DNA of 64,000 nucleotides. It comes from Botryllus schlosseri (taxonomy: Eukaryota). The DNA lies in NCBI GenBank assembly GCA_051294905.1, contig CM119385.1, positions 16,120,001 to 16,184,000 on the forward strand, written 5' to 3'. The notes under the pieces are model-generated. The model made no database searches. It had not been told where the DNA came from and saw only the letters and a list, made by a program, of their open reading frames with translations. The number at the start of each line of letters is the position of its first letter. The first letter of the stretch is position 1. The position numbers and the translations under genes were made by a program. Below, piece by piece: positions 1 to 64,000 of the stretch.

Positions 1-21
1 AATCTCTACCGGGCCGCGCAC

Positions 22-154
22 CTTGATGATTTCATTGACGTTGGCTTGGCAAGACACTTGATCGTAACTTTCCGGAACTTGCAACAGCGTCGGGCCGAAG
101 CAGACCGCGAGATTGTAGGCGTCCATCATATTTTCGTCGTTGTGCTGGGACAAA
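22..154 (-). CDS. SRGAP: srGAP exon, RhoGAP end
   Basis: LSQHNDENMMDAYNLAVCFGPTLLQVPESYDQVSCQANVNEIIK; donor gtgcg at 21. Confidence 0.96.
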
Positions 155-3100
155 CTGAAACGGAAGCAAATAAGCTGACAACATTGCCGCAATAAAATTT
201 GCCTACAGATGTGTCCCAACATAATCTTCGATTGGGGCAAAATGGAATAAAAAATACCAGTATTTTGGTAACGATTAGCTCATATAGCAGGATTTCTACG
301 AAACTAGGAAGCTGCTCAAAACTACACGTGTAAAAATAGGGCCTCAATTGGGATTCACAAATTGGTTCAAAATCCGGATTAAAAAATCCATCGAATCTGT
401 GAATCAACCTAAAATTTTCACTTGAACACCTGCATAATTTCTAATTAGCCTACCATTACCAAAATACCAATCACGAATCAGATAGCCTATAGTCTATCAT
501 AATTTTTATGGAGACAATTTTAAGAGGTATGCCAACTCGAATTCAAATATCGACTGGCGAAATAGCTATGTCATCATCATGACTGATCCGTGAGTACATG
601 TCCATTTTGGGGACAGGCTCAACAACATCATTGAGGTAACATAAAATGGTTTTCTGCATCACAATGGTGACACCTTCCATAATTATATTTCCATAATAGA
701 TGAAGCATTACTATGCAGCTGTAAAGTCGAGTACGCATGAAGCTAATGAATAGCAGGCATGAGAGATTGATGTAGCAATGTTATGTCTAATAATGTTATG
801 CAACATGTATCAGATCAATTTATGGCGTAATGATGACACCAGCTTCGGAATTTTATGGAACGCTAAATTCAATCACCCTACATCAATATCCCACGCGACT
901 AAATCCGCCCACAAATGACAGTATTATGAATTTGATTCGATGGCGACATAATACCGATCAATATCATTGATCTGACTGCGTGATCACAAGGAAATTATGC
1001 TAAAAATATACAGGACACAAATCATACTTACTGATTGAGGAAAGCAAAAAGGTAACGCATAACCACCAACACGGATTCGGGAATATTTAGAAGCGTCCGT
1101 CGAATACTCTCAACTCTTTTCTCTGAGTCTTGAATATCTGAAGCAAAAAAATTCCGCGTCATTGCATTCGTGTAGATCATCAGCGGGATATGTCCAGGAG
1201 TTTCAAAGCCAACGGAAACAATTTAGTTCAGTTCTCCGGTATATCAAATGGATTTGTTTAGCAGGATTTCTGTGACTCACAACAGTTGTATAAGAAAAGT
1301 CTGTAAACGAAAGTACAGCGCAGATCTTTGATCTTGGCCGGTAATTGGCAGAGACAAGCATGAATCAGGTCTCGAAAACACTTCAGGTTCCGATCGCTTT
1401 TGGATTCACCTGTTCATTACTATTTTCAACTGGACTAGACAGGTTCATCTATCGGACAGAAATTGAGATTGTCCAACAAATTCAGCCTTGAATATCCATG
1501 AATGGCCTAGGTTGCGACTTGGACATTTGCCTGTTGAAGATTTGCAATTCAAAATCATAAATATACTCAATTCCTGGCAAGGGCAACTGCACGTTGTGGC
1601 GTTAACGGTAAACAAAATTGAACCACATCATTTCATGCGCGGAAGTCAATGAAACGTAGTCATCCCCATGAGTCATTGCTTGCCTCCGACCAAATGAGGC
1701 CGCAGTCATAAATCTAAATTACCCTGAGCCAATACAGTTCTGAAGGCAGCAAAAACAAACAGTCTGCATCACTATTGCAGCGCTTATGACAAACGGCTTT
1801 ACATTCAGTGCGACAATGATAACAACGCACATTATGTTCGTCGGTGATCTCACATTGCGTCAATATCACTAAAAAAAAGGTAAGCCTGTCAGATCCTAGC
1901 AACAAACTGAATAGAGAGATGCATACGTCAACTAATCAGGAACAATGAGCTACGATTACATGAATATGCATCACATAAATGAATGCAACTTCACTAGGAC
2001 AATGACTTACTAGTGGCGGCCGTGAAACTTCAGTTCTGCTGCAATCAACTTATAATCAGGGCGATTTTTTTGACATGTCCAAATAAGTTAAAATTGTAGC
2101 GTTAGGTCAAAAAATTGTCAAAATTGTTTGCAAAGTCAAAGTTTCTTTGTAACCTGCATTGTTTGCACTGTCTATGAACCATAGCCTATATAAAGGCTAT
2201 TGATGAACTTATCATTTTACATTTTACAGCTCGTAGCCTGCTTTATAGGCCTACCGTTGTAGACGGCCCATCGTCTGCTCATTGTCAACCATAAACTGTC
2301 AAATCAAACAAATAGGTTGACATGGTGTTATGCTCAACGTACCGCAATATCCTAACTGAAGTAAGACTGCTTGGGCAATGGTTCTTATTTTATGAAGCGC
2401 ATGATGAAAAATTGTGATGCAGACAACATTGTCAGAACGAAGCAACACGGTGTGTCACCAGCAGTGTATGCACAACTTCAGTGTGGCCAGCCAACTGCTG
2501 CTGTTGAACGTTCTATCTGCATTCTTGGCAAGCTATTTAGCACTGTAGGACAGTATCTTTCGCTGCTGTACTACAACAAATTTTAATTATTTTTACCATA
2601 GTGCGTGATGTAACTACTGGAATTTTTCATAGGTCCAGATTTCGTTAAAATAAAGTTTATTCATGAAGAAATTTGAGCAGCTTCTTGGAGGTACAAAACT
2701 TCAATATACAATTGATGATCAATGAAGAAATTTGTCAGTTTTTTGGTCGAATTTTTTTTCTTTCAGGTCAACTACTTCGAAGGACAGACAGTTCCGACCA
2801 GAAATGAAGATTGGTGGCACAATTCTTACATAATGTGGGAAAACACCTAATTTACATATATCAGGTCAAAATTTTGTCAAAATTAAGTTTTTTGAGGTCA
2901 AAAATGTCAAAATTTTGATTTTATAGATGAAAATTTTCTGTTTTTTAGATAAAAAAAATTGCCCCAGTTATAATGTACTGTGTGTTGGCTAGTCCATACA
3001 AAATGCCGGGAGAGTGAGATAGGACATGAAGACCCCACAAGACAGAAGCTTGTATCGCACCCACTGGTTACAAAATCCAGTGTTCAAGCATTCCTCTAAA

Positions 3101-6100
3101 CACAAATGTGCCCGCTGTATGCTGTGAGGTATCTTCACCACACACCTAAAATGCCGGCGTTATTTTCTGCATTGTCACTCATACTGCCAACAATGTAGCC
3201 TTGATAGTCATATAGGAATGAATTGGTGTAGAATCATTTATCGCAGAGGTGAACACTGAACAGCCTATATTAACCTACTGTATACGGATTATATCCCATT
3301 ACTTACTGACGCTTTGTAGCAAATCATCGACGACGTAGCTCGGAAACAATTTCCCGTCGAGCTGTCTGAAATAGAGCTTCAACAGTCCCGCCACAGAGTT
3401 GATGTCGACCTCGTCCTCCCGGGCCGATATCGGATCTTCTCCCCGGTCGAACTGCGTCTTCATCTCCGTGATATCCTGAGTAGGAAAAATAATTGGGAAA
3501 TTAGATATAACTGAATAGCATATTGAAATAAACCAGAATATTTTCCACTGACACTCGTCAGGCGTAATCGTCAGCAACTAGTAGAGAATTGAAAAGAACA
3601 TCGAATATCAACAATCGTATCACAAAATATGACGTCAACAGCATGAATTTTCGAATAATAGAGCGTTCAATGTACTATTTTAAGATGGCAGATAAACTCC
3701 GTTTGTTGGTTCATTCAATATGAGTATACTGTTTGATGTATATTGAAGTTCTGTACCTCCACGAAGCTCTTCAAATAAATATAGTATACAATAGATTGAA
3801 TAAAATATCATTAAATATAACTGCAAAAGCATGAGTTTACAGTAGTTTTGCTTCGCTATCAATTGTTTCGATTAATTACAGCTTTTGTAGTAGGCTAACC
3901 CTAAAAATACGTTTCATGACAAAGTACCATTTAATAGCTTATGCGCAGTACCTCAAATCTTGAAATAAAAAAAATTAAAACAGGCATTTTGATTACAACA
4001 TTAATATGTGCTTGTTTGGGACAAGCAACAGACCCCCTTCGCATGGCATACTGTCCATTTCCCAAAAATCCGAATCCAAAATCGGCCAGGGTCTTGCATG
4101 CGATTGTGTCTAATTATTTGCTATCTTATTCAACAAACCACGGAATAAGAGAAAAAGTCATGCGAGGAACATTTTTCTGAGGTCAACAGCGACATCATGG
4201 ATCCAGAACTTATATGAGAGTATATAGCCTACGCAGCATACAGTGGTCAGTATACCGCATTACTGGGCGGGCATAGGCCTGCATTATTACCTGGTGTGAT
4301 CCCGGCACGCGAAATATCCCTTGATGGTGCATTCCGTACAGGTTAATTACTCTTATACAGCTTTCAACAACAGGAGGTATCGAACAGCCGGTATCCTGAA
4401 CGGTAAAGATACTTTTTCAACTGAACTTCTTGACGGACTCAACAACGCAAAGAACACGTGTGATTAAAATAAAGAATTATTATCGAGCGATGTACATACA
4501 AATCATATTTGTTTTAGTATGATGTTATCGAGATGTGATGATACCATGCTTTACTGTGTAAAATATGATTTTCGAGATCTCTAATAATCCGGACGTGATC
4601 TACGAAAACATGAATTTTCGTGATACGCATGCCGCATGAATAGAAATGAAGGCGGGCGTCAAAAATTACTGAGGATGTGGAAATGTATAAAGTGGAATTG
4701 ACAATTTGGCTGAAATGGAATATCAAAGTCCACTCCACATCCCCTCGTATTTGACTGTGGCCGAATTCTTGTACGCCAAACAAGTTATGCTTACGTAGGG
4801 ATGGTGTGATGATATAAAAGCGGTTATGTAAACATTCGTGCTGTAAACCACACACACACTGCCGGTATGTTAAAAATAGCCCGAAAATGTCTACCTACGG
4901 CAGCCGTTAATCAATAAAAACTGGAACGAAGGCATCGCCACAAACTTTAAATGCCACACGATATTCGGTTGACAATCCAATTTGCCTCTACACAAGTTCA
5001 CTTATTTTCAAATTAGGCAGAAACGCGAAACAATAGGTTTCCTTCCTAAGCTATACAGTCATAATAGGGTATCTTATTGCTGGCAAGACTTTCACCGTGG
5101 TGCACCATGTCAAGATTTATATGCATAATAAAGCTAAACCTATATCCGTTTGACAAACTACATCCTACAATAAACTAATATCCGCTTTCAATAACACAAT
5201 TCAAAACATTAGGCCTATACGAGATGAAAACTTGGCCAATTTACGAAAACAGTTTTAGTTAAAGCAGTCTTGACACCAGTTTTCTCTGACATGATATTAT
5301 GACAATCAATATGTGTGTTTGCATGGCCATTTTAGTTGGCCAATGGCCATAGTGCTTGTTTACACATATCTAGAACCAATGCGTTGCGATTGAAGAAATG
5401 TTTTATAGAAAATCATGCGGTGACCTTTCAGGTTTCAGTGACTAGCAACTACAAAGATAAAGCCATATAGGGGAGACAAGATGGTAGGTGAAACTTAGAA
5501 AGTGAATCATCCTATGTAGGTGCAGCGCTTGACTACATCAGTACAGCTCAGCCATGTTGACATGCACGTTATTCTTGTAAGAGTTGCAACCGCATTGCAC
5601 GAAGCATGTCTCATGTTAACTATTCAAAGCAATAATGTACGTATCAGAATGGTATCTACTGTATGAAATTCAGACCTTCAGTAGAACCAGTTATGAATAA
5701 TATGGATATGACCACTACAAAATATCACAAACGCCAAGTTATTCAAGCATAAATATGTTACTTAAAGTCAGACATACTGGTGTTAATTTACAGTCAATAT
5801 TTATAACTACATCACCTGTGAATCAATATAATATGAAGATTGTCTCTACTCGTGAAACTCACATTAGCATTGCAATGAAAAATGTGTAGTTTATCTCTAG
5901 TCATCTGTGAAACAGGTGACAATGCCTCTACATTGGGGGTGGGCAAAGAATTTTAATCAAGTTATGCTATTTGGCAATTGGTTAAGCTTTCAAGGAGGGA
6001 ATAAACATATTCAAGTACAGTATGCACATTACATAGTGCTTGGAGTGGATCTACGAACATAACGCAATACAGGTCACTATACAGCGATCAAATTAATTTC

Positions 6101-9100
6101 AAAAAGATCCCGCATCTGAATTGGACTCGGCTCAAAAATTGCAAATTCTTCAACACCGCTGAATTCGATTTCCCACGCCTATCAAATTTGTCTATTTTAG
6201 TTGTGGGCCAAGAAGACGTCTTGTAACCATTCAGCCTAATGGGCAAAGTGCGCCACTCGAACATGGAGTATGCCAGCCAGCCGGTAAGCACCCCAAGAAT
6301 GCATCAAGTGGCAACCAATAACGGGTGCAAGTGCCATTTAAGGTGAAGATATTATCAATTTGTGGCCAAAATATCTAAAGGCTGATTTGATCATACATTC
6401 AAGAGCAGAGCTAATAATTTCAAATTGTCAAGTTCTGTTCGCCAGCTAGTAGCGGCTAAAATTCATCCACATATTTCTCGTGACGTGTTAAATGTAGATT
6501 AAACCAAAATTAAGAAACTGGCATAACCCCTTATACAGTAGACATCCTAACTAATGTCAATACCTGACACCCTTTGTAAATTATGTAGAGTAACTCATAT
6601 TGGAATTTGCTAATAAATATTTGAAGGGCGGCCTACCCTACCAAGGGCAGTTCCAGGGTTAGCAAATATTTGCACAAAGAGCAATAGAAAATAGGGGGTA
6701 TCATGCCATCCGATTGAAACACCTGAGGATGCAGATTTAAATGGATAGGAATTTGTGTCAAAACAAGAAAAGATTTTAAATTAATTTGATTTCGACTTAA
6801 CTACAAATGAATGACCGACTAGGGACATACATTTTTATACCCATCAGTATAAGACATGAATCGTAAGACACAAATTCTCTCCAGTCTCACTACTGGTGCA
6901 CCACTAATGAAAAGATTAATGAAGAACTATTGCAATAACGCGGATATGGGTAAGCTACAGTAAAATAGCCAGGAAAAATGTGGCTCGGTAAATCATGCTG
7001 CACTTTACGACTAAGAGATATTTTGTAGCACGCAAAAGCTAGAAATTAGGCAATTCGTGTTTGCCAAGAAATCTTGACACCCCTGCCATGTGAAGAATCA
7101 CTGGCAAGGGCAGAGTTCAAATTCTCAAACAAGATCGAGCACACAACTACTGATTACAATAACATCTCCCAAAGTCACTTCACCATGTAATCGATAGCAT
7201 TCCGCCTAATGTTTAAAATCTAGAGATCGTCAATGATATCGAAATAAAAATCGGTAGCAGGCATGGTGAATTTATCAATGGCACGAGAAAGCAAACATTA
7301 GATAAGCATCAGCATCCGTTGTTATCGTTAATAACAATCTTATTAAGAGCGAGCATTCGGCATTCCTCGTTTCGTATACAAGCGTCCTCCTACCTGAGGT
7401 TTTCTGTACGTATGCTTTGGCCTAAGGTAGCATGAAAAATGGAAAGACAAATTAGCACGACGTAAACGACAAGCAAAAACCCAAAGCCGGCACACGCCGC
7501 CCTAAAAGATCTGAGGTGTGTTGTCAAGTATCGCTAAAAGCAGTGTGCCAGCAGTGGGCGAGGGGTACCTTGATGTACTGCTCCATGTTGCTGGCGAAAT
7601 GGCTTTTCACAGTAGTTCTGACCACCATGCTCATTCTGGAGCTACGCTTGCCGATCGTGCCCTTCTTGGATTGTTGAAATTTGATCGTACTGAGTTCAAA
7701 ATCAAGAGCACGTGGTGAATGTCATAAATCCCCGGGTCGCACGCGGAGTAATTGCGTGCGCGGCGTAAAAAAAAGGTCAAGTGACACAGGAACCATGCCA
7801 GCAGAACGACCACAACATGAATAGGGACCCACGTATATCATCATTGAATACATCGAATCCAATTCAATAAAATACCAGTCGTATCAGTGAATCGGTATGT
7901 TTAACTTTTTCAAAGTAAAAGATTGCAAAATATTTAAAACTTGGTTTCAGCTGGGCAATGGCAGGCGATGTGGGTGGACAAAAGTATTGAACGAAGCAAA
8001 ATCAAGCACTGTCACACATATCAAACAATTCGCTGTTACATCGTTAAAAACATTAAATAAGGAAATACCTAACGCCAGAACTTTGGATGTAATCCAAGCC
8101 AACAAAAACCAACAACCACACAGCGGACGGATTGATTGATTGATCAACGCGCGGCTGCTAAGGTCGTGTTTATGCAAAGCCATGAATATCACGACAAGCA
8201 TGAAATATTACGTTGGCAATCTGTCGTACGAAACATGACATTCAACAAAAAGCATGAATCGAGCTGGAAATGCGCGAACAGTCGGATATCTACATCAGTG
8301 ACGTTAGCAGCACTTTTAGGATCTTTCGGTACCAGTAAATTTGCTTATGATCGAAAATTCTCTCAAGACACCCACAGATGGACCTACTTCGCCATGTGGC
8401 TTAACCTGCACGCTAAACAATCGTAAGAAAGGCAGCAATATCAATGCCAACACCATTGCAGCCATTAAAATACCCGCTGATTTAAAGCCACATTAACAAC
8501 TGCAAACAGCATATAGGTTACACATCATCAATAATCCGTTAAAGGGCTTTAATAACAGCATTTACTCAGGGTAATAACCAGAACGGGAGACCCGCGCGAC
8601 CCTACGAGCTGTTTGCAGATCAAGACTTTTAACTGAAAGGATGGATAATCCAGAATAATCATGCCTGAGAACATCATCATTTGCAACCGACAAATCCAGC
8701 ACCAGCATTTAGCGATGCAACAGGCATTTGATAAAATCTCTGCAGGGTCCAAAATATCCGAAAATAGGGATTGATCGGATCGGAAAAGTAATGAAAAAGT
8801 ACCTGCTGATTGTGTTGGCTCCTTCGAGGTCAGTGGTGGCGCCTGAAATAAGTGTGGGATCAATGAAAGCAACCATCATCACACAAACAATGCAAATGAT
8901 TATTATATCAATACGGTTGTGAGTGTATTATCAGTTTTACTGTAAGTATTGACAATAATAATTCCTAAAATTTTACTTCATTCTCGCCATTTTCCTGAGG
9001 AAGCATGCTGTTCTACGGATAGTGTGTGAATTATAATAATAACAACAATGATTATACAAAATCGCCATGAAACATGATGCTATGAGTATTATTATCAAGG

Positions 9101-12100
9101 CAATTCGACCACATCCTATCAATATCATTTGATGTGGAATATCTGTTCGGCACGGTACAAAAATATATTTTACTTCATTCTGCGTTAGACACATTCTACC
9201 TCAATATGACACTCCAGTCGACCGAAATGTCCTAATGCATTGCACTGAAAATCTCACCTACATATCGCAACCATGACTCCAATAGCCTATTAATACGACG
9301 CAAGGGGGTACGCATCTCAAACCAGCAAAAAATGTCCGGCTTTGCACTTCGCAACACTACATTCCTACAAAGTCCCATGTCAAGCAGTGCTGACCATTTA
9401 GCGAGTGTCAGAACAATTCATCAACTAAAAATGAGCATGTATCGGTCTGACAGTTATTACAGCTGAGATCAGTGACAACTGACAAACCATGCAATGAATG
9501 GTCCAGCGGATCAATCATCGACTGCACACAATCAAAGCTGCCGTCAATAACCCTATATCGATCAACCAACTTGGAAGTTGTATTTTCTCAGTCTAGTCAT
9601 AATGACAAAAGAAAGAATAGAGCCAAACATGATTAAACTGTAGGATAGGATCACTAGATTTGAAATATAAACCAACGCAGTGTACTATAGCCACAGAATG
9701 TCTAAAAATCAATTATTTGTTTCAACCTTCATAATATCGGCGAACAAATTGGATAATTGAGACTAGCGCACCATTTGAACAGTATAGCGCGTAGGCTGTA
9801 ACGTCAAGTCTGTGTGTAATTTTTGACATAAAAATTGGCAATTCTACCGTCGACCAACCTGTGCAGTGTACACAATTAATTCACTGCTTCCCAACGCCCC
9901 ATTAAAATTATCATATAAAAGTCTCTAGATATCTAAACATTATATATCAGAACTGTTTCTATCAACGTTCCGTTCTCTCAATAGGGACACACCTAGCATT
10001 AAAACGTAGTGCTCCAAACAGACTTTTGGGTAATTTGGGTTAAACTACTCAGACAAATGACAGAATGCACACTGTGACAGTGACGAGAAAAGTCGGAAAC
10101 GTTACCTTCTTCCAGCGCTTGCTGAAGCAATTTCTTCTTGACTTGGAGCTTCTTCAGCTGACTGCTCTTTTCAAGGAATTCCTTAAATTTCTGAAACGAA
10201 ATGAGGAGCCACTCAATGACACTGGTAAGGCGGTGGTTTCACCAGTAGTATATGCACGTGCAACTTGCACCGTGATAGTCAATGAAAAATTAAACTAACA
10301 AGGTACTAAACACCAAACCTGAATATAAAAATCTTCATTATCTTCAATCTTCGCTCGCGTGCTTGTCACCTCCTTGCTGAGAAAAGGTTCGATGGGGTGC
10401 GGGTAAGTGGGCGACGTGGGACCCCCGCCGACTCTCGTGACGTCGGGGGTGAAAACAGTCTCGAGATTGTGCTTCAGGGATTCCGCCTGTTTCTGTATTC
10501 CCTCGGTGGTAGCTGACAAGGTTTTTTTCAACTACAAAACAAACAGTGATAAATTACACTGCAAGCATTCCACGCCCAACACGAAATAACTTCAGCACTA
10601 TAATCCAATCTTTCCAACAAGATTTATGAACATAGATTGAATAAAACACTATGCGACGTTAAGCAAACATTAATAAATTTACAGAGGCAGACACACTTTT
10701 TGACACTTTGTTGACAGTCAGTTAAGACCAGCGTGTTGGTTGTGGTATTAACACGAAGACTTAGTACTATAATCCAATTCAATCAATATGCAAGTATGCT
10801 TTGTTTTTCAACATTACCGGGACCAATATTGGAACTCGTGTATAGGTAAATTCTGTCAGATTCACAACCCATTACACAAGCCAGCGTGTTAAAATCTCAC
10901 CTCATCATCGTCGATGACCATCTGCTGCACCGTCTTTTCGATGTCTTGATAACGCTTGTCGGCTTCGCGCTGCAACTGAACCTGCCCGAGCGTGACCTGG
11001 CTCACTTGATCGCCATCGTGTGGAGAAAACACAAATTCCGGCGGAATCGAGAACTGGTTGTGGTTGTTCTCCAGGAATCTGCGGGATTTCGAAACGAGTT
11101 ACGCGCGGAGCTTTCCGTGATATGCTGCATTCTGATGGTGGGCACCAGCGTCACTTCGTAGGATTAGGATTAAACATATAAGCTTGAAGGCGGAAAATTT
11201 CCGCCACCATATTATGTGACAAGCAATAAAACCCTACACAAATCACAACATAGTACTTGGCAACACAAATAACCACACACCGAGTTTCACAGTTGCCATT
11301 ACTTGTGTGATCTATCAGATATCAAAGACTAGCCACCACGCATGGCATAGTCCTGATCCTGATAAGCTGGTAACCAACAGATGTAACTCATTCAGGACAC
11401 ACTGGGCCTAAACTGTAAACACAGTTACAATAAGGAATCAAGAGTCATTTAAAAAGGAAGCCCAGCTGACGATTGATTGAGACAAAATATACGCAGACTG
11501 CAGAGGGAACAGTCAGATCGCAATAAGTTGAATAATAACATAACCAGCCGCCATCATGTACCTTGACTGATCCGCTTTGCGATCGAGCTCTTCGACGGTT
11601 TTTCGAAATGCCGCTACAGATTGCATTCTAGCCTCATTTGCCAATACCTCCATGTCATCGTAAGCCTTCCACGTTCGATTCAAAGATTCATGATATCCGA
11701 GGCTCTTGGCCTGAAAACAAATGATCAAAATGCATCTTTAATGCTTACGAAATCGGTATAGTGGTGGACTATAGAAGATCTAATTTTCACAGTAGCCTAC
11801 ATAATGATTGGATTGAAATTGGTGTTAGAGCAAGGGTTCAGATGAGCAAAGGAAAGATATAGGCTACAGAGTCATGAGATGATACCAGAGTCAAGGTTAA
11901 CACATAGGAGTGTTCATGACTGACTGAAAAGTGTAAGCAATTCAAACCAGAAATACATCAAAAGCAAATGTTATCACCGGAATTATAGATTGATTGACAC
12001 TGCCATGGGTAACATGACGAAGTCTCCCCAAAATACAAATTAAAGGAAGAATGTCAAGATTAACAGCAAAGAGGCTACCAAGTGTGCCTCGCGTGATTCA

Positions 12101-15100
12101 GGTTCAAGCAAATATGAATTATTTTGCGCTGCAGCAAAGCACAATTCTCACTTAAGAGTAAACACACAACCTCTTCCCAACATCCAGTGAAAATTGAATT
12201 CTAATTCACCAGAATTAACAGATTGACCTCAATTATGGTGATGGAATGCCTTTTTCGTTCCAATACATCACCATTAATGCATAATTTCAACTACATGCAT
12301 ATAAACTAGGTTTACGCCTCTACGCCTCTATTTCATAGGAATTACAGGCAAGAGATTTCCAACATTATTCGAATATCTTTCACAAATTTTCCTTTCAGTA
12401 TGGATCACAAAGCTCAAACTTTGTGATTAATATTAGACCAATATTTTCAACCACAATGTAAATAGTAGCTACAAGAGATTATCCAAAAGAGACAGGTATT
12501 AGAATATGTGTTATTCCTTAGATACGCAACCATGGTATGTGACGATTGGGTCTTAACAATCTTATAGAAGTTTCTAAGTGACACTTATGCCACACACACT
12601 AGTTGCCACACTGATTAAGGATCGAAGAAACCTCGGCGAAAAAGGGCACACTTTTCTCGGAATTCATGGTATCTCTGTGAATTACAGGAGATAACGGTCT
12701 ACCTTCACATCACAAGGCTGACTCCACAACGACAAACCGAACACTTCCGTTGTCGTAGCTTCAGGACATCTTACTGACAGATAAATGTTCTCGAGACATG
12801 ACAATATGAAGTAGCAATGAATGAGACTCCAGATAAAGATTGACACTCTCCGATTGGCTAGGATTACAGGTTAAAAGGTCAAAAAAACTCATTCATTATC
12901 AATATAGACTTTGACAGCCATACTAAAACTTCGGAATTGGACTCCGAGAAAACAAATATATCACCAGTACTGTTACAATATAAGGATGGAAGTAAACAAA
13001 AATATCACTATATGACAACAAGGCAATAGTATTGATATTAAATACTAAGATTGATTAGTGCAGTAATCCGAATTACAGTTACTGATTCCATTAAGGAAAG
13101 CTTGCACGAAGTATCAATCTGCCTCGCCAGGCCTTCATTTCAAAGAAAGCTTGACAATATAATATCTAATGCCAGAGAATATGGAGCAAATTGAAGGCTT
13201 ATCACAACAGTGACCTTGTATAGGAAAGCAACAATCATCTACAAAGTTCAAACCTTTCCACCCCTGCAAAAGTGCCATCCCAACAAAAGCGCTCATAGTA
13301 GAACAGGTAATCACGACAAAAGTCAACAAGCATAGCAAAACTGTTGATGCTTCAAAGGCATTCTGGACGTTGCCGTTCTAATAGGATTGACTTATTTTAG
13401 CTAGCTCGAAAGTCCTGTGCACATTAGGAATGGAATGCAGACATTCCTTAGGAAATGAATCTGTGACGATTTGTCAACAAGGCGTACAAATACAAAATCA
13501 TTTGCGGGCACGCTGAATGACAACATAAATTCAATGGTGGAATTTTGCAACCGACACATCATGTTCACAGAATAGGCTAACGCAGACCCTGATGAACTTC
13601 AATATCTCACACTTGCACTTATTGATTGCTGGTAATTACTAAGCCTGTGGTGAGCTCGGGTACTAGAACCAAAATGCAGCAGTAATATTGTGTTTCTCAG
13701 GCGCTAATACAAACACGCAGGACGCAGGAATCCACGTTACGATGTTTGTACAGTTGCCGGGTTTAGGTATATTTGTAATTATTGCCAATAAGACAGAGTT
13801 TGGCATCCAGAATATTTGGAGAAAAGATGTGATGCCGTGAACTATCTGATGTTTGCTGTAGTTCTGAGATAGTTTAGTGACTTGGTCCTCCTTGTATGCC
13901 TACCAAATTACAACTTTGTAGACAAAACCCAGGAAAGGCTGGCTAGCTAGGAGGGTAGATTGAATATTGAGATAGTCGGATTACGTACCAAATAAATTTC
14001 TCTAAGTACTGGCACCTGACAACAGTCCCTAGATTGTAAAGCTTGACAATTAAAACCGTAAGTCTTCACCCGTACGAGAGAAAATATAACCCAGACTCAC
14101 GTTCAAAATACCAGCTATATCGGCGGTGTAATACTTGTCGATTGTTGCATTCGTGGCTTCCAGTTGCATCAAATATTCGTTCCTCGCTTTGATCGACTTC
14201 AATTTGTTTTCAGAGTATTTCTGCGACCTCTGAAGCGTCGTCAACACGCCGTCAAGATCCGGGACACGAGAAACAACGTGCGTACAAGTGGGAGCTTACC
14301 TTTTCGCGGAGTTTATCCAGTTTTTTAAATGAAGACGACCTTTTTGCTTTCGGGTCCATATTTGGCGACTCCCCTCCTTTGTCAGCTCTTTTTTCAAACT
14401 GGACAAAAATTGACTCATAACTAATTCATTATAAATACCAAAACTACAATTCCCGTTGATTATTGGAAAGGTGTGTATAATTTCGTTACCAAGAAAATAC
14501 TGAGTCTCATTAGCCTACCACATACTAGCCAGGTGACAATTCAGAAAAGAGCAATTTAATCAACCTATCACGTCTTGTTATCAAAACATTACACTGGGCC
14601 ATTAAGATCTAAATGTCGGGCAAGGGAGAATATTAGCAACCACCGAACAGTCCATAAAGGAAGGAAACTCTTTCCTTTGAAGTTGAATTGTTGGTAATTA
14701 TGACATCAAAAGGTCCGTTCGAACCATCTGGATGATGACAAGCTTAACCAGACTCTGCAACAATAGAACTAAACCATTGACCATCTATAAGGCAACATTC
14801 TTTAGCCTATGCCTACAATTCATGACTCTTGGTACCATAGTCAACGATACGCGATCGGGTTAAAATTAGTGAGTTGGCACTACACAAGGCGTTACTTGAC
14901 AAACATTCCTCATAAAGTCTAGCCTAGGGTAATATCCCGTGTTAATCTGAACTTGGGTCATATAATCCTAACAACTTCACAATAATGTAGGTTATTGTTT
15001 TCATAATGCATTCCAACGGCGCTTTGTTACTTGATATCTCAACAGCATCAAATACCTACCATGGTAAATTTTTGAAGTGCGAGTTTGACAACAGCTAGCT

Positions 15101-18100
15101 TCATTCATCGGCATATAATATAATCCATAAGCCTTCCGGGTGAAACCGCCAAGTGCAGAAAACCCCCCTTATACAGAGAGCTACTCACCTGCTTTTCCAC
15201 TTGTTTTAATTTATTTTCCGACTGAGTAGATTCCGTGAAATATTGTTGATACGTCTGCATCGATTGGTATAGTTTTCTTAAATCCTTCATTAGGTTATCT
15301 TGGCATCCCAAGTTGATTTCATGAGTCTGTAACAGGGATGGGAGATATAGAGCAAAAGTTGTCACACAAGACTCCACTCCGGTATGCAATCTACTAGGAA
15401 TGTGCAATCAAAGCTCTAAATTTCGGAGTAACACAGGACAAAAATAGGAAGTGATTGGTCACAAAGGGAATGAAGCCCAGTAGGCTACTATAATTTTACA
15501 TTCCATGCTGGGGTAAGGTTATTTTCGTGTCAACAGACACATCACTACTCAATTGAACAACTAACGCTACAGAGTTTGATCACACCACGTTTCAACATCA
15601 TAAGGGAAGACGTGACTTATCAATGACACACAGGACACGGATGGGTTAATGAGAATGAGTGTGTTCCATTTTATAAGGAAATAATAGGACCGTTGAGATT
15701 TTATATGAATTCCATCTGAATGACAATGGACGAATAACCTACTGAAAAACATACTTCACTGACAGATGGATCTAATCTCCGAATCTGGCCCTTGAGGTAA
15801 TAAAACTGCTGGTGATACCAATATGTTCAACTAAAAACAACCCAGATAAGCAGAGCAAATTATCTAAAAATCCACATTTCAACCATGACCAAAATCAGAA
15901 AAACTTGAGTGTGTTAAATGAGTAGATAACATAGCATTATGCTTCAAATACACAATAGGCCTAGAGCAGATACATCACGCTGAACATTTAATCTCAATGT
16001 AAACATTACATGGTTAGAGACCACCATGACAGTTCAAGAAACAAGAACCTTAGAGTATTGTGGCTTTATGAGACCGTTTCTTATACTGTTTGCTCAGAGA
16101 TTGAAGAGCTGAAAGCTGTAAGCCTAGGTTTCAGGGTCACAAACCAGCGGCATACTGGAGATTACATCACTCATTTATGTCCTCAAATTTGATTGAGTTT
16201 TATGGGATCAATTGCTCAAGACACACAATGCCCAATCCGACAGTTTACGATATTTACGACCTTGTGGTTCATGTGAATAAATTGACACATAGCGAAGCAA
16301 AAATGGTTAAGTAAAATCACACCTTAATATGCTAGCCTTACATTCACTACTTCCTGTAGGTAGCCCAATCCGTCATGCCATAAAAATGTGGATTGATCAC
16401 TAAGGGTAGGGGTCAAATTTTATTACGAGAGAGAATCATTTACCCACAACATACTGATCATAGCCTTCCGAAGCACAAGTCATCGATAACATGTGAGGAA
16501 GAAAAAATGAAGTTAATGAGGTGCAGTTTGACACGAAAATTAGGAATAATATCACTGGCGTTGCAAAGCCATCAACGCCTCATAGCTATCAGGCGACATA
16601 CTAGCTATAATTGCTAGTGTAAAACGTTGCAAAGCCATTAAATAGGCTTGCCCCGGTTGTATTAAAGAAAGGTATTCTGTTCAACTCTATTATTAACAAA
16701 CAAAGCATGACAAGTGACAATAGTATCAAGTTATAAAATTGTCAGTGATCAGCAAATTGAGGTAGGAAAATAAACCACAAGAGCTGCACTATAAACAACA
16801 TGGCCCACAGTCAGCCACCAGTAATAGAGACTTTTGCTTACACCTACCAAATCCCCTAGAAAAACACTTATAAGGGACTGTCTTTGCACCAGAGCCCCTG
16901 ATCCACTAGAATGAGAGATGAGAGCATTCAACAACAAAGTCGGACTAATCTTTGTAGGAGAGCATAAAGAAAATAATTCAACAACAAGTATGATCATCAC
17001 ACGAGGTCTAAGACAGGGGCGCTGCTGTTCCTGCATGAAGGGGAGATAGCGTAGTGGTGAGCGTCGGCGCCATCCAAGCAGGCGGCCCATGTTCAATTTT
17101 TACTGTCTGAGGTTATTCTGGGCTCCTCGTCCCCAGTGACGCTGTTCTTACGGCGACAAAAAAGCCCAGAAAAGAGGACCCCATAAAGAAAGAAAAAGAG
17201 AAGGAAATAGCTTCTAAAAAGGACCGACGAAGAAAGAATAACATCGAAGAAGACTGTGACATCGGGCACTACGTCAAGGCGGATGCCAGTTCAAGAGACC
17301 TCAACTGGTTACATTGCAGTGTCTTCTATATCACATTGTGTATGTGTGTCTTGGGCAGATGAAAACATAATCCGACCATTGTTTGATTGATTGAGTTTGC
17401 CTTTCTATATTCCGAAATTCACGATCGTACAGTAGCTACAGTACATTTAAATTCAGGGCAAGCGATGGGATGATAACCAGCACCAGTTAACGAAACTTCA
17501 TACCCTTTTGTGAAGGCGTACGATGTCCTCCGATATCAGTTGCAGATGGGGGATAAGATGAGTGAGGTAAATGGTTGATAGAACGGTGTGGTCCTTGCCC
17601 CCGCGCTGGCAATGTTCAAGCAGCTGAAACCAACATTTAACTGGCGATTGAAGTTCCAAATCAGGCTGTTCCTTCCTGTAGAGGCAATGGACTGAGTATG
17701 GAAACGTGCCAAGTATGGTAAAAAATGTGTTGTTCTCAATATCTTTCGGATATGAATATGAAACCATTTTCTCTACTTCCTGTTCATTGAAATGTTGATT
17801 GAAAATATTGATTAGGCTACTGAAATGTCAACGTGCCTGCATGAAATTAACAGTGCTGTAGGAATATCAAGTTCAAGAGACTTGCTTCCTTGCGACTTCA
17901 ATCTCGGTAAATAAGATGACCGATTGTCCGATACCATTTTTAATGCAGATAGTCACTTTGACAATCGAAATGTGAACATCAGAGACTAGCACTTCCTCTA
18001 AAAGCGAAAATGATAGCGAATAATCTCAAATTTGTAACAGCATGACAGCACAAAAACGCATAGGCCTATCCAACCGCAGAAACAAGACAGGATATCAAGT

Positions 18101-21100
18101 TAGGAAAATTTCATTTGCGTATTCTTCTTGCTAGAATTCTTGTAATATATGACTATAGCATAGATTATACGATGGACTCATAGTATTGGTTCAATGCTAT
18201 AAAAAAAGTAGAAAACTGCAGTTACTGCAGCGGGTTCCAACAAATTTTAATGTGTTTTGAATCAAATCCGAAATGAAGTAATCCTAACCGGCTTGAGCAG
18301 TCCATCGAATTCAATATCAGGTTTTCAGCAAGTAAAACACTGTCAATGACTCACTACATTAAGGACAATCGTCAACCTTTTACGAGCTGTCGACAGCCAG
18401 ATCGTTCTCAAGATTGATCCGGCCATTGATGAATTATTGCCGGCTAGTAGGACTGGATGCAATGCAAAATGTCTCAGCGACGTATTACATGGGCCTATTG
18501 AAGAAAACAGGCACTACAGAGGCATTCACGTAACATCCTTTCAATTCTTCGAATTATCAACGAAAGGGGCATTTAGGCAGGATAGCCGACAAAAATGGCT
18601 AGGGTACCAAATTCAGACATGAAACTTTGTTACGCTAAGCTAGTCTGGTGAACACATGAAAACACTGGACATGGACAAACACTCTTTCAAAGCATGAAAG
18701 AAGGTAAACCATGAATAAATATCTATTCACAAACTGTATACAGAATGACAGTTACCCACACACTGAACTGGGCAAGCTGGCATACAGTTATGATAATTTC
18801 CAATGCACTATCAACGTATCAAGTATGAATCAGTGTAAGTTAAAGACATCACTGAGCACGAGCAATGAGCCTGACTGTTGCGGGTGTTGGTGGTCTTGAT
18901 CATCACTTATGACTTACTTCATGGCGTACAAGTTCCGTTGTTTGTATAAATATTTTTCCGCGAGAACTTCCATTTTCTTTGCATATTCGCCGTCGATTTC
19001 GGCTTTCCGCCGTAAGAAATCCTGCACATCGCTCAGCAGCGCCACACGCGATTCTGTGTGTTGATCGAGGCATTTGATCTGTTCGTTGAGCTGATTTCGG
19101 ATTTCTGAAAATTGATAAAAGGTTACACTGTGCCGACACAAAAACAGCCATCAAATGTACTGCCTGCAATATTAACAAGGTTTGTGAGAAATACAAAATG
19201 TACCCTACCTCTACCTTCATTTTCAATAGGGATAAGCGTGACAAGCTATAGGGCATGGACTGACAAAATTTTAATTGATCTTGAATTCTAATGCCAGCAA
19301 ATTCAAGTCGGCATCAAATAGTCTACTAACGGAGGACCACAGGTGAATTTAAGTAAGAAAATAGAAATTTGGCTGTTCGAACTTCAGATCACTTTCGTGC
19401 TAGACGAAGATTAAATATCGTTAGAGTTAATAAAGTAATACTGTATATTGGAATTCGGAACAATCGGCCTAGCAAAAATATATTTATATGGTACATCTTT
19501 TCTGCCTTTCGAACTCGCACAATATAACTCCAAATTCAACTCCCAATTAACGTCAGTACCTCATTGGAATGTCCGGTGATGACCAGGTAGGCCTAAGCAC
19601 AGGACTGTCAAAGTAGAGTCAATGAGTGTATCAAATTACTGAGTTAAATGTATCAATCCTCTCTGTGGGGTATCATTCATATAATTGGCTGATAAGGAAT
19701 AGCAGATCAAAGAAAAGCCCTCACGTGTTTGTAACTTGAGCTACTACCCAGTAATAATATATTTGGAAACATATGGTGTAATTTTGAGAATATATTTCCC
19801 CATTGCACGGATGAATAATAGTATACTAACCTCATACAAGGTAAGTGAGTCTGCCCTACAAAGCACGCCTACTTCACTAGACTTGGTAGAAATTGTATAT
19901 GTAGCCTACTACCAAAAACCCAGGACAATTAAGTTTCTTAAGTATCGAAATTTTTTAGAAACCTGAAAATTACCCGTTACGGTTGTAGCTAAAGCAAGAG
20001 CAATGCATTATAGCAAATAGCATATCCATCTTTTAATGAATGTGATTATTTGTGAAAATAATGCTTAGCAAAGCTGGTAAACAGTCAGTACAAGGCGTGT
20101 GGCAAGGCGACTTGTGATAATTTTGTCCAGACTAGTGATCCAAGGATTTGATTCAGTTCAAAATTTATAAAGGTATACGATTGAAGGTATGCACTACGGG
20201 ATGAATTTCGCCACGAAATTCCACAGTACTGTGGCTTTTCGAGAGAACCAAGAAACCTCAGATGTGTAACGAGGCATTAAAGCGATGATATCTCCCAGGG
20301 ATGAAGTAACAAGTTCCACATAGTTGCCACCAATTACGTAGAATCAATGTCTCGTGGACTTATCTTCACATCAGCACTTTTACAACATAGGTAGGCCTAG
20401 TGACTGTTGTTGAGTATGTGCAAGGAATGTGCCCTCGAGGCATTAAATTTGAACCTTACAGTAACTGTTGGAGTGGTGATGCATAACTTGAAGAGTGCAA
20501 CACTGCCAACCAGACAACATGTCTGGATATTTATGAAAACTTATCTTAAAGACATTTTGGACTCTAGAATGTTGTATGTCAACGTAACAGCAAGAAGTTT
20601 CACTTGTAAGTATATTGTTACTATTAAATACAAAAGCACACAGAATCACAGCCAAACAGAATATCCTGAAAATTTGGAACTAATAGAAAATGGCAGGCCT
20701 AATAATTTTCAGTGGTGACACAACTTATATCATTTGACATACAGTAGCCTCCGATAGTGTCTTAACTCTTAACGTGTAACTTCAAGAATAATGAAGCAGG
20801 CAAGCAGTGGGTTTGAGAGAATCAAATGCATTGTTAACAAATTCAACGAAATAAGGCCTACATATGGCAATGGCATGGTCTAATCACTTCAAAGCAATCT
20901 GTCTAACTGCAGAGAGAGAGGGTGTCAAGATCACACTTGTGACATAGTAAGTAGGCATCAGTGAAAGACAATGATTTTTACGCAGATGTGCTGAAGCAAT
21001 GAAATTAACAGTAAGAACCTGAGTAGGCTAACAAATTGTCACCTAAATTCCACTGAAAGCTTCATTTTGAACAAAATAATGCCAGATGTACCACAGCATA

Positions 21101-21250
21101 AATCAGATCGAACAGTCCCATGTGAAATAAAACGGAAATAAATTGATTAGATGCACTCCTGCCAGACAAACTAGCAAAGCACTTTATCGATTACATACCT
21201 TTTATCCTAATGTCACACTCGACAAGCGGAGGTCTCTCTTTCCTCGACAT
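22..21250 (-). CDS. SRGAP: SLIT-ROBO Rho GTPase-activating protein (srGAP family; F-BAR + RhoGAP), spliced, 3' end beyond left edge of window
   Basis: 16 GT-AG exons join in frame (2076 nt, 692 codons): 21199-21250, 18918-19104, 17504-17675, 15189-15326, 14300-14398, 14101-14229, 11562-11710, 10901-11078, 10319-10531, 10106-10190, 8803-8842, 7569-7689, 4291-4395, 3307-3475, 1032-1137, 22-154. Motifs recalled from vertebrate srGAP1-3: EIRNQLNEQIKCLDQ, KYSENKLKSIKARNEYL, IPPVVESCIRVINLYGMHHQGIFRVPGS (Arg finger), ENMMDAYNLAVCFGPTL. The specific paralogue cannot be assigned. Confidence 0.95.
1032..1137 (-). CDS. SRGAP: srGAP exon, RhoGAP
   Basis: IQDSEKRVESIRRTLLNIPESVLVVMRYLFAFLNH; cag/gtaagt. 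Confidence 0.96.
2057..2966 (+). mobile_element. Decayed hAT-type DNA transposon (internally deleted)
   Basis: Left end cagggcgattttttt, degenerate right end aaaaaaattgcccca; flanks (c/g)ttataat; repeated gtcaaaa(a)tt subterminal motifs at both ends. Confidence 0.55.
2371..2586 (+). pseudogene. Relic of hAT transposase C-terminal dimerisation region
   Basis: SPAVYAQLQCGQPTAAVERSICILGKL resembles the hAT ...PxTS(A/C)xxERSFSxxxxL motif; lies inside the 2057-2966 element. Confidence 0.45.
3307..3475 (-). CDS. SRGAP: srGAP exon, RhoGAP
   Basis: DITEMKTQFDRGEDP...DINSVAGLLKLYFRQL; cag/gtaagt. Confidence 0.96.
4291..4395 (-). CDS. SRGAP: srGAP exon, RhoGAP with arginine finger
   Basis: DTGCSIPPVVESCIRVINLYGMHHQGIFRVPGSHQ; not in supplied ORF track. 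Confidence 0.96.
7569..7689 (-). CDS. SRGAP: srGAP exon preceding RhoGAP
   Basis: TIKFQQSKKGTIGKRSSRMSMVVRTTVKSHFASNMEQYIK (cf. LFNGSMEAFIK). Confidence 0.85.
8803..8842 (-). CDS. SRGAP: srGAP 40-nt linker mini-exon
   Basis: (G)ATTDLEGANTIS(S); ttatttcag acceptor and gtact donor; its 1/2 phases bridge exons 10106-10190 and 7569-7689. Confidence 0.7.
10106..10190 (-). CDS. SRGAP: srGAP exon
   Basis: KFKEFLEKSSQLKKLQVKKKLLQQALEE (cf. KxxEYLxGxNLITKLQAKHDLL); cag/gtaac. Confidence 0.9.
10319..10531 (-). CDS. SRGAP: srGAP exon
   Basis: LKKTLSATTEGIQKQ...KIEDNEDFYIQ; tag/gtttgg, phase 0/0. Confidence 0.9.
10901..11078 (-). CDS. SRGAP: srGAP exon, F-BAR extension
   Basis: FLENNHNQFSIPPEFVFSPHDGDQVSQV...DDDE (cf. 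vertebrate FCPPxKFEFQPHMGDxVxQ); not in supplied ORF track. Confidence 0.92.
11562..11710 (-). CDS. SRGAP: srGAP exon, F-BAR
   Basis: AKSLGYHESLNRTWKAYDDME...ELDRKADQS; phase 0/2. Confidence 0.92.
14101..14229 (-). CDS. SRGAP: srGAP exon, F-BAR
   Basis: RSQKYSENKLKSIKARNEYLMQLEATNATIDKYYTADIAGILN; cag/gtgagt. Confidence 0.95.
14300..14398 (-). CDS. SRGAP: srGAP exon
   Basis: FEKRADKGGESPNMDPKAKRSSSFKKLDKLREK; cag/gtaagc, phase 0/0. Confidence 0.88.
15189..15326 (-). CDS. SRGAP: srGAP exon, F-BAR
   Basis: THEINLGCQDNLMKDLRKLYQSMQTYQQYFTESTQSENKLKQVEKQ; cag/gtgagt. Confidence 0.92.
16918..17040 (+). mobile_element. Degenerate non-LTR retrotransposon reverse-transcriptase fragment
   Basis: Frame reads ...SMIITRGLRQGRCCS, like the LINE RT motif GLRQGC(C/P)LSP; stops upstream; abuts a SINE head. 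Confidence 0.4.
17041..17190 (+). mobile_element. Old, diverged copy of tRNA-derived SINE
   Basis: A-box gagatagcgtagtgg, B-box-like atgttcaatt, and gaggttattctgggctcctc matching the body of the copies at 27607 and 63251. Confidence 0.5.
17504..17675 (-). CDS. SRGAP: srGAP exon, F-BAR
   Basis: KEQPDLELQSPVKCWFQLLEH...ISEDIVRLHKR; phases 2/0 fit neighbours. Confidence 0.93.
18918..19104 (-). CDS. SRGAP: srGAP exon, F-BAR start
   Basis: IRNQLNEQIKCLDQHTESRVALLSDVQDFLRRKAEIDGEYAKKMEVLAEKY; ttttcag acceptor, gtaagt donor. Confidence 0.95.
21199..21250 (-). CDS. SRGAP: srGAP first coding exon (MSRKERPPLVECDIRIK-E)
   Basis: ATG plus 17 codons and a phase-1 GTATGT donor, joining the phase-1 acceptor at 19104. 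VECDIRIKE|IRNQL parallels vertebrate AEY(D/E)xQ(V/I)KE|IRAQL. Confidence 0.8.
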
Positions 21251-21345
21251 GATTGCGTCTCACCGTGGAATATCCCAATAACGTCGCACCTCAAGACCAG
21301 GATGTACTAAATCTAAGAGCTACACTCATATCTAAGTTTATGCGT

Positions 21346-21363
21346 CTGATGCGAAAAGTAACA
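21346..21363 (-). promoter_or_regulatory. Candidate 3' splice acceptor (cis or SL-trans) upstream of srGAP ATG
   Basis: Minus strand reads tgttacttttcgcatcag, 95 nt before the ATG. An alternative AG lies at 21313-21315 (gctcttag). Using 21346 would include a 12-codon uORF (21329-21291). Confidence 0.4.
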
Positions 21364-21591
21364 GTTGATTCTACCACATAATATCAGAGCACACATATTT
21401 TGCGATACAATGAAACGTGGTACGGGTGAGGACAGAGCACCGAATCATGAAAAGCAATTACCGCAATTATATAAAGCTAGTATTGTAGCTGCGCCAAGTG
21501 CATTACTGAGTATTTTCTAATATAATATTGAAATTTCGCATCACATCAATTTAACAAATAGCTACCCTACTCATGAAGCAACACAGCATCA

Positions 21592-22629
21592 TTAAAATGA
21601 CGCGGCAAATTTTTCGCCTTTTGCGATTGATTTTTCAAGTTCCGGGATGCAGTTGTCGACCAGCTGCTTCTCGTAATCAGACAACTCCCCGAGTCCGAGA
21701 TTCTTTTCGACGCCTTCGGGTCCCAAAAGCAGCTGCGTCGAGAAGTACGGCACGGACGCGACGTCAGATCTCACAAACGCGCATTCGACGACACCTTCCT
21801 TTCCAGCCAAAGCGTCGAGGAGAGAATTGGCAAACCTTGCCCCGGCATACGCCATGGACAGTGTCGCGGACCCGGCGCCGTCCTTGGCCTTCACAACCTC
21901 GGTGCCGGCATCCTGTATTCTCTCGGTCATGGCTTTCAGTTCGTCACCCTCGAATGAGACTTTAGGACTGCAACGCGAGATGACAGGGATAATCGTAATA
22001 CCCGCGTGCCCGCCAATTACTGGAACATTAATAGTAGAGACATTCAACCCCCTTGCCTCTGCGATGAACGCATTGGCACGGACAATGTCCAAAGATGTAA
22101 TCCCGAAAATTCGGTTCGGATTATAAACGCCGGCCTTTTTATAGATTTCCGACGCGATAGGCACGGTAGAGTTAACTGGATTGGAGATAATTCCCAAGAA
22201 AGCGCTAGGGCAGTGCGTAGCGCACGCCTTTGAAAGACCTGCCACAATGCTAGCATTGGTGTTGAACAAGTCATCGCGGGTCATGCCTGGTTTTCTCGGT
22301 ACCCCGGCAGGCATGATAACAATATCGGCTCCTTTCAGACAATCAGCAATCTCGTCTTCACCCATGTGCCCGGTCACTTTGGCTGGGGTGTCGATATGGC
22401 TCAGATCGGCAGCGACCCCCGGGGTGTGCATGATATCATACAAAGCCAGCTCGGTTACGCCTGGGTTTTGCTTCAAAAGCAGCGACAAGGGCTGTCCTAT
22501 TCCACCAGAAGCTCCGAGTACAGCCACTTTTTTGTTGTTAGTTGCTGACAGGGATAGGCATCTCGAAGACTGTGCTAGACTCTTGGCAACAGTTTGTTTG
22601 GATATGCGGCACAAAGCTTTGAAAAACAT
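21592..22629 (-). CDS. MDH2: Malate dehydrogenase, mitochondrial (single-exon CDS, 345 aa)
   Basis: Uninterrupted ORF with [10 protein letters not shown] (NAD-binding), [38 protein letters not shown] (catalytic His) and [10 protein letters not shown]. The N-terminus is basic/hydroxylated and acid-free, typical of a mitochondrial presequence. Confidence 0.98.
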
Positions 22630-22630
22630 G

Positions 22631-22645
22631 CTGACAAATAGTTGT
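22631..22645 (-). promoter_or_regulatory. 3' splice acceptor one base upstream of MDH2 ATG
   Basis: Minus strand reads acaactatttgtcag|C ATG, preceded by a very AT-rich stretch (about 22660-22810). Confidence 0.55.
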
Positions 22646-25600
22646 TATGTCGATAGGAACTAGAAACTAAATCAATTATATCTGTGAAAAAGTAACAATG
22701 TTACGGTTACGCTTCAAAATATATTTATTATTATAAATACCATGTCACAAACTTTAATTGTCTTGTTGAGCATGAATAGACAACTATTAAATTGCTCAAT
22801 TTGTTATTATTGCTTAGTCACTGCTGTGATAACAATCCATTTACGCTCACAGGGCGTGAAATGTGTGTCTAACAAGGGCAGATAAGCTGTGACACCTTAG
22901 ATGGCGCTAGGACAAATACCAGAACTGCTCTGGTCGTCAACAACACACCTGGGTAAGGAAATGATATTATGAACGCCTACTGTATACCATCTGCTGCAAA
23001 CTGATCAGTAACATAAATATATCAGGGTTGAAATAAGAATCAACGACTTCAATAATATTTCGTCTTTGAATTGAATTGGAAATTCTGGACAGTGTTGCTG
23101 GTACAGCTGATACAGCTTTATATCCACAGGGCCTTGCCTATGTTATGTAACATTGTCTAAGTCTATACCTTTTGGATCATTGTGAGATGTACTCCATGTA
23201 TTTTGGACCACATCATGCTTTGAAAACATGCAAAACTGACTGCGACGCAATGATAAATAACAGGAAAGCATGAAAACTAGTATATTATGCGCATTGTACA
23301 CAATGCTCTCAAAGCTAGGAGGTTTGATTTTGAGATAAGTCAAGAAAAAATTTATCAATTCAGACAGGCCGGAAGTCAAGACTGTATAATCTGAATAGTA
23401 GCCTATATAAAGGATGTACTACAACAATAACAACATGAGATAAATAATTCATGAAGGTTGCAATGATGTTATCCAATAAATTCAAGTCCTCAAGGGAAGG
23501 AATACACCAACTTCTGCAAAAGCAATGCATTACCTGCTATCGATATATGCAAAAACAAAATTCCGAAATTGGAGACTAGGAAAGTCGTGCTAGAACAACG
23601 CACAAGTGCCACTTCATTCTATGGGATAAGGTCAGCAGGAAAGAAGTACACACATAAGCAAATCAAGTCGATACCAGACAAAAATCAAGAGGTTTTCGTA
23701 GCGCAATTCAGAATTATAGATGAGATCAAGATTGAATAAAAGCACGTTTGTTATCACAAAATGTATCCAAGTTTTGGTATTATTAAAATTGTGCTTTTTG
23801 TTGACGATACAGCCCCTTGGAACATTAGCATTGCCAAGAAGGCAACATTTCGTCCTCAAATCAATAGATCATCAAATTATTCAAAGTGATGGCAGCATGA
23901 AGAAAGAGTTCATATTTGTCTACACCATTAACCGCAAGGTTATCACGGTGATATAATTCACTGAAACTGCCAGATACATCCCTCATTTATCGGAGGCAAT
24001 GTGTCCCTTACAAAAACACCCTTTAACTCAAAGTGAAGACGGATTGACTATGCCTGCAATACCACAAAGAAACGTATTTCTTTTCACAGCTAGCATAGTT
24101 ATACATATCATTATCTCAAAATTTGTACTAGAGTTCAACTTTTATACACAAGCAGGACATAATAACACATATTGAGAAAATTGTGGTGATCTTGACATCC
24201 GAGACACTACAGATTCAACCAACGCTAAACAATATCAGTTTTAAAAAATGCTATTTCACCATGGAAATGATTGGCTGTTTTGTAGGCCCACTCTTGTCTG
24301 TACCTGGGATTCGGACATTGAAACTCCTGGGACGGAAGTATGCTTATTGCTGCCGATAATCACAAAATATCGTTTTCAATTATCAAGGTACGGGTATCAT
24401 GCAAAGTCATATAGTATAATGGCAAACTTCAACATGCATTATCATACCTTAATCTTATGCTACACAGTGAGGATAAATACACAAGACAAGAAATTATACA
24501 AGTTAACCATTCACAGAGTGAGACACATTGGGTCATTTTATTGTTTGCTCAACTATGACACACAGGTTTTCTATGCCAATTTATATTGAAGATAGCCGTA
24601 TTCTGTGATCCCGTCAAGATAAGCGGTCAAAGGTCAGATATATACCGTACGGCTACAAAAGGATGGTTGCAAGAGTACACAAGAGTACATAACTTCTAAA
24701 AAGAGGAGTAAAAGGAAACGCTAGACCAGATTCACTCAATAATACACATGATTCAGATTGACGAGTCTGAGACGAGTTGAAATAGACCTGGTTCATTATC
24801 TTATATATAACAGAATCAAATTTAATTGAAACACTAATTTTTTAATCATGATTTATGGTACTTGGACATATGGCTACCTATTTGTCTCGCTTCATTAATG
24901 CGTGTCCTGTTTTGTCAGGCGGAATCAAGGTATACATATTCTGCAATTAATTGCGCGTGATGGAAATATTACTCACTTGACAGATACGATCTTGCAGCGT
25001 GACCAACTAAAGCCATGCCATCTTTTATTTCCCAACATCAAATCAATCTCAAGATACTAACAGGGAACTTTCTAGGGCTTCAGTTACCGGTATATAGAAT
25101 GCAAGTCAACCCAACCCAATGTACCGGTACGGTACCAATGGCTACACCAGCAGGCAGCAGAAAGAAATCGAGTTATAAGATGTCAGAGTGGAATCGGTGG
25201 CGACATCACACGCAATGTGCCTTCATTTCAGAGAGAGAGAGAATTATCCATTTGGTTCTACAAAGATGTATACAAAAGAAAGCAAAGTGTATATACTCAT
25301 GCACAACCTGGCTGAAGCCTGTATACCCCTAGAGAATTTCGGTTCCTGCGTGATGAGAGCTTCTCTGAATAGAATAATTAGGTAATTAAACAGAAAGTTC
25401 TAGGAGACGTTGCCACCAATTCCACTCTGGCCTGTATAGGTAGCGAAGGAATCGGTAAACTATAGCCTGAATGCAAAATTCTTGCATCACAGAATGCAGT
25501 AATACTTACATTGGCCTAACATGAACAATGAACATACATCATTGCATCACTCACAGCGAGTAATCCTTCTGTCAACTGCCATGCTGAATTTATAGTTAGA

Positions 25601-25773
25601 CGGGTACGGACTAGATGGGGAGAATGGAAAAATTAGGGACAACGTTCATGTATTTCACATCTTGATAGAAGGCTATACGGTGTTGCTCTTCAACTCCACA
25701 AAATTTTCTGGACGCCTGCGTAAGCAATACGAGCTCACATTACGCTATACGCTGGTTATTTCATGCATTTTTT

Positions 25774-25793
25774 ATCATCATCATCATCATCAT
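25774..25793. repeat. (ATC)n microsatellite
   Basis: atcatcatcatcatcatcat. Confidence 0.9.
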
Positions 25794-26702
25794 TGGTTCA
25801 TTACCAATTTTATCAGTTCAATACACTACAAAATACAATGCATATACAGATACACTCCATACGATATGCATATGCTCAAAGTGCGAGTGTTGTGTTACCA
25901 TAACCATCTATGGAGTTATACAGCTTATAGCACTCGCGATTTACTGGTAAGTTACCATTACTAGTTTCCATAGTAATTTATAAGACCTGAACTAGACCGC
26001 AAACCGCACGATTTGTGCAACTTCCCAACTACGGCCAGAATACATTGCGCCAGACCTGCATCGCTATGATTATGCCGCCACGCTTCCAGCCTTTACACAT
26101 AATTGAAGAAACCAAGCAGAAAAAAGAGGAATTCCAGGGATGTCTTTGCATCTCATTCTCACCTTCAAAGTTCTTATTCTCGGGCGCCACATAGTGGTGG
26201 GTATGTCGCTCAGTGAACTGCAGTCACATACCATGGAAAACTACTCATACCGACGTCCGACAGTCCGATCATAGCCTATGGTCCGACTTCAGATTGATCT
26301 ATGGTCCGGTACCGCACTCTCGATAATAAATGAGGTGATATATCTTACTACATGTTTATATTCATGCAGATCTTCTGTATTTAAGTTAATTAGCTATTAT
26401 GGGTGTACGGTACTTTTCTTTTTATTTTCCATTTTTAAACTAATATTTTTTCCAGCCAGACTGTATAGCAGGGGTGTCAAACATACGGCCCGACAGACGA
26501 TTTCATCCGGCCCGCCAAGCGATTCTGAAAAATGGCAGCATACTTCTGAGTAGAGATTTTTAGTACGAAATACTCTCATCAAATAATCCCTAAAGACAGA
26601 AATGTATTGAACATCTATGGAGAGCGTTGGGTGACGTTTTCAGCGTGAATGTGCCTTGTTCCACAGAGAACGACGTGACTGCACAGTGCACATTCATATA
26701 CC

Positions 26703-28167
26703 CAGGGCCGTAACAGCACTTCGTCAGGCCCCCCACCAAAACGTTGGTCTTGGGCCCCGAATATGATGATAAACCGAACTTCTGGGGGGATTCACCCCCC
26801 AGACCCCCTAAGGCTATGCACTGTTTATCGCAACTTATTATCTACATTGGGGGCCGTTAGCTGAATCAGGTTTTCTCAACTGCACGCGTGAACCGCGAAA
26901 AATTTCTATAATTCATGATTGATACGGTCAATATGATCGGGAATTGCATACATATTGCTATCAATTTTTATCCTCTCTCTGCTCACGTAATCAGATTTAC
27001 AGCTCGAGCTGAGTGAGGTGTGTTTGAAAAGGTTAGCCCGTCAATAATAATTAAACATCTTTCGGCGTATAGCCTACCCGTTGGCAGTAACGAAACAGCA
27101 CTTCGTCAGGCCCCCAAAAAAACCTTGGGTCTTGGGCTCCCATAGGGTGATAAACCTACCCCAAATCACGTTACTAGCTTTTGCCACGTAATTAGCCGTA
27201 CTGTTCAGTGAGCCAGCGCGAAGCGCGAAAATTTTCGATAATTCATGATACAATCGGTCAATAAAGATCGGGAATTGCATATATATTGCTGGCAATTTCT
27301 TGACCTCTCTGCTCACGTAATCAGATTCACCGGTAGAGCTGAGTGAGATGTTATGGAAATTGTAGGGCCAGTTGGTATGACTCCGTAACATGATGTTATT
27401 TCGTGACCGCCTGTTTGCTATATCAAAAATATAGAAACGCCCAAACGTAGGCTGCTAAACATAGACGCACACGATTTCAAATTGGTATTTCTTCACTGGG
27501 ATATAATTTTTCCCTGTGGGATGGTGTTTGTCTTGTGAGGTTCCGATTGCCAAGACAGGAACATTCGGCGCCAGTCATTTAGGCGCCTGATTAAACCTGT
27601 ATGTAGTGGCGAGATAGCGCAGTGGTGCGGGTTCAAGTCCGACCGAGGTCGACTTCCGAATTCCGATACCTAAGTGTTGGAGGTTTACCTAGGCTCCTCC
27701 TCGCCACCTCATCCGCGTAAGCGGTGTCTTACAAAAGCCTAGAGGTGGGCCGAGCTATAAGTCGGCAGTTACGGAAAATAAGAAGAATATTGGCCTGGTG
27801 TAAATGACCATAGTAGTCGACAAACACCATGAATACCCCAAAAACAAAACAAAACAAACCTTGTCGGCAAGGTTTTCCCGCTGTCGATCGTTCTGGCACA
27901 CTTCCTGGAGTCGCATGTTACATGTCCTAAAACTCTATATGTCTTCGTGCATCTTGGCCCGATAATTGCCAACGCCGATATGCCCATTTCTATATATCTT
28001 GCGTAATTTTTATTGGGGGAAGAGTACCCCAAAATGAAGTTGCCCAGAGTTGCATAACTTTAAAAAAATACTCTTTAATTTATGCTAATTCACGAAATAA
28101 TTTTAGACCCCCTTCGTGCTGCCCCCCCCCCCAATTGGGGGGTTTGGGTGCGGCAGTTACGGCCCTG
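26703..28167. mobile_element. hAT MITE with internal tandem duplication and SINE insertion
   Basis: Perfect TIR CAGGGCCGTAAC/GTTACGGCCCTG; perfect 8-bp TSD CATATACC; about 26714-27060 repeated at about 27093-27365. Confidence 0.9.
27607..27859 (+). mobile_element. tRNA-derived SINE
   Basis: Pol III A-box TGGCGAGATAGCGCAGTGG, B-box GGTTCAAGTCC, body shared with 63251-63480, (CAAAA)n tail. Confidence 0.85.
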
Positions 28168-30407
28168 CATATACCTCTTCGTAGTGCACAAAGATAGATA
28201 TGGGTGGATAGATTGTTCATAGGCCGCATTATAACCATCAGACAGTGGTGTTTTAGTTACACTGTGATCACCATCAGCAACAAGTCGCCGCCATTGACAC
28301 CAGCTAATTCCGAGAAGGAAAAAAGTACACAATGAGCTCAGAGTTTTGTGGAGAAATGTGCCAAAAAGTTCGCAGAAGTGAAAACGCCAGTTAGAAACCG
28401 GTATACGCAGGCCACATGTAGGACATAATTTTCACACAAAAATATAATTAAAATATCTGTGGTCGCAATTAACTTTTGCTTATATGACTTAGCAGCTCCT
28501 CGACTTCCAGAAAAACCCGAATATCGATATAGCCTAATAACCATGAATAAAACTCCAACGTCTGCGTTTACAGTTAAATCTTCTCGCAACGCATACACAG
28601 GACCGGGGCCCCGACAGGCTATTGCCAGATGTCGACTAAAACAAAACAATCATAGCAATGTGCCAAAGTATAGCTTTAATGTCGTTAAATTCACTGTCTT
28701 AGCAGCAGGGCTGTGGAGTCGGAGTCGGAGTTTGTCTAATTTTCGCTTGATGGAGTCGGAGTCGTGAAAACTCTGGTTGCTGGAGTCGGAGTCGGAGTCG
28801 GAGTCGTGGAAAAAATACTGGCGGGAGTCGGAGTCGGAGTTAGTGAAAATGACCGCGACTTCGACTCCGACTGCGACTCCAACTTCTTCATCATGTAAAC
28901 AATTGCTTTTCAAAGATATCTTTTAAATTACTAATAATAACTATAATAGGATTTTTATGTACTATCAATCACTGTTATTAGTAACGATACAGATCGGGGG
29001 TGGACAGACCGTGTCCAGCAGGCCAAATGTGGCCCGCCAGAAGGTTTTGAGTGGCATGCGAGGTAATTTTCGAAATTAGATATAACATCAGGTAAAATTG
29101 AAAGGTCAACCAAAATTTGATTAGCCTGACCGCGAAATTTGATGATGACTAAAACATCATTTTCGACGCATTGGCGTAACCAGGGACCAGCCACATCCAG
29201 CGCAGATCTTCGTATATGACCATGACCATAAAGTAGAATATTCCGTAGCAGATTTATTTGACTTGAAGTTTTTCTTAGCACTTCGCATGATTTATTGTCA
29301 CATTTCTTGTATTTAGTATTGGAAACCCTCGTAGAAATTATAAACACGCGTAATTTACAGAATTGAGTCCAACTATACTCGCAAGTCGCAATTAGTAGAT
29401 AACGTGTCGTCCAACATGGGACTTCGCTTGTGCGCTCGAAGCGAGATCGTCGGCGATGAAACATTTGCGCAAAAAGACAGAGGTATGTCCACCGAAACTG
29501 TCGATATTGCTATGTCTAAAACGCCAAATAATTCTGTCCTTGCCCAATGCCCATTGCTATACAGAGGCGACCCCCTTATGTGCAAGTAGGCCTATTATAT
29601 TTATTGATCGAATTCATTCATTACCTTTGAAAAAATTCCGTGCTTCGCGCGACCAGGGAATGACTGCACACTGTACAGTTGCACACTGAGTTTTCATGAC
29701 ATAATTGTTATCAATTTTGAAACGTAGTCATATAAGTCTTGTTTTCAATGTTACCGAATTCGGTTCGTTCCTATCGGGCGACTAAAATAAAGCTTATCAA
29801 CATTCAAGTTCCCTGCGCAATGGTTCGTAAATCTCATGTGACCCTTTGGCCGAAAAGGTAGGCCACCGCTGACATAGATAGAATTGAACATTATCTGCAA
29901 AATACAATTCAGTTGCATAGAGGAAGAAAGAAGCTCTTTCCCATATGACAAAATTAAAAATATTTGTAGTGTAGGTTAGCTGCTTGGTTCGAACAAATGA
30001 TTAAGAAAGACTGCAAGTCCCAGTCCTTGAACACTTGACTAACTGCATGTAGACTAGGGTTGCCATACGTCCGGAATTTCTCGGACATGTCCGGAATTTC
30101 ACTGAAAAATCTGCGTCCGGGAGGAATTTTTAAAATATGGCTAAATGTCCGGAGTTTTGAAGGTTTTAAACAGGCTCAAAGGCTTTTCGTAAATCAACAT
30201 AAACAATACTATTTTCAAGCAGAGTTATGCTATTCAAAACTCTTCATCGTATAATGATATTAGTATGGGCTGGGCACCAGGCCACCAGGTACCACTCTCG
30301 TCAAAAAATGCAATCAACATTGAAATAAATCTGATTGTAATCGCAATTATAAGCTAACGGTATATTCCTAGAGTTGGTTAAGGTCCATTGGATGCTTCAG
30401 TCACAGA

Positions 30408-30605
30408 CAGTGGTTCCAAATCTTGGGGTCATTTGCCTTTATCTGGGGATCGCGATGACTTTGGACGTAATCAGCTTCCTAGGCCGTGAGTAAGTTTGGG
30501 CAAGCTGAATTTTTTTAGTAATCAGCTAATCAAATTTTGAGCTTTGCCACGGAACATTTTCAAGTTGGAAGTGGGGTTGCGACCATGAAAGGTTGGAAAT
30601 CATCG
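30408..30605. mobile_element. Degenerate short hAT MITE (CAGTGGTT-type)
   Basis: cagtggttccaaatcttggggtc ... ggggttgcgaccatgaaaggttggaaatcatcg; no intact TSD. Confidence 0.5.
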
Positions 30606-31000
30606 GATGTGCAACCTGCCGGTGCATTTTATAGTAGCCTAATATATGGAAGAATCAATATCATTGACAGAATTCATACATAAAATTTAAAAACCGAATG
30701 CATAAAGTAAGTGCACAACAAGCTATATCGACTACCCTATGGTGGGCCCAATATCAGTGCTCTTTTGGGCGGAAGGGGGCAGAAAAAATGTTGTTTTGGA
30801 CCTGATTAAAACACATAACCATATAGCCGCACCGACCTAACAGTATAGCAGGGCTGTCTGACACAATCCTGACAGGCCAGACACGGCCCGCCAGAAGATT
30901 TCATCCGGCCCGTGGAGGAATCTATTGCAGACCCTAGCCGTTAGCAATCACCAAAGCTCACATTACAGATGGCCCAATGTTCCACTCCTTTCCTGTATAG

Positions 31001-32056
31001 CAGGGGTGGGCAAACTACGGCCCGCGGGCCGCATGCGGCCCACGAGAGTCTAAATAAACTTATTATAAATATTGATAAAATGCGTTCTAAAATCGAATTA
31101 ATGCTGACACTTGATTTAACTTTTTCTTAGTATATTTCACCATGATAATTCTAAGGCAGTGGTTGTCAAACTAAGGGCGCGCCCCCACTGGGGCGTGAAA
31201 GCATCTAAAGGGGGCGCGAAGCTGAGAGCAACAGAACATTTTTTTCGCGCTACGCGCGATTTGCATGCAAGTCGTAGTTATTGCTCGGTATTTAGTCTGA
31301 ATTTCATATTTAAAAATCTCTCATCCGCAGTCGTAACCTAAAATGCCATCAAACTATCCGTTAGGTTTGCTAGCATCCTGGTTGCGTCCCATATTACATT
31401 TTATGTTCAAGTTCTGGCGCGACAGGTCGATCTCAAGGCCAACACAGTTTGAAAGGTTTCAACTGCTAAACATCACAGAAATCCTAAACGAGATTGATAG
31501 GCTATAATTCGGATCACGAGTGTGATAGCAGATTGGCCACTCCAGTTTTCATTATTTCAGTGATGTGCTTATAGAAACGATTCGCGCGTGTCTTCGTTCT
31601 CTGTATGCGTAGAATTAGGGTATTTATATTTTATCTACACATAGTAGAAGCGTGTTTGAAGCTAACATGGTTATGATACTGTCAGCTTTGTGTGTCCTGG
31701 AACTGTACCAAAAGTGGAATTAGTAACTATATGAACAGATCGCTGCTCACAGATTCAAATTTCAATCCTGTTCTAAGAATTGGGACAACCGACTTTCATC
31801 TCTATAGTTTTGACAAATTGGTTATTGAGGTCGACCAGCCTGTGAAATCTCGACACTGTTTCTGACGCGAGTACGATATCATCAAAGCAATGTTTGGTTT
31901 GTTTTAAATAAGCATATATATTATCTCCATGTCATCACTATATAATCAAATACAAATATTGCGTTTTGGTTTATAATCCCAATTTTATAATTGCGGCCCG
32001 CGAATGGATTCAGATGTTGAATGCGGCCCGCGAGCTCAAAATTTTGCCCACCCCTG
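31001..32056. mobile_element. hAT MITE (CAGGGGTGGGCAAA ends), fourth nesting level
   Basis: Perfect 14-bp TIR; perfect TSD CTGTATAG; ggcccgcg subterminal motifs; contains a further left end cagtggttgtcaaac at 31157. Confidence 0.9.
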
Positions 32057-33203
32057 CTGTATAGTGTCTCCCATTCGATGGGCAACGCTTTGCTGGTGTG
32101 ACGTCATATTGACGGACAATGTGTTACACCTCATTTTAAAATCCGCTAGTGGGCGCTTAAGAGTGTCCGGAATTTGCTTCACAAAAATATGGTAACCCTA
32201 ATGTAGACTAGACATATCTGCTATTTGACTACTTCCTAAATTTCGTTTCTGACCAATGTCTATTAGTAGTGAGAGTGTGTGTGCTTGTAATCAGTACAGT
32301 GTGTAATGAGAAAATTAGTAAGATGCATCTGTGTATCAGTTGCTGGACTCATACACAAAAGCAACACTTCGATTGTTTATCTACATTTTAATTATACAGT
32401 ATGAGATGTATGTCGTGTTCGAGTGATTCACACATATTAGGTTATTATTAGAGAGAATCCATGTTATGAAAACTGATAAAATATGAAAACGGAAGGAATT
32501 TTAAAAAAGCAATCTTTCATGCATAGTGAATAATTCGAGCTGTGCCACAATGAAACAATTATGCATGCCATCGGTAATCATATGTTTGCATATGTTTAAT
32601 GGTTATGTGATAGTCATTTAACCGTCACTGTGACTTATAATTTTCGAAGTAAATTGGTAATACTGTTGGAGTAGGGGTTGGAGTCGGAGTCGGTATTTTT
32701 AAAGACTCGGGAGTCGGAGTCGGAGCCGGAGTCGGAGTCGGTCCATTGAAAATGTGTGGAGTCGGAGTTGGAGTCGGTGGTAAAATTTACCGACTCTACA
32801 GCCCTGCTTAGCAGTTGATATAGCTGTATTCAACCGACCAAGCATCGACATTATACTAATTCCATTGTTTGCGAATAAAGGTGTGTGATGGAATAGGACC
32901 CGATGGCTGGTTAATTGAGTGTTCTAGTGGACAGCACGGGTATGGATTTTGAGATAACATTTCGGAACAATTAGACTGGTCCGATTTGAAGGCTTGAATC
33001 CGGCCCGCGACGCAACTTGAGTTTGACACCCCTGCAGTATAGAGTCAAGTATACCTGTTCGATGCGGGTGTGATCAGACTAGTTGACCCTCAAGGTCGTA
33101 TCGACCATTCCTATCTAATACCGAATACTGTGCATACATCTTTTCTGTACCGCCATCATTGCCGTCTGTTGTTAGATATGTTGGTCGGATGAAACTAAAG
33201 ACG

Positions 33204-33230
33204 CTCTCTCTCTCTCTCTCTCTCTCTCTC
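33204..33230. repeat. (CT)n microsatellite
   Basis: uninterrupted ct run. Confidence 0.95.
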
Positions 33231-33371
33231 GGCACAGTTGTTCAAAAATAACTAAATTGTTTCTGAATCTAAAGTTAGCTTTCCTAACAAACTGCTGCTC
33301 ACTAAATATGGCACGATTCCGAATGATAGATGTGAACGGACAAGAGTTTAAAAACAAAACAAATTTGACGC

Positions 33372-33413
33372 GATTCAATTCAATTCAATTTATTGCTCAT
33401 AATTGCAAACAAG
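33372..33413 (-). mobile_element. Probable 3' tail of a CR1/L2-type LINE
   Basis: Minus strand gcttgtttgcaattatgagcAATAAAttgaattgaattgaat (polyA signal plus pentamer tail); a related stub lies near 41670-41690. Confidence 0.4.
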
Positions 33414-34932
33414 CAATTCAGCTTGGCAACAGTATTTTAGGAACGAAATACAACGTCTAGTCTAAAAGCCTCGCGCTGAAAGTATAAGCAACTCGTGAAA
33501 AATTAGAGGGGACATTGCATATGATTATATTGTAGAAAAACAGTTCTATATATCCCATAGTTCTCATTGGAAACTCACATTCGACAAACTATGTCAAATC
33601 TAAAAACTTTTCGTAGCGCTACGCGCGAAATATATGCCGACAATGTTTGGAACATGTTTCCATGTGCAGCGGTTTATTGAATTTCATGTAAAACGAATTG
33701 CACGTAACACTCCCGTCACGCTAGCTCGGGGTATTTTCCACAAAATGTTTCGAACTAAGTATTTTATCCCGCAACGAACAGCGTGTCGAAATCGAAGAGG
33801 CACTGTACCACTTTTAAAATTGAGAGCCCTTTGCAAATTATCGATGTTTTGCAATTTTTAGGTCAAAATGATTAACTAAATATATTTGTATTTGAGAGCT
33901 ACAAAAATAAACTTTCATAATATATACTTTTTAGTTTTGTGACCCGCCACTTCACATGATCGTTATCTAATATGGATTGCTTTTTTGGAATACATTCAAA
34001 TTAAATTTAATAACTGGATGCATACTAAATTCAATGTGACCAAAGATCTCTACCATTATTATCTTTATTGATTTACTAGTCACAGAAAGCAATAAAACAA
34101 AACCGAATACAATGAACGTTCCCGTATTGCCAGTCGCAGAGGTGAATTCGGGATGTGTAGCCTACACCAGCCCGTATCCGATGGTTGCCATAACAACCTT
34201 GATTTGATGCCGAATGTAGCACATGCACATACAATTATTATGGAGTTAATTAGTCGAGTGGCCATCATCCTCATTTTTTAAATTTTTTATCAAATCTATA
34301 CACCACAAGATTGCGGTATAATGAAAAGATAGGAGGGTGCCGATTCAAGCTATTTCCAATAGTGAAGTCCCAACCAGAAAAGACCGACTGGACTTCGAAC
34401 TCTTACCCCTTGTTTTTACTACCGTGCTTAAAATATAGGAGGCGCCTGACCTAGGCAGTTTTTGAAAAGGGGCGTTGCAGGAAGAAAAAAATTGGGAAGT
34501 ACTTACCCCAACACCACTTTCCTGCCATGAGTCACCCAGTGTTATTGAATCCAGGTAAACCGACTCACAACGTAACGGAGTCACTTCGACCACGCCGCTA
34601 TTCCATTTCATTGCAATGAAAACACCACTTGACAAGCGACATCTCCGACAAACGTTGATTCACTTACGTTGGCAAGGTTTTCTGGTCCTGGTGTGTATAT
34701 TGTACGCGGAGGCCGAGAGTTACACGTTTAAAGCCTACAGTAACTAATAACTATGCGGTGAGAATATTTGTGTAAGGATGTAGGATAAACTGATGACAAT
34801 CTTTTGCAAACCCGCAATTTATGATGTAATTTTTCGGAATTACGAACACTGATTTCAACACCAGAATTACGGATATGTCCGGGGGATGCGGTCTTATGAC
34901 CATTGACCAGATGAAAACCCTACTGTAATTAC

Positions 34933-35335
34933 TAGGGCAAGTTTTTGTTGCAGTTAAATCCGTGAAAAGTTGCATTTATTTTTGTAAAAAGTTAAAAAGT
35001 TTCAGAAGTTGCATTTTGACCACATTTTGCTCGGTTGACTAAAAACAAAAAAGGTCAATTTTCCGGCTCAGCTCCCGAAATACCCGTAAAAGCGTTACTT
35101 CAGTGCTGATTTACGGTGTTTCAGTCGAATTTGTCCGTGTATTTCACCAAAATCGGAAATACTTTCATGAAAAATCGAGAAAGTTGCAAAATGTTGCAAA
35201 AAGTTGCATGGAAAAAATGGACAAAAGTTGCACTTTAAGATTCCTTCAAACAGCTTAAAACAGCATTTTACATATCTTACGAGTATTTAGGAAGCAGCAG
35301 GAAGCTGTAAAAAAAAGTTGCAAAAACTTGCCCTA
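34933..35335. mobile_element. Young 403-bp hAT MITE
   Basis: Perfect 15-bp TIR TAGGGCAAGTTTTTG; perfect TSD GTAATTAC; many aagttgca subterminal repeats. Confidence 0.92.
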
Positions 35336-36448
35336 GTAATTACCTATCATAATCTTCGTGATAACAACTCGCAGGTACCTGGTTATACTCTGTCATCGTA
35401 ATCAACGAAATGGGTTGATTATAGAGATAGCACTATAGGTCTAATATACTGCGGACTGTACTGCCGTAGATCTCGTACTAAAGTCATTCGGATATTTAGA
35501 AAAAGCATCACCTCGCTCACAGAAACGCTATCTTGCCCTAACTCACATAGGCCACATTAGAATGACTTGCGTCATAATTGAAAGGATTAGAAGATAGGAC
35601 TGCGTTCGAACTCCGTAACACAACCAGGACACAACAGCAACTGCGTGAAAGTAAGAAACTTCTGATTAATAAAAAATATGATTTAAACGAAAAACATAAG
35701 CATTGAAATAAATATTTACCAGCAAAAAGGACTAAAAATTACCGCCTAGAAACATACAACAGAAATAGGGATAGACAATAACAGAAACAAGACCTCCGGC
35801 TCTCCGACAAACTTAATCGAATGACTCCAGACACCGTATATAACTGACAACGTTTCGAAAGGCACATCTCATCGGTCAACGCGTTGCATAAGCGACTGCT
35901 GTCGCATCAAGGTCGTAAAACGAAAGAATAACAAGTTCGAACGGCTCAAGGTGGTGATAAAATGGCACCTTATCACCGACGCCGAGTATGCGCGTAATCA
36001 CGTAAGCGAAAAGGCAAATTCATAAATTCGTAGATCACCTATGCCACGCGCATCTTTCTTCGCATACAAAAAAGCATTTGTACAAACGTACCTGAGAATA
36101 TCGGCGAGGCATGGCTAAGCAAGGCAAGCTAACGTACCGTGCCAATATGACGTCGAAACTACGTGACGTCACAATGAAGGTGCGGTAATCTTCTAAATGT
36201 CAACCCTATCTTCCAAAGGATATAGTAAAACGATGTAAGGAATTGTATTTAGTCTCGAAACAGCACGGCAGTCCATCGGACAGGGCAAAGGAAGTGACGT
36301 GGCAAGGTTTGCATAGTTGATTGCACGTATAGGTGCGTTGACTGTTGAGAGACGCATTTCGGTAGTAATCCCAAACGGCAATATTGATACCCGGGAAATA
36401 TCGCCAGGAAGAATACAAGGTTCATTCGCCAATCGTACGGCACGATTT

Positions 36449-36685
36449 TCACGGCTGCCCTTCTTGTTTCACAACAGCGCTCGAAATTTTGCGGTCTGTA
36501 TCGTGAAAAGACGGCATCAGCCAGTGGTGGGAGCACGACAGCGATTCCGGCAGCACGTTAAGTTCGCGTTTGACCCTGGCCACGATTTTCAGCGCGCAGC
36601 CCAATTTGATGTCCATTATCTCCATCAGGTGGCGGTCGGTGAGCAGAGGAAATCCCTCGCCGTCTATTTCGTGCTTCTTGAAGTC
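36449..36685 (-). CDS. SAMD11: SAMD11-like last coding exon, SAM C-part and stop
   Basis: DFKKHEIDGEGFPLLTDRHLMEIMDIKLGCALKIVARVKREL...KQEGQP*. Confidence 0.93.
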   Translation of the reverse strand, partial: DFKKHEIDGEGFPLLTDRHLMEIMDIKLGCALKIVARVKRELNVLPESLSCSHHWLMPSFHDTDRKISSAVVKQEGQP

Positions 36686-39600
36686 CTGGAAGAGTGGGAG
36701 AGTTGTAAAATTGCGCGATTTAGTATTACACAGAAGGTTAACGGCAGGTTTTTCGACGAGATGCAAGGGCGAAGGTGATCAATTTCCATGAAAACGAAGA
36801 CTGTTATGAGTCTTATGTCTGATCGACAGGATGATATCTGGTTTAGTGACATTGGTCCGCGGCCACAACGGAAAATCCCACTCGGGATAAATAGAATAAA
36901 ATATGTTAATCGCGTCACATTAAACTAGTAATGTCACTTTCACATTTTTTTCTTTCAGCGCTCAAGGGAGTATATAGAGTGAGAATCTTTATTTGTCAAC
37001 CGTGCAGATCAATAGATCCTACCACCTGCAATACTCATACTGGAAGCGTATTAGGATTTCACACTGGAACCTATTTAAAACAAGGAGTATTCAGGTAAAA
37101 AGGTTATTGGGCTCCTAAATTCCAATCCCGGATACGTTCATTACAATATCAACCGTAGGACTGCAATTGGAATAACGCGGTTCATCCACTTTACCTCGAT
37201 GTGGGCAGCGATGCTGGGATCTATGTCTCGTATGAAATTACAGACATCTTCCGTGTTCCACGCCTTCATGCGATCCAACGACATCTGAATCACTTTACTC
37301 CGTTCGAGAAGGTAACTTTCGTACGGGGCGCCTCGCGATGGGTAAGTGGGAGATGAAGATACGTTGCCGTTGGAGGTAAAATCGTGATTGCCGGGCATGG
37401 GTTCGAGCAGCGAGGTCGATATGCGGTCCTGTGCAGATGTAGGTCTCGTGGTTTGTCTGAAATAGAAGCGAGATTTCTATGGATTGATAACGGACGGTTA
37501 TAGCAGGAAATCAATAAATTTTTTAACCAAAGTTCACATCGAATCGGTTACTCGTTTTGCATATTTCTAGTCCTAACCGAATATGTGTTCCTTTCGGAAG
37601 GCCGAATTTTCCTAGAAGTTGAATGTACACTGTACAGTGTACGGTAAGGAATATAACCATATTTTGCAGAGACAAAAATTGTAACCTACCAATATCAGGA
37701 TACGGTGAATAAACTGCTGCCAGAGATGTTCAATTGTGTATTGAGTATGGATTTGTGTATAAAAAACGGATTTGAATATTCGGTCGAATTGAGATTTATA
37801 TTTCGGACTTGGAAGTATTGGTTGATTACTAACTTCCTACGACTTTTGAATACTTTTCTACTCATTTAACGCGCCTCATTCTTCCATGATATATTACCTT
37901 CTATTGATATCAGTAGATACGAAGGGCGGAGGTGCGCTTGAGCTCTGTCTTTTTGCAGGGGAAGACGCCCCGCCGTACGTATCAGCATCGCTATCCCGAT
38001 TGGACGAAGTTTTTCTGAAAAAGAAATTTCAAATATTACACACCTGCAAAATTATCCATCGGATTACGGTCGGATTTATGAGTCAACGCCGGAGATCGAC
38101 TGCACATGATAGCAAAAGACTTCGGGATTAGGACTTGGACTTATACGAGGTTTGTATTGGCAATGGGATTCAAATTTGAAATTCAATGATCTGCATCTTT
38201 ACATTCTGCATCATGTAGGTCCACAGTTGGTCAGATACGGAGTACTTCTGCCTTTTCGGAGTACTCACGTAGGTGTCGCCTACTTGCACTACTTACTCAA
38301 GTGGTTATGATTTTAGAAGGTTTCTATTTAACAGTTTTCAGTTGTTTTTAAGCAAAACTACGCCTACAATACTTTCTTGAAAGACGATATATTTACTTGC
38401 ATTTGAGTAGGCCTACCAGCGATTAATAATTTGACCACCTATGTGTAGGTCCGGTATAGAAAGACTGCACCAATATTAAAGTATTTCACCTTCCATTCGT
38501 ATTGCCCAAAAGATTTTCTTCCGTTGGTCTCTTCAGTGATAACATAGGCACCGCGTGCTTTTGTAGGTCCAACATCGGCATCAATTTGGAGGTCCCGTTA
38601 GACTGCTTTTGAGGCAGGCGAAACATACCACTCTCGTTGGAATCGTCGCCGTCGTTCCTGCTGGGTCTGTGGTGCAATGTCGTCACCGGCGTTTTGCTTA
38701 TAGGCGCGCGATCTCTGGAAAGCGATTGGAATGTGACGGTTTCGAACGTTTGACGTGATATTGATGTTTCATTATGATTGAGGTTTGTTTGTTTAATCGA
38801 CTAACCACTCTAGATAATCCCATCCAGTGTCGAGTATAGACACTTGCAGGGCCAAGATAGATCGTTTCCAGCTGCGGCAGCGTGATTTATACAGACGTGA
38901 TCCACACCGCGAAAACACTAAATAATTTCGAAAGAAAGATACACGAAATGCGTTCACTTGTACGAAACGGTGTGCTCAAGGATACGCATCTACGAGTTGT
39001 GAGTTAGTCACGTACCGCGCTGGATGAGCATTACGGATTCAGGGTGGATTTAATTAACGAAATGCGAGCTATATGAGACTCGCATTTTGACAAGGATAAA
39101 GTTACAATCGGATTTCGACTTTTATTCGGGTGTGATATGAAATGAGTACAGAACTCTGTTACCAAAGTGATTCGTCATGTCAAGAAAAAAGATAATAGAC
39201 GTTTAACAGACGATAATACAGTCCAGCAGACGACGTGAGGTCTTCGGAGTCAGCCGCTACCCGAAAGAGTATTTGGTTCTCCCTACATATATCTCCGGAC
39301 TAATTTTATTAAATTCGCATCGTCATAACCGGGCGGGGATTTGAGTGGGGAATTTGAAAACAGTGGGAGCTACGTTCTGCTCAAGAACAGGTATAGAAGT
39401 ACGGATTTCAAAGAAAGGAAAAAAACTACGTATTTCATGCCTAGTATTCAGTAACATACTGAAACTGCAAAGAGAGAGTAATGCCAGTAGACAAACCCGT
39501 ATAAATAGTAGAAGTACTTTCTTACCGACCCCTATGGAAATAAGGAACATAGACGGCCTCATGGTGCCCATGCGGAAAATTGGGGTCATGCAACTTTTCT

Positions 39601-42600
39601 GATCGGAAATTGTGATGTCATTGGTTACGTCACGCTGCTGTTGGGATACTTCCCCCAACCCAGAAAAACATCCCAGCCAAGTCATTCGCACAAAAATAAT
39701 GTCTACACTCACAAGGCCACACTGTCCCGTGAGTTCCCATCACGTTTTCCGACTCTGCTTGAAGGGTTCTTAACGTCGGCCTGATACCGGCCCCGGTCGT
39801 TCTGCCACTGGCTTTTCCGATGCCACTCGCCCTGTGCGTGCTGCCTCGAATTGAGCTCTATCATAGCCGCGTGTCTGGACGCTGTCCAAGACCTGACATC
39901 GTCCTTTACGGACCTTCCCGGGCGTTCTTCTCGCTGCCTCGACTCCAAAGCGATGTACTTCTGGTCCGCGCGCGACTGGGATGCGTGGCTACGCATTGGG
40001 CGTCGGTACTTGTCCGGGGTAGACGAGCCGGCCCCTCGCCTGTCCGAGTTGGGTTCCGGTTTTTTCGATTGCTTTGAGTAGTCAAACAGGTGGAATCCGT
40101 TGTCACCGTTTCTGCGGTTTTTCCTGCTGACCGAGAGAAGATGTGCTCAGTAGCGAAGTATACCCCAATTAGGGTTTGCCTACTTGGGCGACTCACTCAA
40201 GTAGTTATGTCCTATGACTACTTTCGCTGCTCCTTGAAAAGTTTTTGAGACAAACCTATAGGTGACAAGATAGCATATATGGTAGGGTTACCATATTTTG
40301 GAATCGGGAAAGGAAGACACATCTCCATAAGTTGAAGCATAGTTCGTAGGGCCCTAACTCATTCTGTGGACCCAGTTCTACCCATATAAGTCATGGAAAG
40401 GCTGGTAATGTTTGCCGCTTCGACCGAAGCGCTTATAGAAAGTATCAACAGCGCAACGTTTCTCTGCGACGCGATCGCACTTCGAAACACAAGCTCACTG
40501 CCCATTGCCGCGACCCAAGCCGAGCACTCTAACTCTCGCCGCGCGGTCGTTCCTTTGCTCCTGAGCTACGCTCTCGTTTTGCCAGACAGGATTGTTGCTT
40601 CCCAATGCCAATATCAATAACAATGAAAAAGTTTAGGCTGATTGTGGGGGTTCCAGGACCATGAGCGGAATAAAATCTATATTTTCGTAATCTGTACAGC
40701 GTCAGCTTTCGATGGATACTCGTTTTACCAAATCTAATGCTCCGCAAGCCGGTTAAAAATTACCGTCAAATCGCTTTAAGCCAAATGGAAGTGCGACGTA
40801 GACCAATTTCACTGAGCCGTGAGATTTGCTTTTGTCCATGTCCGCACCATATAGGAAACTATCGTGTAACTTTTCAACACTTTTATGAGCTTGTTTGTTC
40901 GTGGTATTCATGGTGTTTGTAGACTACAATGTTCATTAACACCAGACCGATTTATAGCATTATAGCACGGCCCACTTCTAGGCTTTTTTAGACGCCGTTC
41001 ACATCGTTCGAAGATTGAAGCTACTTGAAATGTCATAATACACATTATACATTTTACGTTAGTCGAGAAGATACATCTCGCAATTCTGAAAGTAGCCACT
41101 GCCGACCAACAGCTAAACCTGTGAGACCAACAACATATCAACGACATTTCTTGTCGGCCCCTTCATTAGCCATTTCCACTTGAAGTAGTATCGCCAAGAC
41201 TTGGAAATTGCCATTTTTCTACATGGAAGTGAGTAGAAATATTTAAGTTTTACTTCTATTTCGACTTGAGTATCAACGCTGACTACTTAACTATACCTCT
41301 GCAGTGATGAGTGTACGTATGCCAGAAAGGCTGTGGCAATTCCAGATCATCTCCTACGCAATTTCAGTTTCATAAGTTCGATTGTGATGTCAAAATACAT
41401 CGGAACTGGCCTTAGGACCGAGTCGGTCATGGTAAGTTACCCATCTCAGATTACCGAAACTATAGCGGCCCGGGAATAGATCGGTGCATTGTTCCGATGT
41501 ATAATATGTAAAGTAGGAGTATGCATACATTGTGCCCTCTACGTTCATATAGTTCAGTACCAAGTATAGCGATGTCAAATGGAGTTGACGGAAGCTTACG
41601 GAACGTAATGGCCTACAAAGTAAAACTCATTGTGAAATTTAGTACACGGTCGGACATAATATCTTGTATCGCGCATAATTGTAAACAAGCCCCTATAGTA
41701 GCTTACCCTTTCGAGTCGGACGTATTCAACGATCGGACATGTCCTGAGTAATCTGTAAAAGTAACACGAGATTAAACGAAGGAAATTTTACCTTTGGGAT
41801 AAACCACAGCAATTCGCATTACTTGATTTTGACCAGACTAGTCAACTTTTTGACGTGATTTGGTCCTAAATTCTTGAACTGGGCTTGTGGTGTAAGTATT
41901 ATACCCAACCGAAATACGTGACATAACATATATTCTACATTACATTGAACTAAAAAATGGCAGGTCTGAAAATAACTCAAGGAACTAGTTTCAAAAAGTA
42001 GATTTCGTTATAGTATACATTACTAACCTACGGATAGATACGCAACTCCAGCAAAACCAGTCGTTACGCTCGGACAAACAGTTACACTTATTGCTGAGCA
42101 TGAGCAATCTAAAAGCAGCATAATTGGTAGAGCCATATCTGGCGACCAAAGTGCTGAAAATTAATAAAACTGGTCTTCACCGAAAGCTAGTGTCGCACTG
42201 ATTCCGACAATACATGTAAAAAATTTGTCAGAGCAATGCAACCACATCAAAACAGCCCTCAAAGTCTGAAAATCGGCATTGTTCCGAACAATCGCTTGAC
42301 GAAATTGAATATTGTTATGTTCATTGTGTCACGGCGCTGCCATTGTTGGAGCAATGCCGGTTTTCAGACTTTACGGGCTGTTTAGGGGTGATTCCATTGC
42401 CTTGACAAGATTTTAATCTGTATTTTCGGAATCAGTGCGACACTGGCTTTCGATTAAGACCAATTATACTAAATTTCAGCGCTCTGGTCGCCTTCTACAG
42501 CACTACCAATTACGCTACTTTCAGATTGCTCAGCAATACGAGATACTGCTTGCCCAAGCGTAACAACCTGGAGTTGCGCATCTATCCGTAGGTTCGTAAT

Positions 42601-45600
42601 CTATAGTTATACCATAGTGTCCTATATGGTGTCGACACAGGCAAATCTCACGCCTCAGTGAAATTGTATTACGTCACAATTTCCATTTGGCTACAGGCAA
42701 TTTGACGGTCATTTTTGACCGGCTTGCCGAGCATTAAATTTGGTAAAACGGGTATCAATCGAAAGCTGACTCTGCACTGATTACGAAAATATAAATTTTA
42801 TTCCGCTTGTGGCCCTGGAACTCCCACAGTCAGCCACGAATTTTTCATTGTTATGGAGATTGGCATTGGGACGCAACAATGCTGAACAATGCTGTCTGGC
42901 TCTTTTTCTCTTGAGCCACTCTCTCGTTTCGCCAGACAGCATTGTTTCGTCCTAATGCCAATCTCCATAACAATGAAAAATTCGAGGCTGATTGTGGGGG
43001 TTCCAGGGCCACGAGCGGAATAAAATTTATGGAAATTGTGACGTGATACAATTTCACTGAGGCGTGAGATTTGCCTGTGTCGAAACCACATAGGACACTA
43101 TGGTTATACATATTCGCGTGGTGTTCATAGAAAAAAAATTTGGTTTCATGGGAAACACCGGTTTTATATGGAGATATCGAAGAAGCGCCCAGAAATCTGC
43201 CGTATCTATCAACGTATTGTCTCATATCAACGCAATCATTCACTGACCTCCGTAATGAGCGGCGCCCATTCCGAGCGGATTCCCCATCGTCTGCGCCAGG
43301 TTGAGAAACTGCCGATGCTGTTCGCCCGGGCTGAAGGACCGGCTCACCAGAGCCAGCATCTGACGGTATTGCTCTTCCGGTGGCATCAATGCGTATGCCG
43401 CGGTAAAGGAATTCGGCGAGTGTGCGTCTGAATGGATAGCGCTATAGTGGTGAATTTGTATTGGGGACGGCTAAGCTGTGTATGACTTACGCATGCTGTC
43501 GCTGGCATATCCATCTTGTCGGGAATACGGTCTCTTCGGGGACGGCGATGCAGACCGCCGGCGGTCGTTGTGGTCGTCGCTACTCTGTTGAAATTCGACA
43601 CATAAAAACATCGCCAGTCAAGTACGTTTGTGGTGTGGATTTAAAAGTACTACATGCCGACCGTTTACCGACCTGGTATTTTCGCGATCGACCGAAAGTT
43701 ATAACGCATTTGGGGAGGGGGTCAGACACGGAGTCCATCTGCTTGTTCGGAGTGTTTATTAAGCATTGCCCACTCGCACAACTGTACTTAGTCGAGTAGT
43801 TGCGATTTATATACTTTTACCTGATCCGTAATGGTTTTTAAGTCAATTCTACTTACTTCTTGAGCTGTTAGCTTTGTAAAGTAGCAATTAGTTTTTAGGT
43901 ATATTTGCATCAACTTTGTGAGTGAAATTGGCATAGCAACTTGGAGAAATAGCTCCTGTCACAGGCCGCAATAGACGCCCAAAATATGCCGATTAAACGA
44001 TAGTTTCAACAAACCTACGGGCATGAGTGAAATAACCATTAATATGGAATCACTGCAAATAACACCGAAACGCTGCACCCCTCACTCCAGAGGTAGCCAG
44101 CAACGGAGTACTCTTCACTTTTTATGATTACTCAAGTAGGTTTGACCTTGTATTATTATTATATTCTTTATTCGCAGTAAATCTGGTAAATACACACATA
44201 ATCCGGAGAGCAACCTGCCCACATAGGAAAATGGCGAGATTGGAGTAAAGTTTTGAAATTTCAGTAGTACAATGAAATTGTTATTCCTATGTAATACTTG
44301 AAGAGGTCAGATCACAGAATTGCGGTAGATGAAGAATTGGCAATGGTTGCAAAGCAGAGCAGTGACAATTTCAACCGCCACACTCATTATAGTTTCAATG
44401 AAACGTTAAGAAAAGGTATTATGGATATCTAGAGAAACAGTTGACATACTTGCACTACTTACTCAAGTGAATGTTGTCCTTTTAGGCTATACTTGCATTT
44501 CTACTTCAGAATACTGACATTTTAAGTTGGAAATGGCTACTTCTACTTTTACTTCAGTGCCAACGATGACTGCTTTTAACACAGTAGCCTAATAGACTTA
44601 TGGTCAGCGAACGCGATAGTCATATAACTTCATATGTTGTATAGCAGAGGTGATCAACCTTTTTGCCAATCACGGCCGCATTTCGACTACATATGTAACC
44701 TACGGCCGCATTCCCGGCCGTAGCCGTAATGAACTAGCTGGACGCAAAATACCTATGTTAAACTGTCCATGGCCATTTCCAGTGAACTTAGGACTATTCC
44801 ACTTTTCATATCGGCCTATTATACGCACCGAAATCGCGAGTGGTACTGTTATGAATAGTTACTGAGATTGGTTTTTCAGATTCATTAATGGATTCCGCCA
44901 TTAATAGTAGCAGTATCACATATTACTATCAAAGCTTTATCCTTTATCAGCCTATGTGATTAGATTCACCGGTAGAGTTGATAGAGGGAATTCTTTCGAA
45001 AATTTAGGGCAAGTTATAAATGATGATGCATCATCATCCGGTGGGCCAATTGTTATTAGTCACTTTGTTGCATTCTTTTATTTCTTGACCTCCCCCTCCC
45101 CATCAGGATTGTCGGTATAGTAGAAATATATTGGAATCGCCCAAATGTACCAGATACAAATATATTTTGTGAGGAGCACGCGATTCCGATTCCGACTCAT
45201 ATAGCAAAGGGCACTACTATATTAAAATCAAAAATTGAAGTCGTATTGAATCGCACCGAGCGCGAAGAACATTTCAAGAAGAATTCGTAATTTCAATTTG
45301 CATGTCGACGGCCGCCAATGCATACTAATTGAATGACGTGTCGACGGCCGCACAAATTCCCTTCTACGGCCGCCGTAGGTTACCCGCCATGTTGTACAGG
45401 TATAGGTATAAACATCAACATTTAAAGAACTCCAAGCTCACCCTGCGGTCCGACTCCTCCCTGGAGCGTTTCCTGTTTTGAGGAGAGGGCGACGGCGTAC
45501 CGCGCCTGCAATGCGATTTGGACGAGAGGTCGAGCGTGTCGGGCGTGCTGTTGCTTTCGAAGCCGCTTGCTTTGTGCAGCTGCGAGATGATGGAGTTTAG

Positions 45601-48600
45601 ACTGCCCTCGTATCTAAACCAAGGTTACGACTGTGAAAAACTGGTATCTTCCTTATAATTATCGGAATATTATGATAATATACACCTGTCAACAACATCA
45701 AAACCACGATTGGTAGTGGCCTTTGATTGCAGTAGCGTTTCCGCTTTTAGTCACTTCACTGTGTGGCTATCCTTCAGGACACGATTTATACCGAGAAACA
45801 GGCATAGTGGAACAACCCATTTCCTAGTACTAACGATGACTACTTTGACCATCTCTGACCATCATCTCATGGCGAATTGGTTAAATTAAATGTATGTTTG
45901 CATTGTATAGGGAGTTGTATTAAACGGAATCGATATAGCGATCAGGAGATAATCCCGTATTGACTTGTCAGCAGATCCGTATACTACAATCGCAAGTACC
46001 ACTTACCCGTGTCGCGTCATCTCGTCTGCGTCCGAGTGGCGTCCGTCGTCGTAGGGAGATTGGATCTTGATTGGCTTGCTTGTAACTGCGGCGCAATTCT
46101 TCAGAGACAGCTTCTTGCCGTGTAGCAGCTTAGACTGTTCGGGAGGAAATGCAAAACTTTACGACTCATGACCGTGATGAATATCCATGCTAAACGCATG
46201 CTTCAGTTGAAATCTACCAGCCATCTGTACGTCCTCTTGTTACAGTAAACAATACATTATGGTTCTCCATGGCTTGCACTGCAAAAAGTACATTACGACT
46301 TGTCTCCATGACTTTTCGGCTCTACGGATGCTGTTACGAAATCATAGCGCCGAGCCTACTTACACTGAAAGCACCAACAGAATACTGCAAATAGCCACGA
46401 AATGGTTACGTATCGCACGTGGAGCAAATGAGGCGCCAAGTTCTGAATAATAATATGACCTTGCACTCGATGGAACACACATCTCACTGAGATATGAAAT
46501 ACTTTGATATCTCTTTAAGATTCGGTTTCAAATCGGCACTTAAATAAGCAATCGTGAGAGGATTCCATCATCGACTATACGTATATTCAAGTAGATCATA
46601 AGGGGCTTTTCTTGGAGTCAGCCTCTTGTGTCAGTGAGATATCAGCAATGCAGCCACACTTATGAAGCGCAATACACATATTATAATCCGACTAAACCAT
46701 TCGAATAGCATATCTAATTTAACTCGTTTGTGTCGTTTGCGTTTGAGTTTCGATTGCCTGGATTCCTCGGACTAATGTGAACTGAACATGGCTTTTGGAA
46801 TTGAAATCAAATATACGAAGTCTCCATGATGAATCCCAAGTATGAAGTATTCCAGAGTGGGATATGTTGGGTACGCCAACCACTATTTCAGTGGCTGTTG
46901 ATGTTGAGATTGTTAATCATATTGATGTTTTACTGTGCTACCCGTTAGGATTCAGGAAGTAGAACTTGGCTGAATCAAGCTCGCCATTACCGCAGTCTGT
47001 CAGGTCTATAAACGCCTATGGTCTCTCAAGCACACTCGTGTCATATGCGATATGTGTCCTATCCAATGTTGATTTGTAATGGGTGTAGGACAGTTGCTAC
47101 ATAGATTACCATATCTCCATTCTGATAGCTACTTGCCATTGCCAAACCAGCAGTGACATTGCTGTTTACCCAAGTAACTATACATGAAAACGGATACCTT
47201 CCGTTTACCTGACGCTCATGACAAGGATTAGTAACACGCAGGAAGACTAACTTCCTCAGGAAATTACAGACGCAACATCCGTTTTCTGAATGTAGGACGC
47301 GATTTGAGCAGAGAGCTAATATTGCCATTGTATGTAGCCAGTGACATTAAAAATAAACATTAGGCAGTCAAGTGCAAACACATGCAAACATTCGTTCGAA
47401 TTTTGATTACAATGCAAGCGACACACAATGCATATATAACTAATTGACCTGGTGCACAAGGCCATTGCTGCCGAGCACCAACAATTCCATACCAACAACT
47501 ACAACAAGCGATACACAATGAAACTGTTTCCGACAACCACATCTGTGGTTGAAAGACAATCGGTAAACGGTTAAAAGCTTTTGTAGAAGTTGTCAAAATT
47601 AGCACCCCAGCATGTACCATTTAGAGGCGTGGCAAAGAAGGAAGAACCAGGAATTGCCGAAACTTTTCAGTCGTGAAATTAGGGCATGACAATCGAATGA
47701 CACAAAGCCAAACAAAGCAAAGACTAGAGTATGATATAGTCAAGATGAAAATTTAGATATTATTGAGAAAGAAAGATATTATTCTATATCCAGATAATGT
47801 GCTATAGGAAAATTCCTAGCCTACCTCGTTCTGAGAAAATATACGTCCATTAATAGAAAGCATCCCCTGGTGACCGGTTCAACAAGAATCAATATATCTA
47901 GGATTCACAAAGCGCCCAAATTCTTAGTTTTATTCGAGCATCGACTTAAGTTGGCCATTGCACGAGGATCACAAATTTACTCGCTAAAGACGACCTAGGG
48001 GAACTTCAGAAAAAGCGATATTTGGCAATTATCTATTTTCGAAGCTATCTATCCCACAAAACAAGTTCTTATGATTACTATTCTACAAGGTGCTGCAACA
48101 CTTCTCGGACTATACTGAATCTTTATTATGACATCGTCATGCAATATCATTTCAGTGGGTTGTGGCCTACGGTAAAGTCATCCCTGTACTGACCTCATGA
48201 CAACGCAAATAAACGATACAGAAACACCGATTGCACATCCGGTCGAATGCTGACACTAATGCTGTGCTTGTACCTGCACTTGAACCCTGGACTTATGCAG
48301 AGATTGTTTCAATCAGGTACCACTAATCATGGTTCACAACCAGGCGCTGTATTCAAATCACCTACGGCGCACATTCTTATATAGCATATACATTGTCTTC
48401 CTTCCTCCGGAAGTCTTCCAAAACAGTAGCGAAGGTGAAGTCTATACCGCCATGATTTATGCGTTAACATCAGATTGCAATTCCTAATGCTTTGTGTAAA
48501 ATTGTAATACAAATCTATGCAAGAGAAGAGGGTGGGCGGCATATAGCAGCAAAATGCGCAAGGATTGTATTTGAATGCGACATCTGGTGGATATTAAATT

Positions 48601-51600
48601 TAATCGCTTTACTTGGGGTAGGCCTATAGGGCGATCGTCACGATTTTTCGATGTAGATTGGTGTATCGTGTCGTATACGGGGGACAAATTTTAAATGATT
48701 CTATAGTTCTATAGCCTGTGGACCGTTGCAGTCATCGTATTCAAGCGGCTCAAACCGTCTTGTGAGAACCCCCACACCATTCCCAATTTTGGGCCGAACT
48801 TTGTGAAGATATCCGCCTTCACTGTGTGTAAATGAATCAGTGACACCACCTCATTGTTAAAGAATCCTCTCAATTTGAGTTTATTCTGCCCCTGTTAAGT
48901 TTTCATCGTGGACACGCCTCCGATTGTAGCCTACTTGAAACACTCACATTTCATATGAAATCCCGACATTAGATAACTTTCACAAAGGATCACAAATCCA
49001 CTCCGGTCGATACAGGAATCATTAAACTACGACTTGAAGTCTATATTTTCTACCTGACCTGACCCGGTTTATAGGGTAAACGAAACTGAAAAGGCGAACT
49101 GGTAGCATGTATGACATATAGCTATACAGGAAGAGAAGCGATGGTACTATAACGGTAAAATACAGGACGTGGGTTATGAAATAGATACGCCTTTCATCAT
49201 GATAATCATCGCAACATGATAGAAGCGCATCGCTAAGAAAAAGCGATGGCATGTTTTCACGAACTTGGCTTGTTTCATAACAGATTAGCGTTCCTTCGAC
49301 ACCCGCGAGACGGCACAAATAACATTTTTAATACATAGCTGCACAATAATGAACTATTGAATGACTATAATTTTGAGTTGTGTCATCTGGCACAAGTCCA
49401 CAGTCAATATCTCCAAACGACACAGCGTATTGTACACGTATAAAGGGTGCAGCACATGACGCACAGCGTGTACCAGCGTCATTTTGTTCCTTCGCACATT
49501 CAAGAAAGAAACACACCCTGTAAGTGATGGAAAAGCCAAATGTTCAAGTGTATTCCATTGCTGTGCTGTCCTCACTCCAAGGCGATTAGAAAGAACAACA
49601 CTGGCCCTTAAATAACTCATTATTACGATATTCGCCATCAGCACTCTCACTACCATGTAATCTCTCTCTCACCCTCTCTATCTCTCCCTTACTCTCTCTC
49701 TCTCTCTCTCTCTCTATTTCCAATAACCTTCATTGATTTTCCAAAAATCTAGACGAGTCAATTCAGGATTAATGATTCTCGATCAAACTATTCAGTAACT
49801 TTGCGCCTATACGCTGTCCAAAATCACAACACATCTCGACACGACCGCACGCATCCACTGGTATATTGCTATATCTCAAGTATATACTTCCGGGTAGTAT
49901 ACAGTGAGACAGGAAGGAAGCATGACTGCAGGCGTTGTGTTTGCGACGGAAGCATATACAAAAGTTTCGCGATGAATTCATATCTACGCGAACGAAGTAG
50001 CTTGCGAGCTATAGCATATATAGAAGAGCCGTGCAGATTGTGTCGCATTGCAACACCATGACCGGAAGCACTAACAAAAAGTTGGATCAAGAGTTCTCAC
50101 AATACATGTATACTTTTTCTAACAATTCAGTTGGCGATATAATGACAGGATTTCGTCCGTATATGATCACGCGATATTATTTAATGGCTGTGAGGCCCAT
50201 CGCGCCAACCCTAAAGCACATAGCACACATGGCCCCATTTGCATATCCGGATTCAAAATAGACATGACGTTCAGATATACATTGTTGTCCTGTGAATGCC
50301 ATAGTTTAAAATCATACCTACACTTTCCCAGGTCTGCATTTAAACCGCTTTTAATCACCCTTTTATTTGCGGGCATCTATATGCAGATTGTAGTTTGAAT
50401 CAAGCAGACCGGATACAGTGGGTCTGACCCGTCAATATCGCCCGTAGATTGATGAGAAAGCCTTGACCGCTGTCATACTTACAAATAAAGCAAAAACAGC
50501 TGGTTTTCAGTCAAATTTAACACTGTGACAGTGGAAACGGATCTGTCAGCAGATATGCAATGAACAAACACCCGCTCCTGCGACAAATATGACCGAGTCT
50601 TGGACAAGTAGACAATTAGCGAAGCGTGGTCAGCAATATCCCTCAAGAAAAAATGGACAAAACTTTCGCTGCGACTGTAAGGCTATCCGCAACAATCGGC
50701 TTCCTCGATATTTTTGGCATCCTGTTGTAATCGCCCTGCTGAATTCTCCACCCCGCGCGAACAATACCGCTAACTTTGTAGAGGCGTTATCAAAAGATTC
50801 AACTGTATCTAATACAGTGCAGCAGCGACCGCGACACGACAATGGTTTCGGCGCGTCAGCCTGCTGCTCCTCCAGCACGCTTCCTTCCTTCCGTAAATGC
50901 AGTCTTATCCTGTTCCCGCCTCTCTCAGGAAGGCACGAGGCGGAGCGTTGTGTATTTTAAGCGAACATATTTCGAATTTGGTGTGCCGGTACGTGCCGAA
51001 GCTGTCACTAAATCTAGGTTTTGTCGTTAAACATCCTCAGCGTCGTCTGCCGCACGACTTCAATTCTTTAGCCACCGCAATCGACACGCAGACGCTACAA
51101 TACAAAAGCCGTATCACAAAAACAAGGGGCAGTCAAAAGCGTGTCGTTGTAACTCAGGGGAAGCAGAGACTAGACAAGAACGTGCGATTGACATTTAAGC
51201 GCTTCACTAGCAGTGCGTATATGCAAATTTGCTTTCAAGAGATCTAAGGTAAACGCGAACAACGTTAATGGCGAGACATACGATAGCTACAATTTGCAGG
51301 ATGCGGATTGGATGAGATTGACGTCTTATCAGATCTGGAATCTTGAATCGGATGGCTCCCGAGCTTATTAGCTATTTAAAATACCAGATCCGACCCAAAC
51401 AGTGTGGATTCAAATCGAATGGATTTCAAGTCGCCAATTCGAGTGGCCCATCTGATTGGTTCTATACGAATATCGAGAAAACCATTTCTGAGAATGGTTT
51501 TTACCGAGAATAGTCATTACCGAGAATCTAGCTTACTGAGACGGACAATCGGACATTGTCGGAATTTATACCTGAGAAACGGCACCGAATATAGCAATGC

Positions 51601-54600
51601 CGTGATGCACATACACGCGACCTGCACACATGCATAACATGCCTGCATTGCATACATTGCAGTCTCTGTAATGCCCATTCCCGGTGGTGTCCATTCTCGG
51701 TAATGTTTTTTTTTTCGGAATTGACTGGACAGTGGACACCCATCTGATCACTTCCCGCTATCACAACTTCACGCGTTCACCGCCGATAAAACGCCGCTTC
51801 GCAGTGTCGGTTTGTATGACCCGTCGGCATATACACTCAGCCTCCCAGATTTTAAGAAGAAAACCTCCACCAAATAGCAGCCGAAAGCGACTTCATTGCC
51901 ATTCCGGAGAAATATATATATATTCCAACATCCACTGTAAGGTCTTGCTTCAGTATACGCTGAACTCACGATCTGTTGTTTGCTTCGTCCAATTTTTACT
52001 TATATCTCACTTTATCACTCTGGTTATTAAGTATAGATATATCATTGATGGCCTGCTCGAATATAGAATAGGTTACCCGTCTACACCGTCGATGCTATTC
52101 TATTAAAAATCCTTCGTAATGTTACCAAACAACACGACAACGCCGAGTAAAGAAATCCGCGTAGTCAGATCGCGATATTATCGAATACATTTCAATTCCA
52201 GTCTCTTTAGATATCCGTCATGAGGTCTGCTGTCAGCGAGGCTTTTACGTTGCACACAGTATTTCGAGTGGTGACACGGTGTCTGTGTTCGAAGGGAAAA
52301 CGATCAACGCTTAGCCTACGCGGCATCCTACCGACGCCGTAGCAGACAGCGGTTCTTGCCGTAGTGGCGCCGTTGAAATGTTTTTGACGTAGCGCCGATC
52401 GCTTTTGTGTGGAAAGCTTATGATTCAATTGTCGCTTGTCGTTTGATCGATGCAGACGGATTAGATATGTGGATCCAGACGTCAGACATGAACTTACGGA
52501 GAGACACTAAGAGGCGACCGGCGTCGAGTGGTTTCGGGTAAAGGTTTCTTGAAAAGAGCTTTCCGGCGAGATGATGATGTATTAATCTTTTAATCTACGA
52601 TACTTTGAAGATATTACAAATGCCGGTCGAGACATTGGATGTTCTGCATTTCCTAGTGCGCAGGTACCTCCGAGCACAGGATCATAGTTATGATTTGGAT
52701 ATACGTATGTAAGTTTAGGGATGGTGTGAACCTCTGAAATGTTCAGGTTCGTGTGAACGCGAACCTTTTTGAAAGGTTGTGTGTGAACGCGAACGTGAAC
52801 CTCATGACGTCACGTTACGTCATATTGCTTATTCCAATCCTACATTTCAGCGAAGTGATGGCCTATATTAATGTACACGATACCTAGCGACGACTCGGGC
52901 CACTTGATGCCACAATGTTGAAGTACATATTGACGTTGCCACATGTATCAACTGGGGTAATCAAATGATATAATACTCCCATAAAATCAATGTATTCCGT
53001 CCCTTTGCCAACAATTTCGACGAGGACTTGCAAGAAATATAAGCTTACGCCTTAACGGTCTACGCCAGACCGGACAATGTATTAGGCGTCTGAGTATTGC
53101 TACGTTGATATTGAACAGAGTGTAAAATGGGTTTCTACACTTGCTACCGATATTACCCCATTAACAAGTTATAAAGCAGTAGCCAACACCCCAATCGCAC
53201 GGATTGGGTTTTATGATACAATAAACAATAAACAGATTAAATCAAGATTGAACCCATACGCCCGTTAAAGAACCGATATCAATTTCATTGATTGGTTGAA
53301 TAAGCATGATTCGCTGACTACCTACTCTATTTGTATTGTAGTGTATTTCGCTCTTGATGTTGTATGATAGCGGGTCAAGCTCACAGCAGAGAGTCACTAA
53401 ATATTCGAGCAAACTTTTGCAACAAAGCAAGTAAAAATTTTGAGATTGTCAAGGCGCATGCTCGTTTAGTGTTGATTTTTATTTATACTGCCAGCACCAT
53501 GCATAGAGTGGCCCGCAGTTGAACAGCTATAAATTTCAACCAAAGATGTTATAATGAATTGAAAATTGTAATATATCAAAAAGGTTCACGGTCCAGAACC
53601 TACCAAGGCTCGTTTGTGAACGTGAACCTCTATATTTTTGAGGTTCACGCATAGAACGCGAACGTGAACCTCACGTTCACACCATCCCTAGTAAGTATAC
53701 GTAGACGAATGATTATATGTACTCAATTCAGTGTTCGTTCTTCAAATGCGCATGGCGCTTACCACTTTTCAACATGATTTAAAAATATGTTTTAAAATAT
53801 ATATATTTGTAGGCCAAGTTTGTTTGCTCGATTGATCGATTTCATCAAGTGGTTTCGAATCCTTCTCGCAATTTTGAGGTGTTTACAATTGATTCTAATT
53901 CTTAGTAAACAAACAAATGAATATCAATCACCTAACAATGTATTTATCCCCGCAGCGCTAGGTGCTTGCTTGGCGTTACTGAAAAGTAAATATACGTCAG
54001 TCGATGACTTTACGTCGGGTCTGAGATGCCAGCTACAACTGATGTAATATACTATCCGATTTGAAGTTAATGTTCAAGGATTCCAATGGAAACATATTTC
54101 GTTTACTGCTTATAAAATACCGGTGGCGAGTTTGGTTTGCCTGGTACATTATCCCTTTTACATAGAATAGATCCTATCTCGGTCACAAAGATGAACTAAT
54201 TGAACGAGATTGTTGCAACAACAACAACAGTTAATCACAACTGATCTCATCGATAGAAATCTCAAGGGAGCTCAATCTAGGAGGCTATACAATCGACTGC
54301 GGCTAAATCCATACCATAACTAAACAATGTAAACATATGCCATTATATAAGCGAAGGTATCTTTGCATTTGCCGACTGCATACGGGGAGTACAAAGGATA
54401 TAAAATCGAATAAGAATGATCGAAAAGCATCAAGGTCACAGACTAAGCAACAAACGTGATGCAACTTGTCAAAACGAAAAATCACCGAAGCAATCACCAA
54501 ATTAGTTCTCCGTCTTAGGCTTGTAACTTGTTACCAAAGAGTACATATTCATATTGAATCACTAAAACTGTACTGCATTTCCAACGCTACACCTTGGTGT

Positions 54601-57600
54601 CAGATGAAGCTGAATTCATCACGGTAATGACGTCATAATAATCAACGACAAAAGCCAATCAGCAGCGCCGTCCCATCGGGAATAGTGCATGAGACATTTC
54701 GATATTTTCGTAATAGATGTATAACAGATATTCGCGCAATGCATACATAAGAAGTGTTCACGTCTATAGTTGAGTTGTTTTGACGATTTCCAGATGCCAG
54801 ACAGTGAGTTGAACGACACCGAGGTAAGAAACGTGATTTTTCACGGTAACATATGATTGATGGAAACGATCTACAAGTGATCCCGATACTGGATATATGC
54901 AGGACCATGTTTTTTTCACTACACGGGGAGATATCTGGCAGATTTTAGCTACTGGCATCGGATTGGATCCGGATCAGCATTTTCCGTGTCATTTTATAGT
55001 CTTTTGTAATTTATGACTCATCGCTTCCTTATCAAACTCGACATATCTTTATCGTCCCCCAAAGACTGGAGGTCATCAGTAGGGTTGTTGTTCTACTACT
55101 TTCCCGTTACATTCAAGTAGGTTGCATCCACTTACTCAAGTAGTTTTGATGGTATACTACTTCTACTTCAACAATTTTTTTGCCGCCGTCTGTCAAAACT
55201 GGCCCTCAAGGGGAGATAACGCCCACTTTGAGAACCACTCTTTCAAATCCGGACCATTTTCGGAATTTCAGTTACAGATTCAGGTATACACGTCCACTTC
55301 AGATAAATACAGAAATTTGCTGAATTTCTCATTTCATTTGATCGGACAAATCCATAAAAATTAGTTTCGACTTTTGTCACAGTCAGACTAAATGAAATAG
55401 ATACATTCAAGACACGTAACATATGAAGACTTACTCCGTGCAAGTCTCGGCACTGCGCGCACTCGCAGATGGGCGGGTGAACCTGCAGTATCCCCTTGGT
55501 CATCAAGGTCTTGAGACTTTTGCCGCAGTGCCGTATGCTGCGTTTCCAGTCCTTGGCGGTTTCGCGCCCGCTGATGAATTGAAATTCGTTCGGCGTCAGC
55601 CACTCGTCATTAAAATGAATCGATTGACCTGAATGCGAGCCGGGCAATTATTACAAGAAACGGAAATATGAACAACACTATGTGCACTGTGCAGCAGTGT
55701 ACAGACGCGGCGTGCAGCGCCGCACTCGTGGTCTTACGCGGCTTCTCGTAATGGAAATCAACATTATCATGACGCCGGAGGTGTAAGCTACAATACCCAA
55801 AACAGATATTTATCGCGTAGGCTACTTGCTCGAATTATGATCGCCGATCGTGCTCGAGCATATATAGACTGTAGCCTGTTCTAAGAATAACCCAGAACTA
55901 TACTCTTCCACTTGAGCAGCACCTCATACCACGTATTTTAGACATGTACTGTACCGTATACATCTATCAGGATCCTCGAGGTCTAACATTATTTAAATCG
56001 TGGATTCTATTTCAAAAATCTAGACCCAGATCCTTAGATCAACCGCCGGGTCGGGACAGGATTCTGAAATTCCTATTCAGTGAAAGTATACCTTAATGAC
56101 ATTTCTACAACGCACCACTTCAACAAACTTATACGCTTTGGCAAAAGCCTGATCTGAAGTTGGCGATCGAAGGCACAATATACTGACCCCAAACCACCAG
56201 AAGATTTATTCAAGATGCGTACGATATGTCCAAAGGCAAACCAGGATTCGGGTGGAATTAGAATTCTAATATAATTGGACCGGACAGGATGCCGAAGAGC
56301 CATTAACAGATCTATCGCCACATCGCCTTCAAAGTCTATTTACAATCGCGCCTGAAGTTCTGAATACACGCTCTACGATACCCTGTATACGTCCCCGTGC
56401 AGTACATAGTACACACCACCACTATCGCCTCGTAAAATCAATTTGAAAACCGCAACTGTCACGAACACAATGCCAGGTTGCAAATCCGAGCCGCGATACA
56501 CAGCACGCGCCGCCACGCTATTGCGCATACCCGGAAACACAATGCGGATACGACAACGGTATAGCCACAGTATTTCGCAAACGAGATATTAGTCGCTTTT
56601 GTCCTCCGCAATGATGACGCTGTAGCTGCAGATGCGATCAAAGCAGTCAACGTTGCTACTCAATTATGAATGAAGTTCCACTTGATTGCAAGTAACATAA
56701 GAAGCAATTTCCAAGAGGACGCGGGAAATGAAAGTTTTGAGATACACTCAAATAAGTAGTTTCAAAAAAAAAGTGGCAGCAATTAGCAATTAATGGGATA
56801 TGGTTACTTTTGATATTAAAAGTTGCATCTTCGATATTAATCCAATATTACTAATGGCGCAACACATTTAGCTACATTCGGGACTACGATTACTTATTGC
56901 ACATTCAATTAACGTGATACTAGGGCTATTTCGAGCGGTTCTTATGGTTTTCACTCGTAGAAGTTAAATGAAATTTCCCAAAAACTTTCTAATATTCATG
57001 TTGGGAGGAGTTGCCGCAGTTGGGTAATTCATTGTCAGCGTTACGAGAGACTACGGTTCAAAATAGCGTCTGAAACGCGTTTCGAAGTGCCGGAGATTTG
57101 TCTGGGGTAGTCCGCCATTGCGTCGCTGTTCTCACGGCGTATTTGAAGAAAAAATAGAGAAATGACAGGCAAAGGATCATCATCATCATCATCATCATCA
57201 TCAGGATGAATGAAAAGCAAAGAAAACAGCCGAACACTGCCACATCGGACATTAACATTAAGCCGAGGTGGATATTAGATTGTGTTGCCGTACTTTGTCC
57301 TTTCGACATCTTCTTACCTGCTCATTTCATAGCCTTGTGTCTTGTGTATTGCATTGTACATTGCATTGTGTGTATTGATTGGATAAAATGATGTAACCCA
57401 GGGGCGGGCAACATACGGCCCGCGGACAGTTTTCCGTCTCACATGATAATGTGGCCCGCGGCCCCAGTCTTCCGAGATTCCCCACTATTTGCGTAAACGT
57501 CAAATTTTAGTGACTGTATTACACATGTATGCGCAGCGAGCGAGGGTGGTGCTCACTCGTAAGCAAGTCGAAGCGAGAGACTTGCATTGTCGGCATTTCC

Positions 57601-60600
57601 GCTGTACTCAACCCTAATGCCATTTATGGTAATCATGGTGTTTGTCGACTTCAATGGTCATTTACACTAGGCCGATATTTCTTATTTTTGATTCCGTAAC
57701 CGTCGACTTGTAGCACGGCTCACTTCTAGGCTTTTGTAAGACATCGCTTATGCCAGGAGTCGCCAACTCGAGACGGGTCGCGGGCCACTTTCAAATTTCG
57801 TAGAGGCTGCGGGCCACAAGAATTCAATATCGAGATAAAAGAGGCCACACAGTGGAACAACCAGGCTATATCTCGTCGCCAACTAAACCAGGGGTTGTCA
57901 ACCTGCAGCCGCAGAAGGAAATTTGTGTGGATGTGAACAACTAATTCAATTAGTATGTGTTGGTGGTCGTCGACATGCAATTCGAATTTACTAATTGAGT
58001 TTCGAATTTTTTAGAGACCCAAGTTAATCTTGAAATTCAATGTGACTTTGTTTATCGATTTTAATATAGTGGCGCCAGTTGTAATCCTAGCTCCAGAGAA
58101 CAGATGTGAACAGCAGAGGAAAATGATATGCCTCATATAGAAATACCAACTCGGAGTCCTGTACTTTTCACTATACGGATAATCTTGATGGTAAGTCAAG
58201 AAATAACAGCATGCAACAAAGTGACTTATTATAATTGGCACACCGGAAGATTCATCATCATTTATGACTTGTCCTAAACTTTCGAAAAACATACCCTCCA
58301 TCAAATCTTCAGTTGAATCTGATCACATGGGATGAGAAATAATATGAAAAATGCTATTATTTATGACGAAATTTACAAGTGAATCTGAAAATATTTTCGC
58401 GCTTCGCGCGATTATGAACGACGCCATGACATGACCAGTGACCAGTGACCACTCGCGAAGTTGGTGTGTATAGTAAGCCTTTTGGTTAAATAGATAAGTC
58501 CGGAGTTCACCGGAAAAGGACATAGACACTTTTACATGGGTATTTGGCGTCTAGACAATTCGTTACGACTATGCCCTGGAATGCGAGCGTAGGCTACGTG
58601 AGTAATGGAAATGCGCCCGTGAATGGCAAAAAGGTTGGCCACCCCTGTACTAAACCCTAATGAATTGATATCTTGGTAAATTTGAGCTACCGAGCTTATC
58701 GAACGCCTTGAAATCCTAATTAAGGATTGCACCGTGTGTAGGCCTATGTTGATTGATCATAGAGAAGCAGACATGGTGGTGCCCGTATGACAACGCTGTT
58801 CTCAAATCCACATTGCCTTCGTCAATATTGACGAGAAATAGCTTTGAAGTTACATTTCTGTCGTTAAAATACATTCATTAAATACAATTAATTGGGCGAA
58901 GAATGTATCGATTCAGCAATCCGGCCCGCCAAGTATTTAATTTTCCTATATCCGGCCCGCCGACTGGAGAAGTTGCCCGCCCCTGATGTAACCGATGATT
59001 TTTTTTTCAGCATCATTGGTATACACCGATTGATGACAGTAGAGAGCTTATACGCTACGCCACCAGAATTAGTACAGATCAGTAGATCACGCTTGATCAA
59101 ACGGTGTTACCTTCACGCGAACGCTACATAAATGGATTGAATATATTTAGGTGTACGGAGTAAATGGCGTACTTCAGAGCACGCGGAATCAAGGTGAAAG
59201 TTGTCGGAATTATTGGTACAGCAAAACACTACAGCCAGAATATGCGAACAACGTTTTTCCAAATTATTACTAGGTTTCCACAGGGCATGCAAACGAAACT
59301 TGCACGACAAATTAATATCATTTAGAGCATTTTTGCATTTGTCTTTCGCACTAGTATTATCCCACATAATAAAACAATCACATTGTGAGTAGTGAACCTC
59401 GAAAGCGGCGCGCCCGATATTGGATTTCAAACGTTGGCTGGAATCTCCGTCGTGTCTATGACGCAGCACTGCAATTGTGGCGTATATACAGTGTTACCAT
59501 ATGTGCTCATTTAAAAGGATTCGTCTTCGATCTTTTTTCAGTAAATTGAAAGTGTCCTCCGAGGACGCCTAATTGTACTCTTTTTCGAGAAAAAGTATTA
59601 AAAGGCGATCAAAAACCCGACTCCACGCAGCGAACACCAGGATTTCGCAAAAATCGGGCAACACGGGACTTGAATCAAAGTGATGACCTTTTCTGTTAGT
59701 CAACGCAGTATTATCGGTAAAAAAGTTTTCAAAATCACCAGTTTTCTTTTTCAGTGCTGGGGCTTTCACAATTTTTGAATGGTGTCCCGTTTTTCTTTTC
59801 AAAATATGGCAACCCTAGATGTATAGCCAACCATTCTAGTATCATTGCTATCATAAGGAATAGCACTACTTACCCAATCGTTGTGAGTTTAGACTGCTTC
59901 TACGTCCAGTCGAGTGGAACATTACAACGTTACTTTAGCTTCTAAATGAGTACCAACGACAACTATAATTTGACCAACCTTGTTTCGGACCGGTTCGTAC
60001 TGCGATAGTAGGGGTATACTATATCTACGACAACATTTATATATGATAGCAAACTTCTGAACCTTAATAAAGCCATTTTGGACCAGGAGAAGTACTCCTA
60101 GTTTTTTGCATTACCGAAGTAGGTTTTGCCTACACTCATTACTGTCTTAAGTGATTGCGATTGTTGACTGCTTCTTGTTCTACTGAACTGTTTTACGTCT
60201 TTTTGGCAAAGCTAAGTCTGAAATACTTGCTCTGTTATTTACCTGTAAACTATTTCTACTTGTACTTGGATAATAAGTTATGACGTTACGTCTATACCCT
60301 TTCTCGAGTACCAGCGATGACTACACATTCAGCACCTTTGTTTCGGACCGCTCCAACATGAATAAACCCAACACAACAGTTTTACCCCTTACCTTTACTC
60401 CCTTGACACAGCTTGTTCACGTACAGCAGCCCCCGATTGCCCCCACACTCGACCTCAATAACCGGTTCCTCGTTGACGTGGTCCAGTACCAACTCAACCC
60501 CAAGCCGCGACGGGTCCGCCGGCTTTTCGATCGTGTAGCGGGTCGTGAAGTGATGGAGACTGGACGACGGAGTCACGTGACCCGAAGACGACATAGTCGG

Positions 60601-63600
60601 GTAGTCAGATGATCTCGGAGAGGACGGTAGGTAGTTTGCGTTGAGGTACGCGTTGGGCGGCGTTTCACTCGGGTCGGAGTTGGGGTATAAATCGGAGTAT
60701 CCTGCGTTGAAGTCAAATGGAAAAGTTGTGGAATGGATTCTTTGACTTGAGTCCGTGAAATGTTGATTGAAAGTGAAGCATGCAGATCCGAGACGCTCAA
60801 AAACTAAATTTCCTTGGTCCTTTGCTGGGCTACGCAATTGGCGGACCGCGGTCCGAATGCGAACAATTCAGTTCATTTATTAATAATCAATTCATCCAAT
60901 CAATGCGCCACAAGATTGCGATACAATGACAAGATAGGAAGGTGTCGAAACGTCTTGGCGTAGTCTTTGAAATCAGACACCCACCTGGGCCTAGTCGATG
61001 TAAAGAAGAGGCATGCACAGTTGCACACTGAATGAAAAGAAATTGAAAATAACATAAGAGGACAAGCGACAAAACGGGTTGGCATGTGACGGAAGGCAAG
61101 GTCGGTGCATCGGATCGTGGTTCAGTAGCACCTAGTGCTGATTAGTAACTGTCTGAGTATTTTTACATTGTTTTTAAAGTAACATAACCAGATCCGGGAA
61201 CCTATTTAGTTAGAAGTCATATAGCAGCACGACTACAGTTGTATTCCCTGTGCACTCTAACTTACGAACAACGGTGTAACATTGGCGTTTTCACCTCTGT
61301 CAATGCCTAGCTTTCATTTCACCTTTTCCTAGAAACCTATGCACTTTTCGCCCTTCTCAAAATTCGGTGTGCATGACATATTTGTAACTATAATGATTGG
61401 TGACTGAAGAGAAAAAAGAACATTGCTGAGGGGCGGTTGCAATGTGGCAGCGTGGTCGAAATAAGGCGCGATGTGTCTGCGCGCGAGCGATTTAACGAAC
61501 ATCACAGAATACCTGGATTTCTTCCCGAAAATTTATGCTGCCTTGAAACCACCATGCTTGCGGAGTCACTGCTGCGCAGTTGTTCGGCGAGAGATTTCGG
61601 CGATATCCCGGGCAACGGCCTGTGTACAGCTTCCCCGCCGCTTGGTGATGACGATGAAATTCGATCTGGCGATCCGTTCCTCCGGCTGCTCAAACAATGC
61701 AGAGGTGATCAGTAATGGAGTACTTCTACTTTTTCGGAGTACTCAAGTAGATTTCGCCTACTACCTACTGTTTTTAGGCTATATCTACTCATACCCGGGA
61801 AAAACTACTCATTATTTACAATTTGCAATCTGAAATTAGAGAGTAGTTTTGTGTAAGTATGTGCATCTCTCATATGAGAAACATAGCCCCTGTACCACGT
61901 AAAGTGAATAGATTTTCGAATATTATACTTAACTGCATTGACATAAGTCATTAACGAGTGTAATTTTCAACCGATTGAGCATAATACCCCCCCCCCCCCT
62001 TATACATCATGGCAACTGAATATATACATATTCGAATATCGCACCAAAAGACAGTGGCACTACGCAGTGTTTCCCGACACCCCCTCATCACGCCTAAATC
62101 AGAAAAAGAAAGTTGTTCCGCATTTATGACAGCTAATAATGAGACTCGTGAAGTTGGTGTAATACTATCATCATCCTGGGCATATTAGGTTTGAGTTGTG
62201 ATGAGAACAATCTCATTCTAAAATCTCCAGTGTCCACGTCCCGTGCTGTCAAATCGGTTTCTGGTGTGCATCAGAAATTTTGTCACGGCACTGAAAATAC
62301 GTTCTATCAAATATGAGCGGGGAAGGGCAGCAACGAAAAACTCAACCCGACTCCAGTGAGAGTAGTTCTATATTATTCAATTGTGAATCCGTAACGATTG
62401 ATGAGACTATGGGAGATATTGAACTTTGGGTTGAACTCAAACTTGTTCTACACTAATCACTACACACTAATCATTTCATGTTCGAAACTTCACAGATGGG
62501 ATTGATTATCCGCCGAGGAATTTCTAATTGGAATATATCCTGAAATCTAATCAAAACATCCTCGTGCCATTTTCTGAGGTGATTGATTTATATTTCTCCA
62601 TCAAAATCGGGTATTCTAGCTGGAACGGTAGCTCATGCAAGCTTGAGAATTGCAACACTTCACGTCTTCACATGTCACAAAATATCACGGGCTTATTGAA
62701 TCCGGACAGCGCCATTTTCACCTTTATCAGGTTTGAAACAGAAAAACAGAGACAGAAAGTAAAGTCACGTAAGGGCAAGACAGTTTATAGTAAAAAGCCA
62801 CCGCACCATTGCAGTGAGCAATAACTGCTCAACACGTCGTAGTTCTCATAGCACACAATGAACCAGCACGCTTTTCAGGGATACTGCCGTTTGCTAAATT
62901 AGTCCATCGATGGGCAGTATCAACCTTGTCAAGTACCAATGGTATTTTCCGGTACAGCTGAAAAAATAGACGGACGACCCTAAATTGCCCAGACTGAATC
63001 GATTCTGCATTTGTACTGTGAATTTAGCTTTTTTATCTTAATACTACGTCTTCTAAACCTACACCGCCCCCATTTACTCTCAGCGCCGCCAATCGTCCAT
63101 TTAATGACCAGCGCCCCATTCACGCAAGCGAACGCCCGCAGGGGGGCGCTGGCGCCTGCACTACAGTCAGCATTAGTCGCGAAGATACATCCAGCGAATG
63201 CGTTGCGAGATATCGTATTCATATAATCCACAGCTGCAACACCAATGGCTTGCGGGTTCGAATCCGACCGAGGTCGACTCCAAAAGTCCAACCTAAGTGT
63301 TGGAGGTTTATCTAGGCTCCTCCTCGCCATCTCATCCGCGTGAGAGGTGACTTATAAAAGCCAGAAGTGGGTCGTGCTACAAGTCGACAGTCGAATAAAA
63401 ATGAAGAAAATCGACCTGTTGTAGCCTATATATGACCACAATATAGTCGACAAACACCATAAATACTACAAACAACAACATCCGGCTATTACGAAAGTAC
63501 CTACCTCGGATAAACTATGCTTTTTGTAACTACTTTCCTGAATACTTAGAGACTTTTCATTTTGTACTAGCACTACCAGTTGTTTTGATAATCTCATAAA

Positions 63601-63941
63601 TTGCTACTTCCACATGCAACTGAGTTGAAATTCACGTCGTTGCTTCTACTAGAGATGCGACGCTGACTATTTTGATAACTTCTAGGAATAAGTATCAAGA
63701 TGTGTATATATATATTGAAGGCTGTACAGACGTAACCTTCTATGAAGCAAGTTCTTCTGATTTACCCGTTTGGCGCGTCGTGGGAGCTTCTACTTCCGTC
63801 GCTGCTCCGCGAGTCGTTTCTCTTGGGGGCTTGCAAGGAGTCGGTTCCGTTCGACAGATTCGAGGCGAAGCGCTTGTAACCGGAAGCGTGCCCGGCGTCT
63901 GCTTCCATTCTGCCGTTGGAGATCGCTTGACACGCCAGCAT
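36449..63941 (-). CDS. SAMD11: Sterile alpha motif domain-containing protein 11-like (SAND + SAM; SAMD11/SAMD7/Samuel family), about 908 aa
   Basis: 14 phase-consistent exons (2727 nt incl. stop): 63766-63941, 61513-61685, 60393-60701, 55435-55628, 46007-46134, 45442-45613, 43491-43584, 43248-43427, 41707-41752, 39713-40126, 38490-38714, 37898-38014, 37195-37456, 36449-36685. The SAND region EPVIEVECGGNRGLLYVNKLCQGSKG-QSI..EWLTPNEFQFISGRETAKDWKRSIRH.GKSLKTLMTKGILQVHPPIC closely matches the long human SAMD11 isoform as recalled. The C-terminal SAM reads WNTEDVCNFI...EIDGEGFPLLTDRHLM..MDIKLGCALKI. The start codon is uncertain because an acceptor at 63949-63951 may imply further upstream exons. 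Confidence 0.9.
37195..37456 (-). CDS. SAMD11: SAMD11-like exon, SAM N-part
   Basis: ...SLDRMKAWNTEDVCNFIRDIDPSIAAHIE; phase 2/0. Confidence 0.9.
37898..38014 (-). CDS. SAMD11: SAMD11-like exon
   Basis: KTSSNRDSDADTYGGASSPAKRQSSSAPPPFVSTDINR; tttttcag/gtaata. Confidence 0.8.
38490..38714 (-). CDS. SAMD11: SAMD11-like exon
   Basis: DRAPISKTPVTTLHHRPS...LLGNTNG; ctttccag/gtgaaa, phase 2/2. Confidence 0.8.
39713..40126 (-). CDS. SAMD11: SAMD11-like exon (low complexity)
   Basis: 414-nt open frame RKNRRNGDNGFHLFDYSK...RDSVA; NAGNAG acceptor, gtgagt donor. Confidence 0.8.
40560..40865. mobile_element. Single arm (half copy) of the 42611-43104 foldback family
   Basis: Alignable to the right arm of 42611-43104 and complementary to its left arm, including the about 100-bp segment 42686-42790. 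Confidence 0.75.
41707..41752 (-). CDS. SAMD11: SAMD11-like 46-nt mini-exon
   Basis: (D)YSGHVRSLNTSDSK(G); gttacttttacag/gtaagc; supplies the phase 1->2 shift the model needs. Confidence 0.7.
42014..42605. mobile_element. Foldback / long-palindrome MITE 1
   Basis: About 270-bp imperfect inverted arms, e.g. aacctacggatagat...atctatccgtaggtt and cgaaagctagtgtcgcactgattccga...tcggaatcagtgcgacactggctttcg; TA-rich flanks, TSD not resolved. Confidence 0.85.
42611..43104. mobile_element. Foldback / long-palindrome MITE 2
   Basis: Outer arms accatagtgtccta...taggacactatggt (about 75 bp) plus inner arms about 42791-42895/42935-43030; the right arm lacks about 100 bp; TSD (TA or TAT) unresolved. Confidence 0.9.
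43248..43427 (-). CDS. SAMD11: SAMD11-like exon
   Basis: ...ALMPPEEQYRQMLALVS... resembles SAMD11 MAPEDHYRRLVSALS; phase 1/1. Confidence 0.85.
43491..43584 (-). CDS. SAMD11: SAMD11-like exon
   Basis: SSDDHNDRRRSASPSPKRPYSRQDGYASDSM; cag/gtaagt, phase 0/1. Confidence 0.8.
44645..45391 (+). mobile_element. hAT MITE, same family as 57889-58647 (opposite orientation)
   Basis: Left end cagaggtgatcaacctttttgcc; flanks TTGTATAG/TTGTACAG; internal sequence alignable to the reverse complement of 57889-58647. Confidence 0.75.
45442..45613 (-). CDS. SAMD11: SAMD11-like exon
   Basis: YEGSLNSIISQLHK...PDTLDLSSK...RKRSREESDRR; tag/gtgagc, phase 2/0. Confidence 0.8.
46007..46134 (-). CDS. SAMD11: SAMD11-like exon
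   Basis: SKLLHGKKLSLKNCAAVTSKPIKIQSPYDDGRHSDADEMTRHG; cag/gtaagt, phase 0/2. Confidence 0.8.
49661..49715. repeat. Interrupted (CT)n microsatellite
   Basis: ct-rich run with short interruptions. Confidence 0.9.
52716..53690. mobile_element. hAT element with Ac-like TAGGGATG ends
   Basis: Perfect 16-bp TIR TAGGGATGGTGTGAAC; flanks gtaagt-t/gtaagtat; gaacgcgaacgtgaacc subterminal repeats. Confidence 0.85.
55435..55628 (-). CDS. SAMD11: SAMD11-like exon, SAND core (KDWK)
   Basis: QSIHFNDEWLTPNEFQFISGRETAKDWKRSIRHCGKSLKTLMTKGILQVHPPICECAQCRDLHG. Confidence 0.96.
57176..57203. repeat. (ATC)n microsatellite
   Basis: atc repeated about 9 times. Confidence 0.95.
57399..58985. mobile_element. hAT MITE hosting a nested MITE
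   Basis: Perfect 14-bp TIR CAGGGGCGGGCAAC; perfect TSD ATGTAACC. Confidence 0.92.
57889..58647 (-). mobile_element. hAT MITE nested in 57399-58985
   Basis: Ends caggggttgtcaacc/ggttggccacccctg; flanks AACTAAAC/TACTAAAC. Confidence 0.85.
59489..59817. mobile_element. Degenerate TAGGGTTGCCATA-type MITE
   Basis: Clear right end atatggcaacccta; eroded left end cagtgttaccatatg; TSD not intact. Confidence 0.5.
60393..60701 (-). CDS. SAMD11: SAMD11-like exon, SAND N-part
   Basis: strong acceptor tttgacttcaacgcag; ends EEPVIEVECGGNRGLLYVNKLCQGSK-G; gtaagg donor. Confidence 0.9.
61513..61685 (-). CDS. SAMD11: SAMD11-like exon (Ser/Pro-rich)
   Basis: RRNGSPDRISSSSPSGG...FSGRNP; phases 2/1 bridge neighbours; GC-rich relative to flanks. 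Confidence 0.65.
63251..63480 (+). mobile_element. tRNA-derived SINE (A-box region missing or diverged)
   Basis: B-box GGTTCGAATCC followed by gaccgaggtcgact...cctaagtgttggaggttta.ctaggctcctcctcgcca, as in the 27607 copy; (CAA)n tail. Confidence 0.85.
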
Positions 63942-63948
63942 ATTCAAG
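63766..63948 (-). CDS. SAMD11: SAMD11-like 5'-most visible exon
   Basis: ctattttag acceptor, open frame LNMLACQAISNGRMEADAGH...DAPNG, phase-2 gtaaat donor; no homology recognised. Confidence 0.6.
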
Positions 63949-64000
63949 CTAAAATAGCGTTTGCACTGATTATAATAATCTGTAATTATAGACCAGTACA

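What the first reader, a model, noticed from the sequence alone, without database searches (positions are those of the whole stretch)
21199..22810. Candidate bicistronic MDH2-srGAP operon resolved by SL trans-splicing
Seen: MDH2 and srGAP are co-oriented with only 341 nt between the MDH2 stop (21592) and the srGAP ATG (21250), although other spacing in this window runs to kilobases. That gap would have to hold a 3'UTR, a polyA site, a promoter and a 5'UTR. I found no AATAAA or ATTAAA on the coding strand in it. It does contain a pyrimidine-tract acceptor (21346-21348, alternative 21313-21315). MDH2 also has an acceptor 1 nt before its ATG, behind an AT-rich outron-like stretch. Established: tunicates such as Ciona and Oikopleura, and nematodes, have operons resolved by spliced-leader trans-splicing; in Ciona the upstream 3' end often abuts the downstream trans-splice acceptor. 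Inference: a TCA-cycle enzyme and a neuronal/cytoskeletal RhoGAP may share one promoter and one pre-mRNA.
Basis: partly seen in the sequence, partly recalled or inferred. Interest (0 to 1): 0.7.

Follow-up and report, generated by a model that had tools for sequence, protein, structure and literature searches.

The report
Sea-squirt MDH2-srGAP two-gene operon
In this sea-squirt genome the mitochondrial malate dehydrogenase message ends exactly at the splice site where the next gene's (srGAP) message begins, which is the known signature of a tunicate two-gene operon; it is a well-supported but ordinary new example, and the leader tag on srGAP itself was not seen.

Summary
An intronless 345-aa mitochondrial MDH gene (22629-21592, minus strand) lies 341 nt upstream of the co-oriented srGAP start codon (21250). 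The gap has no AATAAA or ATTAAA.

RNA reads add the main evidence.
- MDH2 mRNA carries a 25-nt spliced leader, GATTGGAGTATTTGGTTGTATTAAG, identical to a published chordate SL.
- MDH2 poly(A) tails start on or within 1 nt of the G of AG 21347-21346.
- A spliced srGAP contig ends at 21343.
- Another contig runs from the MDH2 CDS through the gap into spliced srGAP exons.

Poly(A) on the G of the downstream acceptor, no intercistronic DNA and no AAUAAA are the published hallmarks of Ciona operons.

The MDH2-to-srGAP order is kept in Styela clava and in another styelid-like contig. It is absent in Ciona and Clavelina.

SL on srGAP was not seen (depth about 1x) and no TSS data exist. I rate the operon reading at about 0.65. 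It would be a new member of a known kind. The scan noted two other operon candidates elsewhere in this genome.

The parts
22802..22867 (-). Conserved non-coding block upstream of MDH2. It could be a promoter-proximal or outron element; its function is unknown.
   Evidence: It is the only non-coding block conserved between the window and the related contig L014 (79% over 66 nt, E 2e-10). No conserved block lies between the MDH2 stop and the srGAP ATG.
22684..23007 (-). Outron of MDH2 (minimum extent): AT-rich RNA that is removed by trans-splicing.
   Evidence: Bulk RNA depth drops from about 45-57x to about 0 upstream of 22683. Low-level single-cell reads in the same orientation cover 22819-23007 at about 8x and carry locus-specific variants. 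That this cover is outron pre-mRNA is inferred.
22682..22683 (-). AG of the SL trans-splice acceptor of MDH2 (ttactttttcacAG|ATATAATTG).
   Evidence: 46 raw RNA reads of run X23 run on from 22683 into non-genomic letters. In mRNA sense they read template-switch oligo ...ACATGGG, then GATTGGAGTATTTGGTTGTATTA, then AG. The 22-mer is absent from the window and has 614 copies elsewhere in the genome.
22630..22681 (-). MDH2 5'UTR (52 nt) downstream of the SL.
   Evidence: It follows from the SL junction at 22683/22682 and the ATG at 22629.
21592..22629 (-). MDH2 coding sequence: mitochondrial malate dehydrogenase, 345 aa, intronless, single copy in the genome.
   Evidence: ORF. Pfam Ldh_1_N and Ldh_1_C. 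78% identity to Styela clava mitochondrial MDH. It is the only match in the whole genome. RNA depth is 45-90x.
21346..21591 (-). MDH2 3'UTR (246 nt), with no AAUAAA-type hexamer.
   Evidence: RNA depth is continuous from the CDS to 21346 and then falls more than 30-fold. The hexamer scan was negative.
21346..21347 (-). Intercistron boundary: the AG of the predicted srGAP trans-splice acceptor (tgttacttttcgcatcAG|ACGCAT). Its G is also the poly(A) addition site of MDH2.
   Evidence: Poly(A) loose ends (T runs on the + strand) lie just before 21347 (X23, 11 reads) and before 21345 (X21, 38 reads; X1 contig with 18 T). The genome downstream is not A-rich. It is the best pyrimidine tract of the 16 AGs in the gap.
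21199..21345 (-). srGAP exon 1: 5'UTR 21345-21251 (95 nt, holding a short uORF) and CDS 21250-21199 (MSRKERPPLVECDIRIK, phase 1).
   Evidence: X1 contig record 1 covers 21199-21343 and ends there. The joint 21199 to 19104 appears in all four runs. The same peptide is present in L014, and Styela clava has MMSKKDKPPLVECDNRIK.
19105..21198 (-). srGAP intron 1 (2094 nt, GT..AG).
   Evidence: Joint 'skips 2094, CT..AC' on the + strand in X23, X21, X1 and X6. Depth in the raw RNA runs is zero.
18918..19104 (-). srGAP exon 2, the start of the F-BAR/FCH domain.
   Evidence: Pfam FCH at E 2.3e-10. Contigs and joints. Sequence.

Best explanation
MDH2 and srGAP form a Ciona-type dicistronic operon with no intercistronic DNA, in a styelid ascidian.

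Proposed mechanism:
- One primary transcript starts upstream of 22683, and probably upstream of about 23000.
- The 25-nt spliced leader is trans-spliced onto MDH2 at AG 22683-22682 (shown).
- The MDH2 mRNA is ended and polyadenylated on the G of AG 21347-21346 (shown).
- The nucleotide right after that G, 21345, becomes the first nucleotide of the srGAP mRNA once the same SL is trans-spliced there (inferred).
- srGAP exon 1 is then cis-spliced to exon 2 (shown).

That the two genes share one promoter is inferred. It rests on the absence of intercistronic DNA, the lack of a poly(A) signal, a bridging contig, and conserved gene order in Styelidae.
For: 1. The SL is real and is used at this locus. 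46 reads carry template-switch oligo + GATTGGAGTATTTGGTTGTATTA(AG) joined at 22683. The sequence is identical to the 25-nt 'Chordata 1' SL in Table 1 of PMC3795323. It has 614 genomic copies against 0 for the reversed control, and none in the window. Eight of the 12 copies inspected are followed by GT.
2. Poly(A) tails of MDH2 begin at 21346 +/-1 in three runs from three studies. That is on the G of the best acceptor-like AG of 16 in the gap. By chance this is about 1 in 341 for that exact site.
3. There is no AAUAAA, AUUAAA or any of 13 variants anywhere in the 3'UTR.
4. The spliced srGAP contig X1 record 1 ends at 21343, 2 nt inside the boundary, with no upstream exon attached.
5. X6 contig record 8 (1870 nt) runs from the MDH2 CDS (21717) through the boundary and exon 1, and is spliced to exon 2 and further srGAP exons.
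6. Satou et al. 2006 (PMC1488885) describe the same arrangement in Ciona operons. Poly(A) is added to the G of the AG before the downstream trans-splice site, there is no intercistronic DNA, and 16 of 18 operons lack AAUAAA. SLOPPR finds a median intercistronic distance of 1 bp in Ciona (PMC7986045).
7. The proven MDH2 acceptor and the proposed srGAP acceptor look alike: tGTTACTTTTTCACAG|A versus tGTTACTTTTCGCATCAG|A.
8. The same-strand MDH2-to-srGAP order is kept in Styela clava (gap 786 nt) and in contig L014 (gap 887 nt), which has 75% nucleotide identity in the CDS. The only conserved non-coding block lies upstream of MDH2, not between the genes.
Against: - No read or contig with the SL joined to 21345 was listed. 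srGAP exon 1 depth is about 1x in the raw bulk run, and 250 loose ends were not shown.
- The X1 srGAP contig ends at 21343 without SL letters. A capped TSS at that spot would give the same picture.
- The bridging X6 contig comes from a run with patchy low cover of the intron and of the region upstream of MDH2. Pre-mRNA or DNA k-mers could therefore have joined two separate mRNAs, and the tool itself warns that a contig across two genes shows no single transcript.
- Steady-state levels differ about 10-fold (X1) to 60-fold (X23).
- More than 99% of 3'-end reads stop at 21346, so read-through is rare at steady state.
- The gaps in the two relatives are longer (786 and 887 nt), and I had no RNA data for them.
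Confidence: 0.65

Rival explanations
1. Two independent, tightly abutting transcription units. MDH2 ends at 21346, and srGAP starts from its own capped TSS at about 21345-21347 without an SL. The match with an AG would be a coincidence.
For: The X1 srGAP contig ends at 21343 with no SL letters. Expression differs 10- to 60-fold between the genes. TCAGAC around 21348-21343 is loosely initiator-like (my own reading). In Botryllus the fuhc sec/tm pair, 227 bp apart, showed linked transcripts but no SL (PMC3691228).
Against: The poly(A) site falls on the G of the best acceptor of 16 AGs and no poly(A) signal is present, which is what operons show in Ciona. No non-coding block is conserved between the genes. 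The acceptor closely resembles the proven MDH2 SL acceptor.
Confidence: 0.17
2. srGAP is SL trans-spliced at 21346, but from its own promoter lying inside the MDH2 gene or its 3'UTR. The two units would overlap and would not share the MDH2 promoter.
For: [quoted passage not shown] The very different expression levels are easier to explain with separate promoters. A TATATAA-like motif lies at about 21475-21469.
Against: No excess or separate 5' ends were reported in the 3'UTR apart from template-switch artefacts in the single-cell run. The 3'UTR has no conserved block. It does not explain why MDH2's 3' end forms exactly at the AG without a poly(A) signal.
Confidence: 0.13
3. MDH2 is nested in the first intron of srGAP. 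srGAP would start at an exon upstream of MDH2 that is cis-spliced to the acceptor at 21346.
For: 21346 is a good acceptor, and intronless genes are often nested.
Against: No joint into 21345 from anywhere in 21346-24500 appears in any of the four runs. The X1 contig stops at 21343 without added letters. Styela clava's called srGAP gene starts downstream of MDH2.
Confidence: 0.03

Closest known systems
Ciona intestinalis SL-resolved operons without intercistronic DNA (Satou et al. 2006, PMC1488885; Satou et al. 2008, PMC2760879)
   Same: Two co-oriented genes. Poly(A) of the upstream mRNA is added on the G of the AG that precedes the downstream 5' end. There is no AAUAAA near that site. A single SL type is used, and the upstream gene is trans-spliced with it as well.
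   Different: A different ascidian order (Stolidobranchia, styelid) and a different SL (25 nt against Ciona's 16-nt ATTCTATTTGAATAAG). The gene pair is not linked in Ciona, where MDH2 has introns and another downstream neighbour. SL on the downstream gene is not yet shown here.
Caenorhabditis elegans SL1-type operons (as discussed in PMC1488885)
   Same: There is no intercistronic sequence. [quoted passage not shown]
   Different: The three fully characterised C. elegans cases keep AAUAAA. They belong to a different phylum and the arrangement probably arose independently.
Botryllus schlosseri fuhc-sec / fuhc-tm pair (PMC3691228)
   Same: A styelid ascidian, two co-oriented genes with a short featureless gap (227 bp), and rare transcripts linking both genes.
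   Different: No SL was found there on either message, and the authors favoured read-through. Here the upstream gene clearly carries the SL, and its poly(A) site sits on an acceptor AG.
C. elegans SL2-type and Oikopleura operons
   Same: Polycistronic transcription resolved by SL trans-splicing.
   Different: Those have intercistronic spacers (about 100 nt and about 23-60 nt), and in nematodes a dedicated SL2. Here the spacer is 0 nt.

Membership tests
SL-resolved operon, Ciona type (no intercistronic DNA) | The organism performs SL trans-splicing | tested here: met
   46 reads carry template-switch oligo + 25-nt SL joined to the MDH2 5'UTR at an AG. The SL is identical to a published chordate SL. 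It has 614 genomic copies and none in the window.
SL-resolved operon, Ciona type (no intercistronic DNA) | Neighbouring genes lie on the same strand | tested here: met
   Both genes are on the minus strand, with 341 nt from stop to ATG.
SL-resolved operon, Ciona type (no intercistronic DNA) | Upstream mRNA poly(A) is added at the G of the AG immediately before the downstream trans-splice site (0-nt spacer) | tested here: met
   Poly(A) loose ends lie at 21345-21347 in X23, X21 and X1. The AG is at 21347-21346. The srGAP contig 5' end is at 21343.
SL-resolved operon, Ciona type (no intercistronic DNA) | The downstream mRNA carries the SL at that acceptor | tested here: inconclusive
   No SL-srGAP read or contig was listed. 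Depth is about 1x and 250 loose ends were not shown.
SL-resolved operon, Ciona type (no intercistronic DNA) | Unresolved dicistronic transcript exists | tested here: inconclusive
   The X6 contig (1870 nt) links the MDH2 CDS, the gap and spliced srGAP exons. The same run has low intron and upstream cover, and contigs can merge separate molecules.
SL-resolved operon, Ciona type (no intercistronic DNA) | No canonical AAUAAA near the upstream poly(A) site (usual in Ciona, not strictly defining) | tested here: met
   None of 15 hexamers is found in the 246-nt 3'UTR. Compare 16 of 18 Ciona operons.
SL-resolved operon, Ciona type (no intercistronic DNA) | No transcription start between the cistrons; a single shared promoter | not testable with these tools
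   No CAGE or TSS-seq was available. Indirect only: the sole conserved non-coding block lies upstream of MDH2.
SL2-type operon (Caenorhabditis) | Intercistronic region of about 100 nt and a specialised SL2 on downstream genes | tested here: not met
   The spacer is 0 nt and only one SL was seen.
srGAP (SLIT-ROBO Rho GTPase-activating protein) | N-terminal F-BAR/FCH, then RhoGAP, then SH3 | tested here: met
   Exon 2 hits FCH at E 2.3e-10. The Styela clava orthologue at the same position (1115 aa) carries FCH, RhoGAP and SH3. The RhoGAP and SH3 exons of the window copy were not examined.
Mitochondrial malate dehydrogenase (MDH2) | Ldh_1_N and Ldh_1_C domains, with closest relatives annotated as mitochondrial MDH | tested here: met
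   Pfam at E about 5e-45 for both domains. 67-78% identity to animal mitochondrial MDH.

The most novel reading that the evidence does not exclude
The 3' end of MDH2 mRNA may be made not by the usual cleavage and polyadenylation machinery but by the trans-splicing reaction at the srGAP acceptor. Poly(A) would then be added to the 3'-OH of the AG that is left after the SL is joined to srGAP. Every MDH2 message would be born together with one srGAP message, and this metabolic/cytoskeletal pairing would have been kept across Styelidae. Satou et al. raised this mechanism for Ciona, and it has never been settled.
Probability: 0.15. Interest if true: 0.6.

Novelty: new member of a known kind. Interest (0 to 1): 0.3.

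Why it matters
Operons resolved by SL trans-splicing are well known in Ciona and Oikopleura. In stolidobranch ascidians I found only the inconclusive Botryllus fuhc case in the searchable literature.

This locus shows, at nucleotide resolution, that the odd Ciona architecture also occurs in a styelid that uses a different SL. That architecture is poly(A) on the G of the downstream acceptor, no spacer and no AAUAAA. The finding suggests the architecture is old within ascidians.

The locus also offers a compact test case. A highly expressed housekeeping gene is followed by a long, weakly expressed gene. This could be used to ask how 3'-end formation and trans-splicing compete at one site.

It does not change any general picture.

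Tried and rejected
- **Ciona SL.** The 16-nt Ciona SL ATTCTATTTGAATAAG occurs once in the genome, at C3:17982209, and is not followed by GT. It is not this species' SL.
- **Rfam.** A scan of the whole window at gathering thresholds gave no hits.
- **Exact-protein look-up of the window's MDH2.** Nothing is on record. The homology search returned no protein above 89% identity. This species' transcript contigs therefore appear not to be reachable through the protein tools, so I ran no further search on srGAP N-terminal fragments to hunt for SL-bearing contigs.
- **Bacterial promoter/terminator scan.** It is irrelevant for a eukaryote and I ignored it.
- **Gasparini & Shimeld 2011** (botryllid SL paper) is not held in the library.
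- **Folding one genomic SL copy with its flank.** No significant structure (z -0.09).
- **Aligning the MDH2 3'UTR with L014.** No convincing conservation.
Rejected as the main site. The listed SL reads (46) join at 22683.
No evidence either way.
- **Nested-gene model.** Rejected, because no joint enters 21345 from upstream.


Full report
**Organism.**
- The genome is a 495.5-Mb ascidian assembly. The window is C15:16120001-16184000.
- The MDH protein is 78% identical to Styela clava mitochondrial MDH and about 70% identical to the Ciona, Phallusia and Clavelina proteins. The animal is therefore a stolidobranch, styelid-like sea squirt.
- Earlier notes of this scan also call it a sea squirt with a spliced leader.

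**Observation.** Everything lies on the minus strand.
- The only large ORF in the window is 22629..21592. It encodes 345 aa without introns and carries Ldh_1_N and Ldh_1_C.
- It is the only MDH2-like sequence in the genome.
- 341 nt after its stop there is an ATG at 21250. It opens a 52-nt coding stretch, MSRKERPPLVECDIRIK, that ends at 21199 before GTATGT.
- Reads in all four runs laid splice 21199 to 19104.
- Exon 2 (19104-18918) continues EIRNQLNEQIKCLDQ... and hits the FCH/F-BAR domain.
- The Styela clava gene at the same position has FCH, RhoGAP and SH3 domains, so the downstream gene is srGAP.
- The gap contains none of AATAAA, ATTAAA or 13 further variants.
- Of its 16 AG dinucleotides, the one at 21347-21346 has the richest pyrimidine tract.

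**RNA evidence (two raw-read runs and two sets of contigs, from four studies).**

*MDH2 5' end.*
- 46 reads of the bulk run X23 leave the genome at 22683.
- In mRNA sense the loose part reads ...ACATGGG GATTGGAGTATTTGGTTGTATTA, followed by the genomic AG at 22683-22682 (reverse complement checked).
- ACATGGG is the end of a template-switch oligo, so the mRNA 5' end is GATTGGAGTATTTGGTTGTATTAAG.
- This 25-mer is letter for letter the 'Chordata 1' spliced leader of Table 1 in PMC3795323.
- Its 22-mer core occurs 614 times across the genome, against 0 for the reversed control. It does not occur in the window even with 3 mismatches.
- Eight of the 12 copies inspected are followed by GT.
- MDH2 is therefore SL trans-spliced, at ttactttttcacAG|ATATAATTG, 52 nt before the ATG.

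*MDH2 3' end.*
- Poly(A) tails begin just after 21347 (X23, 11 reads) or 21345/21346 (X21, 38 reads; an X1 contig with 18 T).
- Base 21345 is an A, so these positions amount to addition on or within 1 nt of the G at 21346.
- The next genomic bases, ACGCATAAAC, are not A-rich, so this is not internal priming.
- Single-cell 3' depth falls from about 400x to 1.5x across this point.

*srGAP 5' end.*
- X1 contig record 1 (578 nt) contains an unlaid 246-nt stretch that matches exon 3, then exon 2 and exon 1. It stops at 21343, 2 nt inside the boundary, with no extra letters.
- X6 contig record 8 (1870 nt) runs without a break from 21717 in the MDH2 CDS through the 3'UTR, the boundary and exon 1. It is then spliced to exon 2 and on into further unlaid sequence beyond it.

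**Interpretation.**
- Satou et al. 2006 (PMC1488885) showed three things for Ciona operons. [quoted passage not shown] The G of the AG before the trans-splice site is the residue to which the upstream poly(A) is added, with some 2-nt microheterogeneity. And 16 of 18 operons lack AAUAAA within 40 nt.
- SLOPPR later found a median intercistronic distance of 1 bp in Ciona (PMC7986045).
- This locus reproduces all three features.
- The chance that a poly(A) site falls on the single best acceptor in a 341-nt gap is about 0.3%. The chance that it falls on any AG is about 5%.
- The proposed acceptor also resembles the proven MDH2 SL acceptor: tGTTACTTTTTCACAG|A against tGTTACTTTTCGCATCAG|A.
- I conclude that the most likely arrangement is a dicistronic operon with a 246-nt MDH2 3'UTR, a 0-nt spacer and a 95-nt srGAP 5'UTR.

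**What is missing.**
- No SL-srGAP chimeric read was listed.
- The X1 contig end at 21343 is equally compatible with a capped start there.
- The X6 bridge comes from a run that also shows patchy 1-8x cover of intron 1 and of the region upstream of MDH2. DNA or pre-mRNA k-mers could have joined two mRNAs in assembly.
- The two genes differ 10- to 60-fold in steady-state level. An operon would therefore need inefficient read-through or unequal stability.
- I put the operon at 0.65, abutting independent units at 0.17, an SL trans-spliced srGAP with its own internal promoter at 0.13, and a nested gene at 0.03.

**Comparative evidence.**
- In Styela clava, an intronless MDH2 is followed on the same strand by srGAP, 786 nt from stop to start.
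- In Logan contig L014, MDH2 is 89% identical in protein and 75% in DNA. The identical exon-1 peptide lies 887 nt after the stop.
- In Ciona intestinalis, MDH2 has introns and is followed by an unrelated gene.
- In Clavelina lepadiformis, MDH2 is intronless and its downstream neighbour is a RabGAP on the other strand.
- The linkage is thus seen in the three styelid-like genomes and in neither of the other two ascidians.
- Between the window and L014, the only conserved non-coding block is 22867-22802, upstream of MDH2. Nothing is conserved between the two genes apart from srGAP exon 1. This is weak support for a single control region.
- Single-cell reads in the MDH2 orientation at 22819-23007 suggest that the primary transcript starts still further upstream.

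**Novelty.**
- SL trans-splicing in botryllids and operons in Ciona and Oikopleura are established.
- In the library I could search, the only stolidobranch operon discussion is the inconclusive fuhc pair (PMC3691228; searches).
- This is a new, well-documented member of a known kind. It shows that the spacer-less architecture is not confined to Ciona.
- First readers of this scan flagged two other operon candidates elsewhere in the genome, TOM7/SKA2/XRN1 and HGH1-NAA20. I did not test them.

Noticed in passing
whole genome; examples L002-L013 around position 1501: The 22-nt core of the spliced leader occurs 614 times, dispersed over many contigs. Eight of the 12 copies inspected are followed by GT, a U-rich Sm-like site (for example AGAATTTTGG) and a GGACC...GGTC hairpin. 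Subsets share longer flanks on both sides.
   Followed up: partly
window 22802-22867 (minus strand): A 66-nt non-coding block upstream of MDH2 is 79% conserved with the related contig L014. It contains GTGACTAAGCA, which fits the RTGACnnnGC antioxidant/Maf-type response element consensus (from memory). It may be a promoter or an outron control element.
   Followed up: partly
window 23097-23133: A 30-nt piece attracts many reads and contigs with 'goes back 28-35' joints and unrelated loose ends on both sides. It appears as a tandem repeat in abundant transcripts from elsewhere in the genome and is not part of the MDH2 transcript.
   Followed up: no
window 21592-22629; L015, L016, L017: MDH2 is intronless here, in Styela clava and in Clavelina. 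In Ciona intestinalis it spans 2869 nt with introns. It is single copy here, so the intronless gene is the working one. This could reflect old retro-replacement or intron loss.
   Followed up: partly
window about 21329-21291 (minus strand): The srGAP 5'UTR holds a short upstream ORF (ATGAGTGTAGCT...TGA, 12 codons). Use of the alternative AG at 21314-21313 would remove its ATG.
   Followed up: no
window 22644-22683: In run X1 the MDH2 5' contig diverges from the reference upstream of 22644, with 29 unlike letters that contain their own TTTACAG. This is probably a divergent haplotype of the 5'UTR and acceptor region. The locus is highly polymorphic, with many fixed differences between the runs and the assembly.
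   Followed up: no
G000:C3:17982209-17982224 (L001): There is a single exact copy of the Ciona 16-nt spliced leader, followed by ACATG and not by GT.
   Followed up: no
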